A stretch of DNA of 64,000 nt from contig CAXXNO010000012.1 in the NCBI GenBank assembly GCA_963663235.2, positions 384,001 to 448,000 of the forward strand. Reading direction: 5' to 3'. How positions within the stretch are numbered: the stretch's first letter is position 1; every line of letters begins with the position of its first letter. Positions 1-64,000 of this stretch are shown piece by piece. The notes under the pieces are model-generated. The model did not search any database. It saw only the letters and a list, made by a program, of their open reading frames with translations, and was not told the DNA's origin. The position numbers and the translations under genes were made by a program. The DNA comes from Dehalococcoidia bacterium. GTDB taxonomy: Bacteria > Chloroflexota > Dehalococcoidia > Bin125.

Positions 1-210
1 CGCTTTCCCGGCCGCAGCGCCGATGACCTGCGCCGGGCCCTCCTCGCCGGCCTCACCGTGGCCGAGATGCGCACGGCCATGGGACTGCGAGAGATCGGAG
101 CGCGACGCCTAACCGAACTGCAGCTGCGTGCGCTGATTGCAACACCGCGCAACGCCGTCTGGCGTCCCCTGCGATCGCGCCTGGACCGCCGCCGGCAAGG
201 CATCGGCTGA
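1..210 (+). CDS. 3' end of an unknown CDS truncated by the window edge
   Basis: Frame 1 is open from base 1 (RFPGRSADDLRRALLAG...RRQGIG) to TGA at 208-210, with GC-rich third codon positions. Confidence 0.5.
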   Translation, partial: RFPGRSADDLRRALLAGLTVAEMRTAMGLREIGARRLTELQLRALIATPRNAVWRPLRSRLDRRRQGIG

Positions 211-359
211 CGATTACAGCGGTCAGTCCGGGCGCCGTTGTCCCGCCGTCCGCGTCCACGCGCACACCCCACACCTAGCCGCCAAGTGATCGCCCTGTAT
301 CATCGCCCCCGCGGGCCGATCGTCCGGACGCAGCGGACGGACGCGGTCTTGCGGAAAGA

Positions 360-1007
360 ATGCGCGTGTCCCTCATTCCGCACTCCCTGCCTCCCGGCCT
401 GGGACGACGGCTCGGCGAAACGGCGGCGCGCACCCGGCTGAGCCCCAACGCGCTCACGTGCATCGGACTCGTGGGTCACGGCGGAGCCGCGGCGCTCGCG
501 GCGTACGGTCACTTCTGGCAGGCGGGGCTCGTGCTTGTATTCGCCTCCGCCTTCGACCTCCTCGACGGCGCAGTCGCCCGCGCCACCGGCCGCGCCACGC
601 GGGGCGGCGCGATCCTGGACGCCGTCGCCGACCGGGTCGCCGAATTCGCGATGCTCTTGGGGTTGCTCGTCTGGTTCAGCACCCCCAATCATTTTGACCG
701 CGAGACGATCATTCTGCTGGGCGTGGTCCTGGCCGGCTCGATGCTGGTGCCCTACACGCGCAGCAAGGCGGCGGAGTTCGGAGTTCCACTCCCCCACCAG
801 GGCCTGGGCACCCGCGATTCGCGCGTGGTGATCCTGAGCATCGGCCTGTTCGCCAACGAGATCACCGCGGTGCTCTGGATCCTGGCGGTGTTCACGAACC
901 TCACCGCCTTGCAGCGGCTGGCCCAGGCGCTTTGGGCCGTCCGCCATGACGATGGCTCTGAGCGTGAGAGCGGGAACGCCGAGGAATCCGAGATCGACCG
1001 CCCCTGA
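360..1007 (+). CDS. CDP-alcohol phosphatidyltransferase family protein
   Basis: Signature DxxDGxxAR...GxxxDxxxD (FDLLDGAVAR...GAILDAVAD), SPNALT motif, hydrophobic helices. Confidence 0.9.
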   Translation: MRVSLIPHSLPPGLGRRLGETAARTRLSPNALTCIGLVGHGGAAALAAYGHFWQAGLVLVFASAFDLLDGAVARATGRATRGGAILDAVADRVAEFAMLLGLLVWFSTPNHFDRETIILLGVVLAGSMLVPYTRSKAAEFGVPLPHQGLGTRDSRVVILSIGLFANEITAVLWILAVFTNLTALQRLAQALWAVRHDDGSERESGNAEESEIDRP

Positions 1008-1030
1008 CGGGCGATTGAACGGAGATACCC

Positions 1031-1849
1031 ATGCCCATCCCAGCCGGCGAGCTGGCCGCCATCCAGGAACGCCTCGAGGCCGAGCTGCGCGCACCCGTCA
1101 AGGTCGACTACTTCTATCAGCGGAAGAGCGCCCTGCTGGTGCCCGGCCAGGAGCCCTGTCGCAGTTGCGAGGAGGTGAAGACGGTCCTGGAGCAGATCGC
1201 GACGCTGTCCGATCGGATCGACCTTCACGTGTACGAGTTCCAGGACGAACAAGCGCTGGCGCGCAAGCGCAGCATCGACCGGGTTCCGGGCATCGTCCTG
1301 CGCGGCGAGATCAACCGCCCCCTGCGCTTCTTCGGCTTACCCGGCGGCGTCTTTTTCCCCGTCTTCCTCCAGGCGATGTTCGAGGCGGCCAGCCCCCCGA
1401 CCGAGCCGCCGGTGGACGTCTTGCGGCCGCTGAAGAAGCTGCGCGCTCCCGTAAGCCTACGCGTCTTCGGATCGCCGAGCGACGAAGCATCTGGCGTAGC
1501 GGCGCTGCTGGTCTATCGATTGGCCCTGGCGTCGCCACGCGTTGATGCCGCGGTCTACGACATCGACGAGTTCCCGGCGTTGGCGGAGCAATTCGGCGTG
1601 CGGGCCGTGCCCGCCACAATCATCGACGATCGCACCGGCCTCGCGGGCGTTGTGGAGAACGGGGCCGATCTGGCGGCCTATCTGTTGGAGCGCCAAGCGC
1701 ATCCGCAGAGAGCGAGCCTGCACCTGCCCAAAGTGCGAGCAGGAAGCGCGCGCCCATGGGCACCCCCAGAGACGGGAGCGAGCGAAGGCCAGCCGACGGC
1801 ACCGGGAGAGCGCCGCACCCCCGGCGGCCTGATCCTGCCGGGCCTCTAG
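1031..1849 (+). CDS. Protein disulfide oxidoreductase-like (two thioredoxin folds; AhpF-N/PDO type)
   Basis: N-terminal CRSC, IDRVP, FFGLPGG, EFPALAEQFGVRAVP; GGAG RBS upstream. Confidence 0.75.
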   Translation: MPIPAGELAAIQERLEAELRAPVKVDYFYQRKSALLVPGQEPCRSCEEVKTVLEQIATLSDRIDLHVYEFQDEQALARKRSIDRVPGIVLRGEINRPLRFFGLPGGVFFPVFLQAMFEAASPPTEPPVDVLRPLKKLRAPVSLRVFGSPSDEASGVAALLVYRLALASPRVDAAVYDIDEFPALAEQFGVRAVPATIIDDRTGLAGVVENGADLAAYLLERQAHPQRASLHLPKVRAGSARPWAPPETGASEGQPTAPGERRTPGGLILPGL

Positions 1850-3486
1850 GTCTGCGTCCCGCCCTCCGAGTCATCGGGGCGGGGGAACGTCAGCGTCTCG
1901 ACACCGTCGTCTCCCGGGACCTCGGTCGAGCCCTCTGGCGGGGGCGCCGTCGACGCAAGAGGCTCTGGTGTCATCGGCGCACTCGACGGGAGCGTCAGCG
2001 GAGGCGCGGGGCCGGCTTCAGACGCGGCGGGCACCGGCCCCGGCCGTGTCCGACCAAGGAGCAGCCACAGCAGCAGCACGGCCAGTATCAGCACACCGCC
2101 GCTTACGCCTGTGACGACCTCGTCGGTCGGAAACTCGCCGCCGGTTGAAAACGGGGCCGGCAGCCGGCGGGTGCGCTGCCGCTCTTCGATCTCCGCCCGG
2201 CGCGCGGCGATTTCGTCATCCGTCCGTTCGACGGCGATATCCTCAGGGGTCGATTCGGTGACCTCCTCCGAGGGCGACGCCGCGTCCTCGGTCGCGCCCT
2301 CCACCGGCGCGACTTGCACGAGTTCGTCTTCGATCCGCGTGGAGCGGTCCTCCCCGCGGACCAGCGGCGCCAGGCCGACGCTCGCCCGGAAGGCCTCTTC
2401 CAAACCGTCGCGGTCGAAGCCGAACACCTGAAGGAGCGCATTGTCGGTCGTGTTGCCTTCTTGAATGACACGGAAGAGTTCGGCGAATACTTCCTCGCCG
2501 AACTCGGCGATGAGGAAAGTGACGATCGCCGCGGACTGCGCGTAGAAGAGTTCGACTTTGGCCGGGTCGCCGGGGTTGCTGCTGATGCCGCGCACAGTGA
2601 GCAGGGCGTCCCGATCGATCGCCGTGTTCAAGGAGAAGCCGCGACGGTTGAGCCAGTCGCCCTCCGCGTAGGTCGCGGTTCCCTCGTCGAGCCAAGCCGG
2701 TAGCCGGCCGATCCCGGCTTCGCCGGCGGCGTGCGTCAAAACGTGCGTCAGTTCATGGGCCACCACCCATTGAGTGGGGGCGAAGATGTGGATCAGATCA
2801 GCCAGCACGCGGCTGCCCAAGGTATCGATCAGCATCTCGAACGTTTCGCTCTGGACATGCTCCACGCCGCGCGCGTCGGCCACGCTGCTCCAGACGTAGA
2901 GGTTGATGGGAAAGTCGGGTTCAATGCCGAGAAGTCGCGACATCTCCTCGATCGTTTCCGCGCCGAAACTGAGCAGCCGACGTGCGGTCGCCTCATCTTC
3001 GTAGTAACGGATGAACAAGTTCCCCTCTTGGATCTGGAGCCACTCGTAGCGCGGATCTTCGTAACGGAAGACCCTCTGCTCGGTCTCGATCACCAAGCCG
3101 TCACTCAACGTCACTTGCCACTGCCACTCGATGTCCGCGCCCGCCGGGATATAGCCACGCCCCTGGTTTGTCGGAACATCCGTCACGAAGCGGACGATCT
3201 CGCCGGCGGTTACTTCGGCAGGCGCGCGAGTCACCGCACCCTCCGGCCGCACCCGGTAGAAGAGCACAGCCTCCGTCACCTCACCCCCGCCGGGCAGGAT
3301 GGCGCTGAACTCCAGATGCGTGGGGAAGTTGTTGGCGATCTGCGCGCCGCTGATCTCGGGCCCGCCTTGCGCAGCCAGCGGCCCGCCACCACCGGCAAAG
3401 GCCGCTAGGGCCAGCATCAGCAGAGCTGCGGCGACCAGCCGGCTGGGCCGGTGGCCTAGGCGCCTTGAGGGTCGAAACAAGCTCAC
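1846..3486 (-). CDS. Peptidase MA family zinc metallohydrolase, secreted with C-terminal membrane anchor
   Basis: Signal peptide; HELTH...LPAWLDEGTA gluzincin motif; YAQS; C-terminal TM helix. Confidence 0.8.
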   Translation of the reverse strand: MSLFRPSRRLGHRPSRLVAAALLMLALAAFAGGGGPLAAQGGPEISGAQIANNFPTHLEFSAILPGGGEVTEAVLFYRVRPEGAVTRAPAEVTAGEIVRFVTDVPTNQGRGYIPAGADIEWQWQVTLSDGLVIETEQRVFRYEDPRYEWLQIQEGNLFIRYYEDEATARRLLSFGAETIEEMSRLLGIEPDFPINLYVWSSVADARGVEHVQSETFEMLIDTLGSRVLADLIHIFAPTQWVVAHELTHVLTHAAGEAGIGRLPAWLDEGTATYAEGDWLNRRGFSLNTAIDRDALLTVRGISSNPGDPAKVELFYAQSAAIVTFLIAEFGEEVFAELFRVIQEGNTTDNALLQVFGFDRDGLEEAFRASVGLAPLVRGEDRSTRIEDELVQVAPVEGATEDAASPSEEVTESTPEDIAVERTDDEIAARRAEIEERQRTRRLPAPFSTGGEFPTDEVVTGVSGGVLILAVLLLWLLLGRTRPGPVPAASEAGPAPPLTLPSSAPMTPEPLASTAPPPEGSTEVPGDDGVETLTFPRPDDSEGGTQT

Positions 3487-4602
3487 CGCACGCCGTCGGT
3501 CTGCGTCTCCCCCACCTGCGACTGAAGGTACGCCGTCAGCAGGGGATCCAGAACGCCGTCCAAGACCCGCTCCGGATCCGATGCTTCGTACTCCGTTCGC
3601 AGGTCCTTGACCATCTTATAGGGGTGCAGCACGTATGAGCGGATCTGATTACCCCAGCCCGCCTCCACGTGCTCACCCTTCAGCTTGCTCCGCTCTTCCT
3701 CCAAACGCTCTACCTCTTGCTCTAGGAGTCGCGCCTCCAAGACGCGCATGGCGCTCTCCTTGTTGCGGTAAAGCGAGCGCTCGTTCTGGCAGGTGACCAC
3801 GGTGCCGCTGGGGCGGTGGGTGATGCGCACGGCGGTGGCGTTCTTCTGCACGCTCTGACCGCCGTGTCCGCCCGCACGGAAGACGTCGATTCGCAAGTCG
3901 TCGGGGCCGATGTGCACCTCGGCCTTGCCTTCCACCTCCGGCATAACCTCCACCAAGGCGAACGAGGTGTGGCGGGCGTGCGCGGCATCGAAGGGCGAGA
4001 GCCGCACCAGACGGTGGACGCCACGCTCGCTGCGCAGCCAACCGTAGGCGTACCGTCCGTCAATCTCGATCGTGGTGCTCTTAATCCCTGCTTCGTCTCC
4101 AAGGCTCGTGTCGACGACCGTAGCGGTGAAGCCGCGCCGGTCGACCCAACGCAAATACATCCGCTGGAGCATCTCCGCCCAGTCCTGCGACTCCGTACCG
4201 CCCGCCCCGGCGTGGATCGCCAGCACCGCGTTGCGAACGTCGTAGGGGCCACGGAACGCCAGCTCGAACTCAAGCGCCGCCAGCTCCCGCTCGACAGCGG
4301 CGACATCGTCGGTCAAGTCGCCGATCACCGTCGTGTCGCTCTCGGCGGCGGCCAAGCTCAGCAACTCCGCCGCCTCGTCCAGCCGACGCTCCAGGCCTCG
4401 CCACGTCTCTACCAACCGCTGCCGGTCTGCCAAGCGCTGCAGCCCGGCGCGGGCCCGGTCTGGCTCATCCCAGAACTCGGGGATGGCGGCGGCGCGCTGC
4501 AGGTCGGCAACCTCCCGCTCGACGGCGGGCAGGTCAAAGACGCTCCAAGATGTCCGACACTCGGCGGCGCCGATCAGCGATACGCTCGCGCAGCTCGTCC
4601 AC
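3483..4602 (-). CDS. prfB: Peptide chain release factor 2 with programmed +1 frameshift
   Basis: SPF and GGQ motifs. True start is GTG at 4602 (MDELRERIADRRRRVSDILERL), then CTT-TGA-C at 4539-4533 with an internal GGAG SD, continuing in the +1 frame as DLPAVERE. Confidence 0.95.
4533..4547 (-). promoter_or_regulatory. prfB +1 frameshift site (GGAG..CTT TGA C)
   Basis: Minus strand reads TTGGAGCGTCTTTGACCTG, the canonical RF2 autoregulatory slippery stop. Confidence 0.92.
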
Positions 4603-4700
4603 GTGGTTGCCCCCGGCCTCGACGCTCTTTCCACCGGCCGCCCTGGTGGGCCGGTGGTAAAACAGCCGTACTTCCAGTTTAGCGACCGGCGGGAGCCCGT

Positions 4701-5597
4701 CTATCCACGCCGGTATTGGCGCGCGGCGCGCACGACGTTAGTCAGAAGCATGGTCACCGTCATCGGCCCCACGCCGCCCGGCACCGGCGTAATGAACGAC
4801 GCCTTTTCGCGCACTGCGTCGAAGTCGACGTCGCCCACCAGACGGTAGCCGCGCTGCTTGCTGGCATCCTCAACGCGGTTGACTCCCACGTCCACCACCA
4901 CGACGCCCGAGCGCACCATCTCCGCGCCGATCATGCGCGGCCGCCCCGCGGCCGCCACCAGAATATCGGCCTGGCGAGTGAGCGCCGCGAGATCGGGGGT
5001 CGCGGTGTGACAGACGGTGACCGTGGCGTTGGCGCCCGCGCGCTTCTGCAGCAGCATGACCGCCAGCGGCATGCCGACCAGGGTGGAGCGGCCGACGATC
5101 ACCACGTGCTTATGCCCCGGATCGTTGCCGGTCCGCACGAGCAGTTGCTGGACACCGTGCGGAGTGGCGGGCAGGAAGCGCGGACGGCCCTGCAAGAGGC
5201 GGCCCTGGTTCTGGGGGTGCAAGCCGTCCACATCCTTCGTGGGCTCGAGCGCTTCGAGCAGCGAGTCCGCGTCAACGCCCTCGGGCAGGGGCAACTGCAC
5301 GATGATCCCGTCGACGGAAGCGTCGCGATTGAGCCGCGCGATCAGATCGCGCACGGTGGCGCCAATGTCGTCGGGGTCTCCGGCGCCGGAGAGCCGATGG
5401 ACCTCCGTTCGCACGCCAATCTCCTCGCTGGCAGCGGCCTTGGCGGTCACGTAGGAGTGCGAAGCGGGGTCGTCGCCGACCAGGATGACCGCCAGGCCGG
5501 GCAAGAGCCCGTCCGCTTTCAGCGCGCTCACCTGTATGGCCAGTTCGCGGCGGATGTTGGCGCTGACGGCCTTCCCGTCGATGAGTTGAGCGGTCAC
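4701..5597 (-). CDS. folD: Methylenetetrahydrofolate dehydrogenase/cyclohydrolase
   Basis: IDGK, LAVILVGDDPAS, KDVDGLHP, TPVPGGVGPMT. Confidence 0.97.
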   Translation of the reverse strand: MTAQLIDGKAVSANIRRELAIQVSALKADGLLPGLAVILVGDDPASHSYVTAKAAASEEIGVRTEVHRLSGAGDPDDIGATVRDLIARLNRDASVDGIIVQLPLPEGVDADSLLEALEPTKDVDGLHPQNQGRLLQGRPRFLPATPHGVQQLLVRTGNDPGHKHVVIVGRSTLVGMPLAVMLLQKRAGANATVTVCHTATPDLAALTRQADILVAAAGRPRMIGAEMVRSGVVVVDVGVNRVEDASKQRGYRLVGDVDFDAVREKASFITPVPGGVGPMTVTMLLTNVVRAARQYRRG

Positions 5598-5683
5598 ACC
5601 AGGATGCTAGGTCTGCCTTGGATGTGCGGCAATGAGGCGGACCCTCGAAGGAGCGCGCAGGCCGCGTGCTAGAATCCCCGCCG

Positions 5684-6085
5684 ATGACGAGTTACAGTGC
5701 GGGCGTAGACCTCATCACCATCAGCCGCATCCGCGACGTGCTGGAACGACACGGTGATCGCTTCCTGCAGCGGGTCTACACTCGGCGCGAGATCGATTAC
5801 TGCGGCGGCCGCGTCCACGAGCTCGCCGCGCGCTTCGCGGCCAAAGAGGCAGTCATGAAAGCGCTCGGCACCGGCGTGCGCGGTGTCGGCTGGCGCGAGA
5901 TCGAGATCCTAGCCAACGGCCGCGGAAAGCCGCAGGTGCTGCTACACCGTCGGGCCCTCGCGCGCGCAAACCGCCTCGGCCTGGAAGCGCTTGAAATCAG
6001 CCTCACTCACGAGGGCGGCCTCGCCTGCGCCATGGTCGTAGGAGCGTCAAGCGAGTCGACGGCCGGCCGCCGGGAACAGTCGTGA
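5684..6085 (+). CDS. acpS: Holo-ACP synthase (phosphopantetheinyl transferase)
   Basis: GVDL, LAARFAAKEAVMKALGTG, ISLTH; ATG 5684 lies 8 nt after TAGAAT (likely leaderless). Confidence 0.95.
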   Translation: MTSYSAGVDLITISRIRDVLERHGDRFLQRVYTRREIDYCGGRVHELAARFAAKEAVMKALGTGVRGVGWREIEILANGRGKPQVLLHRRALARANRLGLEALEISLTHEGGLACAMVVGASSESTAGRREQS

Positions 6086-7719
6086 AACTGGTGACCAGCG
6101 CCCAAATGCGCGATCTGGAGGCTGGGGCAAGGGCCGCAGGCGTCGACATGGACACCCTGATGGCCAACGCCGGGCTGGCCGTTGCGCAAGAGGCCTGGAT
6201 GCAACTCGGCCAGGTCGCGGAGCGGAGGATCCTTGTTCTCGTGGGCCCGGGCAACAACGGCGGTGACGGCCTGGTGGCGGCCCGCCATCTCGCCGAATGG
6301 CAGGGTGCCGTGCGTTGCTATGCCCTCACGCCCCGCGACGACCCCCAGTGGCAGGCGACGGTCGAGGCAGGGCTCTCCTGCACAGACGCCGCCAGCGACA
6401 GCGGCTTCGCCACGCTGGAGGCGTGGCTCGACGACGCCGAACTGGTGATCGACGCGCTGCTGGGCACGGGCCACGCCCGCCCCATCGCTGGCGACCTGGC
6501 CGAGATTCTCAGCCGCCTGGCGCAGACCCGGGCGCGGCCCAGCGGCCCCAAACTGGTGGCTGTCGACCTCCCCACCGGCCTCGACGCCGACAGCGGCCGC
6601 GTGGACCCACTCGCCGTCGAGCCGGACGAGACCGTGACCTTCCAAGTGGCCAAGCTCGGGCTCTATACGCAACCGGGCGCTGCCGTCGCGGGGTCGCTGG
6701 AGGTGGTTGATATCGGAATCCCGCCGGAGCTGGGGCTCGACCTCCCGATCGAGCTCCTGGAACGACGGCAGGCCAAAACGCTTCTGCCCTCGCGCCCCGC
6801 CGACGCCAACAAGGGGACGTTCGGACGCGTGTTGGTCGTCGCCGGCTCACGCCAGTACCCGGGCGCCGCGATTCTTGCGGCGTCGGCCGCGTACCGCGTG
6901 GGGGCGGGGCTGGTCACGCTGGCGACGCCGGCGTCGCTGATCCGCGGCGTCGTTGCGGCGATGCCGGAGGTTACCTACCTTCCCTTGCCCGAGCCGGCCG
7001 GGGGCGGCGTTCCCGATGTCGAGTCGCTGTTTCCGATCACGCAAGCCCTGCCGGACTACGACGCTTTGGTGGTCGGCTGCGGCCTGGGGCTTGATCCGGT
7101 CACCCAGGTATTCGTGCGCACCCTGCTCCGGCATACGGCACTGCGTGATCTGAAAGGGATCGTGGTCGATGCCGACGGACTCAACGCCCTGGCAGGAACC
7201 GAGTGGTCCAGCCAGATCGCCGCGCCTTTCGTGGTCACCCCCCACCCGGGCGAGATGGCCCGCCTGGCCGAGAGCGACGTGGCGGCGGTGCAGAGCGCCC
7301 GCGTGGACGTTGCGCTGGCGCGCGCGGCGGAGTGGAGAGGGACGGTGGTGCTCAAGGGAGCCAATACGGTTGTCGCTTCACGGGACGGCCGCGCTCGGGT
7401 GAGCGAAGTGGCGCACGCCGGCCTCGCTACGGCCGGCACGGGCGACGTGCTCTCGGGGGCCATCGGCGGTCTGCTGGCGCAGGGGCTGCCTCCATTCGAC
7501 GCCGCGTCGCTGGCGGTGTACCTGCACGGCGACGCCGGCGTGCGTGCCGGCGCCACAATGGGGACCGCAGGGATGCGTGCCGGGGATGTGCTGGCACAGC
7601 TGCCACTGGCGGGACGCTCGCTGGCGGGAGAGGATCGACCGGAGAGCAGCCGATTCAGCTTCGGGCCGCTGTCGACGGGAGGGACAGAGGTGGGGCACAA
7701 TCCAGAGGATGCGGGGTGA
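6082..7719 (+). CDS. nnr: Bifunctional NAD(P)HX epimerase/dehydratase
   Basis: GPGNNGGDG (YjeF-N), NKGTFG, DADGLN, TPHPGEMARL, LATAGTGDVL. Confidence 0.95.
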   Translation: MKLVTSAQMRDLEAGARAAGVDMDTLMANAGLAVAQEAWMQLGQVAERRILVLVGPGNNGGDGLVAARHLAEWQGAVRCYALTPRDDPQWQATVEAGLSCTDAASDSGFATLEAWLDDAELVIDALLGTGHARPIAGDLAEILSRLAQTRARPSGPKLVAVDLPTGLDADSGRVDPLAVEPDETVTFQVAKLGLYTQPGAAVAGSLEVVDIGIPPELGLDLPIELLERRQAKTLLPSRPADANKGTFGRVLVVAGSRQYPGAAILAASAAYRVGAGLVTLATPASLIRGVVAAMPEVTYLPLPEPAGGGVPDVESLFPITQALPDYDALVVGCGLGLDPVTQVFVRTLLRHTALRDLKGIVVDADGLNALAGTEWSSQIAAPFVVTPHPGEMARLAESDVAAVQSARVDVALARAAEWRGTVVLKGANTVVASRDGRARVSEVAHAGLATAGTGDVLSGAIGGLLAQGLPPFDAASLAVYLHGDAGVRAGATMGTAGMRAGDVLAQLPLAGRSLAGEDRPESSRFSFGPLSTGGTEVGHNPEDAG

Positions 7720-7804
7720 TCCGAGGCGATCCTGGAACCCTGACGTTCGTTACGATACTTGGCAAGCCTGACCCAGCACGTGCACCGACGAGGACGAGCC
7801 CACA

Positions 7805-9058
7805 GTGACAGAACCCAACGGGCAGCGAGTTGTGGTCACGGGCATGGGAGCGCTCACTCCCGTTGGCATCGGCGTGCCTGCGACGTGGGAAGCGCTCCTG
7901 GCCGGGAATAGCGGGATCGGCCATATCTCGCTGTTCGACCCCAGTCGCGTCAAGGTGAAGATCGCCGGCGAAGTGCCGGACTTTGATCCAGAGCGCTACA
8001 TGTCCCGCAAACAGGCCCGGCGTCTGGACCGCTTCGCCCAGTTGGCCGTGGCGGCGGCGCTGGAAGCGCGGGACGACGCGGGGCTGGTCATCGACGACCG
8101 CAACGCCGAGGAGGTGGGGGTCATGGTGGGCAGCGGCATCGGCGGCGTCATGACCATGGAGAACGGCATCCACGACCTCTTTCACAAGGGGCCGGACCGG
8201 CTCAGCCCCTTCATCGTGACGATGATGCTGCCGAACATGGCCAGCGGGCAAGTCAGCATATTCCTCCGAGCGCGCGGCCCGAACCTGGCGACCACGAGCG
8301 CGTGCTCCAGCGGGTCCGACGCTATCGGCGTGGCCGCGGCCACTATCCGCCGGGGTGACGCTTCCGTCATCTTGGCCGGAGGCGCGGAGGCGCCGATCTG
8401 CGAGATCGGCATCGGGGGCTTCCACGCCGTCCGAGCGCTCTCCACCCACAACGCAGAGCCGCGCAAGGCGTCCCGCCCGTTCGACTTGCACCGTGACGGC
8501 TTCGTCATGGGCGAAGGCGCTGGCGTGCTCGTCCTGGAAGATGCCGAGCACGCACAGGATCGCGGCGCCCGCATCCTGGCCGAGCTCGTCGGGTACCACA
8601 ACGTCAGCGACGCGTACCACATCACGCAGCCCGCAGAAGACAGCGGCGGCAGCGTCCGCGCCATGGCCGGCGCTATCGCCCGTGCGGGGCTGGAGCCCAG
8701 CGAAATCGACTACATCAATGCGCACGGCACTTCCACTCCGATCAACGACCGCAACGAGACCGTTGCGATCAAGGCGGTCTTTGGCGAGGCGGCATACGAT
8801 ATCCCCGTCTCCTCGACTAAATCGATGATCGGGCACCTCATGGGCGCGACCGGCGCCATCGAGGCCATCGCGTGCATCAAGTCCATCAACGAGGGAATCG
8901 TGCACCCCACCATCAACCTGGAGACGCCTGATCCGGATTGCGACCTCGACTACGTGCCCAACACCGCGCGTCGAGTCAACGTGGACGTGGCGCTCAGCAA
9001 CTCGATGGGTTTTGGCGGGCACAACGCGTGTCTCGTGCTCAAACGCTGGGAGCCGTAG
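7805..9058 (+). CDS. fabF: 3-oxoacyl-ACP synthase II
   Basis: RVVVTGMG, SACSSG, INAHGTST, STKSMIGH, NSMGFGGHN. Confidence 0.96.
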   Translation: MTEPNGQRVVVTGMGALTPVGIGVPATWEALLAGNSGIGHISLFDPSRVKVKIAGEVPDFDPERYMSRKQARRLDRFAQLAVAAALEARDDAGLVIDDRNAEEVGVMVGSGIGGVMTMENGIHDLFHKGPDRLSPFIVTMMLPNMASGQVSIFLRARGPNLATTSACSSGSDAIGVAAATIRRGDASVILAGGAEAPICEIGIGGFHAVRALSTHNAEPRKASRPFDLHRDGFVMGEGAGVLVLEDAEHAQDRGARILAELVGYHNVSDAYHITQPAEDSGGSVRAMAGAIARAGLEPSEIDYINAHGTSTPINDRNETVAIKAVFGEAAYDIPVSSTKSMIGHLMGATGAIEAIACIKSINEGIVHPTINLETPDPDCDLDYVPNTARRVNVDVALSNSMGFGGHNACLVLKRWEP

Positions 9059-9064
9059 CGCACG

Positions 9065-10795
9065 ATGGTGCGCATCCGCACCGATAGCGCCCGCGGGCGG
9101 CGCTGGATCATCCCCGAACCGCACGAACACTGCCCCATTCCGAACACGGCGTACCCCGATTTCGTCACCACACTGCTGCGGCGCAGGGGTATCGAGAGTG
9201 CGGATGAAGCAGCGCAGTTCCTCTTCGACACCCCGGCCGCGCGGCCGGACCCCCTCCTCCTCCCCGGCGCACCCGCCGCCCTGGATCGCATCGAGCGGGC
9301 GATCGTCGGGAACGAAGGGATCGCGGTCTACGGTGACTTCGATGTGGACGGCGTCACTTCCTCGGTGATCCTCACCGAGGCGATCCGCGCGCTGGGCGGT
9401 CGGGTCACGCCCTACATCCCCGATCGGTTCACGGAAGGGTACGGTGTGCACCGCGATGCCTTGACGCGGCTCAGGCGCGATCACGGCATCAGCCTGGTGA
9501 TCACGGTGGACTGCGGGCTGTCATCGTGGGCCGAGGTGGATGACGCCAATGCGCAGGGGCAAGACGTCATCGTGGTCGACCACCACACCATCCCCGATCG
9601 GCTGCCGGCCGCTCACGCGATCGTGCATCCCGGGCTTGGAGAGGGCACCTATCCCTACCGCGAGCTCTCCGCCGGCGGCTTGGCCTATCGGCTGGCCCCC
9701 GCCATGATGGAGCGCTTCGGACGGGCGGTGGAGCCGGATCGCTGGCTGGACCTGGCGACGCTCAGCACCGTGGCGGACGTGGTGCCGCTCACGGGCGAGA
9801 ACCGGTGGATCGTGCGCGATGGGTTGAACGCGATCCGCCACACGTCGCGCGCGGGACTGCGCGCTCTCCTTGACGTCGCCGCGTTGGGGTCCAAAGCGCT
9901 CGACGTGGAGGCCATCGCGTTCGCGCTGGCGCCCCGGCTGAACGCGGCCGGGCGTCTGGAGCACGCCATGCGGGCCTTCGATCTGCTGATCGAAACGGAT
10001 CCCGATCGCGCCGCCGATCAGGCTGCCGCGCTGGACCGGCTGAACCTTCGCCGCCGCCAGATGACGCTGGACGCGATGGAGCGAGCCAACGCCCTGCTGG
10101 CCAACGAAGAACCAGACGCGCCCCTCACCTTCCTCGGCGACGCTGCCATCCCGCAAGGGATCACCGGGCTGGTCGCGGGCCGCATGGCCGAAGAGCGCTA
10201 CCGACCGGCAGTGATTTACGAAGAGGGGCCTGAATTCATCCGCGCCTCCTGTCGCTCTATTCCGGAGTTTGATGTGGCGGAGGCGCTGCGCGACTGCGCC
10301 GACCTGCTGGAGCGGTACGGGGGACATCGGGCGGCAGCCGGATTTACAGCGCGGACCAGCGTCATCCCTGAGCTGAAGGAGCGCCTCGCGGCGATCGCCG
10401 GCGAGCGACTGAGTCAGGTACCGCTGCAACCGCAGATCGTGGTGGACGGGCAGGTGCCGCTCGCCTCATTACAGGGCACGCAAGTGGCATGGTTGGCCCG
10501 CCTGGCTCCCTTCGGCGCGGGCAACCCCGCGCCGACTTTCGTGAGCGCGAACGTCGGCCTGGCGGACGCGCGCCGGGTAGGGAACGGGGGCGAGCATCTG
10601 CGCCTCACCCTGCGCGACGGCGATGCGATCTGGCCGGGCATCGGCTTTCGGCTGGGGAAGTGCCCGGCCGCCGTTGGTGATCGCGTGGACGTGGTCTGGT
10701 CCCTGCGGCACGCTGGGCTATCCGGGGGCAACGAGATGGAGCTCGAAATCCAGGACCTGGCACCCGCCTCGGCGCCGTCTCTCCCGCCGACGTAG
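9065..10795 (+). CDS. recJ: Single-stranded-DNA exonuclease RecJ
   Basis: YGDFDVDG, ITVDCG, DHH, PRLNAAGR, GGHRAAAG, PFGAGNPAP. Confidence 0.95.
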   Translation: MVRIRTDSARGRRWIIPEPHEHCPIPNTAYPDFVTTLLRRRGIESADEAAQFLFDTPAARPDPLLLPGAPAALDRIERAIVGNEGIAVYGDFDVDGVTSSVILTEAIRALGGRVTPYIPDRFTEGYGVHRDALTRLRRDHGISLVITVDCGLSSWAEVDDANAQGQDVIVVDHHTIPDRLPAAHAIVHPGLGEGTYPYRELSAGGLAYRLAPAMMERFGRAVEPDRWLDLATLSTVADVVPLTGENRWIVRDGLNAIRHTSRAGLRALLDVAALGSKALDVEAIAFALAPRLNAAGRLEHAMRAFDLLIETDPDRAADQAAALDRLNLRRRQMTLDAMERANALLANEEPDAPLTFLGDAAIPQGITGLVAGRMAEERYRPAVIYEEGPEFIRASCRSIPEFDVAEALRDCADLLERYGGHRAAAGFTARTSVIPELKERLAAIAGERLSQVPLQPQIVVDGQVPLASLQGTQVAWLARLAPFGAGNPAPTFVSANVGLADARRVGNGGEHLRLTLRDGDAIWPGIGFRLGKCPAAVGDRVDVVWSLRHAGLSGGNEMELEIQDLAPASAPSLPPT

Positions 10796-10855
10796 CGATT
10801 TCGCTACACTGCCCCTCGCCACGGCGCTGCCCGGTCTGGGAGTTCGGGAGGTCGC

Positions 10856-12928
10856 ATGCCGATCGTCGATCCCGCGCAGATCCGCAATCTGGTGCTGATG
10901 TCGCACGGAGGTGCGGGCAAGACCTCGCTGGTAGAGGCGCTGGCGTTCGCCGCGGGAGCCACGAACCGGCAGGGCCGCGTCGAAGATGGCAACACCGTTG
11001 CGGACTTTGACCCGGACGAGCAGAAGCGCAGCATGAGCGTGAACGTGGCGGTGGTTTCGTTCGATCATGGCGGCCGCCGCATCAACCTGATCGACACCCC
11101 GGGCTACGCGGATTTCATCGGCGAGGTGAAGGCCGGCGCGCGCGCCGCCGACGTCGCTCTGATCGTTGTGGACGCGACCGCTGGGGTGCAGGTCGGGACC
11201 GAGACGGCGTGGGAGATCGCCGACGAGCGGTCCGTGCCCCGGATCGTCGTAGTCAACCGCATCGACCGCGAGAACGCCAACTGGGATGCGACGGTGGCAT
11301 CGATTCAGGAAACACTCGGAGCGCAGTGCGTGCCCTTGCATCTGCCGATCGGGAGCGAGGCGAGCTTCGAAGGGTTGGTCGACGTGATGCGCGGCGAGGC
11401 CTTCCGCAGTGACGGGGCGAAGCCCTCGGACACACCGGCTGACCTTGAGAGCGCGGTCGCGGCCGCCCGCGATTCGCTGATCGAGCGGATTGCCGAGGCG
11501 GACGACGACCTGACGATGAAGTACCTCGAAGGCGAAGAGCTCACCGCCGACGAGATCCGCAGCGGCCTCAAGCAGGCCATCCTGGCCGGCACGCTGGTCC
11601 CGATCGTGGTGACGTCTGCGACGAACAACATCGGGACGCTGCCGCTCCTCCGTCTGATCGGCGACGACGCGCCCTCACCCGTCGACATCGGGGCCGTCAA
11701 GGCCCTGCGTGATGGCGAGGAAGTCGAGATCGCTGTTGACCCGGCCGCTCCGCCCGCTGCCCTGATCTTCAAGACCAGCGCCGACGAGTTCGTCGGTCGG
11801 CTTACCTACGTGCGCGTGTACAGCGGCACCGTCACGGGCGATGCACCGCTCTGGAACACCCAAAAGAGCGAGACCGAACGGCTCAGCAATCTATCGCACG
11901 TCTTCGGCAAGGAGCTGAAGCCAGTCGATGCCCTAGGGCCCGGCGACATCGGCACCGTCACCAAGCTCAGCGTCTCGACCACGTTCGACACGCTCTGCGA
12001 CAAGAACCACCCCGTGACCTTGCCAGCCCCCTCGCTACCGGAACCGGTCTTCGCCGCGGCCATCCATCCTGAGTCCAAGGCGGATGTCGACAAGCTCGGC
12101 CCCAGCCTGCAACGGCTGATGGAGGAGGACCCCACGCTGCGCGTCGATCGCGAAGCGGATACCGGCGAGACGATCCTCAGCGGGTTGGGAGAGTCTCACG
12201 TGGAGCTGGCCGCGGATAAGCTGCGTCGCAAGTTCAAGGTCGCGGTGCAGATCACCGAGCGTCGGATCCCGTATCGCGAAACCATCACCAGCACGGCGGA
12301 GGCGGAGTACCTGCACAAGAAGCAGACCGGCGGCCACGGCCAGTACGCCCGCGTGGCGCTGCGCGTGGAACCGCGAGGCCGCGGCGAGGGCTTCGAGTTC
12401 GCCCAGAAGATCGTGGGCGGCGCCGTGCCGCGCAACTACATCCCCGCGGTCGAGAAGGGCGTGCAGGAGGTGCTACCCGGCGGCGTCCTGGCGCACTACC
12501 CGCTGACCGACCTCAAGGTCACCCTCTACGACGGCAGGCATCACGACGTGGACTCCAGCGACATGGCCTTCAAGATGGCAGGGAGCCAGGCGCTCAAGGG
12601 GGCGACACAGAAAGCCCACCCCATCCTGCTCGAGCCGATCATGGCCTTGCGCATCATCGTGCCGGACACCGCCACCGGCGACGTCATGAGCGACCTCAAT
12701 TCCCGGCGCGCCCGCGTGCAAGGCATGGAGCCGAGCGGCACGGGCAACACGACCATTGTGGCGGAGGGGCCTATGGCCGAATTCCGCCGCTACGCCACAG
12801 AGCTGCGCTCCATCACCGGAGGCCGCGGCAGCTTCCGCGCCACGTTCGAGCGCTACGAGCCGGTGCCGGAGCACGTCGCCAAGAAGGTGATCGAAAAGGC
12901 GCAGGCGGCCGCCGAAGAGACCCACTAG
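10856..12928 (+). CDS. Elongation factor G-like paralog (EF-G2 type)
   Basis: SHGGAGKT, DTPGYADF, NRIDRE, KKQTGGHGQY, HDVDSSDMAF; G2 is RSMSV instead of RGITI; not in an str operon. Confidence 0.9.
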   Translation: MPIVDPAQIRNLVLMSHGGAGKTSLVEALAFAAGATNRQGRVEDGNTVADFDPDEQKRSMSVNVAVVSFDHGGRRINLIDTPGYADFIGEVKAGARAADVALIVVDATAGVQVGTETAWEIADERSVPRIVVVNRIDRENANWDATVASIQETLGAQCVPLHLPIGSEASFEGLVDVMRGEAFRSDGAKPSDTPADLESAVAAARDSLIERIAEADDDLTMKYLEGEELTADEIRSGLKQAILAGTLVPIVVTSATNNIGTLPLLRLIGDDAPSPVDIGAVKALRDGEEVEIAVDPAAPPAALIFKTSADEFVGRLTYVRVYSGTVTGDAPLWNTQKSETERLSNLSHVFGKELKPVDALGPGDIGTVTKLSVSTTFDTLCDKNHPVTLPAPSLPEPVFAAAIHPESKADVDKLGPSLQRLMEEDPTLRVDREADTGETILSGLGESHVELAADKLRRKFKVAVQITERRIPYRETITSTAEAEYLHKKQTGGHGQYARVALRVEPRGRGEGFEFAQKIVGGAVPRNYIPAVEKGVQEVLPGGVLAHYPLTDLKVTLYDGRHHDVDSSDMAFKMAGSQALKGATQKAHPILLEPIMALRIIVPDTATGDVMSDLNSRRARVQGMEPSGTGNTTIVAEGPMAEFRRYATELRSITGGRGSFRATFERYEPVPEHVAKKVIEKAQAAAEETH

Positions 12929-14178
12929 CGCCCCACCACGCGCAGCCATCGGCGCTTCCCGACTTTCAGCACCCCCCCGGGCGTCACGGCAACCTGCGGT
13001 GTCTTGACGCGCACGCCGTCAAGCTCAACGCCGCCCTGCGCGAGCAGCCGCTTGACTTCGCTCCTGCTCTGGACCACACCGGCGCTCGTAAGCAACTCGA
13101 CTAGGTCCACACGAGCGTGGCCGTCTGGGAACGCCAGCGCCACCTCCGGCATCTCCTCTGGGATTTCGCGCTGCGAGAAGACCCTCGCAAACTCATGGGC
13201 CGCGGCGTCGGCCGCCGCCACCCCGTGCCACTCCAACACAATGGCGTGGGCCAGCCGCTTCTTTGCCTCCATGGGATGCAGCGAGCGATCACCGAGCCCG
13301 GTCTCGATGCCGGCGACCTCTTCCGTGGGGAAGTTAGTGGCCAGCGTGAAGAACGTCCGCAGCGAGTCGTCCGGGATCGACATCGCCTTGCCGTACTGCT
13401 CGTCCGGTGGCTCGTTGATGCCGATGTGGTTGCCGGCGCTCTTTGACATGCGCGCCTTGCCGTCCAGCCCCACCAGGATGGGGAAGGTCACTATCACCTG
13501 GGGCGGCTGCCCCTGTGCGCGCTGGAGGATTCGACCGGCCATCAGGTTGAAGGTTTGATCCGTGCCGCCGATCTGCACGTCCGTCCGCAGAGCCACGGCG
13601 TCGTAGCCTTGCATCAGCCCGTACATGAATTCGTGCACGTAGACCGGGTCGCCGCGCTCTAGCCGTCGCCTGAACGTGTCCCGCTCAAGGAATTGGGCGA
13701 CCGTGAAGTGGCTGGCCAGCCGGATCACTTCGGCGAAGCTGAGCGCAGCCAACCACTCGCTGTTTCGCCGCACTTCGGTGCGCTCCGGGTCCAGCACCTT
13801 GAACGCCTGATCCTGATAGGTGCGGGCGTTGGCGTCCAACTCTTCGGCCGTCATCATTGGCCGGAGCGACTCCTTGTCCGACGGATCGCCCACCAGGCCG
13901 GTGAAGTCGCCGATCAGCAGGATCGCCTGGTGGCCGAGGTCGGAGAACGTGCGCAATTTGCGCAGTCCCACGCAATGCCCCAGGTGCAGGTCGGGCGCCG
14001 TCGGGTCGACGCCAAGGTAAACACGCAGCGGAGTCTCAGAGCGGACCGACTTCGCCAGCCGCTCGCGCAACTCCCGCTCCATCGTGGCGCGCGTCTCTGT
14101 ATCGCCGAATGCCGTGCCGCGCATGATCCGCGCGTGCTGGCGCTCAACCTCCTCGGCGATTGCGGTCTCGTCGCTCAT
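12925..14178 (-). CDS. tyrS: Tyrosine--tRNA ligase
   Basis: YLGVDPTAPDLHLGH, GGTDQ, RMSKS, C-terminal S4 domain. Confidence 0.96.
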   Translation of the reverse strand: MSDETAIAEEVERQHARIMRGTAFGDTETRATMERELRERLAKSVRSETPLRVYLGVDPTAPDLHLGHCVGLRKLRTFSDLGHQAILLIGDFTGLVGDPSDKESLRPMMTAEELDANARTYQDQAFKVLDPERTEVRRNSEWLAALSFAEVIRLASHFTVAQFLERDTFRRRLERGDPVYVHEFMYGLMQGYDAVALRTDVQIGGTDQTFNLMAGRILQRAQGQPPQVIVTFPILVGLDGKARMSKSAGNHIGINEPPDEQYGKAMSIPDDSLRTFFTLATNFPTEEVAGIETGLGDRSLHPMEAKKRLAHAIVLEWHGVAAADAAAHEFARVFSQREIPEEMPEVALAFPDGHARVDLVELLTSAGVVQSRSEVKRLLAQGGVELDGVRVKTPQVAVTPGGVLKVGKRRWLRVVGR

Positions 14179-15107
14179 CGCGCCAGCATCTCTCGCGCGC
14201 CTTCGCAGTCTTTGTGCAGCTGCGCGACCAATGCGTCGATGCTTTCGAACTTCAGCTCCGAGCGCAGCCGGCAGTCCAGCTCGATCCGCAGGTCGCTGCC
14301 ATAGAGGTCACCGCTAAAGTCCAGGATGTGGCACTCCACGGAGAGCAGAGCGCTGTCGTCGAAGGTTGGGCGCACACCGATGTTCGTCACCGAAGGCAGC
14401 ACCCGATCCTCGACGTGAGCCAGCGTCGCGTAGACGCCGGTGGCGGGCAACGCGCGATCGGCGCCGACGGCGATGTTGGCTGTGGGCACCCCGATCGTCT
14501 GACCGCGCTCGAAGCCGCGGGTCACCGGGCCGTGCAGCGAGAAGCGCCGTCCCAGCAGGTCGTTGACCAGGGCGATGTCGCCGGCGGCGAGCGCGGCGCG
14601 GATGTCGCTCGAGGAGATCTGCGATGCGTCCTCACGCAGGAGCGCGACCGCGTCCACGGTGAAGCCGAAGCGGTCGCCCAACGCGCGCAAAGTCTCGATG
14701 TCGCCGCCACGCTTCCGCCCCAGGGCAAAGTCGGGGCCGATCACCAGTCGGGCCATCTGGAGCTCCGTGCACAGCAATTGCACGAAGTCCGTGGCGTCGG
14801 TCTGCGCAAGCTCGGACGTGAAGGTGAGAGGCGCCACGCAGTCGAAGCCTAATGCGAAGAGCAGATCCAGCCGGTCCTCCAGGCTGGTGATGTACTGGAT
14901 CTGGATCGCCGGATCCAGGACCTGGCGCGGATGGGGATGGAGCGTAACCACTCCCGCCGCCAGCCCGTCGGCCCGGGCCGCGGCGATCACCTGGCCCAAG
15001 ACGGCCTGATGCCCGCGATGCACACCGTCGAAGATTCCGACTGTGAGCGCCATCGGACGCTTCACGGACGCGCGTCGCAACTCTTCCCGCGCTAGCGCGG
15101 TGACCAC
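14175..15107 (-). CDS. ribF: Bifunctional riboflavin kinase/FAD synthetase
   Basis: GIFDGVHRGH, ISSS, GVPTAN, NIGVRPTF, ECHILDF. Confidence 0.95.
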   Translation of the reverse strand: MVTALAREELRRASVKRPMALTVGIFDGVHRGHQAVLGQVIAAARADGLAAGVVTLHPHPRQVLDPAIQIQYITSLEDRLDLLFALGFDCVAPLTFTSELAQTDATDFVQLLCTELQMARLVIGPDFALGRKRGGDIETLRALGDRFGFTVDAVALLREDASQISSSDIRAALAAGDIALVNDLLGRRFSLHGPVTRGFERGQTIGVPTANIAVGADRALPATGVYATLAHVEDRVLPSVTNIGVRPTFDDSALLSVECHILDFSGDLYGSDLRIELDCRLRSELKFESIDALVAQLHKDCEGAREMLAR

Positions 15108-15185
15108 CGCAGCGCTCCTTCTCGGCAGCGAACAGGTCGCCCCCGCCAGCGCGGCCAGCGTACCACGGCGCAGCGTGGCAGCCGC

Positions 15186-15968
15186 TTAGAGGCCGCTCTC
15201 GGCGGGCGCAACATCGACAGCGGGGAGCGGTCGCTTGGCCTCGACGAGGATGTCTCCGTAGGTGTGGTCCTGGCGCATGTCGATGTCGCGCAACTTGTAC
15301 AGCTCTAGGATTGCCAGGAACGTCACAATCACTTCGATGCGCGTGCGCGCCTCCGCGATCCAGGCGCGGAACGAGACCAGAGGCCCATCGCTCAGCCGCC
15401 GGCGGAGGTCGGCGATCCGATCCTGCACCGTGACCGGTTCGCGATGGAGCGCCACCTCGGGCTGCCGGCGCGCCGGCGCCTCCGCACGGGTCAGCGCGTC
15501 GCGGACGATGGTGGCGAGCAAGTCCAGGGTGACGCTGTCCGGCAGCCCCTGCGGCGGCGGGATGTCGGAGGCCGCGACGGCGCGGGCCGGGAAGGCGCGC
15601 AGCCCGCTGGTGTCGATTGTGGACAGAACATCCACGGCATCGCGATACCGGCGGTACTCCTCCAGCATCTGCACCAACTCGCGGCCGACATCCTCGCCTT
15701 CATCGCCCTCATCGAAGAGTGGATCGATCTCCCGCGGGAGAAGCGCCCGCGACTTGAGCAGCATCAGGCGTGCGCCGATCACGATGAACTCGGCGAGCGA
15801 TTCGGCGTCGGCCGCGCCCTGGCGGGCCTTCATCTCTGCCACGCTCGCCAGGTACTGGTCCGCGACCTGCACCAGCGAAACCTGGGAGATGTCGAGTTCG
15901 CTCTTCTCGATCAGTTGCAGCAGGAGATCGAGGGGTCCTTCAAAGCCGGCTAGGTGCAACCGGAACAT
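15186..15968 (-). CDS. scpA: Segregation and condensation protein A
   Basis: FEGPLDLLLQLI, LKSRALLP, IVTFLAILEL. Confidence 0.93.
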   Translation of the reverse strand: MFRLHLAGFEGPLDLLLQLIEKSELDISQVSLVQVADQYLASVAEMKARQGAADAESLAEFIVIGARLMLLKSRALLPREIDPLFDEGDEGEDVGRELVQMLEEYRRYRDAVDVLSTIDTSGLRAFPARAVAASDIPPPQGLPDSVTLDLLATIVRDALTRAEAPARRQPEVALHREPVTVQDRIADLRRRLSDGPLVSFRAWIAEARTRIEVIVTFLAILELYKLRDIDMRQDHTYGDILVEAKRPLPAVDVAPAESGL

Positions 15969-16043
15969 CAGTCGCAGCGTACACGGCTCGTGCGCCCTGG
16001 GCAGCAGAGCGCACGGCTTATGTTCTCGCTACTGTGCCGTCCG

Positions 16044-17096
16044 TTAGATCGTGGAGGCGGAGGTCCGCTCCAGCTGCGGCGCCAACGGCCGCTTCACCGC
16101 CTGGGCGATCGGCTCCAGATTCCGCATCAGGGCGGCGAAGTTCTCGAACGTCAAGGATTGCGCCCCATCCGAGAGCGCGTGGTCCGGGTTCGGATGCACT
16201 TCCACCATGAGGCCGTCCGCGCCCACCGCCACCGAGGCCCGAGCCATCGGCTCGACGAGCTGCCAGCGCCCCGTGCCGTGGCTGGGGTCGCTGATGACCG
16301 GGAGGTGACTGAGCCGCTTCACCAGCGCGATGGCGGTCAAGTCCAGGGTGTTGCGCGTGGCCGTCTCGAAGGTGCGGATGCCACGCTCGCACAGGATCAC
16401 TTCGTGGTTGCCGTGGGCCATGATGTACTCGGCGGCCAGCAGCCACTCCTCAACCGTGCCGCTCATGCCGCGCTTGAGCATCACCGGCCGCCGCGTGCGG
16501 CCCGCTTCGTCCAGGAGGTTGAAGTTCTGCATGTTGCGCGCGCCGATCTGAAGGATGTCCGCGTAGCGCGCCACAAGATCGACGTCGGTGACAGACATCA
16601 CCTCGGTGATCACGGGCAGGCCCGTCTCTGCTCGCGCCGTCGCAAGGTGCTTCAACCCGTCCTCCCCCAGGCCGCGGAACGCGTAGGGTGACGTGCGCGG
16701 CTTGAACGCGCCTCCCCGCAAGATGTGAGCGCCCGCAGCGGCCACCGCCCGCGCCGTATTCACCAAGTGTTCTTCGCTCTCGACGCTGCAGGGCCCGGCC
16801 ATCACAACAAACGCGCCATCGCCGATGCGCACGCCACCCACCTCGATGATGGTGTCGCGTGGCTTGAACTCGCGACCGGCCAGTTTATACGGGCGGCTGA
16901 TCGGCACGACCGAGTCCACCCCCGGCATGGTGCCGATGGCGGTGCGGATCTCCGGGTCCACCACCCGGCCCACCGCGCCGATCACCGTTCGCTCTGCGCC
17001 CGTGGAGAGATGGCCTTGGAGGCTCGCCTCTTTCAGGCGTTCCAGGACGGCGCGGATCTGCTCCTCTCCGGCGGTCGATTGCATCACGACAAGCAT
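16044..17096 (-). CDS. aroF: DAHP synthase, type I-beta with N-terminal ACT-like domain
   Basis: [43 protein letters not shown]. Confidence 0.95.
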
Positions 17097-17130
17097 TGAT
17101 AGCTCCTCCTCGGAAGGCAGGCGGACCCGA

Positions 17131-17520
17131 TTACGCCGACTCTCCGGACACGTCCGGTCGCAGCACGCGGGCCTCGTGAAGGTAGACGTGCTGGATCTCC
17201 GCCTGGGAGCGCTCTGTATTCACGTGCAACAGAACGCGCAGGCAGCGCGGCAGGCTTCCGGGGACGTCAATCTCGTGCCCGCACATGAGAGCAACATTCG
17301 ACCAGCCCATATCTCGCGCCGCTACCGCGGGAAACTCTGCGTCCAAGTCGGGCGTGGTGGTGAACCAGGCGGAGGCGATCTCCGATGGCTCGATCGCGTT
17401 GCGGCTGATCATGTCCTCCAGCAACTCGCGCGCGGCCTCCACAATCGACTCGCGCGTGTTGTGCTCTACCGTTGTGGCGCCCCGTAGCCCGCATACGCGG
17501 ATGGGGGATCCTTCTCCCAT
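17131..17520 (-). CDS. aroH: Chorismate mutase, AroH class
   Basis: [35 protein letters not shown]; ATG at 17520 after AGGA. Confidence 0.93.
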
Positions 17521-17670
17521 TGCTCTCTGTCCTTGACGTGCCCTGAACGAAGGAATCGGAATGCCGACAGGGGTGGGCCGGCTGTCAGCGGCCGACGGCT
17601 CCAAACGAGCCGGCCGCGGCGGCATCGATGCGATAGGAACAAGCGGACCGCGCGCGCGCACGGCGACAGT

Positions 17671-18498
17671 TCATCGCTCTTCCTCCTCGATCCGGCGGCC
17701 GGTTACCACCTCTGCGAACTCCTGAACGTCGGCCGCCCGCTTCGATGGCGCGGCGGCCTCGATCACGTCGATCAGCGCGCTGCCGACAACGGCAGCCTCA
17801 CATAGTTTCCCTACAGATTCAACCTGCGCTCGGGTGGAGATGCCGAATCCCACCGCCACCGGCAGGTCGATTCCCGCCTTGACCCGGCGTACGCAGTCCA
17901 CCAGGTCCGGTGGCAGCGCATCGCGGGCGCCGGTCACACCTGTCACGCTGACCAGATAGACGAAGCCCGAGGCCCGCGACCCCACCTCCCGGATCCGAGA
18001 CGCCGTACTGGTAGGCGCAAGCAGATAGATCAGGGCCAGGCCCTGCGAGCGCAACGCCTCACGAATCCGGTCCGACTCCTCCGGCGGCAGGTCGACGATC
18101 AGGAGGCCATCGACGCCGGCGGCTGCAGCGTCGCGGGCCAGCGCCGGGACCCCCTCCCCGCCGGCGTAGGCCAGAAACGGGTTGAGGTACCCCATCAAGG
18201 TGATCGGGACCGCCACGCCACGATCTCGCAGCGCCCGGACGCTGTCCAGCACAAACGACAAGGTGGCGCCCCGGTCCAGGGCGAGCGTGCTGGCGCGCTG
18301 AATCGTAGGACCGTCAGCCAGCGGGTCGCTGAAGGGCACACCCAGCTCTAGGGCGCCCGCACCGCCGCGGATCAGCGCTTCCGCCAGCGGTACGGTGTCA
18401 TCGCGCCCCGGAAAACCCGCAGTCAGAAACGGCATGAACAACGGCCGGCCCCGAGCGTGGGCCGCAGCGAACGCGCTCGCGTAACGACTCTCGCTCAT
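17671..18498 (-). CDS. trpA: Tryptophan synthase alpha chain
   Basis: ELGVPFSDPLADGPTIQ, DLPPEE, SVTGVTG, VGFGIS. Confidence 0.96.
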   Translation of the reverse strand: MSESRYASAFAAAHARGRPLFMPFLTAGFPGRDDTVPLAEALIRGGAGALELGVPFSDPLADGPTIQRASTLALDRGATLSFVLDSVRALRDRGVAVPITLMGYLNPFLAYAGGEGVPALARDAAAAGVDGLLIVDLPPEESDRIREALRSQGLALIYLLAPTSTASRIREVGSRASGFVYLVSVTGVTGARDALPPDLVDCVRRVKAGIDLPVAVGFGISTRAQVESVGKLCEAAVVGSALIDVIEAAAPSKRAADVQEFAEVVTGRRIEEEER

Positions 18499-19366
18499 CC
18501 GACGCCTCGATCGGCAATCGTTGCGACGTAGCCGATCACGTTGAACATGAAGTGGGCCATGATGGCGCTCAAGAGGCTGCCGGAGCGCACGTAGATGAAG
18601 GCAAAGACAAGGCCGATCAGCGCAAACGGGATAAGACTCCCGACATCCAGGTGCACAGCGGCGAACAGCGCTGCACTCGCCGCTGCGCCCCCCAGCACGC
18701 CGAAGCGCCGCGACAGCCCCCCGAAGAGAAAGCCACGATAAAAGATCTCCTCGGCGACAGGCGCGACCAGCACCACCAGCACGCCGGTCAGCGCCACGAG
18801 CCCGACGCTTCCGTAGATCTCGTCTTCGTCGATGGTCGAGACCGGCTCCAGCGCTCCCACGCCGATCACCTCCACCAGGCCGAGGTAGGCGCCCAGCAAA
18901 ACCCAGGACAGCGCGAGCCCAGCGAAGGCCCAGCCCAGATCGCGGCTCGATGGACGGCGCAGGCCGAGCGCCGCGAGTGCACGCCGCCCACCGCCGAGCA
19001 CCAGGAATGGGACCACGACCAAGACCACCGCATCGATCACCAGCGTGGCGATCAGCGTCGCGAGCAGCTCCGTCTTGTCGCTGATGTCGCCCGCCACGAC
19101 GAGATACGCGCCGAGCCCGATATTGAGGACCGCGAAAGCGCCGAGCGCCAATGCGAAGCCCACGAAGACCGTGTTGCGCTCAAATCCTTGGCCCAGCCAG
19201 CCGCGACCAGGGGGCCGCGGACCGGGCGGCGCTCCCGACGGCGGCGCGGGACGCGCCAGCCGCCCAGGTGAGGGTTGATCCCAGAGGGCGCCGGGCCGAT
19301 CGGCCTCGCCAGCCTGCGGGTACGCCTCCGGGGGTGGGAGATCGAGGGGTCGGTCTCGCGACGACG

Positions 19367-19370
<4 letters not shown>
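18495..19370 (-). CDS. CPBP (CAAX/Abi) family intramembrane glutamic protease
   Basis: [21 protein letters not shown] motifs; multiple TM helices. Confidence 0.88.
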
Positions 19371-20592
<1,222 letters not shown>

Positions 20593-20596
<4 letters not shown>

Positions 20597-21285
20597 TCGG
20601 AGCCTCGGGCGGCGGCCACGAACGCCGCGATCTTCATCGGGTCTTTGGCGCCATCCGTCTCGACGCCGGAGGAAACGTCGACCGCCCAGGGCCGGACCTG
20701 TTCGATCGCTTCGCCGACGTTGTCAGGTGTGAGCCCCCCGGCGAGCATGATCGGCTGGGCGCGGGCCACTGCCGCTGCGATGCTCCAGTCGAAGGCCCGG
20801 CCCGAGCCGCCGCGCACGCTCGCGTCTCTGGTGTCCAGCAGCGTGACCGTCGGCGGCGATCGATCCGCCGCGCCCAGCACTCGCTCCGCCGCGTCGCCCG
20901 ACTCGACGTGCACCGCCCGGAGGACGGGCCGAGTCAGCCGCGCCGCCAGGGACGGATGCTCGCCGCCGCTGAGCTGAACCACGTCCAGATCGGCCGAGGC
21001 GGCGACCCGGTTGATCTCATCCGGCGGCTGGCCTGCGAAGACGCCCACCAGGAGCGGCCGTCCAGCGGCGCGGCGCGCCTGCGTGAACGCCGACGCCGTG
21101 GCGTCGAGCACCTCGACGCGCGGCCCCACGCGCGTCCGGATCGCGCGCGCCCGTTCCAGCGAAACCCGTCGGGGACTCTCTGCGAAGACAATGCCGAGAA
21201 AATCGGCTCCAGCCTCGATCGCAGCATCGACGTGCGCGGTCTCACGGAGCCCACAGATCTTGATCAGCACCTCTCCCTCAGTCAT
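20593..21285 (-). CDS. trpF: Phosphoribosylanthranilate isomerase
   Basis: KICGL, LLD...[25 protein letters not shown]. Confidence 0.94.
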
Positions 21286-22111
21286 GAAAGAGTTCCCGGA
21301 TCTTGGCCTGCGGGTCGGGCGCCGTGATCAGCGCCTCGCCGATCAGCACCGCCTGGACGTCGCAAGCGCGCATGCGAGCCAGATCGTCGCGGCTGCGGAT
21401 GCCGCTGGCGGCGACCACCGCCACCCCATTGGGGATGAGCGGCCGGATCCGCTCCGTCGTGCTGAGATCCTCTTCGAAGGTGTGGAGGTCGCGATTGTTG
21501 ATTCCGAGCACGGTGGCGCCTGCTTTGAGGGCGCTTGCCATCTCAGCCTCATCGGTCACTTCGACGAAGGCCGTCATGCTCAGCGTCGCGCCGGTGGCGA
21601 TCAAGTCGCGCAGCTGCGACGTGTCCAGCGTCTTGGCGATCAGCAGGAAGGCGTCCGCGCCCAGCGCCCGTGCCTCGACGACCTGATAGGGGTCGAAATG
21701 GAACTCCTTCCGCAGGAGCGGTGGAGTCGCCGGGCCACCGACGGACTCGTCGGCGCGGAGGGCGGAGGCGACTGTGTCGAGGTCAGCATCGCGGGCGAAA
21801 AAGTACCGTGAGGTGAGCACCGAGATCGCGACGGCCCCGGCGTCGCGGTAGGCCCGCGCCACCTGCACGGGGTCGATGCCCTCAGCGAACGGCCCCTTGG
21901 AGGGCGATCCCTTCTTCACCTCGGCCACCAGCCCCAGGCCGGGGCGCAGCAGCGCGGCGCGGAAGTCCCGCGGCGCGGGTCGCTCCCCCGCCCGACGCTC
22001 CAGCGCGTCCAGGGGCGTCGCGACCTGGAGCGACGGCAACTCCGCCATCATCTCCCGCATGATGCGGTCCAGTACGGAGTCGTCGACCGCGGAGCGGCGG
22101 GCCTCAGGCAT
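21278..22111 (-). CDS. trpC: Indole-3-glycerol-phosphate synthase
   Basis: AEVKKGSPSKG, ISVLT, PLLRKEF, GINNRDL. Confidence 0.94.
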   Translation of the reverse strand: MPEARRSAVDDSVLDRIMREMMAELPSLQVATPLDALERRAGERPAPRDFRAALLRPGLGLVAEVKKGSPSKGPFAEGIDPVQVARAYRDAGAVAISVLTSRYFFARDADLDTVASALRADESVGGPATPPLLRKEFHFDPYQVVEARALGADAFLLIAKTLDTSQLRDLIATGATLSMTAFVEVTDEAEMASALKAGATVLGINNRDLHTFEEDLSTTERIRPLIPNGVAVVAASGIRSRDDLARMRACDVQAVLIGEALITAPDPQAKIRELFHD

Positions 22112-23192
22112 GGCTCGACTGCTCCACGCTCTGGCCGATGCGCTGCGTGACCTCGACGAAACGCTCCAGCTTGCGCAGCGCGCGCCCGTCGTCGATGCAC
22201 TCCACTGCGCGGCTCACCCCTTCCGCGAAGGTCGGGGCCTCGTCCGCCGCGATGAGCCCGGCGGCGGCGTTGAGCGCGACGAAGCCGTGCAGTGCGCCGC
22301 CCCGTCCGCCGAGCACGTCGCGCATCATCGCGGCGTTGGCATCGGCGGATCCGCCTTGCACCATGTCCAGCGGCACGGCGCGGATGTGAACATCGGCGGG
22401 CTGCACTCGGTACTCGCGCACCTGCCCGTCTTTCAGTTCCCACACGTCGGTCGGGCCGGCCGGGCTGACCTCGTCCAGCCCCTCCAGCCCATGCACGACC
22501 AGGGCATGTGTCGCTTCCAGACGGCCGAGCGCCGCTGCGATCTTCGGCCCCACGTCCAACGAGCCGACGCCAACCACCTGGTGCCGAGCGCCGGCCGGAT
22601 TGGTGAGCGGACCAAGCAGATTGAAGACCGTCCGGAAGCCCAGTTCCCGACGCACGGGCGCCACGTGCTTCATCGCGGGGTGAAAAGTCTGCGCGAACAT
22701 GAACCCGATGCCGGTCTCCTTGATGGTCTGCGCGACGCCCTGGGGGTCCAAGTCGATGCGGGCGCCCAGCGCCTCCAGCACGTCGGCGCTGCCGCTGGCC
22801 GAGGACATGGCCCGGTTGCCGTGCTTAGCCACCGTTACCCCGCAGCCCGCCAAGACGAAGGCGGCGGCAGTGCTGACGTTGAAGGTGCCTTTGGCGTCGC
22901 CGCCGGTGCCGCAGGTATCGGCGATGCCGGCCAGGTCTTGCTGCCCGGTTTCGTCGACGAGATGGACGTGCAGCGAGCGATAGCGCATCACCTCCGCCAG
23001 CCCGACCAGCTCATCGACCGTCTCGCCCTTGAGCCGCAGCCCGGTGAGGAAGGCGGCGGCCTGGGCGGGGGTCGCGCCGCCCTGATCGGGCCCGGCCATG
23101 AGGTCATCCATGGCGGCGGCGGCCTCGGCCTCAGTGAGATCGCGGCGCTCCTCGACCAGAGCGCGCAGCGCGGCGGTGATCGACTCGGCCAT
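22104..23192 (-). CDS. trpD: Anthranilate phosphoribosyltransferase
   Basis: DTCGTGGD, NVST, KHGNRAMSS.SGSADVLE, RTVFNLLGPL. Confidence 0.96.
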   Translation of the reverse strand: MAESITAALRALVEERRDLTEAEAAAAMDDLMAGPDQGGATPAQAAAFLTGLRLKGETVDELVGLAEVMRYRSLHVHLVDETGQQDLAGIADTCGTGGDAKGTFNVSTAAAFVLAGCGVTVAKHGNRAMSSASGSADVLEALGARIDLDPQGVAQTIKETGIGFMFAQTFHPAMKHVAPVRRELGFRTVFNLLGPLTNPAGARHQVVGVGSLDVGPKIAAALGRLEATHALVVHGLEGLDEVSPAGPTDVWELKDGQVREYRVQPADVHIRAVPLDMVQGGSADANAAMMRDVLGGRGGALHGFVALNAAAGLIAADEAPTFAEGVSRAVECIDDGRALRKLERFVEVTQRIGQSVEQSSHA

Positions 23193-24037
23193 CAGCTCCC
23201 TTTGCCTGGAGCCGCATCCAGCTCGTCGAAGGCGGCGCGCGCCGTCCGTAGCGCGGCGTACCCGGTCGGCCAGCCGGCATAGCCCAGCAACTGCCCAAAC
23301 ACCTCTTCGATCTCATCGCGGGTGACGCCATGGTTCAACGCCCCCTCTACGTGGATTCGCAACTCCTCCATCCGACCCTGCACGGCCAGCGACGTCATCG
23401 AGACGATGCTGCGGTCCCGACGCGAGAGCTGCGGTCGCGCCCACACCTCGCCGAGGAGGTAGTTGAGCGTCAGCGGCGCGAAGCGGCCGAACCGTTGGTC
23501 CAAGCCCTCCAGGTACGCGCTCTCCGCCTCCGCGCCCGAGGCCAGGTCCCGCAGCGTGCGGGCCACGTCCAACCCGTCGCGACGGCGCTGCGCGTCGTCC
23601 TTGCGCTCGGCCGGCTCGTGCGCGGGCTGCTCCTTGCCGCCGTCGAGCGCCTTGAACACCTCCTGCACCTCGCGGAACGAGCCGATGGCGCGGGGGAAGC
23701 CGGCATAGGCGCTGAGGTGGACCAGCACCTCCTCCACTTCCTCGCGCGTCATGCCGTGGTTGAGCGCGCCGCGGGTGTGGACGCGGACCTCCATCGGCTG
23801 GCCGCCGAGCGTCACCAGCGCCGTGAGCACGACCATGCTGCGGTCCCGGCGCGAGAGGTCGGGCCGGGACCACAACTCGCCCATGGTGAAATCGCAGGCG
23901 AAGGTGCCGATAGCGCCCCAGGCGCGCTCGGTGTTCTCCGCGCCGGCCTGCGCGTTGTCGACGCGTCCCGCGCGGAGCTTGGCCATGACGTCCAGGGCGG
24001 TGGCGCGTCGGTCGGCTTGGGTGGTGGGAGTAGTCAT
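23192..24037 (-). CDS. Carboxymuconolactone decarboxylase (CMD/PcaC-like) family protein, two tandem domains
   Basis: W.RP.LSRRDRS...E..H..GALNHG.TR.E..E....L..YAG.P occurs twice; ATG 24037 after AGAGGA. Confidence 0.85.
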   Translation of the reverse strand: MTTPTTQADRRATALDVMAKLRAGRVDNAQAGAENTERAWGAIGTFACDFTMGELWSRPDLSRRDRSMVVLTALVTLGGQPMEVRVHTRGALNHGMTREEVEEVLVHLSAYAGFPRAIGSFREVQEVFKALDGGKEQPAHEPAERKDDAQRRRDGLDVARTLRDLASGAEAESAYLEGLDQRFGRFAPLTLNYLLGEVWARPQLSRRDRSIVSMTSLAVQGRMEELRIHVEGALNHGVTRDEIEEVFGQLLGYAGWPTGYAALRTARAAFDELDAAPGKGS

Positions 24038-24081
24038 GGTCAGATCCTCTCTCGCAGTGGCGAAATCTATCTGAGCATCCC

Positions 24082-24672
24082 TTATGTGGCGGCTACCTGC
24101 TCGCCCATTCCCAGGAAGTTCCGCAGCAGGTCGTGCCCCACCGAGGTCATGATGCTCTCGGGGTGGAACTGCACGCCCTCTAGGGCGTAGCGCACGTGCC
24201 GCAGCCCCATTAGGACGCCCGAGTCCGACCAGGCCGTGGGCAGAATCTCCTTCGGCAGCGTGTCCGGGTCGACCGTCAGGCTGTGGTAGCGCGTGGCCTC
24301 GAACGGGTTGGACAGGCCCGCGTAGACGCTCTTGCCGTCGTGGCTGATCGGGCTGGTCTTGCCGTGCCTGATCTCGCCCGCCCCGACGATCTCCGCCCCG
24401 AACGCCGCCCCGATGCACTGGTGCCCCAGGCAGACGCCCAGGATCGGCGTGCGCCCGGCGAAGCGCCGCACCAGCTCGACGCTGATGCCTGCCTCCTTGG
24501 GCGTCTTGGGCCCGGGCGAAATGACGATCCGCTCCGGCGCCATCGACTCGACCTCATCCAGCGTGACTTGATCGTTGCGACGCACGGTCACATCGGCGCC
24601 CAGCTCTGCCAGGTACTGGTAGAGGTTGTAGGTGAAGGAGTCGTAATTATCGATGAGCAGAAGCCCGGCCAT
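24082..24672 (-). CDS. trpG: Anthranilate synthase component II (glutamine amidotransferase)
   Basis: IDNYDSFTYNL, ISPGP, GVCLGHQ, RYHSL, GVQFHPES. Confidence 0.96.
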   Translation of the reverse strand: MAGLLLIDNYDSFTYNLYQYLAELGADVTVRRNDQVTLDEVESMAPERIVISPGPKTPKEAGISVELVRRFAGRTPILGVCLGHQCIGAAFGAEIVGAGEIRHGKTSPISHDGKSVYAGLSNPFEATRYHSLTVDPDTLPKEILPTAWSDSGVLMGLRHVRYALEGVQFHPESIMTSVGHDLLRNFLGMGEQVAAT

Positions 24673-25487
24673 CAGCCACCCTTGTCAATCTCGGCGAAGA
24701 TCTCGCGCACCTTCTGGTACCCGGTGACGGCGGTCGGCCAGCCGGCGTAGGCCAGCAGGTGCACCATCACCTCTTCGATCTCCTCGCGGGTCAGGCCGTG
24801 GTTCAGCGCCCCGCGCACGTGGGTGGGGAACTGGCCCGTGCGGCCCAGGACGGTCAGCACCGACAGCGTGACCAGGCTGCGGTCCCGACGCGAGAGCTGC
24901 GGCCGCGCCCACACCTCACCGAAGAGGTACTGGATGGTGGGCTCCGCCAGCGGCCCCATCCGCTTCTCCATTTTCTCCGCGTCGGCTTCGGGGTCGGACC
25001 AGCCCATGAGCGTTTTCAGCACGTCGAGGCCGTCACGACGGCGCTCTTCGTCGCTCTTGCGCGCGGCCGGTTCGTGCGGCGGTAGCTCTCCGCCTTCGTA
25101 CTCCGTGAGTCCCTTCTGCACGGTGCGGATGGCCGCGAGCGCGCGAGGGAAGCCAGCGTAGGCGCTCACGTGCGTGACGACCTCCTCCACTTGCTCGCGG
25201 GTGAGCCCGTGGTTGAGCGCGCCCTGCGTGTGTACCTTCAGCTCTTTGTCCGCTCCGATGGTGATCAACGCCGCGAGGACGATAAGGCTGCGGTCGCGAC
25301 GGGGGAGCTGCGGTCGCGCCCAGATGTCCGCCAGCACGAAGTCGATGGTGAACGAGCCGGTTGCGCCCCAGAGATCTTCCGTGTGCTTGAGGCCGCCCTC
25401 CACGTCCTTGAGACGGTCGCCGCGCAGCTTGCGCAAGCCGTCCACGGCCAGCTGGCGTCGTTCAGCGTGAGTCAAACCGGTGGTCAT
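24672..25487 (-). CDS. Second CMD/PcaC-like tandem-domain protein
   Basis: WARPQLPRRDRS and WARPQLSRRDRS repeats, GALNHGLTRE, YAGFP/YAGWP. Confidence 0.85.
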   Translation of the reverse strand: MTTGLTHAERRQLAVDGLRKLRGDRLKDVEGGLKHTEDLWGATGSFTIDFVLADIWARPQLPRRDRSLIVLAALITIGADKELKVHTQGALNHGLTREQVEEVVTHVSAYAGFPRALAAIRTVQKGLTEYEGGELPPHEPAARKSDEERRRDGLDVLKTLMGWSDPEADAEKMEKRMGPLAEPTIQYLFGEVWARPQLSRRDRSLVTLSVLTVLGRTGQFPTHVRGALNHGLTREEIEEVMVHLLAYAGWPTAVTGYQKVREIFAEIDKGG

Positions 25488-25507
25488 CGTTCGTCCTCCC
25501 TCTGTCG

Positions 25508-26983
<1,476 letters not shown>

Positions 26984-26995
26984 CGCGTCCCCGTG

Positions 26996-27300
26996 GAAAT
27001 GAAAACCGCGCCCAACCCACGAAGGGGCGGAGCGCGGCCGCGGTGCCACCCTTCTTTCCCTCCCAAAGGCGGAAGGACACTCATGGCAGGGACGGCGGTC
27101 AATCCCTTCGCAAGGGACGGAGCTCAATCCCCTCGGCCTTGATAACGGAGCCGTACCGGCTGCGCCTACTGCTCCCTGCGGAGGTTCGGGCAGCGACTCC
27201 CGGGCCCATTCCCCGCCCGCGCAACCGCCGGTCTCTCAGCTATGGCCGGCTCTCTGAAGGTTCGCTTGAGCGGGTACTCTTCCCGTTCACAGTCGATCGG
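26996..27300 (-). promoter_or_regulatory. Trp-specific T-box riboswitch (transcriptional)
   Basis: AGAGA (27255-27251) and GCTGAGA (27240-27234) stem I boxes; GAA-TGG specifier (TGG at 27208-27206); CCGTTA F-box; AAGGGTGGCACCGCG T-box (27053-27039); CCGCGC..GCGCGG-TTTTCATTT terminator. Confidence 0.93.
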
Positions 27301-27318
27301 CTATTCAATTGTCCATCG

Positions 27319-27348
27319 ACGGTACGCGCGGGCGGAACAGCCTGTCAA
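27319..27348 (-). promoter_or_regulatory. Sigma70-type promoter of the trp leader
   Basis: TTGACA-18 nt-TACCGT immediately upstream of the T-box. Confidence 0.7.
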
Positions 27349-27363
27349 TCACGGCCGCAACGG

Positions 27364-27963
27364 TCAGACCTCCGGCAGCGATCGACGGGTGTCGGCGCGC
27401 TCCCGGCGCAGGATCGTCAACAGCTCCTCCACTGCCACCTCCTCCTTTCCGTCGCGGTTCACGATCACGTAGTCAAACAGGCCGGCCTGGGCCATCTCCG
27501 CCGGGGCGGCGGCCAAGCGGCGTTGGAGCTCTACCTCGGAGTCGACGTTGCGGCCGCGGATGCGACGCTCCAGCGTGCCGTGATCAGGCGCGGTGACGAA
27601 GACCAGCAGCGCACCGGGGACCCGCTCGCGGAGGGTACGGGCGCCCTGAAGGTCGGTGCGGGCGACGACGGTCCGCCCCGCGGTCAGCGCCGCCCGGACC
27701 GGAGCGCGGGGCACGCCGCTCCGGTGGCCGTAGACCTCGGCGTGTTCCAGGAACTCCCCGGCGGCGACCATCGCGTCGAACTGTGCGTCCGAGAGAAAGA
27801 GATGGTGGACGCCGTCCTGCTCGCCGGGGCGGGGCGGTCGGGTCTTGGCTGTGGCGACGCGGACGCTGTTGGGATCGCGCTCAAGCAGCGCCGTCAACAA
27901 CGTGTCCTTGCCAACGCCGGAGGGACCGGAGAGCACCACGAAGAGCGGCCGCTCACTCCCCAT
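27364..27963 (-). CDS. gmk: Guanylate kinase
   Basis: SGPSGVGKDT, TRPPRPGEQDG, FLEHAEVYG, FDYVIVN. Confidence 0.94.
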   Translation of the reverse strand: MGSERPLFVVLSGPSGVGKDTLLTALLERDPNSVRVATAKTRPPRPGEQDGVHHLFLSDAQFDAMVAAGEFLEHAEVYGHRSGVPRAPVRAALTAGRTVVARTDLQGARTLRERVPGALLVFVTAPDHGTLERRIRGRNVDSEVELQRRLAAAPAEMAQAGLFDYVIVNRDGKEEVAVEELLTILRRERADTRRSLPEV

Positions 27964-28216
27964 CGTCGAGAGCGCGCTCGCCGGCGAGGCGGCGGGCGAT
28001 GGTCTCCGGCGCGATCGCCGCCGGCACCACGTGACCGCTGTCCATCACCACCACGGCCTTGGTGCGGCGGCCACTGGTCAGATCGATAATGCGCCCCAAG
28101 CTCTTGCCCTCCTGAACGAGACGCTTCGTCGGCGCTGCGTCGGGCGCGGCCACCGCAACGATGTGGTTCACCGTCAAGACGTTCCCGAAGCCCACGGGCA
28201 CCGACTCGGTCTGCAT
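27953..28216 (-). CDS. remA: RemA/DUF370 family regulator
   Basis: VGFGN, IIDLTSGRRTKAVVVMDSGHVV; conserved position upstream of gmk. Confidence 0.88.
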   Translation of the reverse strand: MQTESVPVGFGNVLTVNHIVAVAAPDAAPTKRLVQEGKSLGRIIDLTSGRRTKAVVVMDSGHVVPAAIAPETIARRLAGERALDDGE

Positions 28217-28239
28217 GACGCTCCGATCGCCCGCAAGGC

Positions 28240-29547
28240 TCAGGCCAGAGTGGCCGCACCGGCCAAGCTCTGGAAGTCCGACCAGAATGCCGCGTAGGAG
28301 ACGTTCACCGCGTCTTCGCCGTGCAGCTCCGTCTCGCCCTCGGCGGCGAGAGCGGCAACGGCCAGGGCCATGGCCAGCCGGTGATCGCCCTGGGAGTCGA
28401 CGCGCGCGCCCTGCAGCCGCTCTTTCCCTTCGATGACCAGCCCGTCGGGTCGCTCCTCTATCCGGGCCCCCAGCGCCCGTAATCCCGCCGCCGTCGCGGC
28501 GATGCGATCGGATTCCTTGACTCGCAGCTCGGCGGCGTCGCGGATCTCAGTGATCCCGTCCGCGAGGGCCGCCGCCACCGCCAGCACCGGCAGCTCATCG
28601 ATGGTGCGCGGGATCAACTCGCCGGCGATCGTCGTGCCCCGCAGCGACGCCGAGCGCACGGTGAGGTCGGCCACCGGCTCGCCGGCAACGGTGCGTTCGC
28701 CGGAGACCGCGATGTCGGCGCCCATCGCTCGCAGCACCTCAATCACGCCAGCGCGGGTCGGGTTGATCCCAACCGCCGGCAGCTCGATCTCCGACTCCGG
28801 TGTGATGCTGCCGGCCACCAGCCAGAACGCCGCCGCGCTGAGATCGCCGGGCACGTCCACGTCGACGGGACGGAGTGCATCGCCGGGCGGTTCGATGCGG
28901 ACGGCTCGCCCGGTCCGCGTCAGCGCCACGCCCATCGCGCCGAGAAGGATTTCGGTGTGGTCGCGCGTGGGCACGGGCTCCGCGACCGTGCTGGGGCCGG
29001 ACGCCGCCAGTGCCGCGAGGAGGACAGCGCTCTTAACCTGCGCGCTGGCCACCTCAAGGCCGCCCTGGAAGGGCCGCAAGGCGCCGCCGCGCACCGTGAT
29101 GGGGGCGAGCGTGCGGCCGGCCCGCCCATCGACACGGGCTCCCATCGACGCGAGCGGCTGCAGGACGCGATCCATGGGGCGGCGGCGCAGCGACGCGTCG
29201 CCGTCGAGGACGGTGAGGGCATCAAGGCCCGCCGCGACCCCGGCGACCAGGCGCATGGTGGTCCCGCTGTTGCCGCAATCGACAGGACCGGCAGCCTCGT
29301 GCAAGCGACGCCGGCCTGGACTGCGAACCAGCACCGTCGCTCCGTCGTCCACTCGTTCGACTGAGACGCCGAGCGCAGTCATCGCGCCGATCGAGGCCAG
29401 AGTGTCAGCGGCGGCGGAGAAGCCTCGGACGCGGGCGTCACCGCGCGCGAGGCCGTTCAGGATTACGGCGCGATGAGAGATCGACTTGTCGCCGGGAACG
29501 CACAGCCTGCCGCGCAAGCGCGAGGCCGGCGAGAGGCGAACGGTCAT
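28240..29547 (-). CDS. aroA: EPSP synthase
   Basis: PGDKSISHRA, DCGNSGTTMRL, ASAQVKSA, LRVKESDR, DHRLAM. Confidence 0.96.
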   Translation of the reverse strand: MTVRLSPASRLRGRLCVPGDKSISHRAVILNGLARGDARVRGFSAAADTLASIGAMTALGVSVERVDDGATVLVRSPGRRRLHEAAGPVDCGNSGTTMRLVAGVAAGLDALTVLDGDASLRRRPMDRVLQPLASMGARVDGRAGRTLAPITVRGGALRPFQGGLEVASAQVKSAVLLAALAASGPSTVAEPVPTRDHTEILLGAMGVALTRTGRAVRIEPPGDALRPVDVDVPGDLSAAAFWLVAGSITPESEIELPAVGINPTRAGVIEVLRAMGADIAVSGERTVAGEPVADLTVRSASLRGTTIAGELIPRTIDELPVLAVAAALADGITEIRDAAELRVKESDRIAATAAGLRALGARIEERPDGLVIEGKERLQGARVDSQGDHRLAMALAVAALAAEGETELHGEDAVNVSYAAFWSDFQSLAGAATLA

Positions 29548-30512
29548 GCCGGCCCGCCCAAGCGTCGCAGCCGCTCGTATAGCCGCCCGCCGAACAGCAT
29601 GCCGCCGACTTGTGATCCGACCGATGGCAACTCCGCCTGCTGACGATCCGCGTCGGACTCAGCGGACTCGAAGCTCCTTCGATCTCGCTGCGCGCCGGCG
29701 AACTCGCGCTCGATCTCCTCTCGCGGGCGGTCCAGGAGATCACGGAACCGCTGGAGCTCCGCGACGTAGCGGTCAATCCAGTACTGCACGTTCTCGCGAT
29801 TGGTGACGGCGATGTCCGCGGCCATCCGCGGGTCGCCGGAGGCTAATCGTGTCAGGTCACGATAGGCCGGCCCCGAGATGCGGGCGAAGTCATCCCAGCC
29901 AGGGCTGCGACGCAGCAGCGTGAAGAGAGCGGTGGAGGCCGTCAGCGGCAAGTGGCTCACCGCCGCGACTAGACGGTCGTGCTCGTCGGCGTCGATGAAA
30001 AGCTCGCGCGCGCCAATACTCCGCACCAGACTGGATACCGAGTCCACGGCGGCACTTGAGGCGGTAGCCGCCGGCACCAGCGCATAGGGACGGTCGCGGA
30101 AGAGATCGGCGTCGGCATTGGCGATGCCCTGATCGCTCTTGCCGGCCATCGGATGACCGCCCACATAGGAGACGGTCTCCGGCAGCAGCCGCTCGGCCCA
30201 CTCCATCACCCGAGACTTGGTGGACGCGGTATCTGTCACGGCCGCGCCGTGGGCCAGACGGCCCGCGATCCGCTGGAACACGCTCTCCATTGCGAGAGGA
30301 GGCACGGCAACAATCACAAGGGCCGCGCCCTGGACCGCAGACTCCGGCGACTCCACGGCCGTGTCCACGGCGCCCAGACGGCGGGCGTCTTGCATGACGT
30401 CCTGGTCCGTATCGAACCCGACGACTTCGAGATCTTCACGACCCTGCGCCCTGATGGCGAGCCCAAGCGAGCCGCCGATCAGCCCCAAGCCGACGATCGT
30501 GATGCGGGCCAT
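29544..30512 (-). CDS. tyrA: Prephenate/arogenate dehydrogenase
   Basis: GLGLIGGS, TDTASTK, GGHPMAG, HDRLVAAVSHLP, RDLTRLA. Confidence 0.93.
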   Translation of the reverse strand: MARITIVGLGLIGGSLGLAIRAQGREDLEVVGFDTDQDVMQDARRLGAVDTAVESPESAVQGAALVIVAVPPLAMESVFQRIAGRLAHGAAVTDTASTKSRVMEWAERLLPETVSYVGGHPMAGKSDQGIANADADLFRDRPYALVPAATASSAAVDSVSSLVRSIGARELFIDADEHDRLVAAVSHLPLTASTALFTLLRRSPGWDDFARISGPAYRDLTRLASGDPRMAADIAVTNRENVQYWIDRYVAELQRFRDLLDRPREEIEREFAGAQRDRRSFESAESDADRQQAELPSVGSQVGGMLFGGRLYERLRRLGGPA

Positions 30513-30739
30513 TGGCGCTCTTCCTCAAGGGAACGACGCTACCACGACGGCGACACGCATGCGGAAGCGATCAAGCCAAGTGGTGCGGCTGCGAAGGAGT
30601 ATAGCATCGGTCCAGCCGGGTCCCCGCGCGCTTCGCCCGCGTGCGCCGTCACGACGTCGGCTTGACCGACCCTTGAGCGATGCTAGAGTCGACGGGCTCT
30701 CGAAAGAGGCGGGATCCGGCGGGGTTTACGCGGACGTCC

Positions 30740-31870
30740 ATGCGTCTGACCGTAACGCGAGCCCGGTCAATCGGTGCTGCGGGCCTGCTCACGGCAGCAG
30801 CCGTGAGCGCTGTGCTACTCGCGAGTCCTTGGGACGACCGCGGAGCACGGGCTGGGTCCACTGGGCCGGACCGCGGCGCGCTTCTGATTAGCGAGTTCCA
30901 TCCCAACGCCAGCAACCTCTACTTGATCGATCCATCCGATCTGGCCTCGCGCACACCGTACTTGGACGTGCCCCATGCCACAGGCTGGGAGATCATCGGG
31001 GCGCTAGCTCCCGATGGCACGCGGTTCGCCTACCTGGTCCTGCCCCCCGGCACATACGACCCGTCGACGCAGGCGCAGCTGGCGCTGCGCGACCACAACG
31101 GTCTGCGCGTCCTGGCGGATCGGCTGGATCTCGGGGGTGGGCTGGTCTGGAGTGCGGACGGCTCTGCTCTCTACGCTCGACGAACCGCTGCGGACGGGGT
31201 CCATCAGTCGCTGATTGAGGTTGACGCCGAGCATGGAGAGACCCGGACCCGGTTCGAGGGCGGAGAGAGCCTCAGCCTCTACGCCGTGGGGCGACCGGCG
31301 GACGGGCCGCTCTACGTCGTCGTCATCGGGTCGAACGGCAGCAAACTCGTCGCGCTCGACGGCAGCGGCCGGCCGGCGCGCTCGCTCTCTCTCTCGAGCG
31401 GCGTCACCCGCGACTGGGCGCTGTCAGCGGATGGGGCACACTTGGCCTTCACGGAGCAGCAGGGCCTGCAGCTCCACGTCCGTGTCGTCTCGCTTCGAGA
31501 CGACACCCCCACCCTCTCGGTCGCGAGCGCCATCGCCGCCGCACCGACGGCGGGGAGCGGCTCTGCCGCGCCGCTCTGGCATCCAGATGGATCGCTGAGC
31601 GTGGGGACCTTCGGCGCAAAGGACAGCTCGTCCGTCCTGCGGGTGCAGGCCGCGGGCGCAGCGGAGGTCGACGTGCGACCAGCGAGCGGCTTCGCGCTGC
31701 CCGTGGCCTGGTCCGCCGATGGTCGTCGCTTGGCGCTGCGGGCGTTCACGGGACGAGGGCCGGGCGATGTGGGTCAGGAGCGGGCGGCGCTCATCGGCCC
31801 AGACGGCCAGCTCCATACGATCGAGGGGGAGTTCATTCGCGTGCTGGGCTGGTGGTATGGCGGGGACTAG
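30740..31870 (+). CDS. Secreted TolB/PD40-like beta-propeller protein
   Basis: Signal peptide; repeated APDG/WSADG/SADG/WHPDG blade motifs. Confidence 0.7.
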   Translation: MRLTVTRARSIGAAGLLTAAAVSAVLLASPWDDRGARAGSTGPDRGALLISEFHPNASNLYLIDPSDLASRTPYLDVPHATGWEIIGALAPDGTRFAYLVLPPGTYDPSTQAQLALRDHNGLRVLADRLDLGGGLVWSADGSALYARRTAADGVHQSLIEVDAEHGETRTRFEGGESLSLYAVGRPADGPLYVVVIGSNGSKLVALDGSGRPARSLSLSSGVTRDWALSADGAHLAFTEQQGLQLHVRVVSLRDDTPTLSVASAIAAAPTAGSGSAAPLWHPDGSLSVGTFGAKDSSSVLRVQAAGAAEVDVRPASGFALPVAWSADGRRLALRAFTGRGPGDVGQERAALIGPDGQLHTIEGEFIRVLGWWYGGD

Positions 31871-33245
31871 GCGCGCGCTGCTTGTCTTCGCGCTGGCAGG
31901 GTTGCTCGGATCGCTCGCCGTGGCCGCGCTTCTATCCCCGGAGACGCACGGGCAGTCGCCCGCTTGCCCCTTCGGCGGCGGCCCGTCGTTCGACATCCAT
32001 ACGTACGAGGCGGCGCGTGACCGGCAAGTCTACCTCCTGACGCAGCGCCTCTCCGCGGCGGACCAGCTCTTTCCCGGCCTCCCAACCTTCGCCTTGCCTC
32101 AGATCCTGACGGGCCAGGCGGACAACCGCACGCCACTACAGAACGGGACGATCCCGGCGGAGATCTTGCACGCGATCGGCTGGATCGAGAGCAACATGAT
32201 CCAGGCAGCCCGCCACGTGCCCTTCGAAAGCATCGGTGAGGCGCTGATCTCGCCCGACTGCGGTTACGGCATCATGCAAGTGACCTCGTACTTCAACCAC
32301 GACGGTGGCGTCCCCTCTCGCGATGAGGGGCTGGTCGGCGCGCACTATGCGAACAACATCGCGGCCGGCGCGCAGATCCTGGTCGAGAAGTGGAACTCGG
32401 ACTTCTTCCCGGTTGTCGGGCAGGGCAATCCCAACGTGATCGAATCCTGGTACTACGCCCTCTGGGGCTACAACGGTTGGTCGTTCCGGAACCACCCCGT
32501 CGGTGCAGAAGTGGACCCGTTCCGCGCTTTGCCGTTTTCCTGCGATGGGCCGCGCAACGGCTACGCCTACCAGGAATTGGTGCTGGGATGCATGCAGAAC
32601 CCGCCCGGCGTTGACGATCTGCGTCTCTGGAACGCCCGTCCGGTCCAACTTCCGAATCTCGCCGCCCTGGCCGTGCCGGGTGGGCCGCTGGATCCGGACG
32701 TCTACTTCGCGGGGTGGGATACGGTGTTCAGCGCGCCGTTCACCGGCGCCGATGCGAGTACCCCGTTCCGGGCCATGGCGATGCCCCTTCCCCCGGGCGC
32801 CACGCCGATCCCGCCCAACTCAATGAGCGTCCCGAGCGCCGCGACGGCCCGAGAACAAGTGCTGGGCGCCCCGGTGCTCGCGCTCGAGACCCGCGAGGTG
32901 CGCATCAGTGTCACCGACGACCGCATCGAGTTGGGGGCGATCACCATCAGCAACAGCGGCCAGGGATTGTTGGTCTATCGCGTGGTCGCGGACGTGCCTT
33001 GGATTGAGATCGACATTGTTGTAGGCGTCGCGGCGGGCGCCGACGTGCCGTTGCGAGATGGATTGCGGCGTAGCGCTACCATTACCGTGCGACCCGATGC
33101 GGAAGGGCTGGTGGCCGGCATTTACCACGGCACAATCAGCATTGAAGCGCTGTTGCCGGACGGCGGCATCCGGATCGAGACAGTGAGCGTCGAGCTGGAC
33201 AAGGAGGGCGTCCCTAGCTACGAGGCCGGGACGCCCATCAGCTAG
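31857..33245 (+). CDS. Secreted lysozyme-like (SLT) domain protein with C-terminal BACON/Ig-like domain
   Basis: Signal peptide; ILHAIGWIES (catalytic Glu position), GYGIMQV, NIAAGAQIL..KW, ALWGYNG; ISNSG..L.Y...DVPWI C-terminal domain. Confidence 0.7.
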   Translation: MAGTRRALLVFALAGLLGSLAVAALLSPETHGQSPACPFGGGPSFDIHTYEAARDRQVYLLTQRLSAADQLFPGLPTFALPQILTGQADNRTPLQNGTIPAEILHAIGWIESNMIQAARHVPFESIGEALISPDCGYGIMQVTSYFNHDGGVPSRDEGLVGAHYANNIAAGAQILVEKWNSDFFPVVGQGNPNVIESWYYALWGYNGWSFRNHPVGAEVDPFRALPFSCDGPRNGYAYQELVLGCMQNPPGVDDLRLWNARPVQLPNLAALAVPGGPLDPDVYFAGWDTVFSAPFTGADASTPFRAMAMPLPPGATPIPPNSMSVPSAATAREQVLGAPVLALETREVRISVTDDRIELGAITISNSGQGLLVYRVVADVPWIEIDIVVGVAAGADVPLRDGLRRSATITVRPDAEGLVAGIYHGTISIEALLPDGGIRIETVSVELDKEGVPSYEAGTPIS

Positions 33246-33270
33246 GCGCACTCCAGCGAGGAGTTCGGCG

Positions 33271-33759
33271 ATGATGGCAAACGGCGTCCGCGCGGTGCGG
33301 CGCAACCACGCCCTGGAGCACGCAACGGTGGCCGTCCTGCTGAGCCGGCGCGGTCCGGGGCTGCGGCTGATCGGGCGGGCGGCGCCGGACGGCTTCTACA
33401 TCTTCGGAGGCCTGGCCGCGGACGAACTAGCCGATGCGGCGGCAGAGGCGCTGGCGCGTTTGCAACGCGGCGAGTCGGACCTCGCGGTGTCCCCGCTCTG
33501 CGGAACCAACCTCGCCGTGGCGGGACTCCTGGCCGGGCTAGCCTCGCTGTTGGTGCTGGGATCCGGGGACCGCTGGGAGCGGCTGCCGAGCGTCCTCACC
33601 AGCGCCTTGATGGCGGTGGTCGCGGCCCAGCCGCTAGGGCGCTCCGTCCAACGCCACGTGACGACGTCTGCCGATCTCCGGACTACACGAATCACCGGGG
33701 TCCGAGAGGGGGGCAGCGGCAGACGCCGCTACCTGAAGATCGAAACCGCGTCGCGATAG
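33271..33759 (+). CDS. DUF6391-like protein
   Basis: RRNHALEHAT, GF.IFG, LAVSPLCGTN, Q.HVTT pattern recalled from Chloroflexota/Cyanobacteria proteins. Confidence 0.65.
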   Translation: MMANGVRAVRRNHALEHATVAVLLSRRGPGLRLIGRAAPDGFYIFGGLAADELADAAAEALARLQRGESDLAVSPLCGTNLAVAGLLAGLASLLVLGSGDRWERLPSVLTSALMAVVAAQPLGRSVQRHVTTSADLRTTRITGVREGGSGRRRYLKIETASR

Positions 33760-33796
33760 ACTGACGGCAGACTGGCGGTGCGCGGACGGTACGTCA

Positions 33797-33873
33797 GCCC
33801 CCGTAGCTCAACCGGACAGAGCAGCGGCTTTCTAATCCGCAGGTTGCAGGTTCGAGTCCTGCCGGGGGCGCCA
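33797..33873 (+). tRNA. tRNA-Arg (anticodon TCT)
   Basis: GCCCCCG/CGGGGGC acceptor stem, TAGCTCA D arm, TTTCTAA anticodon loop, GGTTCGAGTCC T arm, encoded CCA. Confidence 0.96.
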
Positions 33874-33932
33874 TTTTCCCCATCTGGTGGAGGGCGGCGC
33901 AGTGAAGCCGCCCAGGGCCCATTCGGGCGGCG

Positions 33933-33953
33933 TGACAGCCACGTTGACAGCCA
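33933..33953 (+). repeat. TGACAGCCA direct repeat (12-bp period), possible integrase arm-type site
   Basis: TGACAGCCA-CGT-TGACAGCCA about 60 nt downstream of the tRNA 3' end. Confidence 0.5.
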
Positions 33954-33993
33954 GGGGGGAGGGTCTGCGATCTTAGCAGGCGAGGTCACGCCG

Positions 33994-34188
33994 ATGCCTA
34001 ACGCCTTCTCCGTCTGGCTGCGCGCCCAGCGCCAACGCCTCGGGCTCTCGCAACGCGCGATGGCCCAGACGCTCGGCATCCACCGTCGCACCTACGTCCG
34101 CTGGGAGGTCGAACGCACCGAACACGAACGCCTCGTCACCCTCGCCGTCAAGCAACTCGTCCAGGAACGCACGGCACCCCCGTCCTGA
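33994..34188 (+). CDS. Small XRE-family helix-turn-helix protein
   Basis: LRAQRQRLGLSQRAMAQTLGIHRRTYVRWE; GAGG RBS. Confidence 0.75.
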   Translation: MPNAFSVWLRAQRQRLGLSQRAMAQTLGIHRRTYVRWEVERTEHERLVTLAVKQLVQERTAPPS

Positions 34189-34247
34189 GCCACGAGCAAG
34201 GACACCGCCACGGCCACGCCGCCGGAGCGAACGGAAGGAACGCAAGC

Positions 34248-35414
34248 ATGATCGACGTGCGACACATCGCGGCCGCGCCGGAAGACGTGGGAATCGACAG
34301 CGAGCGACTCGAGGCCGTTTTCACGCGCGCCAAGCGTGATGTCGACGAAGGGGTGCTGCCAAGCGCCCAGGTGGCTGTGGCCCGGCGAGGCAAACTGGCT
34401 GGCGTGCGGACGTTCGGCTCGGCGGTGCAGGGCGGCGTCGACCGGGCCGCCACCGACGCGACACTCTACTGCATCTACTCCGCGACGAAGGCTGTCATCG
34501 GCGTCGCGGTCTGGAAGCTCTTGGAGGACAAGCTGGTGCGCCTGGAGGAACGGGTGGCGGAGATCGTTCCTGAGTTCGGCACCAACGGGAAGGGCGATGT
34601 CACGGTGGAGCAGGTCATGCTGCACGGTGGCGGCTTTCCCACACCGCCGAATCCCGAGAGCAATTGGGGCGATCGCGCCGCGCTGCTGCAGGCCTTCGGT
34701 CGATGGGAGTTGAGCTGGGAGCCCGGCAGCAAGTTTGAATACCACCCTAGTTCCGCCCACTGGGTGCTGGCGGAGATCATTACCCGCCGTGCAGGCGTGG
34801 ACTACCGAGAGTTCGTCCGCGACCAGATCACGGGACCGATCGGTGTGCGGGAGCTGTTCGTGGGGATGCCGGCTGAGATGAACGACCGTGTGGCCGACGT
34901 CCGCCATATGGGGACTCCCGAACCACCGCCGAGTGGCTGGGGCGAAGTGACGCCGGAGTGGATCCTGACGTTCAACCAGCCCCACGTCCGCGAGATCGGG
35001 GTTCCCGGCGCCGGCGGCATCACCGGCGCCGCCGAGCTGGCGCTGTTCTACCAACCGCTGATCAACGGCGGGCAGACGGCAGATGGAACGCGCATCCTCC
35101 AACCGGAAACGATCGCGCTGGCCACCGCAATCCGCACGACGGACCGGTACCTTGACCCCGCAACAGGCGCACCAGCGAACCGCGCCCTAGCCGTGGTGGT
35201 GGCTGGCGACGACGGCCAGGCCAACCTCCGCGGCTTCGGCCGTTCGGCTTCTGGCCGGACGTTCGGTCATCCCGGCGCGGGAGGCCAGATCGGGTGGGGC
35301 GACCCGGAGAGCGGGATCTCCGTGGGGTACTGCACGAACGGCTTCGTCGATGAAGTGACGCTGGGCCGTCGGACGACGGCCATCTCCAGTCTGGCGGCCG
35401 GTTGCGGCATCTAG
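34248..35414 (+). CDS. Beta-lactamase-related serine hydrolase (family VIII esterase-like)
   Basis: SATK (SxxK), PGSKFEYH, FGHPGAGG, DPESG. Confidence 0.85.
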   Translation: MIDVRHIAAAPEDVGIDSERLEAVFTRAKRDVDEGVLPSAQVAVARRGKLAGVRTFGSAVQGGVDRAATDATLYCIYSATKAVIGVAVWKLLEDKLVRLEERVAEIVPEFGTNGKGDVTVEQVMLHGGGFPTPPNPESNWGDRAALLQAFGRWELSWEPGSKFEYHPSSAHWVLAEIITRRAGVDYREFVRDQITGPIGVRELFVGMPAEMNDRVADVRHMGTPEPPPSGWGEVTPEWILTFNQPHVREIGVPGAGGITGAAELALFYQPLINGGQTADGTRILQPETIALATAIRTTDRYLDPATGAPANRALAVVVAGDDGQANLRGFGRSASGRTFGHPGAGGQIGWGDPESGISVGYCTNGFVDEVTLGRRTTAISSLAAGCGI

Positions 35415-35476
35415 GACGTAGCGGGTAGCGGGATCAGCGACGGCGGCGATCAAGCACCGTCTCCGACCCTCGCGCC

Positions 35477-35960
35477 CTAATCGCTCTCGGGCAAGAACCC
35501 TGCCGGCCTGGGACACCGATACGGAACCTGCATCGTCATCGTTCCCTGATAGCCGGGCACGACGATGGTCCTCGTCAGTTCCAGCGAGCGTTGCGGGTGG
35601 GTCTCTCCATTCAACGCTGTCCAGTCTTTGGCCACGGCGCTCTCAAAGGCGCAGTGGTACAGCACCGGAACCAGCCCGATTCCGCTCTCCACTCCGACGT
35701 CCGTCATCGAAGCGACCGCCTCAGGGTCCGCCATCAGCAGGCGGAGATCCTCCACGAACCCACTCATGAACTCCGTTCCCTCGTCGTCGGGATTCGGGTC
35801 CGCCACATCGAAGTTGAAAAAGAGGTGGTCCTCCTCGACGAAGTCCTGGTCGGCCTTGGCCTGCGTGTCCGCGTCGGTCGCCGTGACAACGATGTGGACG
35901 TTGGGTAGCGCCGCAAGCACCTCCACGAAGGCGCCCGAATAGCACGACGCCATGAGCACC
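35477..35960 (-). pseudogene. C-terminal remnant of a caspase/legumain (C13/C14-clan) peptidase-like gene
   Basis: VLMASCYSGAF catalytic-Cys strand and the following IVVTAT strand are present, but there is no upstream His-Gly domain and no plausible start. Confidence 0.45.
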
Positions 35961-36058
35961 GCGCCCTCTGGGGACAGTCGAGCGCGGGTTGTGACGGTAC
36001 CTGCCAAATGCTAGCGTCGCCGCCACCGGCACCGCGATTCCGAGAAGGAAGTGCGCCC

Positions 36059-36556
36059 ATGCCGACCCTCGAGGAGCGCATCCAGCGACTCGATGACATT
36101 GAGGCGATCCGGCGTCTGAAGCTGGAATACGCCCGCCACATGTCCACTCCGCACCCCACAGACGGCCCATTCCCGTCCGAGGAGTTCCTGAACCTCTTCA
36201 CGGACGACATCATCTGGGACGCGGAGAACATTGGGCGGCACGAAGGCAAAGTGGCGCTGAGGGAGTTCCTCACCAAGCTAGGCGGCTGGGTGGAGCTGGC
36301 CGTGCAGTACATGACCAACCACGCGATCGACATCGCCCCCAGCGGTACAGAAGCGACGGGCCGCTGGCTCATCTGGGAACCGTCGATCAACGTGGGGCGG
36401 GCGCTGTTCAACGCCGCAACCTACAAAGATGAGTACAAGAAAGTCGACGGGCGCTGGCGGTTCCATCGCATTAATGTGCGCCTCCACTTCATGACGCCGT
36501 ACGAATCCGGATGGGTCAAGGAGCCGTGGCGCGCGGAGAGCGAATTCGACGCCTAG
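36059..36556 (+). CDS. SnoaL/NTF2-like protein (LinA/BaiE-like)
   Basis: LEERIQRLDDIEAIRRLK..Y, LFTDD, YKDEYKKVDGRWRF. Confidence 0.85.
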   Translation: MPTLEERIQRLDDIEAIRRLKLEYARHMSTPHPTDGPFPSEEFLNLFTDDIIWDAENIGRHEGKVALREFLTKLGGWVELAVQYMTNHAIDIAPSGTEATGRWLIWEPSINVGRALFNAATYKDEYKKVDGRWRFHRINVRLHFMTPYESGWVKEPWRAESEFDA

Positions 36557-36636
36557 CCGTGCTGGTTGACGGCGCCACTCGCTAAAATCGGCCCATCGTA
36601 TCGTCGAGGGGCCAGCCTGGGAGGAGTTCCAACGCG

Positions 36637-38448
36637 ATGGCGCCCACGCAAGATCGCGACGCGACGACGGTCGATCCCATCACTATCGAGGTTCTGCGCA
36701 GCGCGTTCATCGCGATCTGCAACGAGATGGCCATCACCGTGGCCAAGACGGCCTATTCCACACCGGTCAACGAAGGGCACGATTTCGCCACCGGCCTGTA
36801 TGACCGTCACGGGATGCTGATCGCCCAAGGAGAATTCGACTTGCCGGCGTTCGTGGGGCTCACGCATCTCACCGTCCCGGAGATCATCCGCGCGATCGGG
36901 TTGGAGAACATGGCGCCCGGCGACGTTTACATGATCAACGACCCCTACGTCGCCACGACCCACTGCAATGACATCCACTTCGTGCGGCCGATCTTCTCCG
37001 GCGACCAGCGGGTGGGGTTCGCCACCTCCACCGCGCACTGGTCGGACGTGGGCGGCGTGGCGCCCGGATCGCTGAACACCGCGGCCCGCTCCGCCTACGA
37101 GGAGGGGATCCGCATCCCGGGGATCACGCTCTACAAGCGCGGAGTCATCAACCAGGACGTCGTTTCGCTGCTGCTTGTCAACATGCGGCAGTCTTGGGAA
37201 CGTCTGGGTGACCTCAACGCGCAGGTCGCCGCGATCAAGTTGGGCGACCAGCGGCTGCAGGCGCTCATCGACAAGCACGGAATGGATGCCGTGCTGACGA
37301 CCATGGAGGAGATCCAGAACCATTCCGAGCGGATCGCGCGCGCCGCCTTCGCCAGCCTGCCCGACGGGAGCTACAGGGCGGAGGACCGCGTCGATCAAGA
37401 TATGTACACCGGCGAGGTGAAGACGATTCGCCTCAATCTCACGATCAAAGGCGATCACGCGATCTTCGACCTCACTGAGAGCGACGGCCCCGCCGAATCC
37501 GCCATCAACGCGACCATCGCCGGCGTCACGTCGGGAATCTTCATCGCCATGGCCTCCATCCTGCCCCCGATGCCGATGAACGCCGGCGTCATGCGCGCCA
37601 TCGAGATCAAGGCGCGGCGCGGCTCCATCGTCTGGGCGCAGCCGCCGATGCCGGTCTCCGTGATGACCATCACGAGCATGGATTGCGTCATAGGGTCCGC
37701 GACCCTGGCCCTGGGACAAGCGCTGCCCGAGCGCGCAGTAGGAGTAGCCGCCAGCATCCTCAACTCAACCTACGCCGGCGACGACCTGCGGCCGGCGTTC
37801 ACCGCGCCGTTCATCAACTACACGTGGGCGTTCGGTGGCATGGGTGGCGCAAAGGACCACGATGGGCCCAACGCCATAGCGCCGCCGTTTGGTGCGAGCG
37901 GCAGCACAATCCCTGCCGAGCTGCAGGAGCGCCGGTACCCGGTCCTGTACCGCCGCTGCAATCTGCTCGCCGACTCAGGCGGGCCCGGAAAATCGCGGGG
38001 CGGCCTTGCCTTGAACACCATCATGGAGTTCCCGTTCTCCGACGTTGCGGCGGGCGGTCTCTCCACACTGGGGAACCGAGAGCGCTTCGGCCCCGCCGGG
38101 GCTTTCGGCGGCAGTCCCGGCAACCCGGCCCGTCTGGCGCTCAACGACGGGACCGAAAACGAGCAACATCTCGGCACAACCTCAACCAATGTCCCCGTCC
38201 AGCGAGGCGACCTGCTCACCTTCAGGACAAACGGGGGAGGCGGCTACGGTGAACCGTTGGAGCGATCGCCGGAGCGTGTGCTGGAGGACATCAAGGACGA
38301 CTACGAAACGCCCGCCGGGGCGCGCGAGCAGTACGGCGTGGTGATCCGGACGATCGACAGGCGCACGCTACAGTACGAGGTCGACGAACGGGAAACGACG
38401 GAACTCCGGCAATCGATGCGGGCGAGCAAGACGCAGCGCCCGGCGTAG
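36637..38448 (+). CDS. Hydantoinase B/oxoprolinase family subunit
   Basis: DPITIEVL, NDPY..TH.ND, AHWSDVGG..PGS, EEG.RIP, GGGGYG.P. Confidence 0.9.
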   Translation: MAPTQDRDATTVDPITIEVLRSAFIAICNEMAITVAKTAYSTPVNEGHDFATGLYDRHGMLIAQGEFDLPAFVGLTHLTVPEIIRAIGLENMAPGDVYMINDPYVATTHCNDIHFVRPIFSGDQRVGFATSTAHWSDVGGVAPGSLNTAARSAYEEGIRIPGITLYKRGVINQDVVSLLLVNMRQSWERLGDLNAQVAAIKLGDQRLQALIDKHGMDAVLTTMEEIQNHSERIARAAFASLPDGSYRAEDRVDQDMYTGEVKTIRLNLTIKGDHAIFDLTESDGPAESAINATIAGVTSGIFIAMASILPPMPMNAGVMRAIEIKARRGSIVWAQPPMPVSVMTITSMDCVIGSATLALGQALPERAVGVAASILNSTYAGDDLRPAFTAPFINYTWAFGGMGGAKDHDGPNAIAPPFGASGSTIPAELQERRYPVLYRRCNLLADSGGPGKSRGGLALNTIMEFPFSDVAAGGLSTLGNRERFGPAGAFGGSPGNPARLALNDGTENEQHLGTTSTNVPVQRGDLLTFRTNGGGGYGEPLERSPERVLEDIKDDYETPAGAREQYGVVIRTIDRRTLQYEVDERETTELRQSMRASKTQRPA

Positions 38449-38465
38449 AAGGGGGAGCAACGGCA

Positions 38466-40259
38466 ATGGCAGCGAAACAGCCGCCGGCGGCGACGACGAC
38501 ACTCGATCCCATCACGTTCGAGGTGCTGCGCAGCGCCTTCGCAGCCATCTGCAACGAGATGGCCTTGGTGGTAGCGAAGACCGCCTACTCCACTCCCGTC
38601 AACGAGGGCCACGACATGGCTACGGGGCTCTACGACCGCAACGGGAAACTGTTCACCCACGGCGAAGCGGACATGCCGGTGTTTGTCGGGCTGGGACTGC
38701 TGACGGTCCCCGAGGTGATCCGCGCTATCGGCCTGGAGAACATGGAGCCCGAGGACATCTACATCATCAACGACCCATACGTCGCCAGCACGCACAACAA
38801 TGACATACATATCATGAAGCCGATCTTCCACGAGGGGCATTTGGTGGCGTTCGCCTCCTCCACGGCGCACTGGTCCGATGTCGGCGGCACCGCCCCCGGC
38901 TCACTCAACCCGCGGGCGCGCTCGCACTTCGAAGAGGGGGTGCGCATCCCGGCGCTCAAGCTCTTCAAGCGGGGCGTGCTGGACAGAGACATTGTGGCCA
39001 TTCTGCTCGCCAACATGCGGCAGTCCTGGGAGCGTCTGGGTGATCTGCACGCGCAGGCCGCGGCGATCAAAGCCGGCGACAAGCGGATCCAGGGACTCAT
39101 CGCCAAGTACGGGCTGGATGCCGTCCTTGCGGCCATGGACGAGATCCAGAACTACTCGGAGCGCCTCGCGCGCGCGTCCTTTGCACGGCTCCCCGATGGG
39201 ACGTACGAGGTGGAAGAGAAGGTCGACCAGGATGTGTGGACAGGCGAGCCTGTCACCGTTCGACTTAAACTGACGATCGACGGGGACCACGCCGTCTTCG
39301 ACCTCACCGACAGCGACGGTGCGACCGAATCCGCGATCAACTGCACCATCGCCGGCACGACCTCCGGCGTCTACATCGGCATCGGCTCCATCCTGCCCCC
39401 GATGCCGATGAACGCCGGCGTCATGCGCGCGATCGAGATCAAGGCCAAGCGGGGCTCCGTGGTATGGGCGCAGCCGCCCGTCGGGGTGTCGTGCATGGCC
39501 ATCACCACGCTGGATATGGTGCTCGGCACGGGGATGCTGGCCTTGGGACAGGCGCTGCCCGAGCGTGCCGTCGGGCTGGCGAGCGCCATCCTGAACACCT
39601 GCTACGCCGGTCACGACAGCCGCCCGGAGTTCGACGCACCCTTCATCAACTACACCTGGGGCTTCGGCGGCATGGGAGGCGCGAAGACACACGACGGCTC
39701 GAACTACGTCTCGGCCCCGTATTCGGCGGTGGCCACGAATATCCCCTGTGAGTTGCAGGAGCGGCGGTATCCCGTTCTCTACCGGAGGGCGAACTACACC
39801 CAGGACTCCGGCGGGATCGGGGTCTGGCGCGGCGGGGTCGGTATGAACATCCAGATGGAGTTCCCCTACGGGGGCGGGACGCTGTCCAACATCGGCAACC
39901 GGGAGCGCTTCGGTCCCACCGGCATCTTCGGCGGCAGCCCCGGCGGCCGCGCGCGCCTAATCTTGGGCGAGGGGACCGAGAACGAGCAGGTTCTGGGGAC
40001 GTTCGCCGTCAACCATCCCGTCAACAAAGGCGATCGTCTGACGTTCGTCACCAATGGCGGGGGCGGGTACGGCAATCCAATGCAGCGGCCCGCGGCGCGG
40101 GTGCTGGAAGACGTCAAGGACGAGTACGTCTCCATCGCCCGAGCGCGGGAGGACTACGGCGTGGCGATCCGGGAGATCGACCGGCGCACCCTCCAGTACG
40201 AGGTGGATGAAGAAGCCACCGCGAAACTGCGCGCCTCAGCGGGGACCACTCAGCGCTAA
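38466..40259 (+). CDS. Hydantoinase B/oxoprolinase family subunit (paralog)
   Basis: Same motifs as the upstream copy, with long near-identical stretches. Confidence 0.9.
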   Translation: MAAKQPPAATTTLDPITFEVLRSAFAAICNEMALVVAKTAYSTPVNEGHDMATGLYDRNGKLFTHGEADMPVFVGLGLLTVPEVIRAIGLENMEPEDIYIINDPYVASTHNNDIHIMKPIFHEGHLVAFASSTAHWSDVGGTAPGSLNPRARSHFEEGVRIPALKLFKRGVLDRDIVAILLANMRQSWERLGDLHAQAAAIKAGDKRIQGLIAKYGLDAVLAAMDEIQNYSERLARASFARLPDGTYEVEEKVDQDVWTGEPVTVRLKLTIDGDHAVFDLTDSDGATESAINCTIAGTTSGVYIGIGSILPPMPMNAGVMRAIEIKAKRGSVVWAQPPVGVSCMAITTLDMVLGTGMLALGQALPERAVGLASAILNTCYAGHDSRPEFDAPFINYTWGFGGMGGAKTHDGSNYVSAPYSAVATNIPCELQERRYPVLYRRANYTQDSGGIGVWRGGVGMNIQMEFPYGGGTLSNIGNRERFGPTGIFGGSPGGRARLILGEGTENEQVLGTFAVNHPVNKGDRLTFVTNGGGGYGNPMQRPAARVLEDVKDEYVSIARAREDYGVAIREIDRRTLQYEVDEEATAKLRASAGTTQR

Positions 40260-40283
40260 AAGACGCCGTCCGTCTCAGGCGGG

Positions 40284-41277
40284 TCACCCGATCAGTTGCA
40301 CCGCGTCCAGGAACGCCTTCTTCGTCTCGCGCTCGGTCATCGGCATGGGGTAGATGATCGGGTGCTCCAGCCCGCCGGCCCGGTACTCCTCGATGCGAGC
40401 GCGGCACTCGTCCACGTCCCCGATGATCGCCACGGAGTCCGCCAGTTCGTCGGAGAGGAGCCGGGCAGCGCCTTCACGGTTGCCGTCTTGCCAAGCCCGA
40501 GCCGCCAGGCTCGCCTCCTCGAAGCCGGACTCCAGCATCAAGTGCTCGTAGCGGGTGAACGAGCCCACGTACCAGGCCATGTGCTCTTTCACCATCTTCC
40601 GGCCGGCCTCTTTATCCTTCGTCACCACGGTCAGCAGGTAGCTGCCGATCTCCACCTCCGAGGGGTCGCGGCCGGCGTCGATCGCGCCCTGCCGAATCCA
40701 CTGCGCCAGTTGCGCCGAGCGTTCGGCGGTGAGCTGCGTCGCCACAGCGCCGTCTGCGATGGCGCCGGTGCGCGCCGCGCTCTTCGGGAACATGGGCGGG
40801 AACCAGATCGGGATGCGGTTACGATAGAACTTGACCCAGGGCTTGTAGTCGAGCGAGTAGATGCGGCCGCGATAGGACACCTCCCCATCGCGGATCAGCG
40901 CCCGGATGATCTCCGTGTGCTCCACCATGCGCTGGGTGGCGTCCTTGAATTCCAGCCCGTTCTCCTTCTCCACGATTGAGCGGTGCCCTTGGCCGATGCC
41001 GAGGATCAGCCGTCCCTGAGGAGATCGTGTCCAGCGACGCGGCGGCCATCGCCAGGGTGGTGGGGGCGCGGTTGAAGACCACGACCACGCCCGTGCCCAA
41101 CCGGATCCGCTCCGTCACCACGGCGCAGGCTGCCAGCACGGCGAAGGGATCGCCGGACTTGTAGTCGGACATCCAGAGGGAATCGAAGCCGGCCTCATCG
41201 GCGATACGCGCGCACTCCTGGGTCTCCTCGATCTGGAGCGAGTCAGTGTCGGGGAACTTGATGCCGAGGCGGGCCAT
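40284..41277 (-). pseudogene. LLM-class (flavin/F420-dependent) oxidoreductase split by a 1-nt insertion
   Basis: The N-terminal ORF (ADEAGFDSLW...TERIRLGTGV...SLDTISS) continues in another frame as GRLILGIGQG...; the shift is near 41013-41019. Confidence 0.8.
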
Positions 41278-41464
41278 CGCTCACCACCGTCCTCTCGTCG
41301 GGGCGTGGGGTATCGCCGCGTAGGGTACGGCCTGCAGCGCTGCGATGACATCCCCAAGGAGCACAAAATGGACGCGCACGTTGACAGCGCCGGAATCCGG
41401 CGGCTAGCCTCCTGCCGACTTCCCGGCAGCCCTCGTTGACAGCACACCGAAGTGGAGCGACGCC

Positions 41465-41677
41465 ATGGAATCACGGGAGATCATCAAGGCCAAGCTGGCC
41501 GAATGGGGCATCGTCCCCAGCGAGGATGACCTGCAGGAGTTAGAGCCCGCGTATGAGGCCCTGATTCGCTGGCAGAGCGTCCTGGAGGACATGCTGCGGA
41601 TCAAGTCGCTCGGCAATGACATGGAGATGCCGCTGAGCGAACCCGCGCTGATCCACGACATCGAAAGGTACCGTTAG
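41465..41677 (+). CDS. Small acidic protein, putative amidase accessory subunit (GatC/AtzG-like)
   Basis: 70 aa, GGAG RBS, helical with a C-terminal EPA motif, ends 2 nt before the amidase start. Confidence 0.6.
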   Translation: MESREIIKAKLAEWGIVPSEDDLQELEPAYEALIRWQSVLEDMLRIKSLGNDMEMPLSEPALIHDIERYR

Positions 41678-41679
41678 CC

Positions 41680-43086
41680 ATGGCTCCCTCTGCGCAAGAA
41701 CGGGCATTTTCGTCGATCGAGGACCTGTCCGGTCGCATCCGCTCCAAGGAGGTCTCACCCGTCGAGGTGGCGGAGCTGATGCTCGCCCGCATCGACGAGC
41801 TCAATCCCAAGATCCACGCCTTCTACACCGTCTTCCATGACGCGGTGCTGTCCGACGCCCGCCGCGCCGAGGAGGAGGTCGGGCGCGGCCAGTACCGCGG
41901 GCCGCTGCACGGCATCCCCATCGGTATCAAGGACATCTACGAGAGCGGGCGCACAACCGGCGGCTCCAAGACGCTCCAGCACTACGTAGCGGATGAGGAC
42001 TGCGTGGCGGTGAGCCGGCTGAAGGAGGCGGGGGCGCTGATTCTGGGGAAGACCGCCACGTACGAGTTCGCCTACGGCATCCAGAGCCTGAAGTCGCCCG
42101 TCCCTCCGGTGCGCAGCGCCTGGGACCTGAGCCGCGAGGCGGGCGGCTCCAGCAGCGGCTCGGCGGGGGCCATCGCGGCCGGCATGGCCTATGCCGGCAT
42201 GGGGTCGTGCACCGGCGGCTCCATCCGCTGGCCCGCCCAGTGCTGCCTGCTTGTGGGGCTGAAGGCCACGTATGGCCGCGTGAGCCGGCGCGGCATCTTC
42301 CCGCTGGCCTGGAGCCTGGACCATGCGGGGCCGCTGGCCCGGACGGTGAAGGACTCGGCCTACATGTTGCAGGGCTGCGCCGGCTGGGACCCGCTGGACC
42401 CGGCCTCGGCGCGAGTACCGGTTCCCGACTTCACCTCCAAGATGGATCGCGACATCCAGGGGATGAAGATCGGGCTCATGACCAGCATCTACGGCAAGTG
42501 CGACCCCAAGGTGCTGGCGCCGTACAACGAAGCGCTGCGCAAATTCGAAAGTCTGGGCGCCCAACTCATCGAACTGCCGGAGCTGCTCACGCTGGAGCAG
42601 ATGGAGGCGATCGGCATGCCCCTTATCTGGGCCGACGCCGCCGCCGTCCACTACAAGAACGTGCGCAAGCGTGGCGACGACTACAACCCCAACACCCGGC
42701 AGTTCCTGCAATGGGGCATGCTGATCGGCAGCACCTACTATCTGCTGGCGAATCAGGCGCGGGCTCAGGCGCGCGACGACCTGATCGAGGCGATGACCAA
42801 GAAGGTGGACGTCTTGGTCCTTCCCACGGCGGGATTCCCGGGACCGCCGCCGGTCGCCGAGGAGTCGCCCGGCCTGAATTTCATCGGCGCGGGTTTCGAG
42901 ATCTATACGCCCGTGTTCAACTTCACCGGGCTGCCCGCGGTCCAGGTGCCCTGCGGGTTCGACAGTGACGGCCTCCCGGTGGGCTTGCAGGTCGCGGCCA
43001 AGCCGTTCGACGAGGAGACCATGTTCCAGGTCGCCCGCGCCTATGAGCAGGCCTCCGAGTGGCACACGATGCACGCCGACATCTGA
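41680..43086 (+). CDS. Amidase signature family enzyme
   Basis: GPLHGIPIGIKD, GGSSSGS, GSCTGGSIRWPA, FNFTGLPA, GLPVGLQ. Confidence 0.92.
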   Translation: MAPSAQERAFSSIEDLSGRIRSKEVSPVEVAELMLARIDELNPKIHAFYTVFHDAVLSDARRAEEEVGRGQYRGPLHGIPIGIKDIYESGRTTGGSKTLQHYVADEDCVAVSRLKEAGALILGKTATYEFAYGIQSLKSPVPPVRSAWDLSREAGGSSSGSAGAIAAGMAYAGMGSCTGGSIRWPAQCCLLVGLKATYGRVSRRGIFPLAWSLDHAGPLARTVKDSAYMLQGCAGWDPLDPASARVPVPDFTSKMDRDIQGMKIGLMTSIYGKCDPKVLAPYNEALRKFESLGAQLIELPELLTLEQMEAIGMPLIWADAAAVHYKNVRKRGDDYNPNTRQFLQWGMLIGSTYYLLANQARAQARDDLIEAMTKKVDVLVLPTAGFPGPPPVAEESPGLNFIGAGFEIYTPVFNFTGLPAVQVPCGFDSDGLPVGLQVAAKPFDEETMFQVARAYEQASEWHTMHADI

Positions 43087-43444
43087 GATCGGGCGTCAGA
43101 TCGGGCCGCCGCCGCGCCGATGACGCCAGGCCTGCGACCAAGAGGACGTATGGCAGGCCGCGCGCCATGCAGGCAGCTGCCGGCTTGGGAGCGTCGAGCG
43201 CCGCTGAGCGAGGCCAGCCGCGTCACCACAGCCCCGAAGGGTCCGGACGGAGTGGTCACCGGCAGCGGCCGCAGCAGTGCCGCTAAGACGATGATCGTGT
43301 CGTAGCAGTGCGTGGTCGGCTCGTACGTGCGCCGTGGCGCCGGCACTCCTTGACCACCAACTCGATGGTGAAGGCCACTCTGGCTACCTGCCGCCGGATC
43401 CGCCTGGTAGTATGCTGCGGTCTGTCTACCCGGAAGGACTGCTT

Positions 43445-44521
43445 ATGCAAGTAGGCACGAACCTCATCTTTCAGAACCCCTTCAACCAGCTGGCGGACCT
43501 GGACCTGTACCAGGGCGAGATGCTCTTGGCGGACCTGGCGGAGCCACTGGGCTTCGACTCGGTCTGGGGGGTGGAGCACCACTTCACCGATTACACGCTC
43601 TGCCCGGACGTCGTGCAGTGGCTGACCTGGGTCGCCGCGCGCACGGAGCGGATTCAGGTCGGCTCGATGGTGGTGGTGCTGCCGTGGCACGATCCGATTC
43701 GCGTGGCCGAGGAAGTGGCCATGCTCGACAACCTCTGCAACGGGCGCTACCTCTTCGGCATCGGGCGTGGCCTGGGCCGCGTCGAGTTCGACGGGTTCCG
43801 CGTGTCGATGGATGAGACCCGCGAGCGCTTCGTCGAGAGCGCCGAGATGATTATCAAGGGACTGGAGCAGGGCTACATCGAACATGAGGGGAAGCACTAC
43901 CAGCAGCCGCGGCGGGATCTCCGTCCCGCGCCCTTCAAGTCGTTCAAGGGGCGCACCTTCGCGGCGGCGATCTCCCCGGAGACCATGCACATCCTGGCCC
44001 GGCTGGGGGTTGGCATGCTGCTCCTTCCGCAGAAGCCGTGGGACGCCATTCGGGAGGACCTCGCCAACTACCGGACGGCGTACCGGGTGGCCCAAGAGGC
44101 CGACGCGCCGCCGCCGGTCGTCGCCACGTTCACCTACTGTGACGAGAACCCGGACCGCGCCGAGGAGATGTCCCAACGCTACGTTGCCACCTACTACGAC
44201 TCCATGCTGCGCCACTACGAGCTACAGGCGGAGCACTTCGGCCAAGCGAAGGGATACGAATACTACAAAGATATGGGCAAGGCCGTTACGAAGTACGGGA
44301 CCGAGCGCACCGGAAACTTCTTCCAAGATCTCCAGGTGTGGGGCACGCCCGAGCAGTGTCTGGAGAAGATCCGCTTCATCATGGACACCACCGGCGGTGA
44401 CCATTTCGTGGCGACGTTCTCGTTCGGCGGGATTCCGCACAAGGACGCCGAACGGAGCATGCGGCTCTTCGCCAAGGAGGTCCTGCCCGCACTCAAGCAA
44501 ATTTCCGTCACGGCCGCGTAG
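43445..44521 (+). CDS. LLM-class flavin-dependent monooxygenase (luciferase-like)
   Basis: AEPLGFDSVWGVEHHF, HDPIRVAEE..MLD, GIGRG; GAAGGA RBS. Confidence 0.9.
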   Translation: MQVGTNLIFQNPFNQLADLDLYQGEMLLADLAEPLGFDSVWGVEHHFTDYTLCPDVVQWLTWVAARTERIQVGSMVVVLPWHDPIRVAEEVAMLDNLCNGRYLFGIGRGLGRVEFDGFRVSMDETRERFVESAEMIIKGLEQGYIEHEGKHYQQPRRDLRPAPFKSFKGRTFAAAISPETMHILARLGVGMLLLPQKPWDAIREDLANYRTAYRVAQEADAPPPVVATFTYCDENPDRAEEMSQRYVATYYDSMLRHYELQAEHFGQAKGYEYYKDMGKAVTKYGTERTGNFFQDLQVWGTPEQCLEKIRFIMDTTGGDHFVATFSFGGIPHKDAERSMRLFAKEVLPALKQISVTAA

Positions 44522-44583
44522 TTCCGGCAGTGTCGTCCGGATCCGCGAGCATCCGGCCGGCGGCGATCGCTAGGAGGATTGCA

Positions 44584-45663
44584 ATGAAAGTCGGCATCAA
44601 CCTTCTCCTTTCCAATCCCGGGGACAAAGTCTCGGACCAGCAGTTGTGGCGGGATCATCTGCACCTCGCCAGCCTGGTGGAGCCGCTGGGCTACGATTCC
44701 GTCTGGGGCGTCGAGCATCACTTCACCGACTACATCATCTCCCCGGACATCCTCCAGTTCTTGACCTGGGTGGCCGCCCGAACTGAACGGGTGGAGTTGG
44801 GGACGCAGGTCGTGGTGCTGCCCTGGCACGACCCGTTGCGCGTCGCGGAGCAGATCGCGCTGCTGGACACCATTTCCGACGGGCGCTACATCTTCGGCTT
44901 CGGCCGGGGGGCGGCGCGGGTGGAATTCTCCGGCTTTCGCGTGCCGATGGAGGAAGCCCGTGGGCGCTTTGTTGAAGGCGCCGACATGATCATGAAGGGC
45001 TTCGAGACCGGCTACTGCGAGTACGACGGCGAATACATCAAGCAGCCTCGTACGCCCATCCGCCCCACCCCGTTTAAGTCGCTCAAGGGCCGGAGCTATG
45101 CGGCGGCGATCTCACCAGAGACGATGGGGATCATCGCCAGGCTCGGCGTGGGGATGCTGATCAACCCGCAGAAGCCGTGGGACACGATCCTGAAGGAGCT
45201 GGAAGACTATCGCAGCACCTTCCGTGAGGTGCAGGGGGTCGAAGCGCCGCCGCCGATCGCCGCCGTCTTCGGCTACTGCGATTCAGACGCCGAGCGGGCG
45301 GAAGCCGTCACCGATAAATACATGGGCGACTACTACCAGTCCGCCCTCCGCCACTACGAATTCACCGGCGAGCATTTCAGCTCAATCAAGGGTTACGAGT
45401 TCTACGCAAAGATGTCTCACATCATGAACAAGGTCGGGGGCGAGGGCGCGTCGGACTTCTTCCGCAACCTGCAGCCCTGGGGCACGCCGGACCAGTGCAT
45501 CGAGAAGATCATCGATACACAAAATAAGATCGGCTTCGACCACCTCACGTTGAACTTCGCCTTCGCCCACCTGCCGGTGGAGGACGCGGAGCGCAGCATG
45601 CGGCTCTTCGCCCAGGAGGTGCTACCGGTGATCAAGAAGATCGAGGTCGCCGCCCCGGCCTAG
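44584..45663 (+). CDS. LLM-class flavin-dependent monooxygenase (paralog 2)
   Basis: Same motifs; AGGAGG RBS. Confidence 0.9.
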   Translation: MKVGINLLLSNPGDKVSDQQLWRDHLHLASLVEPLGYDSVWGVEHHFTDYIISPDILQFLTWVAARTERVELGTQVVVLPWHDPLRVAEQIALLDTISDGRYIFGFGRGAARVEFSGFRVPMEEARGRFVEGADMIMKGFETGYCEYDGEYIKQPRTPIRPTPFKSLKGRSYAAAISPETMGIIARLGVGMLINPQKPWDTILKELEDYRSTFREVQGVEAPPPIAAVFGYCDSDAERAEAVTDKYMGDYYQSALRHYEFTGEHFSSIKGYEFYAKMSHIMNKVGGEGASDFFRNLQPWGTPDQCIEKIIDTQNKIGFDHLTLNFAFAHLPVEDAERSMRLFAQEVLPVIKKIEVAAPA

Positions 45664-45700
45664 CGCACGCGCCAAGGCCGCTGATCCACTCTGTCTGCCT

Positions 45701-45729
45701 CCCGAGCGCGCCCTCTGGGCGCGCTCGGG
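45701..45729 (+). terminator. GC-rich hairpin between LLM paralogs 2 and 3
   Basis: CCCGAGCGCGCCC-TCT-GGGCGCGCTCGGG, a perfect 13-bp stem with no U-tract. Confidence 0.5.
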
Positions 45730-45826
45730 GCGATCCCGTCCGTCCTAGGATCCAGCCAGGCGACCGCGGGTGCGCGCCGATCCGCTAGAATACCGAGAAT
45801 CGCGCAACAACCAGTGGAGGGCATCG

Positions 45827-46906
45827 ATGAAGGTCGGACTGAATCTCGTCTTTTCCAACCCCGTTGACTACAAATCGGACCTAGATCTCTGGCAGGAGCA
45901 CCTCCAACACGCCGACCTGGCCGAGCCGCTCGGCTTCGACTCGGTCTGGGGTGTGGAGCATCACTTCACCGATTACATCATCTGTCCGGACGTCCTTCAG
46001 TACCTGACCTGGGTCGCCGCGCGCACCGAGAAGATTCAAGTGGGCTCGCAGGTTGTCGTGCTGCCCTGGCACGACCCGCTGCGCGTCGCCGAGCAGGTCG
46101 CGCTCTTGGACACTATGTCCAACGGCCGCTTCATCTTCGGCATAGGGCGAGGCGCCGCGCGGGTGGAGTTCAACGGCTTCCGCGTCCCGATGGAGCAGAC
46201 CCGCGGCATGTTTGTTGAGAGCGCCGAGATGATCCTCCAGGGACTGGAGACCGGCTACTGCGAGTACGACGGGGAATACATCAAACAGCCGCGCGTCCCG
46301 ATTCGTCCCGCGCCTTTCAAGTCATTCAAGGGCCGGACCTACGCCGCCGCCATCTCGCCCGAGACGATGGGCATCGTCGCTCGGCTCGGGGTGGGGATGC
46401 TGATCAACCCCCAGAAACCGTGGGACCTGGTCGACAAGGAACTGAACGAATACCGCACCACCTTCCGCGAGATCCACGGGGAGGCGGCGCCGCCCCCGGT
46501 CGTCGAGATCTTCAGCTACTGCGACGCGAACGCTGAGCGTGCCAAGGCGATGATCGCGAAACACCTGGCCGACTTCTACCGCACGATCCTCCGACACTAC
46601 GAGTTTGCCGGCGATCACTTCTCCTCGATCAAGGGCTACGAGTTCTACGGCAAGATGTCGAAGATCTTGCAAAAGTCCGGCGACGAGGGCGCAATCAAGT
46701 TCTTCCTTGACCTGCAGCCGTCGGGCACGCCCGACGAGTGCATCGAGCAGATCCTCGAGATCCGAGAGAAGATTGGGTTCGACCACATCAACGTGACCTT
46801 CGCCTTCGCCGAGATGCCGATGGACGAGGCCGAAAAGAGCATGCGGCTCTTTGCCTCGGAGGTCATGCCGGTGCTCCAGAAGACCGAGGTGGCCACGCCC
46901 GCCTGA
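45827..46906 (+). CDS. LLM-class flavin-dependent monooxygenase (paralog 3)
   Basis: Same motifs; own TAGAAT -10 and GGAGG RBS. Confidence 0.9.
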   Translation: MKVGLNLVFSNPVDYKSDLDLWQEHLQHADLAEPLGFDSVWGVEHHFTDYIICPDVLQYLTWVAARTEKIQVGSQVVVLPWHDPLRVAEQVALLDTMSNGRFIFGIGRGAARVEFNGFRVPMEQTRGMFVESAEMILQGLETGYCEYDGEYIKQPRVPIRPAPFKSFKGRTYAAAISPETMGIVARLGVGMLINPQKPWDLVDKELNEYRTTFREIHGEAAPPPVVEIFSYCDANAERAKAMIAKHLADFYRTILRHYEFAGDHFSSIKGYEFYGKMSKILQKSGDEGAIKFFLDLQPSGTPDECIEQILEIREKIGFDHINVTFAFAEMPMDEAEKSMRLFASEVMPVLQKTEVATPA

Positions 46907-46934
46907 GGCACATCGCGCGCGGGACGACCGTGCA

Positions 46935-46960
46935 GCCCGGGCGGTGCGCATCGCCCGGGC
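46935..46960. terminator. Hairpin between convergent genes
   Basis: GCCCGGGCG...CGCCCGGGC inverted repeat. Confidence 0.45.
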
Positions 46961-46971
46961 CGCGCGCTGTC

Positions 46972-47244
46972 TCAGGCCGCTTCCTGGTTCCGGCCAGCCA
47001 AAAGCATCCCTCCGGCCAGCGCCAGGGGGATGCCGCCGATCCGCCCGTACTCCCAGACGAAAAGAATCGATGCTCCCAGCCCGATGGCGACCATCAGCGC
47101 CGACGCGAGGAGAGGCGCGCGGCGGACAGAGACGCTCGCCGCGAAGCCCAACGGCCAGACGAGCGCCGTGTCGGCCCAGGACCAGCCCGCATAGTCCATG
47201 CCGTCGGCTGCGTTGACCGCCATCACCCCGAGGACCACGGCCAA
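46972..47244 (-). CDS. Small multi-pass membrane protein (start uncertain)
   Basis: Three to four hydrophobic segments; same frame as the upstream hydrolase. Confidence 0.5.
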   Translation of the reverse strand: MAVVLGVMAVNAADGMDYAGWSWADTALVWPLGFAASVSVRRAPLLASALMVAIGLGASILFVWEYGRIGGIPLALAGGMLLAGRNQEAA

Positions 47245-47313
47245 CCCCGTTGCCGAGGCCAGCGCCCCGACCCAAGACCCGGCACGCCGTCCCGAGCGAT
47301 CATCGTCGCTTCC

Positions 47314-48108
47314 TCACGGCGCGGGTGCGGTGCCGTGACCGGCGAAGTCTGTGATCACGTCCGCCAGCCCCTCGGGTACTTCCCAAGGGATGAAGTGGCC
47401 AACCCGGTAGAAAACATGCAGGGCGGAGTTCGGGATGCGCGCGGCGTCAGCCAAGTTGTCGTTGCGTAGGAAGTCGCGGTCGCCAACGACGACCATCGTC
47501 GGTGCGGTGATCTCGCCCAAGCGCGCCGCAATGTGCATTCGCTCCATGGTCTGCCAGGATTCCTCCAGGTGTCCCTCGGAGCAGCCAACCGCGTCCTCCA
47601 CGTAGATTTTGAACAGCTCCTCCCGGGGCGGCCGAGTCCACAGCGTCTTGGCCGTCTCCCGGTACAGGGACGGATTCGCGCGCGCCTCCCGCATGCCGCG
47701 CAGGAACTCATCCGACCAGTCCGCGCCCTCCCAGCCGTCGGCCGGGGCGGGCGCGATCAGAATGAGGCTGCGCAGCCGCTGAGGGTGACGGAGCGCGAGC
47801 TGCATCCCGGTCATGCCTCCCATGGACGTGCCGGCGTAGTGAAACGTCTCCACGCCAAGGCCCGACATCGCCGCGGCGATGTCGTCGGCGTACTGAACCG
47901 GATCATAGCCAGAATCCGGCCGATCGCTTTCGCCCGCCCCGCGGAGGTCGAAGGCGAAGACGCGGAACCGATCGAGCGGCAGGTTTGCTATGACGTCGCA
48001 CCAGACGCGATGCGAACTCTGGTAGCCGTGGACCAGCACCAACGGCTCAGGTCCGTCGCCCACTTCCTGGTAGTGCAACTGGATCTCGTTCGCCTGGACC
48101 CGTGGCAT
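47314..48108 (-). CDS. Alpha/beta fold hydrolase
   Basis: LVLVHG, DLRGAGES, GTSMGG nucleophile elbow, GDRD, GH; GGAGG RBS. Confidence 0.9.
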   Translation of the reverse strand: MPRVQANEIQLHYQEVGDGPEPLVLVHGYQSSHRVWCDVIANLPLDRFRVFAFDLRGAGESDRPDSGYDPVQYADDIAAAMSGLGVETFHYAGTSMGGMTGMQLALRHPQRLRSLILIAPAPADGWEGADWSDEFLRGMREARANPSLYRETAKTLWTRPPREELFKIYVEDAVGCSEGHLEESWQTMERMHIAARLGEITAPTMVVVGDRDFLRNDNLADAARIPNSALHVFYRVGHFIPWEVPEGLADVITDFAGHGTAPAP

Positions 48109-48192
48109 AGTCACCTCCGTTCAGCGCATCGGTGTGCGGCTAGCCCAGGGCAGGATAGCGCCGCCAGGCCCCCGCCCACGTAGGATCGCTCG

Positions 48193-48960
48193 GTGAGCCG
48201 GATTGACAACTCCTGGTATGACGGACTCCACGATGCCTGGTGGGACCCCGGCGGGCCCGTCCGCGCCCTGCATGAAGTAAACCCTGTGAGCCTCGACTAC
48301 TTCCTGGGCGTTCTCGGCGACCTGCGCGGCCGACGCGTGCTGGATCTCGGCTGCGGAGGCGGTCTGATGACTGAGACGTACGCGCGCGCCGGGGCCATCG
48401 CCGTGGGATTGGATCTCTCGCTGCCGTCGCTGCGGGCGGCGCGGCGCCATGCGCGAACCGCGCCAGACGGCACGCCTCGATACGTCGGAGCGCGGGCGGA
48501 GTCGCTCCCGTTCGGCGATGCCACGTTCGACGTCGTTTGCACCGCCGACAGCCTGGAGCACGTGGACGACCTGCCCACCGTCCTGGATGAATCCAGCCGT
48601 GTCTTGCGGCCGGGCGGCCTCTTCATCTTCGACACGATTAACCGGACATGGCGATCGCGGGTCATGATGATCTGGGCCGCACAGCACGTGCTACGATTCG
48701 CGCCTCAGCGAACGCACGTATTCGAACGCTTCATCCGGCCGAAGGAGCTGCGCGCCTCCCTGAACGCGCGTGGGCTTGGCTGGCGGGAGTTGCGCGGGTT
48801 GAGCCTGCGCCGGCACCCGGCCATCGCCGCCTGGCTCTACGTGACCAGCGGACGCCTGGGCGGGTTCACCCTCAGCAAGGATACGCGTGTCTCCTACGTC
48901 GGCTATGCCCGCAAGGATCCGGCGGGGCGGGGCGGCGCTTCCGGGTCCGCATCGACTTGA
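48193..48960 (+). CDS. UbiG-like SAM-dependent O-methyltransferase
   Basis: WWDPGGP.RALH..NP, VLDLGCGGG, LEHVDD, LRPGG..F.TINRT, FIRPKEL. Confidence 0.82.
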   Translation: MSRIDNSWYDGLHDAWWDPGGPVRALHEVNPVSLDYFLGVLGDLRGRRVLDLGCGGGLMTETYARAGAIAVGLDLSLPSLRAARRHARTAPDGTPRYVGARAESLPFGDATFDVVCTADSLEHVDDLPTVLDESSRVLRPGGLFIFDTINRTWRSRVMMIWAAQHVLRFAPQRTHVFERFIRPKELRASLNARGLGWRELRGLSLRRHPAIAAWLYVTSGRLGGFTLSKDTRVSYVGYARKDPAGRGGASGSAST

Positions 48961-48979
48961 ACCACGCTAGACTGGCGCC

Positions 48980-49297
48980 GTGACCGAAGTCCGCGACATC
49001 GCGCTCATCGCCGGGTTCATTGCGCTGACATTGTTGGCGCTTATGGCGCTGGCCGCCGTCACGATCGCGGGTTATATCACGTTCCGCATCGTGCGGGGGC
49101 TCCGGCGCCTTCACGATGGGCGACTGGAGCCAGCCGTCGAGCGGCTCAGCGCCAGGCTGCGCGAGCGCGGCGAACAGGGGCCGATGTCGGCCGCAGAGGT
49201 GGCCGGGCAGCTCTTCCGTAGCGTCCGGCTGCTGCGCGCCGTCCGCCGGCGGAAACGGAAACGGCGCCGTGCGCGATTCGCCTTCCTGCGGGCGTAG
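48980..49297 (+). CDS. Small single-pass membrane protein with Arg-rich C-terminus
   Basis: N-terminal TM helix; TAGACT -10 six nt before GTG. Confidence 0.6.
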   Translation: MTEVRDIALIAGFIALTLLALMALAAVTIAGYITFRIVRGLRRLHDGRLEPAVERLSARLRERGEQGPMSAAEVAGQLFRSVRLLRAVRRRKRKRRRARFAFLRA

Positions 49298-49336
49298 GCC
49301 GCTGATGCGTGGCCGCCACTCGCCGACGGCATCGCT

Positions 49337-50419
49337 GTGAAGGCCGCGATCCTCCACGAGCCGAAGCAGCCTCTCACGATCGAGCAGATTTCGATCCGCG
49401 ATCCACAGCCGAACGAGGTCCTGGTCCGCACGGTCGTGAGCGGCGTGTGCCACACGGACCTCCATATGGCGGACGGCAAATGGAGCGTCAGCACACCCGT
49501 CGTGCTGGGACATGAGGCCACCGGCGTTGTGGAAGAGGTCGGCTCGGCGGTGCGCTACGTTCGCCCCGGCGACCGCGTTCTGATCTCCGGGATGCCGTTC
49601 TGCGGTCGCTGCACCTTCTGCCTTTCCGGCCGGCCCTTCCTCTGTCGCGACGCGGCGATCCGGGCTCAGAGCGCAGATCGGTTGAACTGGAACGGAACGC
49701 CGGTCACGCAATACTCCTTCGTGTCCTCCTTTGCCGAGTACATGCTCACGAACGAGACGGGCCTCGTGAAACTGCCGGACGCCATGCCGATGGTCGAAGC
49801 CACCCTGATCGGCTGTGGGGTGATGACCGGGGTGGGAGCGGCGCTCTACACGGCGGCAGTGCCGGGTGGCGCGGTAACCGCCGTCCTGGGCTGCGGTGGT
49901 GTGGGGCTCAGCATCGTGCAGGGGTGCCGCATTGCCGGGGCAAGCCGGATCGTCGCGATCGATCTAGTCGACCACCGACTCGCCCTGGCGCAGCAGTTTG
50001 GAGCCACCGACGTCATCAACGCCCGGAACGCCGATCCCGTACAGGCGGCCAAAGCGCTCACGGGCGATGGCGTGGAATTCGCCTTCGAGGCGATCGGGGA
50101 TGTCCAGGCGGCGCGTCAGGCGTTCGACATGGTGCAGCGTGGCGGGACGGCGGTGATCGTCGGCGGCATGCCGCACGGCGCCGAGATCCGTCTGCCAGGG
50201 CTAGATTTCCTCTGGGAGGCGAAGCGGGTCATCGGTTGCCTGTACGGCAGCACCCGCTTCCGCGAGCACATGCCCAAGCTGATGGCGCTCTACCTCCAGG
50301 GCCGGCTCAGACTGAGCGAGATGATCAGCGAGCGCTACACGTTGGAGCAGATCAATGACGCCTTCCGCGCAATGGAACAGGGCACCGTGATCCGCCCCAT
50401 CATCGAGTTCGATTCCTAG
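49337..50419 (+). CDS. Zn-dependent alcohol dehydrogenase (class III-like)
   Basis: GVCHTD, LGHE..GVV, CGRCTFC...C, IGCGVMTG, GCGGVG. Confidence 0.92.
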   Translation: MKAAILHEPKQPLTIEQISIRDPQPNEVLVRTVVSGVCHTDLHMADGKWSVSTPVVLGHEATGVVEEVGSAVRYVRPGDRVLISGMPFCGRCTFCLSGRPFLCRDAAIRAQSADRLNWNGTPVTQYSFVSSFAEYMLTNETGLVKLPDAMPMVEATLIGCGVMTGVGAALYTAAVPGGAVTAVLGCGGVGLSIVQGCRIAGASRIVAIDLVDHRLALAQQFGATDVINARNADPVQAAKALTGDGVEFAFEAIGDVQAARQAFDMVQRGGTAVIVGGMPHGAEIRLPGLDFLWEAKRVIGCLYGSTRFREHMPKLMALYLQGRLRLSEMISERYTLEQINDAFRAMEQGTVIRPIIEFDS

Positions 50420-50509
50420 CCCGCCGGTGGCCCCGAACGCCGCCGGACGATACGCTAGTGCGCGCTCGCGGTCGTCCTGCGCCGCCAGGCGAGCGGGGGT
50501 CTATGCCCA

Positions 50510-51400
50510 ATGCCCAAGATTCTGATTCCCCTCGACAGCTCAGCGACATCCACCGGCACGCTTGCCGGCGCGCGCGCGATCATGGGCCAGCGGCCGTGGA
50601 CCGTGCGCCTGCTCTACGCCGGCGCAGACCCCGAAGGGCTGGAGCGCGCCCATCTGGAGAGCGTGGCGGACGGGATGCGGGCTGAAGGGCATTTCCCCGC
50701 GGTCGTAATGACGGGGGGCAACAATTCCGCCAAGACGATCGTGCGCGCAAGCGTTGCGCCCAAGATGGACGTGGTCGTTCTCCCACATGAGGCGCGCGCC
50801 GAGGCCGACAGCTGGCTCACCGCCGCCGTCGCGCTGGAGGTGGCGGAGCAGGTGCAGTTCTGTCCGGTCCTGTTAATGCAGCGGTCTCCAGCCAACGACG
50901 GCTGGCAAGACTACGCCGTGCGACAGATCCTCGTGCCGCTGGACGGGTCCACGACGGCGGAACTGGGTGTCGACGTCGCGCTGGGGCTATCTGAGCGCCT
51001 GGGCGCCCGGATCACCGTCGTGGTTGCCGTGTCCCCGGAGCCAAGCGGTGCGGCGCCGGCATCCCCATCACCGGACGGTGAGAACGCTGAGCCGGCGCTT
51101 CGGGACGAAGCGGATGCGCAGAGCTATCTTGACGGCCTGACGGAGCGCCATCGTGACCGCATCCGCTTCGGCCGCGTCGTCGCGGACGGCGTCGCCGAGG
51201 AGGCCATCATCTCGACGGCGACAGCGCAGCGCGCCGATCTGATCGCCATGACCACGCACGGCACGCGCGGCACGGTTCGCACCGGGCTCGGTCTTGTCGC
51301 GCGGGCAGTAGCCCGCGCATCAAGCGTGCCGGTGATGCTGGTCCGCCCGACCGGCGCCGAGGCGCGCTTCGGTTCGGTCGCTTTGCTGCGCGGACGCTAG
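50510..51400 (+). CDS. Universal stress protein, tandem USP domains
   Basis: KILIPLDSS and ILVPLDGS; ADLIAMTTHG; PVMLVR. Confidence 0.88.
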   Translation: MPKILIPLDSSATSTGTLAGARAIMGQRPWTVRLLYAGADPEGLERAHLESVADGMRAEGHFPAVVMTGGNNSAKTIVRASVAPKMDVVVLPHEARAEADSWLTAAVALEVAEQVQFCPVLLMQRSPANDGWQDYAVRQILVPLDGSTTAELGVDVALGLSERLGARITVVVAVSPEPSGAAPASPSPDGENAEPALRDEADAQSYLDGLTERHRDRIRFGRVVADGVAEEAIISTATAQRADLIAMTTHGTRGTVRTGLGLVARAVARASSVPVMLVRPTGAEARFGSVALLRGR

Positions 51401-51418
51401 CTAGCGCTGGGGCAGCCG

Positions 51419-52048
51419 CTAGCTCTTGCCCACAGTCGTCTTGGCGACGACCTTCACGCCCTGAATCGTGCCCTCGACCGATCGGCGAACGCGCACAGCC
51501 GCCGCATCGCTCACCTCACCGGCAGCCTCAATCGCGCCGGTCGCCGCGGCGGCCGCGGCCTCTTCCACGCTGAGCCCCGTCTTCTTCGCCACCTCAATGG
51601 CGCCTTCGACCGCACCAACGGCGGCGGTGGTGATGTCCGCCCCGATCGCGGCGGTCTCCGTCACTGCGCCGCGGCTTGTCTTGCCGATGGCGTCGATCGT
51701 CTCGGTCCCGACCTGTGCGGAGCCCTGCACGGCGCCGATCACGGCGCCCTTGGCCGCATTGCCCACGGAGCTTCCCACCTGTGTCGCTGCGTCCACGGTC
51801 GTCGTCAAGGTATTGGCCGTGGTCTGCGCGGCTTGACCCCCGACATCCCCGACGGCGTCGATGGCGCCTTTCACCGCTCCCACGGCCACGCCACCGGCGG
51901 CGGCGCCGGTTTCGCCCGCCGCTTCGACCGTCTTCTGCACCGTTGACGCGACCGTATCCACAGTCGCTTGCGTGATCTCCCCGGTCCCTTTGATCACGCC
52001 GATGATGCTGCCCTTGACCCGCCGGCCGATCTCACGTTCGTCTACCAT
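51419..52048 (-). CDS. Ala/Gly/Thr/Val-rich 22-residue repeat protein
   Basis: AAAGGA RBS before ATG 52048; about eight 22-aa repeats (GAIEAAGEV-like). Confidence 0.75.
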   Translation of the reverse strand: MVDEREIGRRVKGSIIGVIKGTGEITQATVDTVASTVQKTVEAAGETGAAAGGVAVGAVKGAIDAVGDVGGQAAQTTANTLTTTVDAATQVGSSVGNAAKGAVIGAVQGSAQVGTETIDAIGKTSRGAVTETAAIGADITTAAVGAVEGAIEVAKKTGLSVEEAAAAAATGAIEAAGEVSDAAAVRVRRSVEGTIQGVKVVAKTTVGKS

Positions 52049-52114
52049 CCCACTTCCTTTCACTGAAACAGGGCCCCGTCGGTTGCGCCACACCGGCCGG
52101 GGGAAAACAGACCT

Positions 52115-52136
52115 AAAAATCGCCCGAGCCGGGCGA
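52115..52136 (-). terminator. Intrinsic terminator after the garR-ybaK unit
   Basis: TCGCCC-GGCTC-GGGCGA followed by TTTTT on the minus strand. Confidence 0.6.
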
Positions 52137-52207
52137 GGACGCTCAAAGAGGCTAGCACAGAGGCCTCAGCCGAGCATCCTGTCTCACACGGAAGTGGGCC
52201 TCGGGCG

Positions 52208-52508
52208 CTACGTGACGCCGACGATACGGCCGCCCGTCAGGATTCGCAAGTCAGAGGGGCGGAGACGAAAGACCGCGGGCGGCGTGCCGGCGGGCCGCCC
52301 AGATCTCGTCGTACCGGAGCAGATCCTCATCGATGAGTACCTGCATGGGCTCGCGATGGCCGACCGGCGGCACCCCGCAGCCGAGGGCCGCCGCCGCTTC
52401 CGTCGCGGTGCGCGTGGTGGCGGGCAGCTCCCGCACCGACAGCGTCATGCCGCGGGCCGCGATCGCCTCTTGCACGCGGCGGGCGCTATTACTCAGCGGC
52501 TCAGCCAT
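52208..52508 (-). pseudogene. YbaK/EbsC (aminoacyl-tRNA deacylase) family pseudogene
   Basis: TRTATEAAAALGC is joined directly to GVPPVGH (core missing). A frameshift after IWAA is followed by AGTPPAVF...GVT* in another frame. Confidence 0.75.
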
Positions 52509-53418
52509 TGGCGCCCTCCTCCCCAGAGCCGCCGCGCCGCACCTCCACGCTGCCGAGCGACTCGAACACCCGCACCAATGCCTGTGTGCCCTCGTCGCCG
52601 GCGCCCTCCGCGTCAAGCGAGAGGAATAGCTGATGCGCCAGAGCCGTTCCGGGCAACGGGAGCCCCAGTGCGTCCGCCGCAGCCAGGGCGAGACGCAGAT
52701 CCTTCTGCTGGAGCTTGACCGTGAATCCCGGGGCGAAATCGCGGTCGAGTACACGCGGTGCGAGGTTGCTTAGCATCCACGAGCCCGCCGCCCCGGAACT
52801 CACGGCTTCCAGCATCTTCGCCGGGTCGACTCCGGACTTCTGTGCCAGCACCAAGCATTCACTCATCGCCAAGAGGTGAATCGCGCCGGCCACCTGATTG
52901 CACAGCTTGACGGACTGTCCCGCCCCGACCGGGCCGACGTGCACGATCGTCTTGCCCATCGCCTCAAGAATCGGGCGGCAGCGCTCCACCACGGCCGCCT
53001 CGCCGCCGACCATGATCGCTAGGGTGCCGGTTTTGGCGCCGCCTTCGCCGCCAGACACCGGCGCGTCCAGCACCGCCACGCCCCTCTCTGCGAGGCGATT
53101 CGCCAGGCGGCGCGTCACCGCAGGGCTGATGGTGCTCATGTCGATGAACACGTCTCCAGCCCCAAGTCCCTCGGCGGCGGGGTCCGGCCCAAACAGCACC
53201 TGCTCAACGTCCGGAGAGTCGGTCACCATCGTGATGAGCACATCGCTGGCTTCGGCGACGGCGCACGGCCCGGCGGCCGCAAGGGCCCCGGCGTCGACGG
53301 CTGCATCGACGCCCGGGCGGCTGCGGTTCCAGACGGCTACCTGGTAGCCGGCGCGCAGCAAGTTCGCCGCCATCGGCCGACCCATGATGCCAAGGCCTAT
53401 GAAGCCGATCCGCTCCAT
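52501..53418 (-). CDS. NAD-dependent beta-hydroxyacid dehydrogenase (2-hydroxy-3-oxopropionate reductase/3-HIBADH family)
   Basis: IGFIGLGIMG, DMSTISP, LDAPVSGG, VKLCNQ, FAPGF...QKDL. Confidence 0.92.
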   Translation of the reverse strand: MERIGFIGLGIMGRPMAANLLRAGYQVAVWNRSRPGVDAAVDAGALAAAGPCAVAEASDVLITMVTDSPDVEQVLFGPDPAAEGLGAGDVFIDMSTISPAVTRRLANRLAERGVAVLDAPVSGGEGGAKTGTLAIMVGGEAAVVERCRPILEAMGKTIVHVGPVGAGQSVKLCNQVAGAIHLLAMSECLVLAQKSGVDPAKMLEAVSSGAAGSWMLSNLAPRVLDRDFAPGFTVKLQQKDLRLALAAADALGLPLPGTALAHQLFLSLDAEGAGDEGTQALVRVFESLGSVEVRRGGSGEEGANG

Positions 53419-53560
53419 CCATACCCCCCCACATCCGGCCCGTAGAGGACTACGATGGCCGCGAATCGATCGCGTGGCAAGGCGCCATCCCAACCCAGCG
53501 TCCAGGCGCAAGAATGGAGTGCGGCCGCGACGAGCGGTAGCCGATGAGAGAAAGCGAATC

Positions 53561-53788
53561 GTGACGAATCTGCCGACAGATCCGACGGAAGCGCCGACGC
53601 GCGGCGAGCGATTCCGCGACGAACTCAAGAACATTCCCAAAGCCATCTGGTTCTTGATCTCGCTGGTGCTCTACGGCGTTGGGCTCGCACTTTCGGTCGC
53701 AGGGCGGGCGCTGATCACGCTGAGCAGATGGGGTCCAGACGAGACCGCTGCGGCCGCGCCGTATACCTCACCCGAGTCCGAGCGCTGA
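53561..53788 (+). CDS. Small membrane protein
   Basis: 75 aa with one long hydrophobic helix; purine-rich GAGAG upstream of GTG. Confidence 0.55.
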   Translation: MTNLPTDPTEAPTRGERFRDELKNIPKAIWFLISLVLYGVGLALSVAGRALITLSRWGPDETAAAAPYTSPESER

Positions 53789-53925
53789 GTCGGGCTACGC
53801 TGACTTCTGCCTGTAACCACTATGTAAAATACGCCGGGCGAGAGCAGGGCGGAAAGCCCGCGTCCGCACGAGCGGCTCCAGATGGTCTATAGTTAGGTCT
53901 CGTTGAACAATTGAATAGCGAATGG

Positions 53926-54038
53926 GCCGAATCCCTCTACCCAGAGGGAGCGGGGGACCCGATTTTCGGGGTGAATGGGGCGAAAACGCCCCTAGGCGCA
54001 CTCCTTCGCGCCGAACCCGACAGCTAACCTCGTAGGCG
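53926..54038 (+). ncRNA. c-di-AMP riboswitch aptamer (ydaO/yuaA)
   Basis: GCCGAATCC...GGGGGACCC...GGGGTGAAT...CCGAACCCGACAGCTAACCTCGTAGGCG matches the ydaO consensus; TATAGT -10 at 53888-53893. Confidence 0.92.
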
Positions 54039-54064
54039 ACTGAAGGGGAATTCGGATCTTCAGT

Positions 54065-54095
54065 TGCCGACCCTACCCAGCGCGTCGGCATTTTT
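54065..54095 (+). terminator. Riboswitch expression-platform terminator
   Basis: TGCCGAC...GTCGGCA stem followed by TTTTT. Confidence 0.75.
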
Positions 54096-54212
54096 ATGTC
54101 CGTGCCCGGTAGCGGTGGGCCCATCCAACAACGCGGGAATCCGTCGGCTGCTCTCGCAGCGGTCGGCGGCCCAAAAAGGGACAGGGCTCTCGCTCTCCCT
54201 GTCCGCCTCCTG

Positions 54213-54245
54213 ACCAACCCGGGTGCGCTTTGCACCCGGGTTGGT
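54213..54245. terminator. Strong 14-bp hairpin, probably a bidirectional terminator
   Basis: ACCAACCCGGGTGC-GCTTT-GCACCCGGGTTGGT, abutting the stop of the convergent gene. Confidence 0.7.
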
Positions 54246-54731
54246 TCATTTCCGAGGCTCCTTCGCCGCCAGCGTCTCGGCCCGGCGCGCCCAGGCTTCG
54301 ATCTGGCGCTGGCCCGTCGCGCGCAAGCGAACGATCCGGAACACGGCGCGGGCGAGCAGCATGACGAGTGCGGGCCCGGTAAATGTATACGCGTCGTGAA
54401 GCTCGCAGCCAGCCGCCACCGGACGCACGATCCAGGAGTGGCGGCCGGTCACGAAGAGGTAGCGCGCCTCCCACGTGAGACGCTCACCTTCGATCCGGTC
54501 CAGAATCGTAAGCCGGAAGCGTGGGACGAACGGGCCCCGCCGAACCCGCTCCTCCCAGAGAGAACCTGGGACTGCGCCGCCACCCTGTTCGTCTGCCGAC
54601 GGACGATCCAACCGTCGCACCGAGACGACATGGGGGTACCACTCCGGCCAGCGTGGCAGATCCATGAGTACGGCCCACGCCGCTGGCGCCGGAGCGTAGC
54701 AGGAAGTCACGTGTCGAATGTCGATTCGCAT
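54246..54731 (-). CDS. SRPBCC/polyketide cyclase family protein
   Basis: APAPAAWAVLMDLPRWPEWYP, LTWE, H.W.V.P; ATG 54731 after GGAG. Confidence 0.75.
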   Translation of the reverse strand: MRIDIRHVTSCYAPAPAAWAVLMDLPRWPEWYPHVVSVRRLDRPSADEQGGGAVPGSLWEERVRRGPFVPRFRLTILDRIEGERLTWEARYLFVTGRHSWIVRPVAAGCELHDAYTFTGPALVMLLARAVFRIVRLRATGQRQIEAWARRAETLAAKEPRK

Positions 54732-54823
54732 CGGCGCTCCACGCGACGATAGGACCATCGCCGGTCGATGCAAGCGAATACACGCCAATAGACGCATCGA
54801 CGGCTCCGGCTCATACTCCGCCC

Positions 54824-55666
54824 ATGCGACCCGATCCCCTCGCCGCGTTCCCGGCGCGTTCCGCATCCGCAGTGCCCGCCGTGACCGGCGCACAAATGCG
54901 CGAGGTCGATCGGCTGGCGATGCAGGACGCGGGCCTCTCTCTGCCACAGATGATGGAGAGCGCGGGGCGCGCGTTGGCGTCGCTGGTTCGCCACTATCTC
55001 ATCGACGCCTCCACGACCGCGGAGAGCAACGTGGCCGGCGACACCGCCGACTCGGGCGCTGCCCCGCCAGCCGGGCCCGTCTTGGTCCTCGCTGGCAGAG
55101 GAGGCAATGGCGGCGGCGCTCTGGCGGCAGCGCGTCACCTGCGCAACTGGGGCTATGCGGTCCAAATCACGCTCAGCGCGCCGCCGGGCAACCTGGACGA
55201 AGCCGCGGCCGGCCAACTGCACATCCTGCATAAGGACGGGTTGCGCGCCCTCTGGCCTGCCTCACCGGAATTTGACGATCGCTTCCCCCGAGAGCTGGAG
55301 ACCGCCGCCGTGGTGGTGGACGGCCTGGTGGGCTACAGCCTGCGCGGATCGTTGGAGGGCGATGTCGCCCTCCTGGTGGAGGCGGTGCTCGACCGCGCGC
55401 CGCCCGTCGTGACGTCCCTGGACATCCCCAGCGGCTTCGACGCGACCACCGGCGCCGTCTCAGCCACGGGCATCGTGGCGACGGCCACACTCACCCTGGC
55501 GCTGCCCAAGTCGGGCCTGTTCAAAAGCGACGCCAGCGCGGCCGGCGGTGAACTCCTGCTGGCCGATATCGGCATCCCGAATTACATCTACGAGCGCCTG
55601 GGGATCGAGGGAGTGCGGGGTATCTTCGCCGAGGGACCGATTGTGCGGCTGCACTGGACCTACTAG
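54824..55666 (+). CDS. nnrE: Stand-alone NAD(P)HX epimerase (YjeF-N)
   Basis: QMREVDR, MMESAGR, GRGGNGGG, DGLVGY, SLDIPSG, TLTLALPK, LADIGIP. Confidence 0.85.
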   Translation: MRPDPLAAFPARSASAVPAVTGAQMREVDRLAMQDAGLSLPQMMESAGRALASLVRHYLIDASTTAESNVAGDTADSGAAPPAGPVLVLAGRGGNGGGALAAARHLRNWGYAVQITLSAPPGNLDEAAAGQLHILHKDGLRALWPASPEFDDRFPRELETAAVVVDGLVGYSLRGSLEGDVALLVEAVLDRAPPVVTSLDIPSGFDATTGAVSATGIVATATLTLALPKSGLFKSDASAAGGELLLADIGIPNYIYERLGIEGVRGIFAEGPIVRLHWTY

Positions 55667-55678
55667 CGCGACTATCGA

Positions 55679-56425
55679 TCAGCGCGTCCTCGCACCCTTG
55701 CGGCGCGGCGGTTCGACCCAGCACACGATCTGCGCCTCGCGAGCACCGCTGTCGGCGCGGACGGCGTGGCAGCGCCGACGCATGGGACAGCGAGTGCAGT
55801 CGGGGTTGCGGGCCGTGCAGATTTGCGCCCCGAAGTCCATCAACCCCTGATTGATGCTCCATCCGTCGCCGCGTGGCAGGATAGCGGCGGCCAGAGCCCA
55901 CAGCCGCCGGCGACGCCGGGCGGCGGGCTCGCCGTCCGGCAACGCCCCAGCGAACCAGCGCTCCAGCACGCGCGCCACGTTCGTATCGAGGATTGGCGAC
56001 GGCACGCCGTAGGCGAAGGTCATCACCGCCCCCGCCGTGTAGCGCCCCACACCTGGGAGTGCCATGAGTTCATCATTCGTGGCCGGCAGCTCTCCGGCGC
56101 GATACGCAACCGTCGAGTCGGCGATGCGTTTGATCCATGTCCCCCGCACCTTGTAGCCAAGCGGGTCCGTGATCGCCTTGACGTCATGCAGCGGCGCCTC
56201 CGCAACGTGATGGATCGTGGGAAAGCGATCCAGGAACTCTTGGTAGACCTCCGTGACTCGCGGGACTTGCGTCTGGTGGAGCATGATCTCGGAGACGAGG
56301 ATGCGGTATGGGTCGCGGGTATGTCGCCAGGGCAGATCGCGGCCGTGGGCACGAAACCAGCGCCGCAGATTGCCACGGTAGTAGCGCAGCCGGACCGGAT
56401 CGATGCGTGCCTCCAACGGTCGCAC
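55679..56425 (-). CDS. HhH-GPD DNA glycosylase with 4Fe-4S cluster (short MutY/MIG-like)
   Basis: RDLPWR, DPYRILVSEIML, LPGVGRYTA, LDTNVARV, CX6CX2CX5C; no MutT-like C-terminal domain. Confidence 0.85.
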   Translation of the reverse strand: MRPLEARIDPVRLRYYRGNLRRWFRAHGRDLPWRHTRDPYRILVSEIMLHQTQVPRVTEVYQEFLDRFPTIHHVAEAPLHDVKAITDPLGYKVRGTWIKRIADSTVAYRAGELPATNDELMALPGVGRYTAGAVMTFAYGVPSPILDTNVARVLERWFAGALPDGEPAARRRRRLWALAAAILPRGDGWSINQGLMDFGAQICTARNPDCTRCPMRRRCHAVRADSGAREAQIVCWVEPPRRKGARTR

Positions 56426-56648
56426 CTCCGGTGGGGATCCTAGCCACGGTCAAGGCCTTGCCGCCATCGAGCGCCGGCGTGGCAGCCCCCTCGGCGTAGG
56501 GCGGCAAGGGCGCCGCGATCGGCCGCGGCGAGATCGCTCCCCTCGCCGAACGGGGCGATCCCCTAGACTTTTCGCGCATGACCGTCCGCCCGCCGCTCAC
56601 AGTCTGTGAACGACGCCCGCCGGCGCCGGCCGGCCGACGGCGGGAGCG

Positions 56649-57710
56649 ATGATCTGGATCGCCGTCGCGCTGGCAGCCGCCGCTGTCTGGGCGCTCTCCA
56701 GCACGCTGCTCGCCTCGCAGACAAAACAAGTTGACACGATCTCTATCAGCGCCCTGCGGGCGTTCTGGGCAATCCCATTCTTCGTGGCTGCGCTGTTCGC
56801 CTTCGGGGCCCAGAGCGATATCGCCAAGATGAGCCTCGGCGACATCCTGCAAATCTTCGGCCAAGGTGTGGTGGGCCCCACATTGGGTGACACGCTCTAC
56901 GTCGCCGCGATCGCCATGCTGGGGATGACGCGGGCGTTCACTACCGTCATGGGGCTGTATGGCCTGATGGCCTACGTTTGGGCGGCGATCTTCCTGGGCG
57001 AGTCGGTCTCCTGGGAGGTCGCGGCTGGATCAGTCTTGGTGATCACGGGCGTGTACCTGGTGGCGCTTTACGGCCGGCCGCGAGGCACCACGGCCCCCGA
57101 GCCGACCCGCCGTTGGGCGTGGGCTCGCCGGCGCAAGCCGTCCAGCATCGCGGGGGGCAGCGGCGCCGAAAAGGGGCGCATAGCGGCGCGCTCCACGCAC
57201 GCGGCTCCATCAGAGTCCCGCAGTCCTCCGCCTCCTCAGCGCGATGCGATTCCTCTGCCGTGGGGCGGCTCGCTCCGGCCGCGCGTCGGCCTGGGCATCG
57301 CGGCGGCGCTCTTGGTCGGCCTGCTCTGGTCGGGATCGTCCGTGTGGCTGCGCAGCATCTCCGACGGGGTCGATGCGTCGGCGGTGGGGATGGTGCGCGT
57401 GCCGTTCATCGCGATGATCTTGCTCGGTGCGTCATGGTTCGTCCGCGGCTCCACGCTTCGGCGGAACAGGATCTCGCTGCGCAGCCACTGGGTCTTAGCG
57501 CTGTCCGGCATCATCGGCACCGGCCTCACGACGCTCTTGTTCATCCTAGCCATACAAGAGATCGGCGCGGGCCAGACCGTCGTCTTGTTCTCCACATCAC
57601 CACTGTTTGCGCTGCCGATGGGATTCTTCTTCCTGCGGGAGAAGATCACCATCTGGGTGGTCGTGGGCACAGTCGTCGCCGTGGCCGGCATCATTCTGCT
57701 GGCCGCCTAG
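56649..57710 (+). CDS. DMT/EamA family transporter
   Basis: Two EamA repeats (AIFLGESVS, FFFLREKIT) with a long hydrophilic linker. Confidence 0.85.
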   Translation: MIWIAVALAAAAVWALSSTLLASQTKQVDTISISALRAFWAIPFFVAALFAFGAQSDIAKMSLGDILQIFGQGVVGPTLGDTLYVAAIAMLGMTRAFTTVMGLYGLMAYVWAAIFLGESVSWEVAAGSVLVITGVYLVALYGRPRGTTAPEPTRRWAWARRRKPSSIAGGSGAEKGRIAARSTHAAPSESRSPPPPQRDAIPLPWGGSLRPRVGLGIAAALLVGLLWSGSSVWLRSISDGVDASAVGMVRVPFIAMILLGASWFVRGSTLRRNRISLRSHWVLALSGIIGTGLTTLLFILAIQEIGAGQTVVLFSTSPLFALPMGFFFLREKITIWVVVGTVVAVAGIILLAA

Positions 57711-57856
57711 CCACCAGAAGCGCGGGGGCGTCCCCTGCATCTGATCACGGGCACTCAACCGGCGACTCGCTTGCCGAGCGGAGACCTGCGCGCCGATGAA
57801 GCCCACGCTACCCCCGATCGGGGTACGCACGCATGGCCCCGCTTCCCCGTTTCGGC

Positions 57857-58819
57857 TCAGGCGCCGATCGTGATACCGAGCAACGCGGCTCTCACGCCAC
57901 AAAGAGCCACGAGTGTAAGCAAGAGACGGTCTCGCATGAACACGCCGACCGGATCGCCCCCACCACCACGGCGCAAAATCTGGAGATAACGCGCGAGGCC
58001 AAACGCCATGAACGGCGGAATCGCGTAGAGCACCCCTCCGACCGGAGCACCCTCATCACCAGACCACTGCACGGTCAGCGCGGTCCAAGCAGCGAGCGCA
58101 CCGATCGCCCCCATCAGCACGAGGAGATCCAGCGCGCGCGGGCGATAGCATCGAAGGACGCCGCGATGTGCAACGGCCTGAGAGCCGAGCGTCATCAGTT
58201 CCGCCCGTCGCTTCCCTGCGACCAGCACGAGGGCCGCCAGGAGCACGCTGAGATCCAGCCACAGCGGGATCTCCACCCCGCCCGCCTCAGCGCCGGCGCG
58301 CAGGCGGAACGCGAAGCCCACGGCCACAATCCCTAGCTCCAGGTAGGGCACACGTTTCAGGCCAAGTGAGTAGACGAGGGCGATGGCCGCATAGCCGGTG
58401 GCCAGAGTCCCGACGGTGTGGTCCAGTGCGAACGCCAAGGGCAGCGCGAGTGTCAACAGGACGGCCGCCACCACGAGAGCCAAAAGCGGCGAGAGGCGGC
58501 GCGAAGCAATAGGCCGTTGCCGCTTGACGGGATGCACGCGATCGCCGGGAGCATCGATGACGTCGTTCACCAGATACAGCGCGCCGGCGACCAACGAGAA
58601 CAGGCCGGCGGCGGCGGCCACGTGTAGCACCGGTCGAGTCCAGGTGCCCGGGTCGAACAGGGACCAGGCAACGCCGAGTGTCAAAACCGATGGCACAAAG
58701 AGCAGCACATTCTTCAGCCACTGGGAGGGACGCAGGGCCCGCACCAGCGGGCGTCCCATGTCCGCGCGCAGGGAGACGCTCGGACGCTCGACAATCCTGG
58801 CGCTCTCGTAGGAGGTCAT
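57857..58819 (-). CDS. UbiA-family decaprenyl-phosphate phosphoribosyltransferase-like
   Basis: RALRPSQWLKN, YLVNDVID...DRVHPVKRQRPIAS, YSLGLK, GKRRAEL. Confidence 0.88.
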   Translation of the reverse strand: MTSYESARIVERPSVSLRADMGRPLVRALRPSQWLKNVLLFVPSVLTLGVAWSLFDPGTWTRPVLHVAAAAGLFSLVAGALYLVNDVIDAPGDRVHPVKRQRPIASRRLSPLLALVVAAVLLTLALPLAFALDHTVGTLATGYAAIALVYSLGLKRVPYLELGIVAVGFAFRLRAGAEAGGVEIPLWLDLSVLLAALVLVAGKRRAELMTLGSQAVAHRGVLRCYRPRALDLLVLMGAIGALAAWTALTVQWSGDEGAPVGGVLYAIPPFMAFGLARYLQILRRGGGGDPVGVFMRDRLLLTLVALCGVRAALLGITIGA

Positions 58820-60492
58820 TGCTCCGGAGGCCCGCGCTTGAGCCGGAACAGCTTCCAGTCTGGGCCCGTCCCCGGGAAGTCCAGCACCTTCACGGCGCGC
58901 CCGTTCAATTCCGGATAGATGTTCGGGTTCGCCTGGTGGATGGCATTGAATTCATCGGCGCCGACAGGATTTGGGAGCAATACCCAGTCCGCGAACTCCC
59001 ACGGCTCCTCTACGGCATCCGCATAACCGGAGTGCGTGTAGTCAAAGACTGTGTCGCCCTCAAGACCGTAGCGAACTGCGAAGCCCGATCCAACGTAGTC
59101 CAGTAACACCCGCTCTCCGTCAGGGACCAATTGCTCGATCGTCTCCCCCACGGCCTTCCCTTCGGCCAGCGCGCGATCCGGTACCCGTTCACCTCGGAGC
59201 GCATCCCAGACGGTGGCCTCGACCTCCGTACGTCCGGACTCGCCCAGCGTGATCGCCCCGATCAGAGCGCCGAAGGCCAAAAGGACCAAGAGCATGCCCG
59301 CAGCCACAGGTCGAACGACATGCTGCCAGCGGTTCGGCCGCGGGAAGGCGATGAAGATGTACAGCATGGCGGGAAACGAGAGCGGAATCACCAGCGTGTA
59401 CGGCCGAATCACCTCAACGCCGAACCCAGCGGCGAGCAGGACCGCTTGGGTGGCCGGCACCGTGATCACCAGGAGGCCCAAGCCCGCCCCCATGACCGAA
59501 CGTCGCAAGATCCCGACGCCCAGCGCCCCGAGGCCAGCGATGATGGCGGTCGGGAACGCGATCATGGTGAGCCAGGAGGCCAGGCGGATGCCGCCGATGG
59601 CGCCCAAGGCGTCTTTCTCCGGCGCCAGCGTCAGCAGACCTTGGTCGCCATAGAGGAACCACAGCCCGTGGTCCTTGATCAGCCAACTCGCGACGATCCA
59701 CAGCAGCATCGGGTAGAGCGCCGCCGCCAGAAACGCGAGAACGACACCAAACCCTCGCGACGCACGAGTGAAATCGTCCGGCCAGCGAGGGGCCGGCTCC
59801 TGCCACACGGACCGGATCAACACCAGCGCCGCGGCCACCAGGGCTACGATCATCAGTTCATAGCGAGTAACGGTGGCAAGACCCAGCCAGATGCCGGCGA
59901 ACACGACATCAGAGAGCTGACCGTCCCGGTTGTACTTCAGCAGACGATAGGCACCTCCGGCGAGGAACGCATAGGCGATCGGTTCACTCACGCTCACCAT
60001 GGCCATCGCGACGACAACCGGGTTGAGGATGAAGAGCGCGGTGAACGCGATCCGCATTTGCCAGCCGAAGCCCAGCAGTGCGCAGGAACGCCAAATATGG
60101 AATGAGGCTAGCGCCATGAACACCGACGAGACGATGCCAACGGCATAGAAGCTGGTGAAGAGCGGCTTGATCGCCGCGAACGGAATGAGAACGAGAGTGG
60201 GGATGGGCGGCAGGAGGAACCCAATGGACGCGAGCCGGCGCTCTTCACCGTGCGTGACGAGGTGTGCGCTCAGCAAACGGATTACCGAGTCGTCGCCGCG
60301 CAGTTCGCGATCGAAGATCAACCAGGCGGACAGCGAGAGAAACAGGATCAGGACCAGGGCCGGGATGACCCAGGCCTCATTCCGCGCGATCCACGTATCA
60401 CGGCTGCCGACGGCGGCGCGCCAGCGAGCCTCTGGCAACACGCGAGGGAGCGGGCGAGGCGGCGCTGAGCCGAGGCGACGCTCCACGCTCAT
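58816..60492 (-). CDS. GT-C (PMT/GT39-like) integral membrane glycosyltransferase
   Basis: GDD..R, IGFLLPPIP, LNP, SEP, TRYE motifs; many TM helices. Confidence 0.72.
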   Translation of the reverse strand: MSVERRLGSAPPRPLPRVLPEARWRAAVGSRDTWIARNEAWVIPALVLILFLSLSAWLIFDRELRGDDSVIRLLSAHLVTHGEERRLASIGFLLPPIPTLVLIPFAAIKPLFTSFYAVGIVSSVFMALASFHIWRSCALLGFGWQMRIAFTALFILNPVVVAMAMVSVSEPIAYAFLAGGAYRLLKYNRDGQLSDVVFAGIWLGLATVTRYELMIVALVAAALVLIRSVWQEPAPRWPDDFTRASRGFGVVLAFLAAALYPMLLWIVASWLIKDHGLWFLYGDQGLLTLAPEKDALGAIGGIRLASWLTMIAFPTAIIAGLGALGVGILRRSVMGAGLGLLVITVPATQAVLLAAGFGVEVIRPYTLVIPLSFPAMLYIFIAFPRPNRWQHVVRPVAAGMLLVLLAFGALIGAITLGESGRTEVEATVWDALRGERVPDRALAEGKAVGETIEQLVPDGERVLLDYVGSGFAVRYGLEGDTVFDYTHSGYADAVEEPWEFADWVLLPNPVGADEFNAIHQANPNIYPELNGRAVKVLDFPGTGPDWKLFRLKRGPPEQ

Positions 60493-60568
60493 GGCTGGCG
60501 CACCGGTAGCGCATTATCGCGATGGGATTGGAGGCCCGCCCAGAGCGGCAGGCCGGGCCGCAGCGACC

Positions 60569-60793
60569 TCAGGCGACCTCGGAACCCCTTGGAGGTATCG
60601 ACGACGGTCGCGGCCGGCCGCGATGGAGCCAGTATCGCTTCCGATCGGTGCGCACGACGAGAAGCGTGATGAGGCCGATCGGACCCCAGATGCCGCCAAG
60701 GAGTGCGCCGACGATCGGCGAATCGCCCAGCCGCCAAGCCAGCAACAGGCCCATTACAGCGGATACTAGCGGGATCACAACAACGAACAGCAT
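60569..60793 (-). CDS. Small two-TM membrane protein
   Basis: GAGGGA RBS, ATG 60793; LLGGIWGPIGLI pattern. Confidence 0.55.
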   Translation of the reverse strand: MLFVVVIPLVSAVMGLLLAWRLGDSPIVGALLGGIWGPIGLITLLVVRTDRKRYWLHRGRPRPSSIPPRGSEVA

Positions 60794-60882
60794 GGCGTCC
60801 CTCGCGTCCTGGGATAAGCATTCTATTCCATTCCATCTGGCCGGCCAATCGCTCGCTCCGAACGAGCAGCGCCGCGTATCCC

Positions 60883-61250
60883 TTACGCGGCGGACGCATT
60901 GCGGGTCAGCAGGGCCACCCCCCCGGCGATGATTGCGATTGCCAGCCAGCGGGTCGGCGGCACCCGCTCGCCCAGGGCCCAGGCGGACAGGATGACGACC
61001 GCGACGTAACCCAGGGCCAGCATCGGATAAGCCACGTTGAGGGGAGCCCCGATAGCACCCAGAGCCACAAGACGAGCGAGAGGCCGTACGCCGCAAGGCC
61101 GCCCCAGATCATCGGCGCTGTCAGCGCATCCACGACCACATCCATGGGGGCGCGTCCATCGCCATCACCGACGCCCTGTTTGAAGGCCAGTTGCCCGGCC
61201 ACGCCCAGCCCAATCGATCCGAACAGCGGTAGCAACCATGCCAACATCAC
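60883..61250 (-). pseudogene. ArnE/ArnF-like SMR/EamA flippase split by a 1-nt frameshift
   Basis: GQLAFKQG...LWLWVLSG continues in another frame as PLNVAYPMLALGYV...LGERV; the shift is in the G/C runs at 61041-61050. Confidence 0.75.
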
Positions 61251-63037
61251 ACACCCCCTGCGCGATCCAGCTCCGAGGCAAGCGCGCCTGCCACTTCCGA
61301 GCGGCCGTCTGACGGCACATCGTCCGCGTCGGACGGCCCGATGACGCGGAACAGCCGATGCTGGGAGCCGCTCTCCGGGAAGTCGGCCACCAACTCCACG
61401 AAGCCTTCACTCCCCTCGTAAAGGTCGGGATAGATGCGATAGATCAAGTTGCGGTCCGGCTCATTGATCTTGGACGCGCCCACCAGGATGTAGGTCACGC
61501 CACTGCTGTAAGGCCGGTGCACGAGATCGTCGTAATCGCGGTCCGTATTGATCACCACCCGATCGCGGTGTTCGATGTCGAACAGCAACAGAATCGTCTG
61601 GGTGGCGTCCACAAGGAGCAGATCGTCCGGCTGGAGAACGTCGTTGATGAGACCGGCCACGGGAGCGTTGTCGTCCCGCCAAGAGACCGCGGATTTGCTG
61701 AACAGCCCGTTGCTCGGCTGGCCATCCGTGTAGAGGCCGTTGTCCGCCATGGAGAACGCAATGGTTGCGGCTGAACCGATTACCACCGCACCGAGCCCGG
61801 CGGCGCTGAGCCATTGCTGCCGCGCGTGCGATCGCGCTGTCCAGACCAGGTAGGCCAGCACCACGAGCCCGAGTGGAGTCGCATGGTTCCAGTTGCGGAG
61901 ATAAGGCGGAAGCGTCCCTGTGTAGGTCTGGGCCGCCTGCGCGACCGGCACAGACAAGCTGAGTGCGAGCAGCGCAAGCGCCATGCGGTCATGCCGCGCC
62001 ACCACCCGCCAGACAAGGAAGGGCACCGCGATAAGGAACGGCGCCGCGGCCTGCAGCATCTTCAGGCTTGCCTGCGTGATCGTGCCGAAGACCGAGCCCT
62101 GCGCGGCGAAGAAGTCATTAATCGGACCCACGATGCGCGCCACATCCAAGGCGTTCGCCGTCGAATAGGCGGAGTTCAGGTAGAAGAAGGGGTCACCCTG
62201 GATCTGGTAGTTCAGCCATGTCCACAGCGCGACGGCCCACAGCAGCGGGGCCGTCAACGTGACCAAGGAAGCGGCGATAAAGGGCGAGCCCTCGCGGGGC
62301 GCGCTGCGGAAATGCACCAGCAGGGCCAGCACCGCCGCGAACGCGACCGTCTCGTAGCGCGCCAGAAACGCGAACGCGAGCGACACGCCCGCCACGATGA
62401 GCGTGGAGTGGCTCCCTTCGCGCTCCCAGCGCAGCACTTGGTACAGCGCGAGGAGCACGAAGAAGATCCCCATCACCTGCGTCATGCCGTTGGCGGAGTA
62501 CAGCCAGATCAGAGGGTTCAGGCTCCAAGCCAGGAGCCACGCCACCTGCCAGCCGCTGGACAGACCCCAATGGGCCAGCACGCGGCGCATCACCACGAGG
62601 GTACCGGCGCCGAAGATCACCGAGACCACGGGTCCCGCGTACAGGGTGAGCCCAATGGGTGTGAGGATGGGGAGCAGGGCCAGCCTGAGCAGTGTTGGCA
62701 GAGGAGGCCAAACGAAGCCGATCGCCCCCAGATGGGGATCGCGGCTGCTGAGCACGCTGACGGCATCGAACGTGCGCGTGAGGGAATCGCCGGGCTGCCT
62801 CTCCCAGATCTCGACGACAAGCACGGCGAGAGCCAAGTACGCGGCTAGGGCAACGATGAAGATCCCGACGTCCCCGCGCACGAGCGCCAGCAGACCCGGC
62901 CGATCGGCGTCCCCCGAGGCGACGGCCTGAGCGCCCCGTGCGGCGCGCGTGTACGTGGTCGATTGGACGGCGGCCCGGATCCCTGCCCGAGTGGACGTCA
63001 CCGAGAGCGCCGGCAGCGGTAGCGGCCTGCGGTTCAC
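61247..63037 (-). CDS. GT-C integral membrane glycosyltransferase
   Basis: GDSLTR, SRDPHLGAIGFVWPPLP, LNP, NGMT, ARYE motifs; many TM helices. Confidence 0.75.
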   Translation of the reverse strand: MNRRPLPLPALSVTSTRAGIRAAVQSTTYTRAARGAQAVASGDADRPGLLALVRGDVGIFIVALAAYLALAVLVVEIWERQPGDSLTRTFDAVSVLSSRDPHLGAIGFVWPPLPTLLRLALLPILTPIGLTLYAGPVVSVIFGAGTLVVMRRVLAHWGLSSGWQVAWLLAWSLNPLIWLYSANGMTQVMGIFFVLLALYQVLRWEREGSHSTLIVAGVSLAFAFLARYETVAFAAVLALLVHFRSAPREGSPFIAASLVTLTAPLLWAVALWTWLNYQIQGDPFFYLNSAYSTANALDVARIVGPINDFFAAQGSVFGTITQASLKMLQAAAPFLIAVPFLVWRVVARHDRMALALLALSLSVPVAQAAQTYTGTLPPYLRNWNHATPLGLVVLAYLVWTARSHARQQWLSAAGLGAVVIGSAATIAFSMADNGLYTDGQPSNGLFSKSAVSWRDDNAPVAGLINDVLQPDDLLLVDATQTILLLFDIEHRDRVVINTDRDYDDLVHRPYSSGVTYILVGASKINEPDRNLIYRIYPDLYEGSEGFVELVADFPESGSQHRLFRVIGPSDADDVPSDGRSEVAGALASELDRAGGV

Positions 63038-63182
63038 GCTGTCGCGCTCCCCTCATGCACGCGCACGACACCAGACCACCCGGCCCTGATCGCTACCGAC
63101 GCGCGGCCCCCGCCCGGACACTTGAGCGGAGCCGACTGCACTACGTTCCGAAGTCTCGTCATGCGACGCACCAACAACGTCC

Positions 63183-63998
63183 CTACTGCGACAACAGCGC
63201 CCGGCTCGCAACGCGCATCTGAGACCGCCGGGCGAATTCCAAGGCCTGCTCGGCCTCGTTGATCAGATCGCCCACGGACACGGCATCTTCCGGAAACTCC
63301 GCCAAGCCGATGCGCACGCTGATGGCGAGATCCTGCTGGAGTCGCTCCACCAACCGCTCGGCGAGAATGCTGGCACCTGCGGACGGCGTCTCCGGGAGGA
63401 TCAAGGCGAAGGCGGAGGGCGTGTGCTGGATCACCTTGTCGGTGGTGCGCAGGATCCCGATCATCACCTCCACGACGCCGCGCAGCACGCGGTTCGCCTC
63501 GTCCGGGCCGCGATCCGACACGATCTGCGTCCAGTTCTCGATCCCCATCAGCATCAACGACAGCGAGTGATGGTAACGCCGAGAGCGCTCGTTCTCTTCG
63601 GTCAGCAGTTGCTGGCCGAAGCGGGGCTCCAGCGCGCCGGTGACAATATCGAAGCGGCTCAATTCACGGATTGCCTGACTCCGCGTGGCCAACTCACCGC
63701 GGACGTTCGCGCCGGCTGCGTGATAAGCCCGGGCCAAGAGCCACGCGCCCACCAGGGTCACAGCCATCACCGCGGCCGGCAGGATGCCGTCGTCCTGGAG
63801 GTCCAGGGCGGCCTGATTATCCGCGCGCGCGATCATCACGATCGCGAAGGCCACAGCCGCGATCACGGCCGCAATCTCTACCGCGAACAAGACCGGGTGC
63901 GTCAGCACGGCGATCACGGCCACTGCCAGGATGGCGACACCGAGCACCGCGAACTCGTCCTCATCAGTAACGAGCACCAGCACGCCAGCGCCGACAAT
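63183..63998 (-). CDS. Membrane protein with degenerate GGDEF domain (putative c-di-GMP receptor), 5'-truncated by the window edge
   Basis: TM helices, D.VTGAL, E.ERSRRY, RTTD I-site, TPSAF in place of GGDEF, ILPET, A..AL..A. Confidence 0.75.
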   Translation of the reverse strand: MVGAGVLVLVTDEDEFAVLGVAILAVAVIAVLTHPVLFAVEIAAVIAAVAFAIVMIARADNQAALDLQDDGILPAAVMAVTLVGAWLLARAYHAAGANVRGELATRSQAIRELSRFDIVTGALEPRFGQQLLTEENERSRRYHHSLSLMLMGIENWTQIVSDRGPDEANRVLRGVVEVMIGILRTTDKVIQHTPSAFALILPETPSAGASILAERLVERLQQDLAISVRIGLAEFPEDAVSVGDLINEAEQALEFARRSQMRVASRALLSQ

Positions 63999-64000
63999 TA

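Follow-up and report, generated by a model that had tools for sequence, protein, structure and literature searches.

The window is a 64,000-nt stretch of DNA from contig C12 of the 2.75-Mb genome of a Dehalococcoidia bacterium, and the unit described here lies on its forward strand. A -10-like hexamer, TATAGT (53888-53893), taken as the promoter of the unit, is followed by a c-di-AMP riboswitch aptamer (RF00379, 53915-54053), which cmscan aligns over the full-length model (positions 1-134 of 134) with 101.7 bits against a gathering score of 38 (E 5e-23). The expression platform is terminator 1 (54065-54097), a 7-bp stem (54065-54071/54084-54090) followed by UUUUUAU (54091-54097). It is overlapped by an antiterminator helix (54035-54068), in which the 3′ strand of aptamer helix P1 and its tail (54035-54046) pair with 54057-54068. 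A variable spacer (54098-54130) leads into the 3′ domain, which opens with an unpaired 5′ motif (54131-54140; consensus RYGNGAGU, here ACGCGGGAAU; alignment columns 1-10). The minimum free energy (MFE) fold then gives hairpin A (54141-54169), of 12 bp in this genome; hairpin B (54179-54204), with an 8-bp stem (GGACAGGG/CCCUGUCC) and a 10-nt loop (CUCUCGCUCU); an unpaired, anti-Shine-Dalgarno-like linker, GCCUCCU (54205-54211); and terminator 2 (54212-54253), placed at the 3′ end of the RNA, with a 15-bp stem (54212-54246; 14 Watson-Crick pairs) and the tail UCAUUUC. The next gene, convergent on the reverse strand, belongs to the Polyketide_cyc2/SRPBCC family of Pfam (54246-54731).

A first-pass annotation made from the sequence alone had already marked the hexamer at 53888, a ydaO aptamer at 53926-54038, a terminator at 54065-54095, and a perfect 14-bp second hairpin with a convergent gene behind it. 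All of its feature coordinates hold on re-inspection of the sequence: the hexamer is confirmed, the RF00379 match confirms the aptamer in the wider extent given above, and the stem of the second hairpin counts 15 pairs. A simple consensus scanner for promoters and terminators returned 0 sites between 53300 and 55000, because the 12-nt loop of terminator 1 and the weak U-tract of terminator 2 fall outside its rules.

The promoter elements recur in relatives. Of the 34 loci of relatives with a YGAATA box, 30 have a TAnnnT hexamer at a fixed offset of -17/-18 from it; the offset is -24 in the window's genome and -22 in the three loci of genus g5. Many relatives also have a TTGGCA/GTGACA-like -35 element ~17 nt further upstream of the hexamer.

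The genome encodes a diadenylate cyclase (DAC) domain (145.9 bits) and has just two RF00379 matches, that of the unit included. The other (C12:82267-82417, reverse strand; 84.4 bits) lies ahead of an ORF (at least 479 aa) that contains a CxxxCxxC motif and matches Radical_SAM weakly, below the cut-off. We take this ORF to be KamA-like, that is, similar to lysine 2,3-aminomutase, an identity that would fit β-lysine-type osmolyte synthesis. Just upstream of the unit lies a 75-aa ORF (53561-53788, forward strand) with one hydrophobic stretch and no Pfam match, which other genera do not conserve at this position. Elsewhere in the window, the Rfam scan returned a T-box leader (27020-27299, reverse strand; 97.3 bits, gathering score 93) and a tRNA gene (33797-33870, forward strand).

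Expression platform

When 54035-54098 is folded, the 12-bp antiterminator forms (-20.8 kcal/mol) and terminator 1 is absent; when 54035-54049 is left out, terminator 1 forms (-11.9 kcal/mol). In these predicted folds the antiterminator and terminator 1 are mutually exclusive, with the platform competing with the P1 helix of the aptamer and its tail. As modelled, this two-fold arrangement is the usual layout of an OFF switch.

The platform differs between genera. A hairpin of the terminator-1 type with a U-run directly follows the aptamer in 18 of 37 loci and in 7 of 10 genera (6/7 loci in g10, 5/6 in g8, 3/3 in g5, 1/1 each in g1, g4 and g6, and 1/3 in g2). No U-tract terminator 1 was found in g7 (0/12), g3 (0/2) or g9 (0/1), which together account for 15 of the 37 loci, and termination gating therefore cannot be general. 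The g7 platform consists of near-invariant blocks, invariant within the genus, which by predicted pairing permit two exclusive helices: the 3′ strand of aptamer P1 and its tail may pair with CUCC..CGGUUCGCC, or else GUUCGC may form a helix with GCGAAC, beside the 5′ motif of the 3′ domain.

Parts of the stretch are present in five metatranscriptome runs of two studies. Near-identical RNA-library contigs from four runs, compared with 53300-54900, cover 53925-54199, 53923-54122, 54000-54203 and 53922-54082; three of the four bridge terminator 1 and two extend into hairpin B. Contigs from two studies link the aptamer to the downstream domain in this way, as sequences that show neither strand nor ends, may hold DNA and do not prove transcription. 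No RNA-library contig falls on the flanks (53300-53920 and 54218-54900), where missing cover is no evidence.

The 3′ domain and its distribution

The 120-nt 3′ domain (54131-54250) folds at -69.8 kcal/mol with z = -5.98, and 0 of 200 shuffled sequences are as stable; the longer stretch 54054-54250 has a folding z of -5.71. A BLAST search of 53880-54260 against 40 relatives gave matches in 23 of 24 same-family genomes. For several genera the alignment breaks into two parts, one over the aptamer and the other a 60-nt segment of hairpin B and the linker (85-90% identity), and the spacer in between is unalignable from genus to genus. R1, a covariance model of the 3′ domain alone (113 positions, 26 pairs), matches 53 of 65 family genomes and all 10 genera; 51 of the matched genomes have a single copy, G003 two and G010 three. 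Two of the 12 genomes missed, G011 and G018, do carry the domain, and R1 matches their loci once extracted. The order contains just this one family, and an order-level search covers the same set. In a class-level sample, one of 144 genomes of other families gave an R1 match (G165, locus L079), a weak one (27.5 bits) at a locus without an aptamer, which we took as false.

All 33 family loci fetched with R1 have an aptamer 165-235 nt upstream of the core, 30 of them recognized by motif and 3 more by cmscan. A scan for the core motif, with one genome per species, gave 23 matches. All 8 of those titled Chloroflexota or Dehalococcoidia have RF00379 and 0 of 8 others tested do; the remaining 7, outside the aptamer check, are titled actinomycetes, a Casimicrobiaceae MAG and a haloarchaeon. 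By the R1 and motif-scan distributions, the domain is therefore restricted to a single lineage of Chloroflexota, and no instance of it lacking the aptamer was seen. The two units of G003 lie at C1:64648-64998 and 1560176-1560524, and the three of G010 lie on three contigs of a fragmented MAG with 5% contamination.

Covariation was assessed on 37 matches (35 distinct), re-aligned with the covariance model since MAFFT alone mis-aligns hairpin A; the alignment is thus fitted to the model and leans towards it. Paired cells amount to 93.9%, against 75.6% in column shuffles, with the observed value reached by 0 of 500, and the covariation score is 0.498 against 0.171. Compensatory changes, with both sides of a pair altered, affect 18 of the 26 pairs in this model-fitted alignment: 6/6 in hairpin A, 4/8 in hairpin B and 8/12 of the modelled pairs of terminator 2. 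When the 3′ partners are slid by 1-3 columns, pairing falls to 31-64%.

Two further checks of the structure are not biased to the model. From 20 sequences aligned with MAFFT alone, RNAalifold recovers hairpin B and terminator 2, and 5 of the 13 pairs are compensated. Folded one at a time, 34 of the 35 distinct sequences form three hairpins, one upstream, one that has TCGCTC in the loop and one of the terminator; this count is register-free, since scoring against the exact register of the model undercounts hairpin A, in which the register shifts. A strict stem-plus-U-run test for terminator 2 is passed by 23 of the 37 loci. These results bear out the fold first proposed for the segment, with two hairpins, a single-stranded CCUCC and a terminator.

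In the loop of hairpin B, TCGCTC is invariant in 20 of 20 MAFFT-aligned sequences; the loop measures 10-12 nt and varies by 1-2 nt between genera. Hairpin A keeps the position of its stem, and its loop ranges from ~4 nt to more than 20 nt with no conserved sequence. The first-pass annotation had GCUCUCGC at the tips of both hairpins, which is true of the window's genome; across genera, loop B alone is conserved. The linker is CCUCCUG in most genera; most g7 sequences have CUUCCUG there.

The loops of the two hairpins are related differently in g7. There the loop of hairpin A holds GAGCGA in 10 of 12 loci (GAACGA in L071, L072 and L062 of g9), and GAGCGA can pair at every position with the invariant UCGCUC of loop B; a loop-loop contact is therefore possible in that genus. 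In the window's genome, unlike g7, the two loops have CUCUCGC in common. A search of the whole genome for hairpins whose loop contains TCGCTC returned 496 matches and was too loose to use.

The 3′ domain is matched by none of the Rfam families. Rfam searches at permissive E over 53800-54300 and 54090-54262 returned nothing beyond the aptamer. The best non-aptamer match, over 54131-54246, is to the Streptomyces sRNA Scr4115 (RF02829); we rejected membership of this family, as the match reaches 23 bits (E 0.35) where the gathering score is 58, and its alignment takes in only a generic hairpin and the terminator and skips hairpin B.

Possible functions of the unit

The first-pass annotation had proposed that the riboswitch gates a structured RNA and not a protein gene. 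This is strongly supported by conservation throughout the family, by covariation, by the lack of a conserved ORF and by the variability of the neighbours (the last two described below), and we find the interpretation as a whole partly supported. On the reading that we favour, with somewhat better than even confidence, the locus is a stand-alone non-coding unit of ~350 nt that yields a c-di-AMP-gated, riboswitch-containing sRNA acting in trans, most likely by base pairing. More broadly, c-di-AMP probably controls the production of a regulatory small RNA here.

The promoter (-10 at 53888) would drive transcription of the c-di-AMP aptamer. With c-di-AMP bound, the aptamer would hold the 3′ strand of P1 and its tail, terminator 1 would form, and a short aptamer RNA of ~190 nt would be the only product. 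At low c-di-AMP, the P1 3′ strand and tail would pair with 54057-54068 and block terminator 1, and transcription would run into the conserved 120-nt domain and end at terminator 2. The 3′ domain would then expose two single-stranded, C/U-rich elements, namely the invariant UCGCUC in the loop of hairpin B and the GCCUCCU linker. From this architecture we infer action in trans, most likely by pairing with purine-rich ribosome-binding regions of mRNAs; base pairing is favoured because the C/U-rich loop and the anti-Shine-Dalgarno-like linker sit just before the terminator. One c-di-AMP sensor would thereby control unlinked genes.

Candidate targets were sought by scanning 11,696 start-codon windows, from a crude gene call, with loop and linker seeds. 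The best match of loop B in its own genome is an 11-nt perfect complement at the ribosome-binding site of an 86-aa gene (C4:197640-197921, forward strand, L080), which we take to be CsrA-like and which comes after a gene that we take to be CheB-like. It was rejected as a target, as csrA was detected in just 6 of 65 family genomes and the site is missing from all three upstream regions inspected among the five other csrA loci. Two GAGCGAGA sites and a CAGGAGG Shine-Dalgarno sequence occur in the leader at C4:503842-503920 (reverse strand, L087/L088) of a Tat-signal binding protein, presumably of the family-5 peptide type. This leader was also rejected, its orthologs being found in genus g5 only and not being complementary; the g5 orthologous leaders (L089 and L090) have CUCGCUC / GGUUCUCGCUC instead, with the same polarity as loop B. 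The top matches of the linker seed were uninformative. Across five g7 genomes a perfect 10-nt complement has 35 matches, against 21 for a control pattern, and the 30 loci fetched from them gave no orthologous perfect-complement sites except the five sRNA genes themselves. No conserved complementary mRNA target was found in the own-genome, g5-leader and g7 scans. Complementarity alone is in any case weak evidence, as any C/U-rich loop matches purine-rich ribosome-binding sites. Hfq was not found in the window's genome, which is 92% complete.

The main rival to base pairing, which we consider unlikely, is a protein decoy: the full-length RNA made at low c-di-AMP would titrate an RNA-binding protein through hairpin B with its constant loop, perhaps together with hairpin A. 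Six invariant loop nucleotides on a covarying stem are typical of a protein or tertiary contact, and the lack of a conserved complementary mRNA site points the same way. So does the g5 leader that carries GGUUCUCGCUC in the same sense, although this is a single observation, and no candidate protein is known. ANTAR substrates have two hairpins with hexaloops, whereas here loop B has 10-12 nt and loop A varies in both length and sequence. The arrangement as a whole, with a 5′ riboswitch, an internal terminator and a 3′ dual hairpin, matches that of EutX/Rli55 as presented in the available text of PMC8237595.

A variant of trans action, to which we give a rather lower probability, makes the aptamer the allosteric domain of a trans-acting riboregulator that, in this order of Chloroflexota, would stand at the centre of a c-di-AMP regulon. 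In g7, g3 and g9, the ligand would choose between the conserved alternative helices adjoining the 3′ domain and would not control RNA synthesis. A second messenger would then switch the active conformation of an sRNA post-transcriptionally in these three genera.

Slightly less probable again is a purely cis-acting or structural role, in which the 3′ domain would be a stability, processing or folding module, with the aptamer for example buffering c-di-AMP, or the whole would be a long leader of the YjeF_N gene. This gene is next and co-oriented in g10 and g4, and in the window's genome it lies on the same strand (54824-55666; Pfam) beyond the inserted SRPBCC gene; the g7 platform, with conserved alternative pairings and no terminator, could also be read in this way. 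Against a leader stands the strong terminator 2 in between. YjeF_N has, moreover, a -10-like hexamer 6 nt before its ATG (CATACT here, GATACT in g10; by eye), which suggests a leaderless promoter of its own, and the start in the window's genome has no Shine-Dalgarno sequence (54801-54826, by eye); the YjeF_N mRNA may thus be leaderless, as its upstream sequence suggests. Downstream neighbours differ from genus to genus, and the unit persists independently of them. A convergent gene comes next in at least 16 loci of g7, g8 and g9; it ends in ...EDNKEAA.AFLEKR.P.F.GR, presumably an enoyl-CoA hydratase-like gene. Nor would a c-di-AMP buffer need an invariant loop and an anti-Shine-Dalgarno-like linker.

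A small protein as the regulated product is very improbable. The candidate, already raised in the first-pass annotation, is a 49-aa ORF with a TTG start (54064-54213, forward strand) in the ORF list, which ends just before terminator 2. No conserved ORF was found in the three frames of the 3′ region over 37 loci. A qualifying ORF (at least 30 aa, starting after the aptamer and ending no more than 80 nt after the core) occurs in the frame of the 49-aa ORF in just 9 of the 37, and in the other frames in 6 and 5. Most g7 loci have in that frame a stop 48 nt upstream and no start; the length of loop B changes by 1-2 nt from genus to genus, and the TGA is missing in several genera.

As improbable are three further proposals of the same annotation, a relic of a deleted gene, an antisense RNA to the SRPBCC gene and a 6S-like rod. 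In their favour are the lack of a same-strand gene behind the unit and a rod pairing that this single sequence permits. Against them, all 10 of 10 genera conserve the domain, with the compensatory changes described above, which contradicts loss of the regulated gene; the RNA ends at the stop codon of the SRPBCC gene, a neighbour in two genera only (the window's genome and one g2 genome); no 6S family matches at E up to 10; and the rod would break the covarying helix of terminator 2 and take its 5′ partner from the non-conserved spacer, covariation supporting three separate hairpins instead.

The favoured reading, a c-di-AMP-gated sRNA acting in trans, would have several consequences. In the available portions of the literature, c-di-AMP riboswitches figure as cis-acting switches of K+, osmolyte and cell-wall genes; the present unit would be the first case that we have found of c-di-AMP controlling a regulatory sRNA. 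It would extend the riboswitch-containing sRNA design, hitherto represented by B12 and EutX/Rli55, to a second-messenger ligand and to the Chloroflexota. With only two c-di-AMP riboswitches in the genome, an sRNA output could be the means by which unlinked genes receive the signal. The unit also offers a clean test system, with one 350-nt template and 35 distinct natural variants for structure work.

Comparison with known systems

Full-text literature searches, with subscription journals and supplements outside them, returned no c-di-AMP riboswitch gating an sRNA, and the lists of ydaO representatives in the supplements of the original riboswitch papers could include such orphan cases; none appears in the available portions of PMC7266159, PMC8079986 and PMC12820528. 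The c-di-AMP riboswitches described in those portions of PMC7266159 and PMC8079986 precede protein genes, namely K+/osmolyte transporters and cell-wall hydrolases. Like the ydaO/yuaA leaders (B. subtilis kimA and ktrA), the unit has a full, high-scoring aptamer and, in the window's genome, a predicted terminator/antiterminator platform of the OFF type. Unlike them, it has no ORF behind, and in that place stands a conserved, structured non-coding domain with its own terminator. It does not resemble a cis leader of the RF00379 type, as there is no conserved ORF, the next gene is convergent and the neighbours vary.

Among riboswitches that act in trans, SreA and SreB of Listeria are SAM riboswitches that act on prfA (PMC13501541, available text). 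They share with the present RNA, for which trans action would be the corresponding property, the use of a riboswitch transcript as a regulator. In SreA/SreB it is the terminated riboswitch that pairs with the target, while remaining at the head of its own operon, whereas the present RNA has a separate 3′ domain and no operon.

The closest parallel is with EutX of Enterococcus faecalis and Rli55 of Listeria monocytogenes, in which, according to the available text of PMC8237595 and PMC13501541, an AdoCbl riboswitch allows the full-length sRNA to be made only in the absence of B12, and the 3′ dual hairpin sequesters the ANTAR regulator EutV (PMC8237595). The likeness, as far as these portions describe it, extends to the 5′ aptamer, the internal terminator, with a ligand dependence that is predicted here, and the conserved non-coding 3′ part with two hairpins and its own terminator. 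The differences are the ligand, c-di-AMP and not B12, the phylum, Chloroflexota, the lack of a known partner protein and a trans function that is putative here. What is new, on present sequence evidence, is the conserved joining of a c-di-AMP sensor and an undescribed 3′ domain, of presumed regulatory function, on the known design of a riboswitch-containing sRNA.
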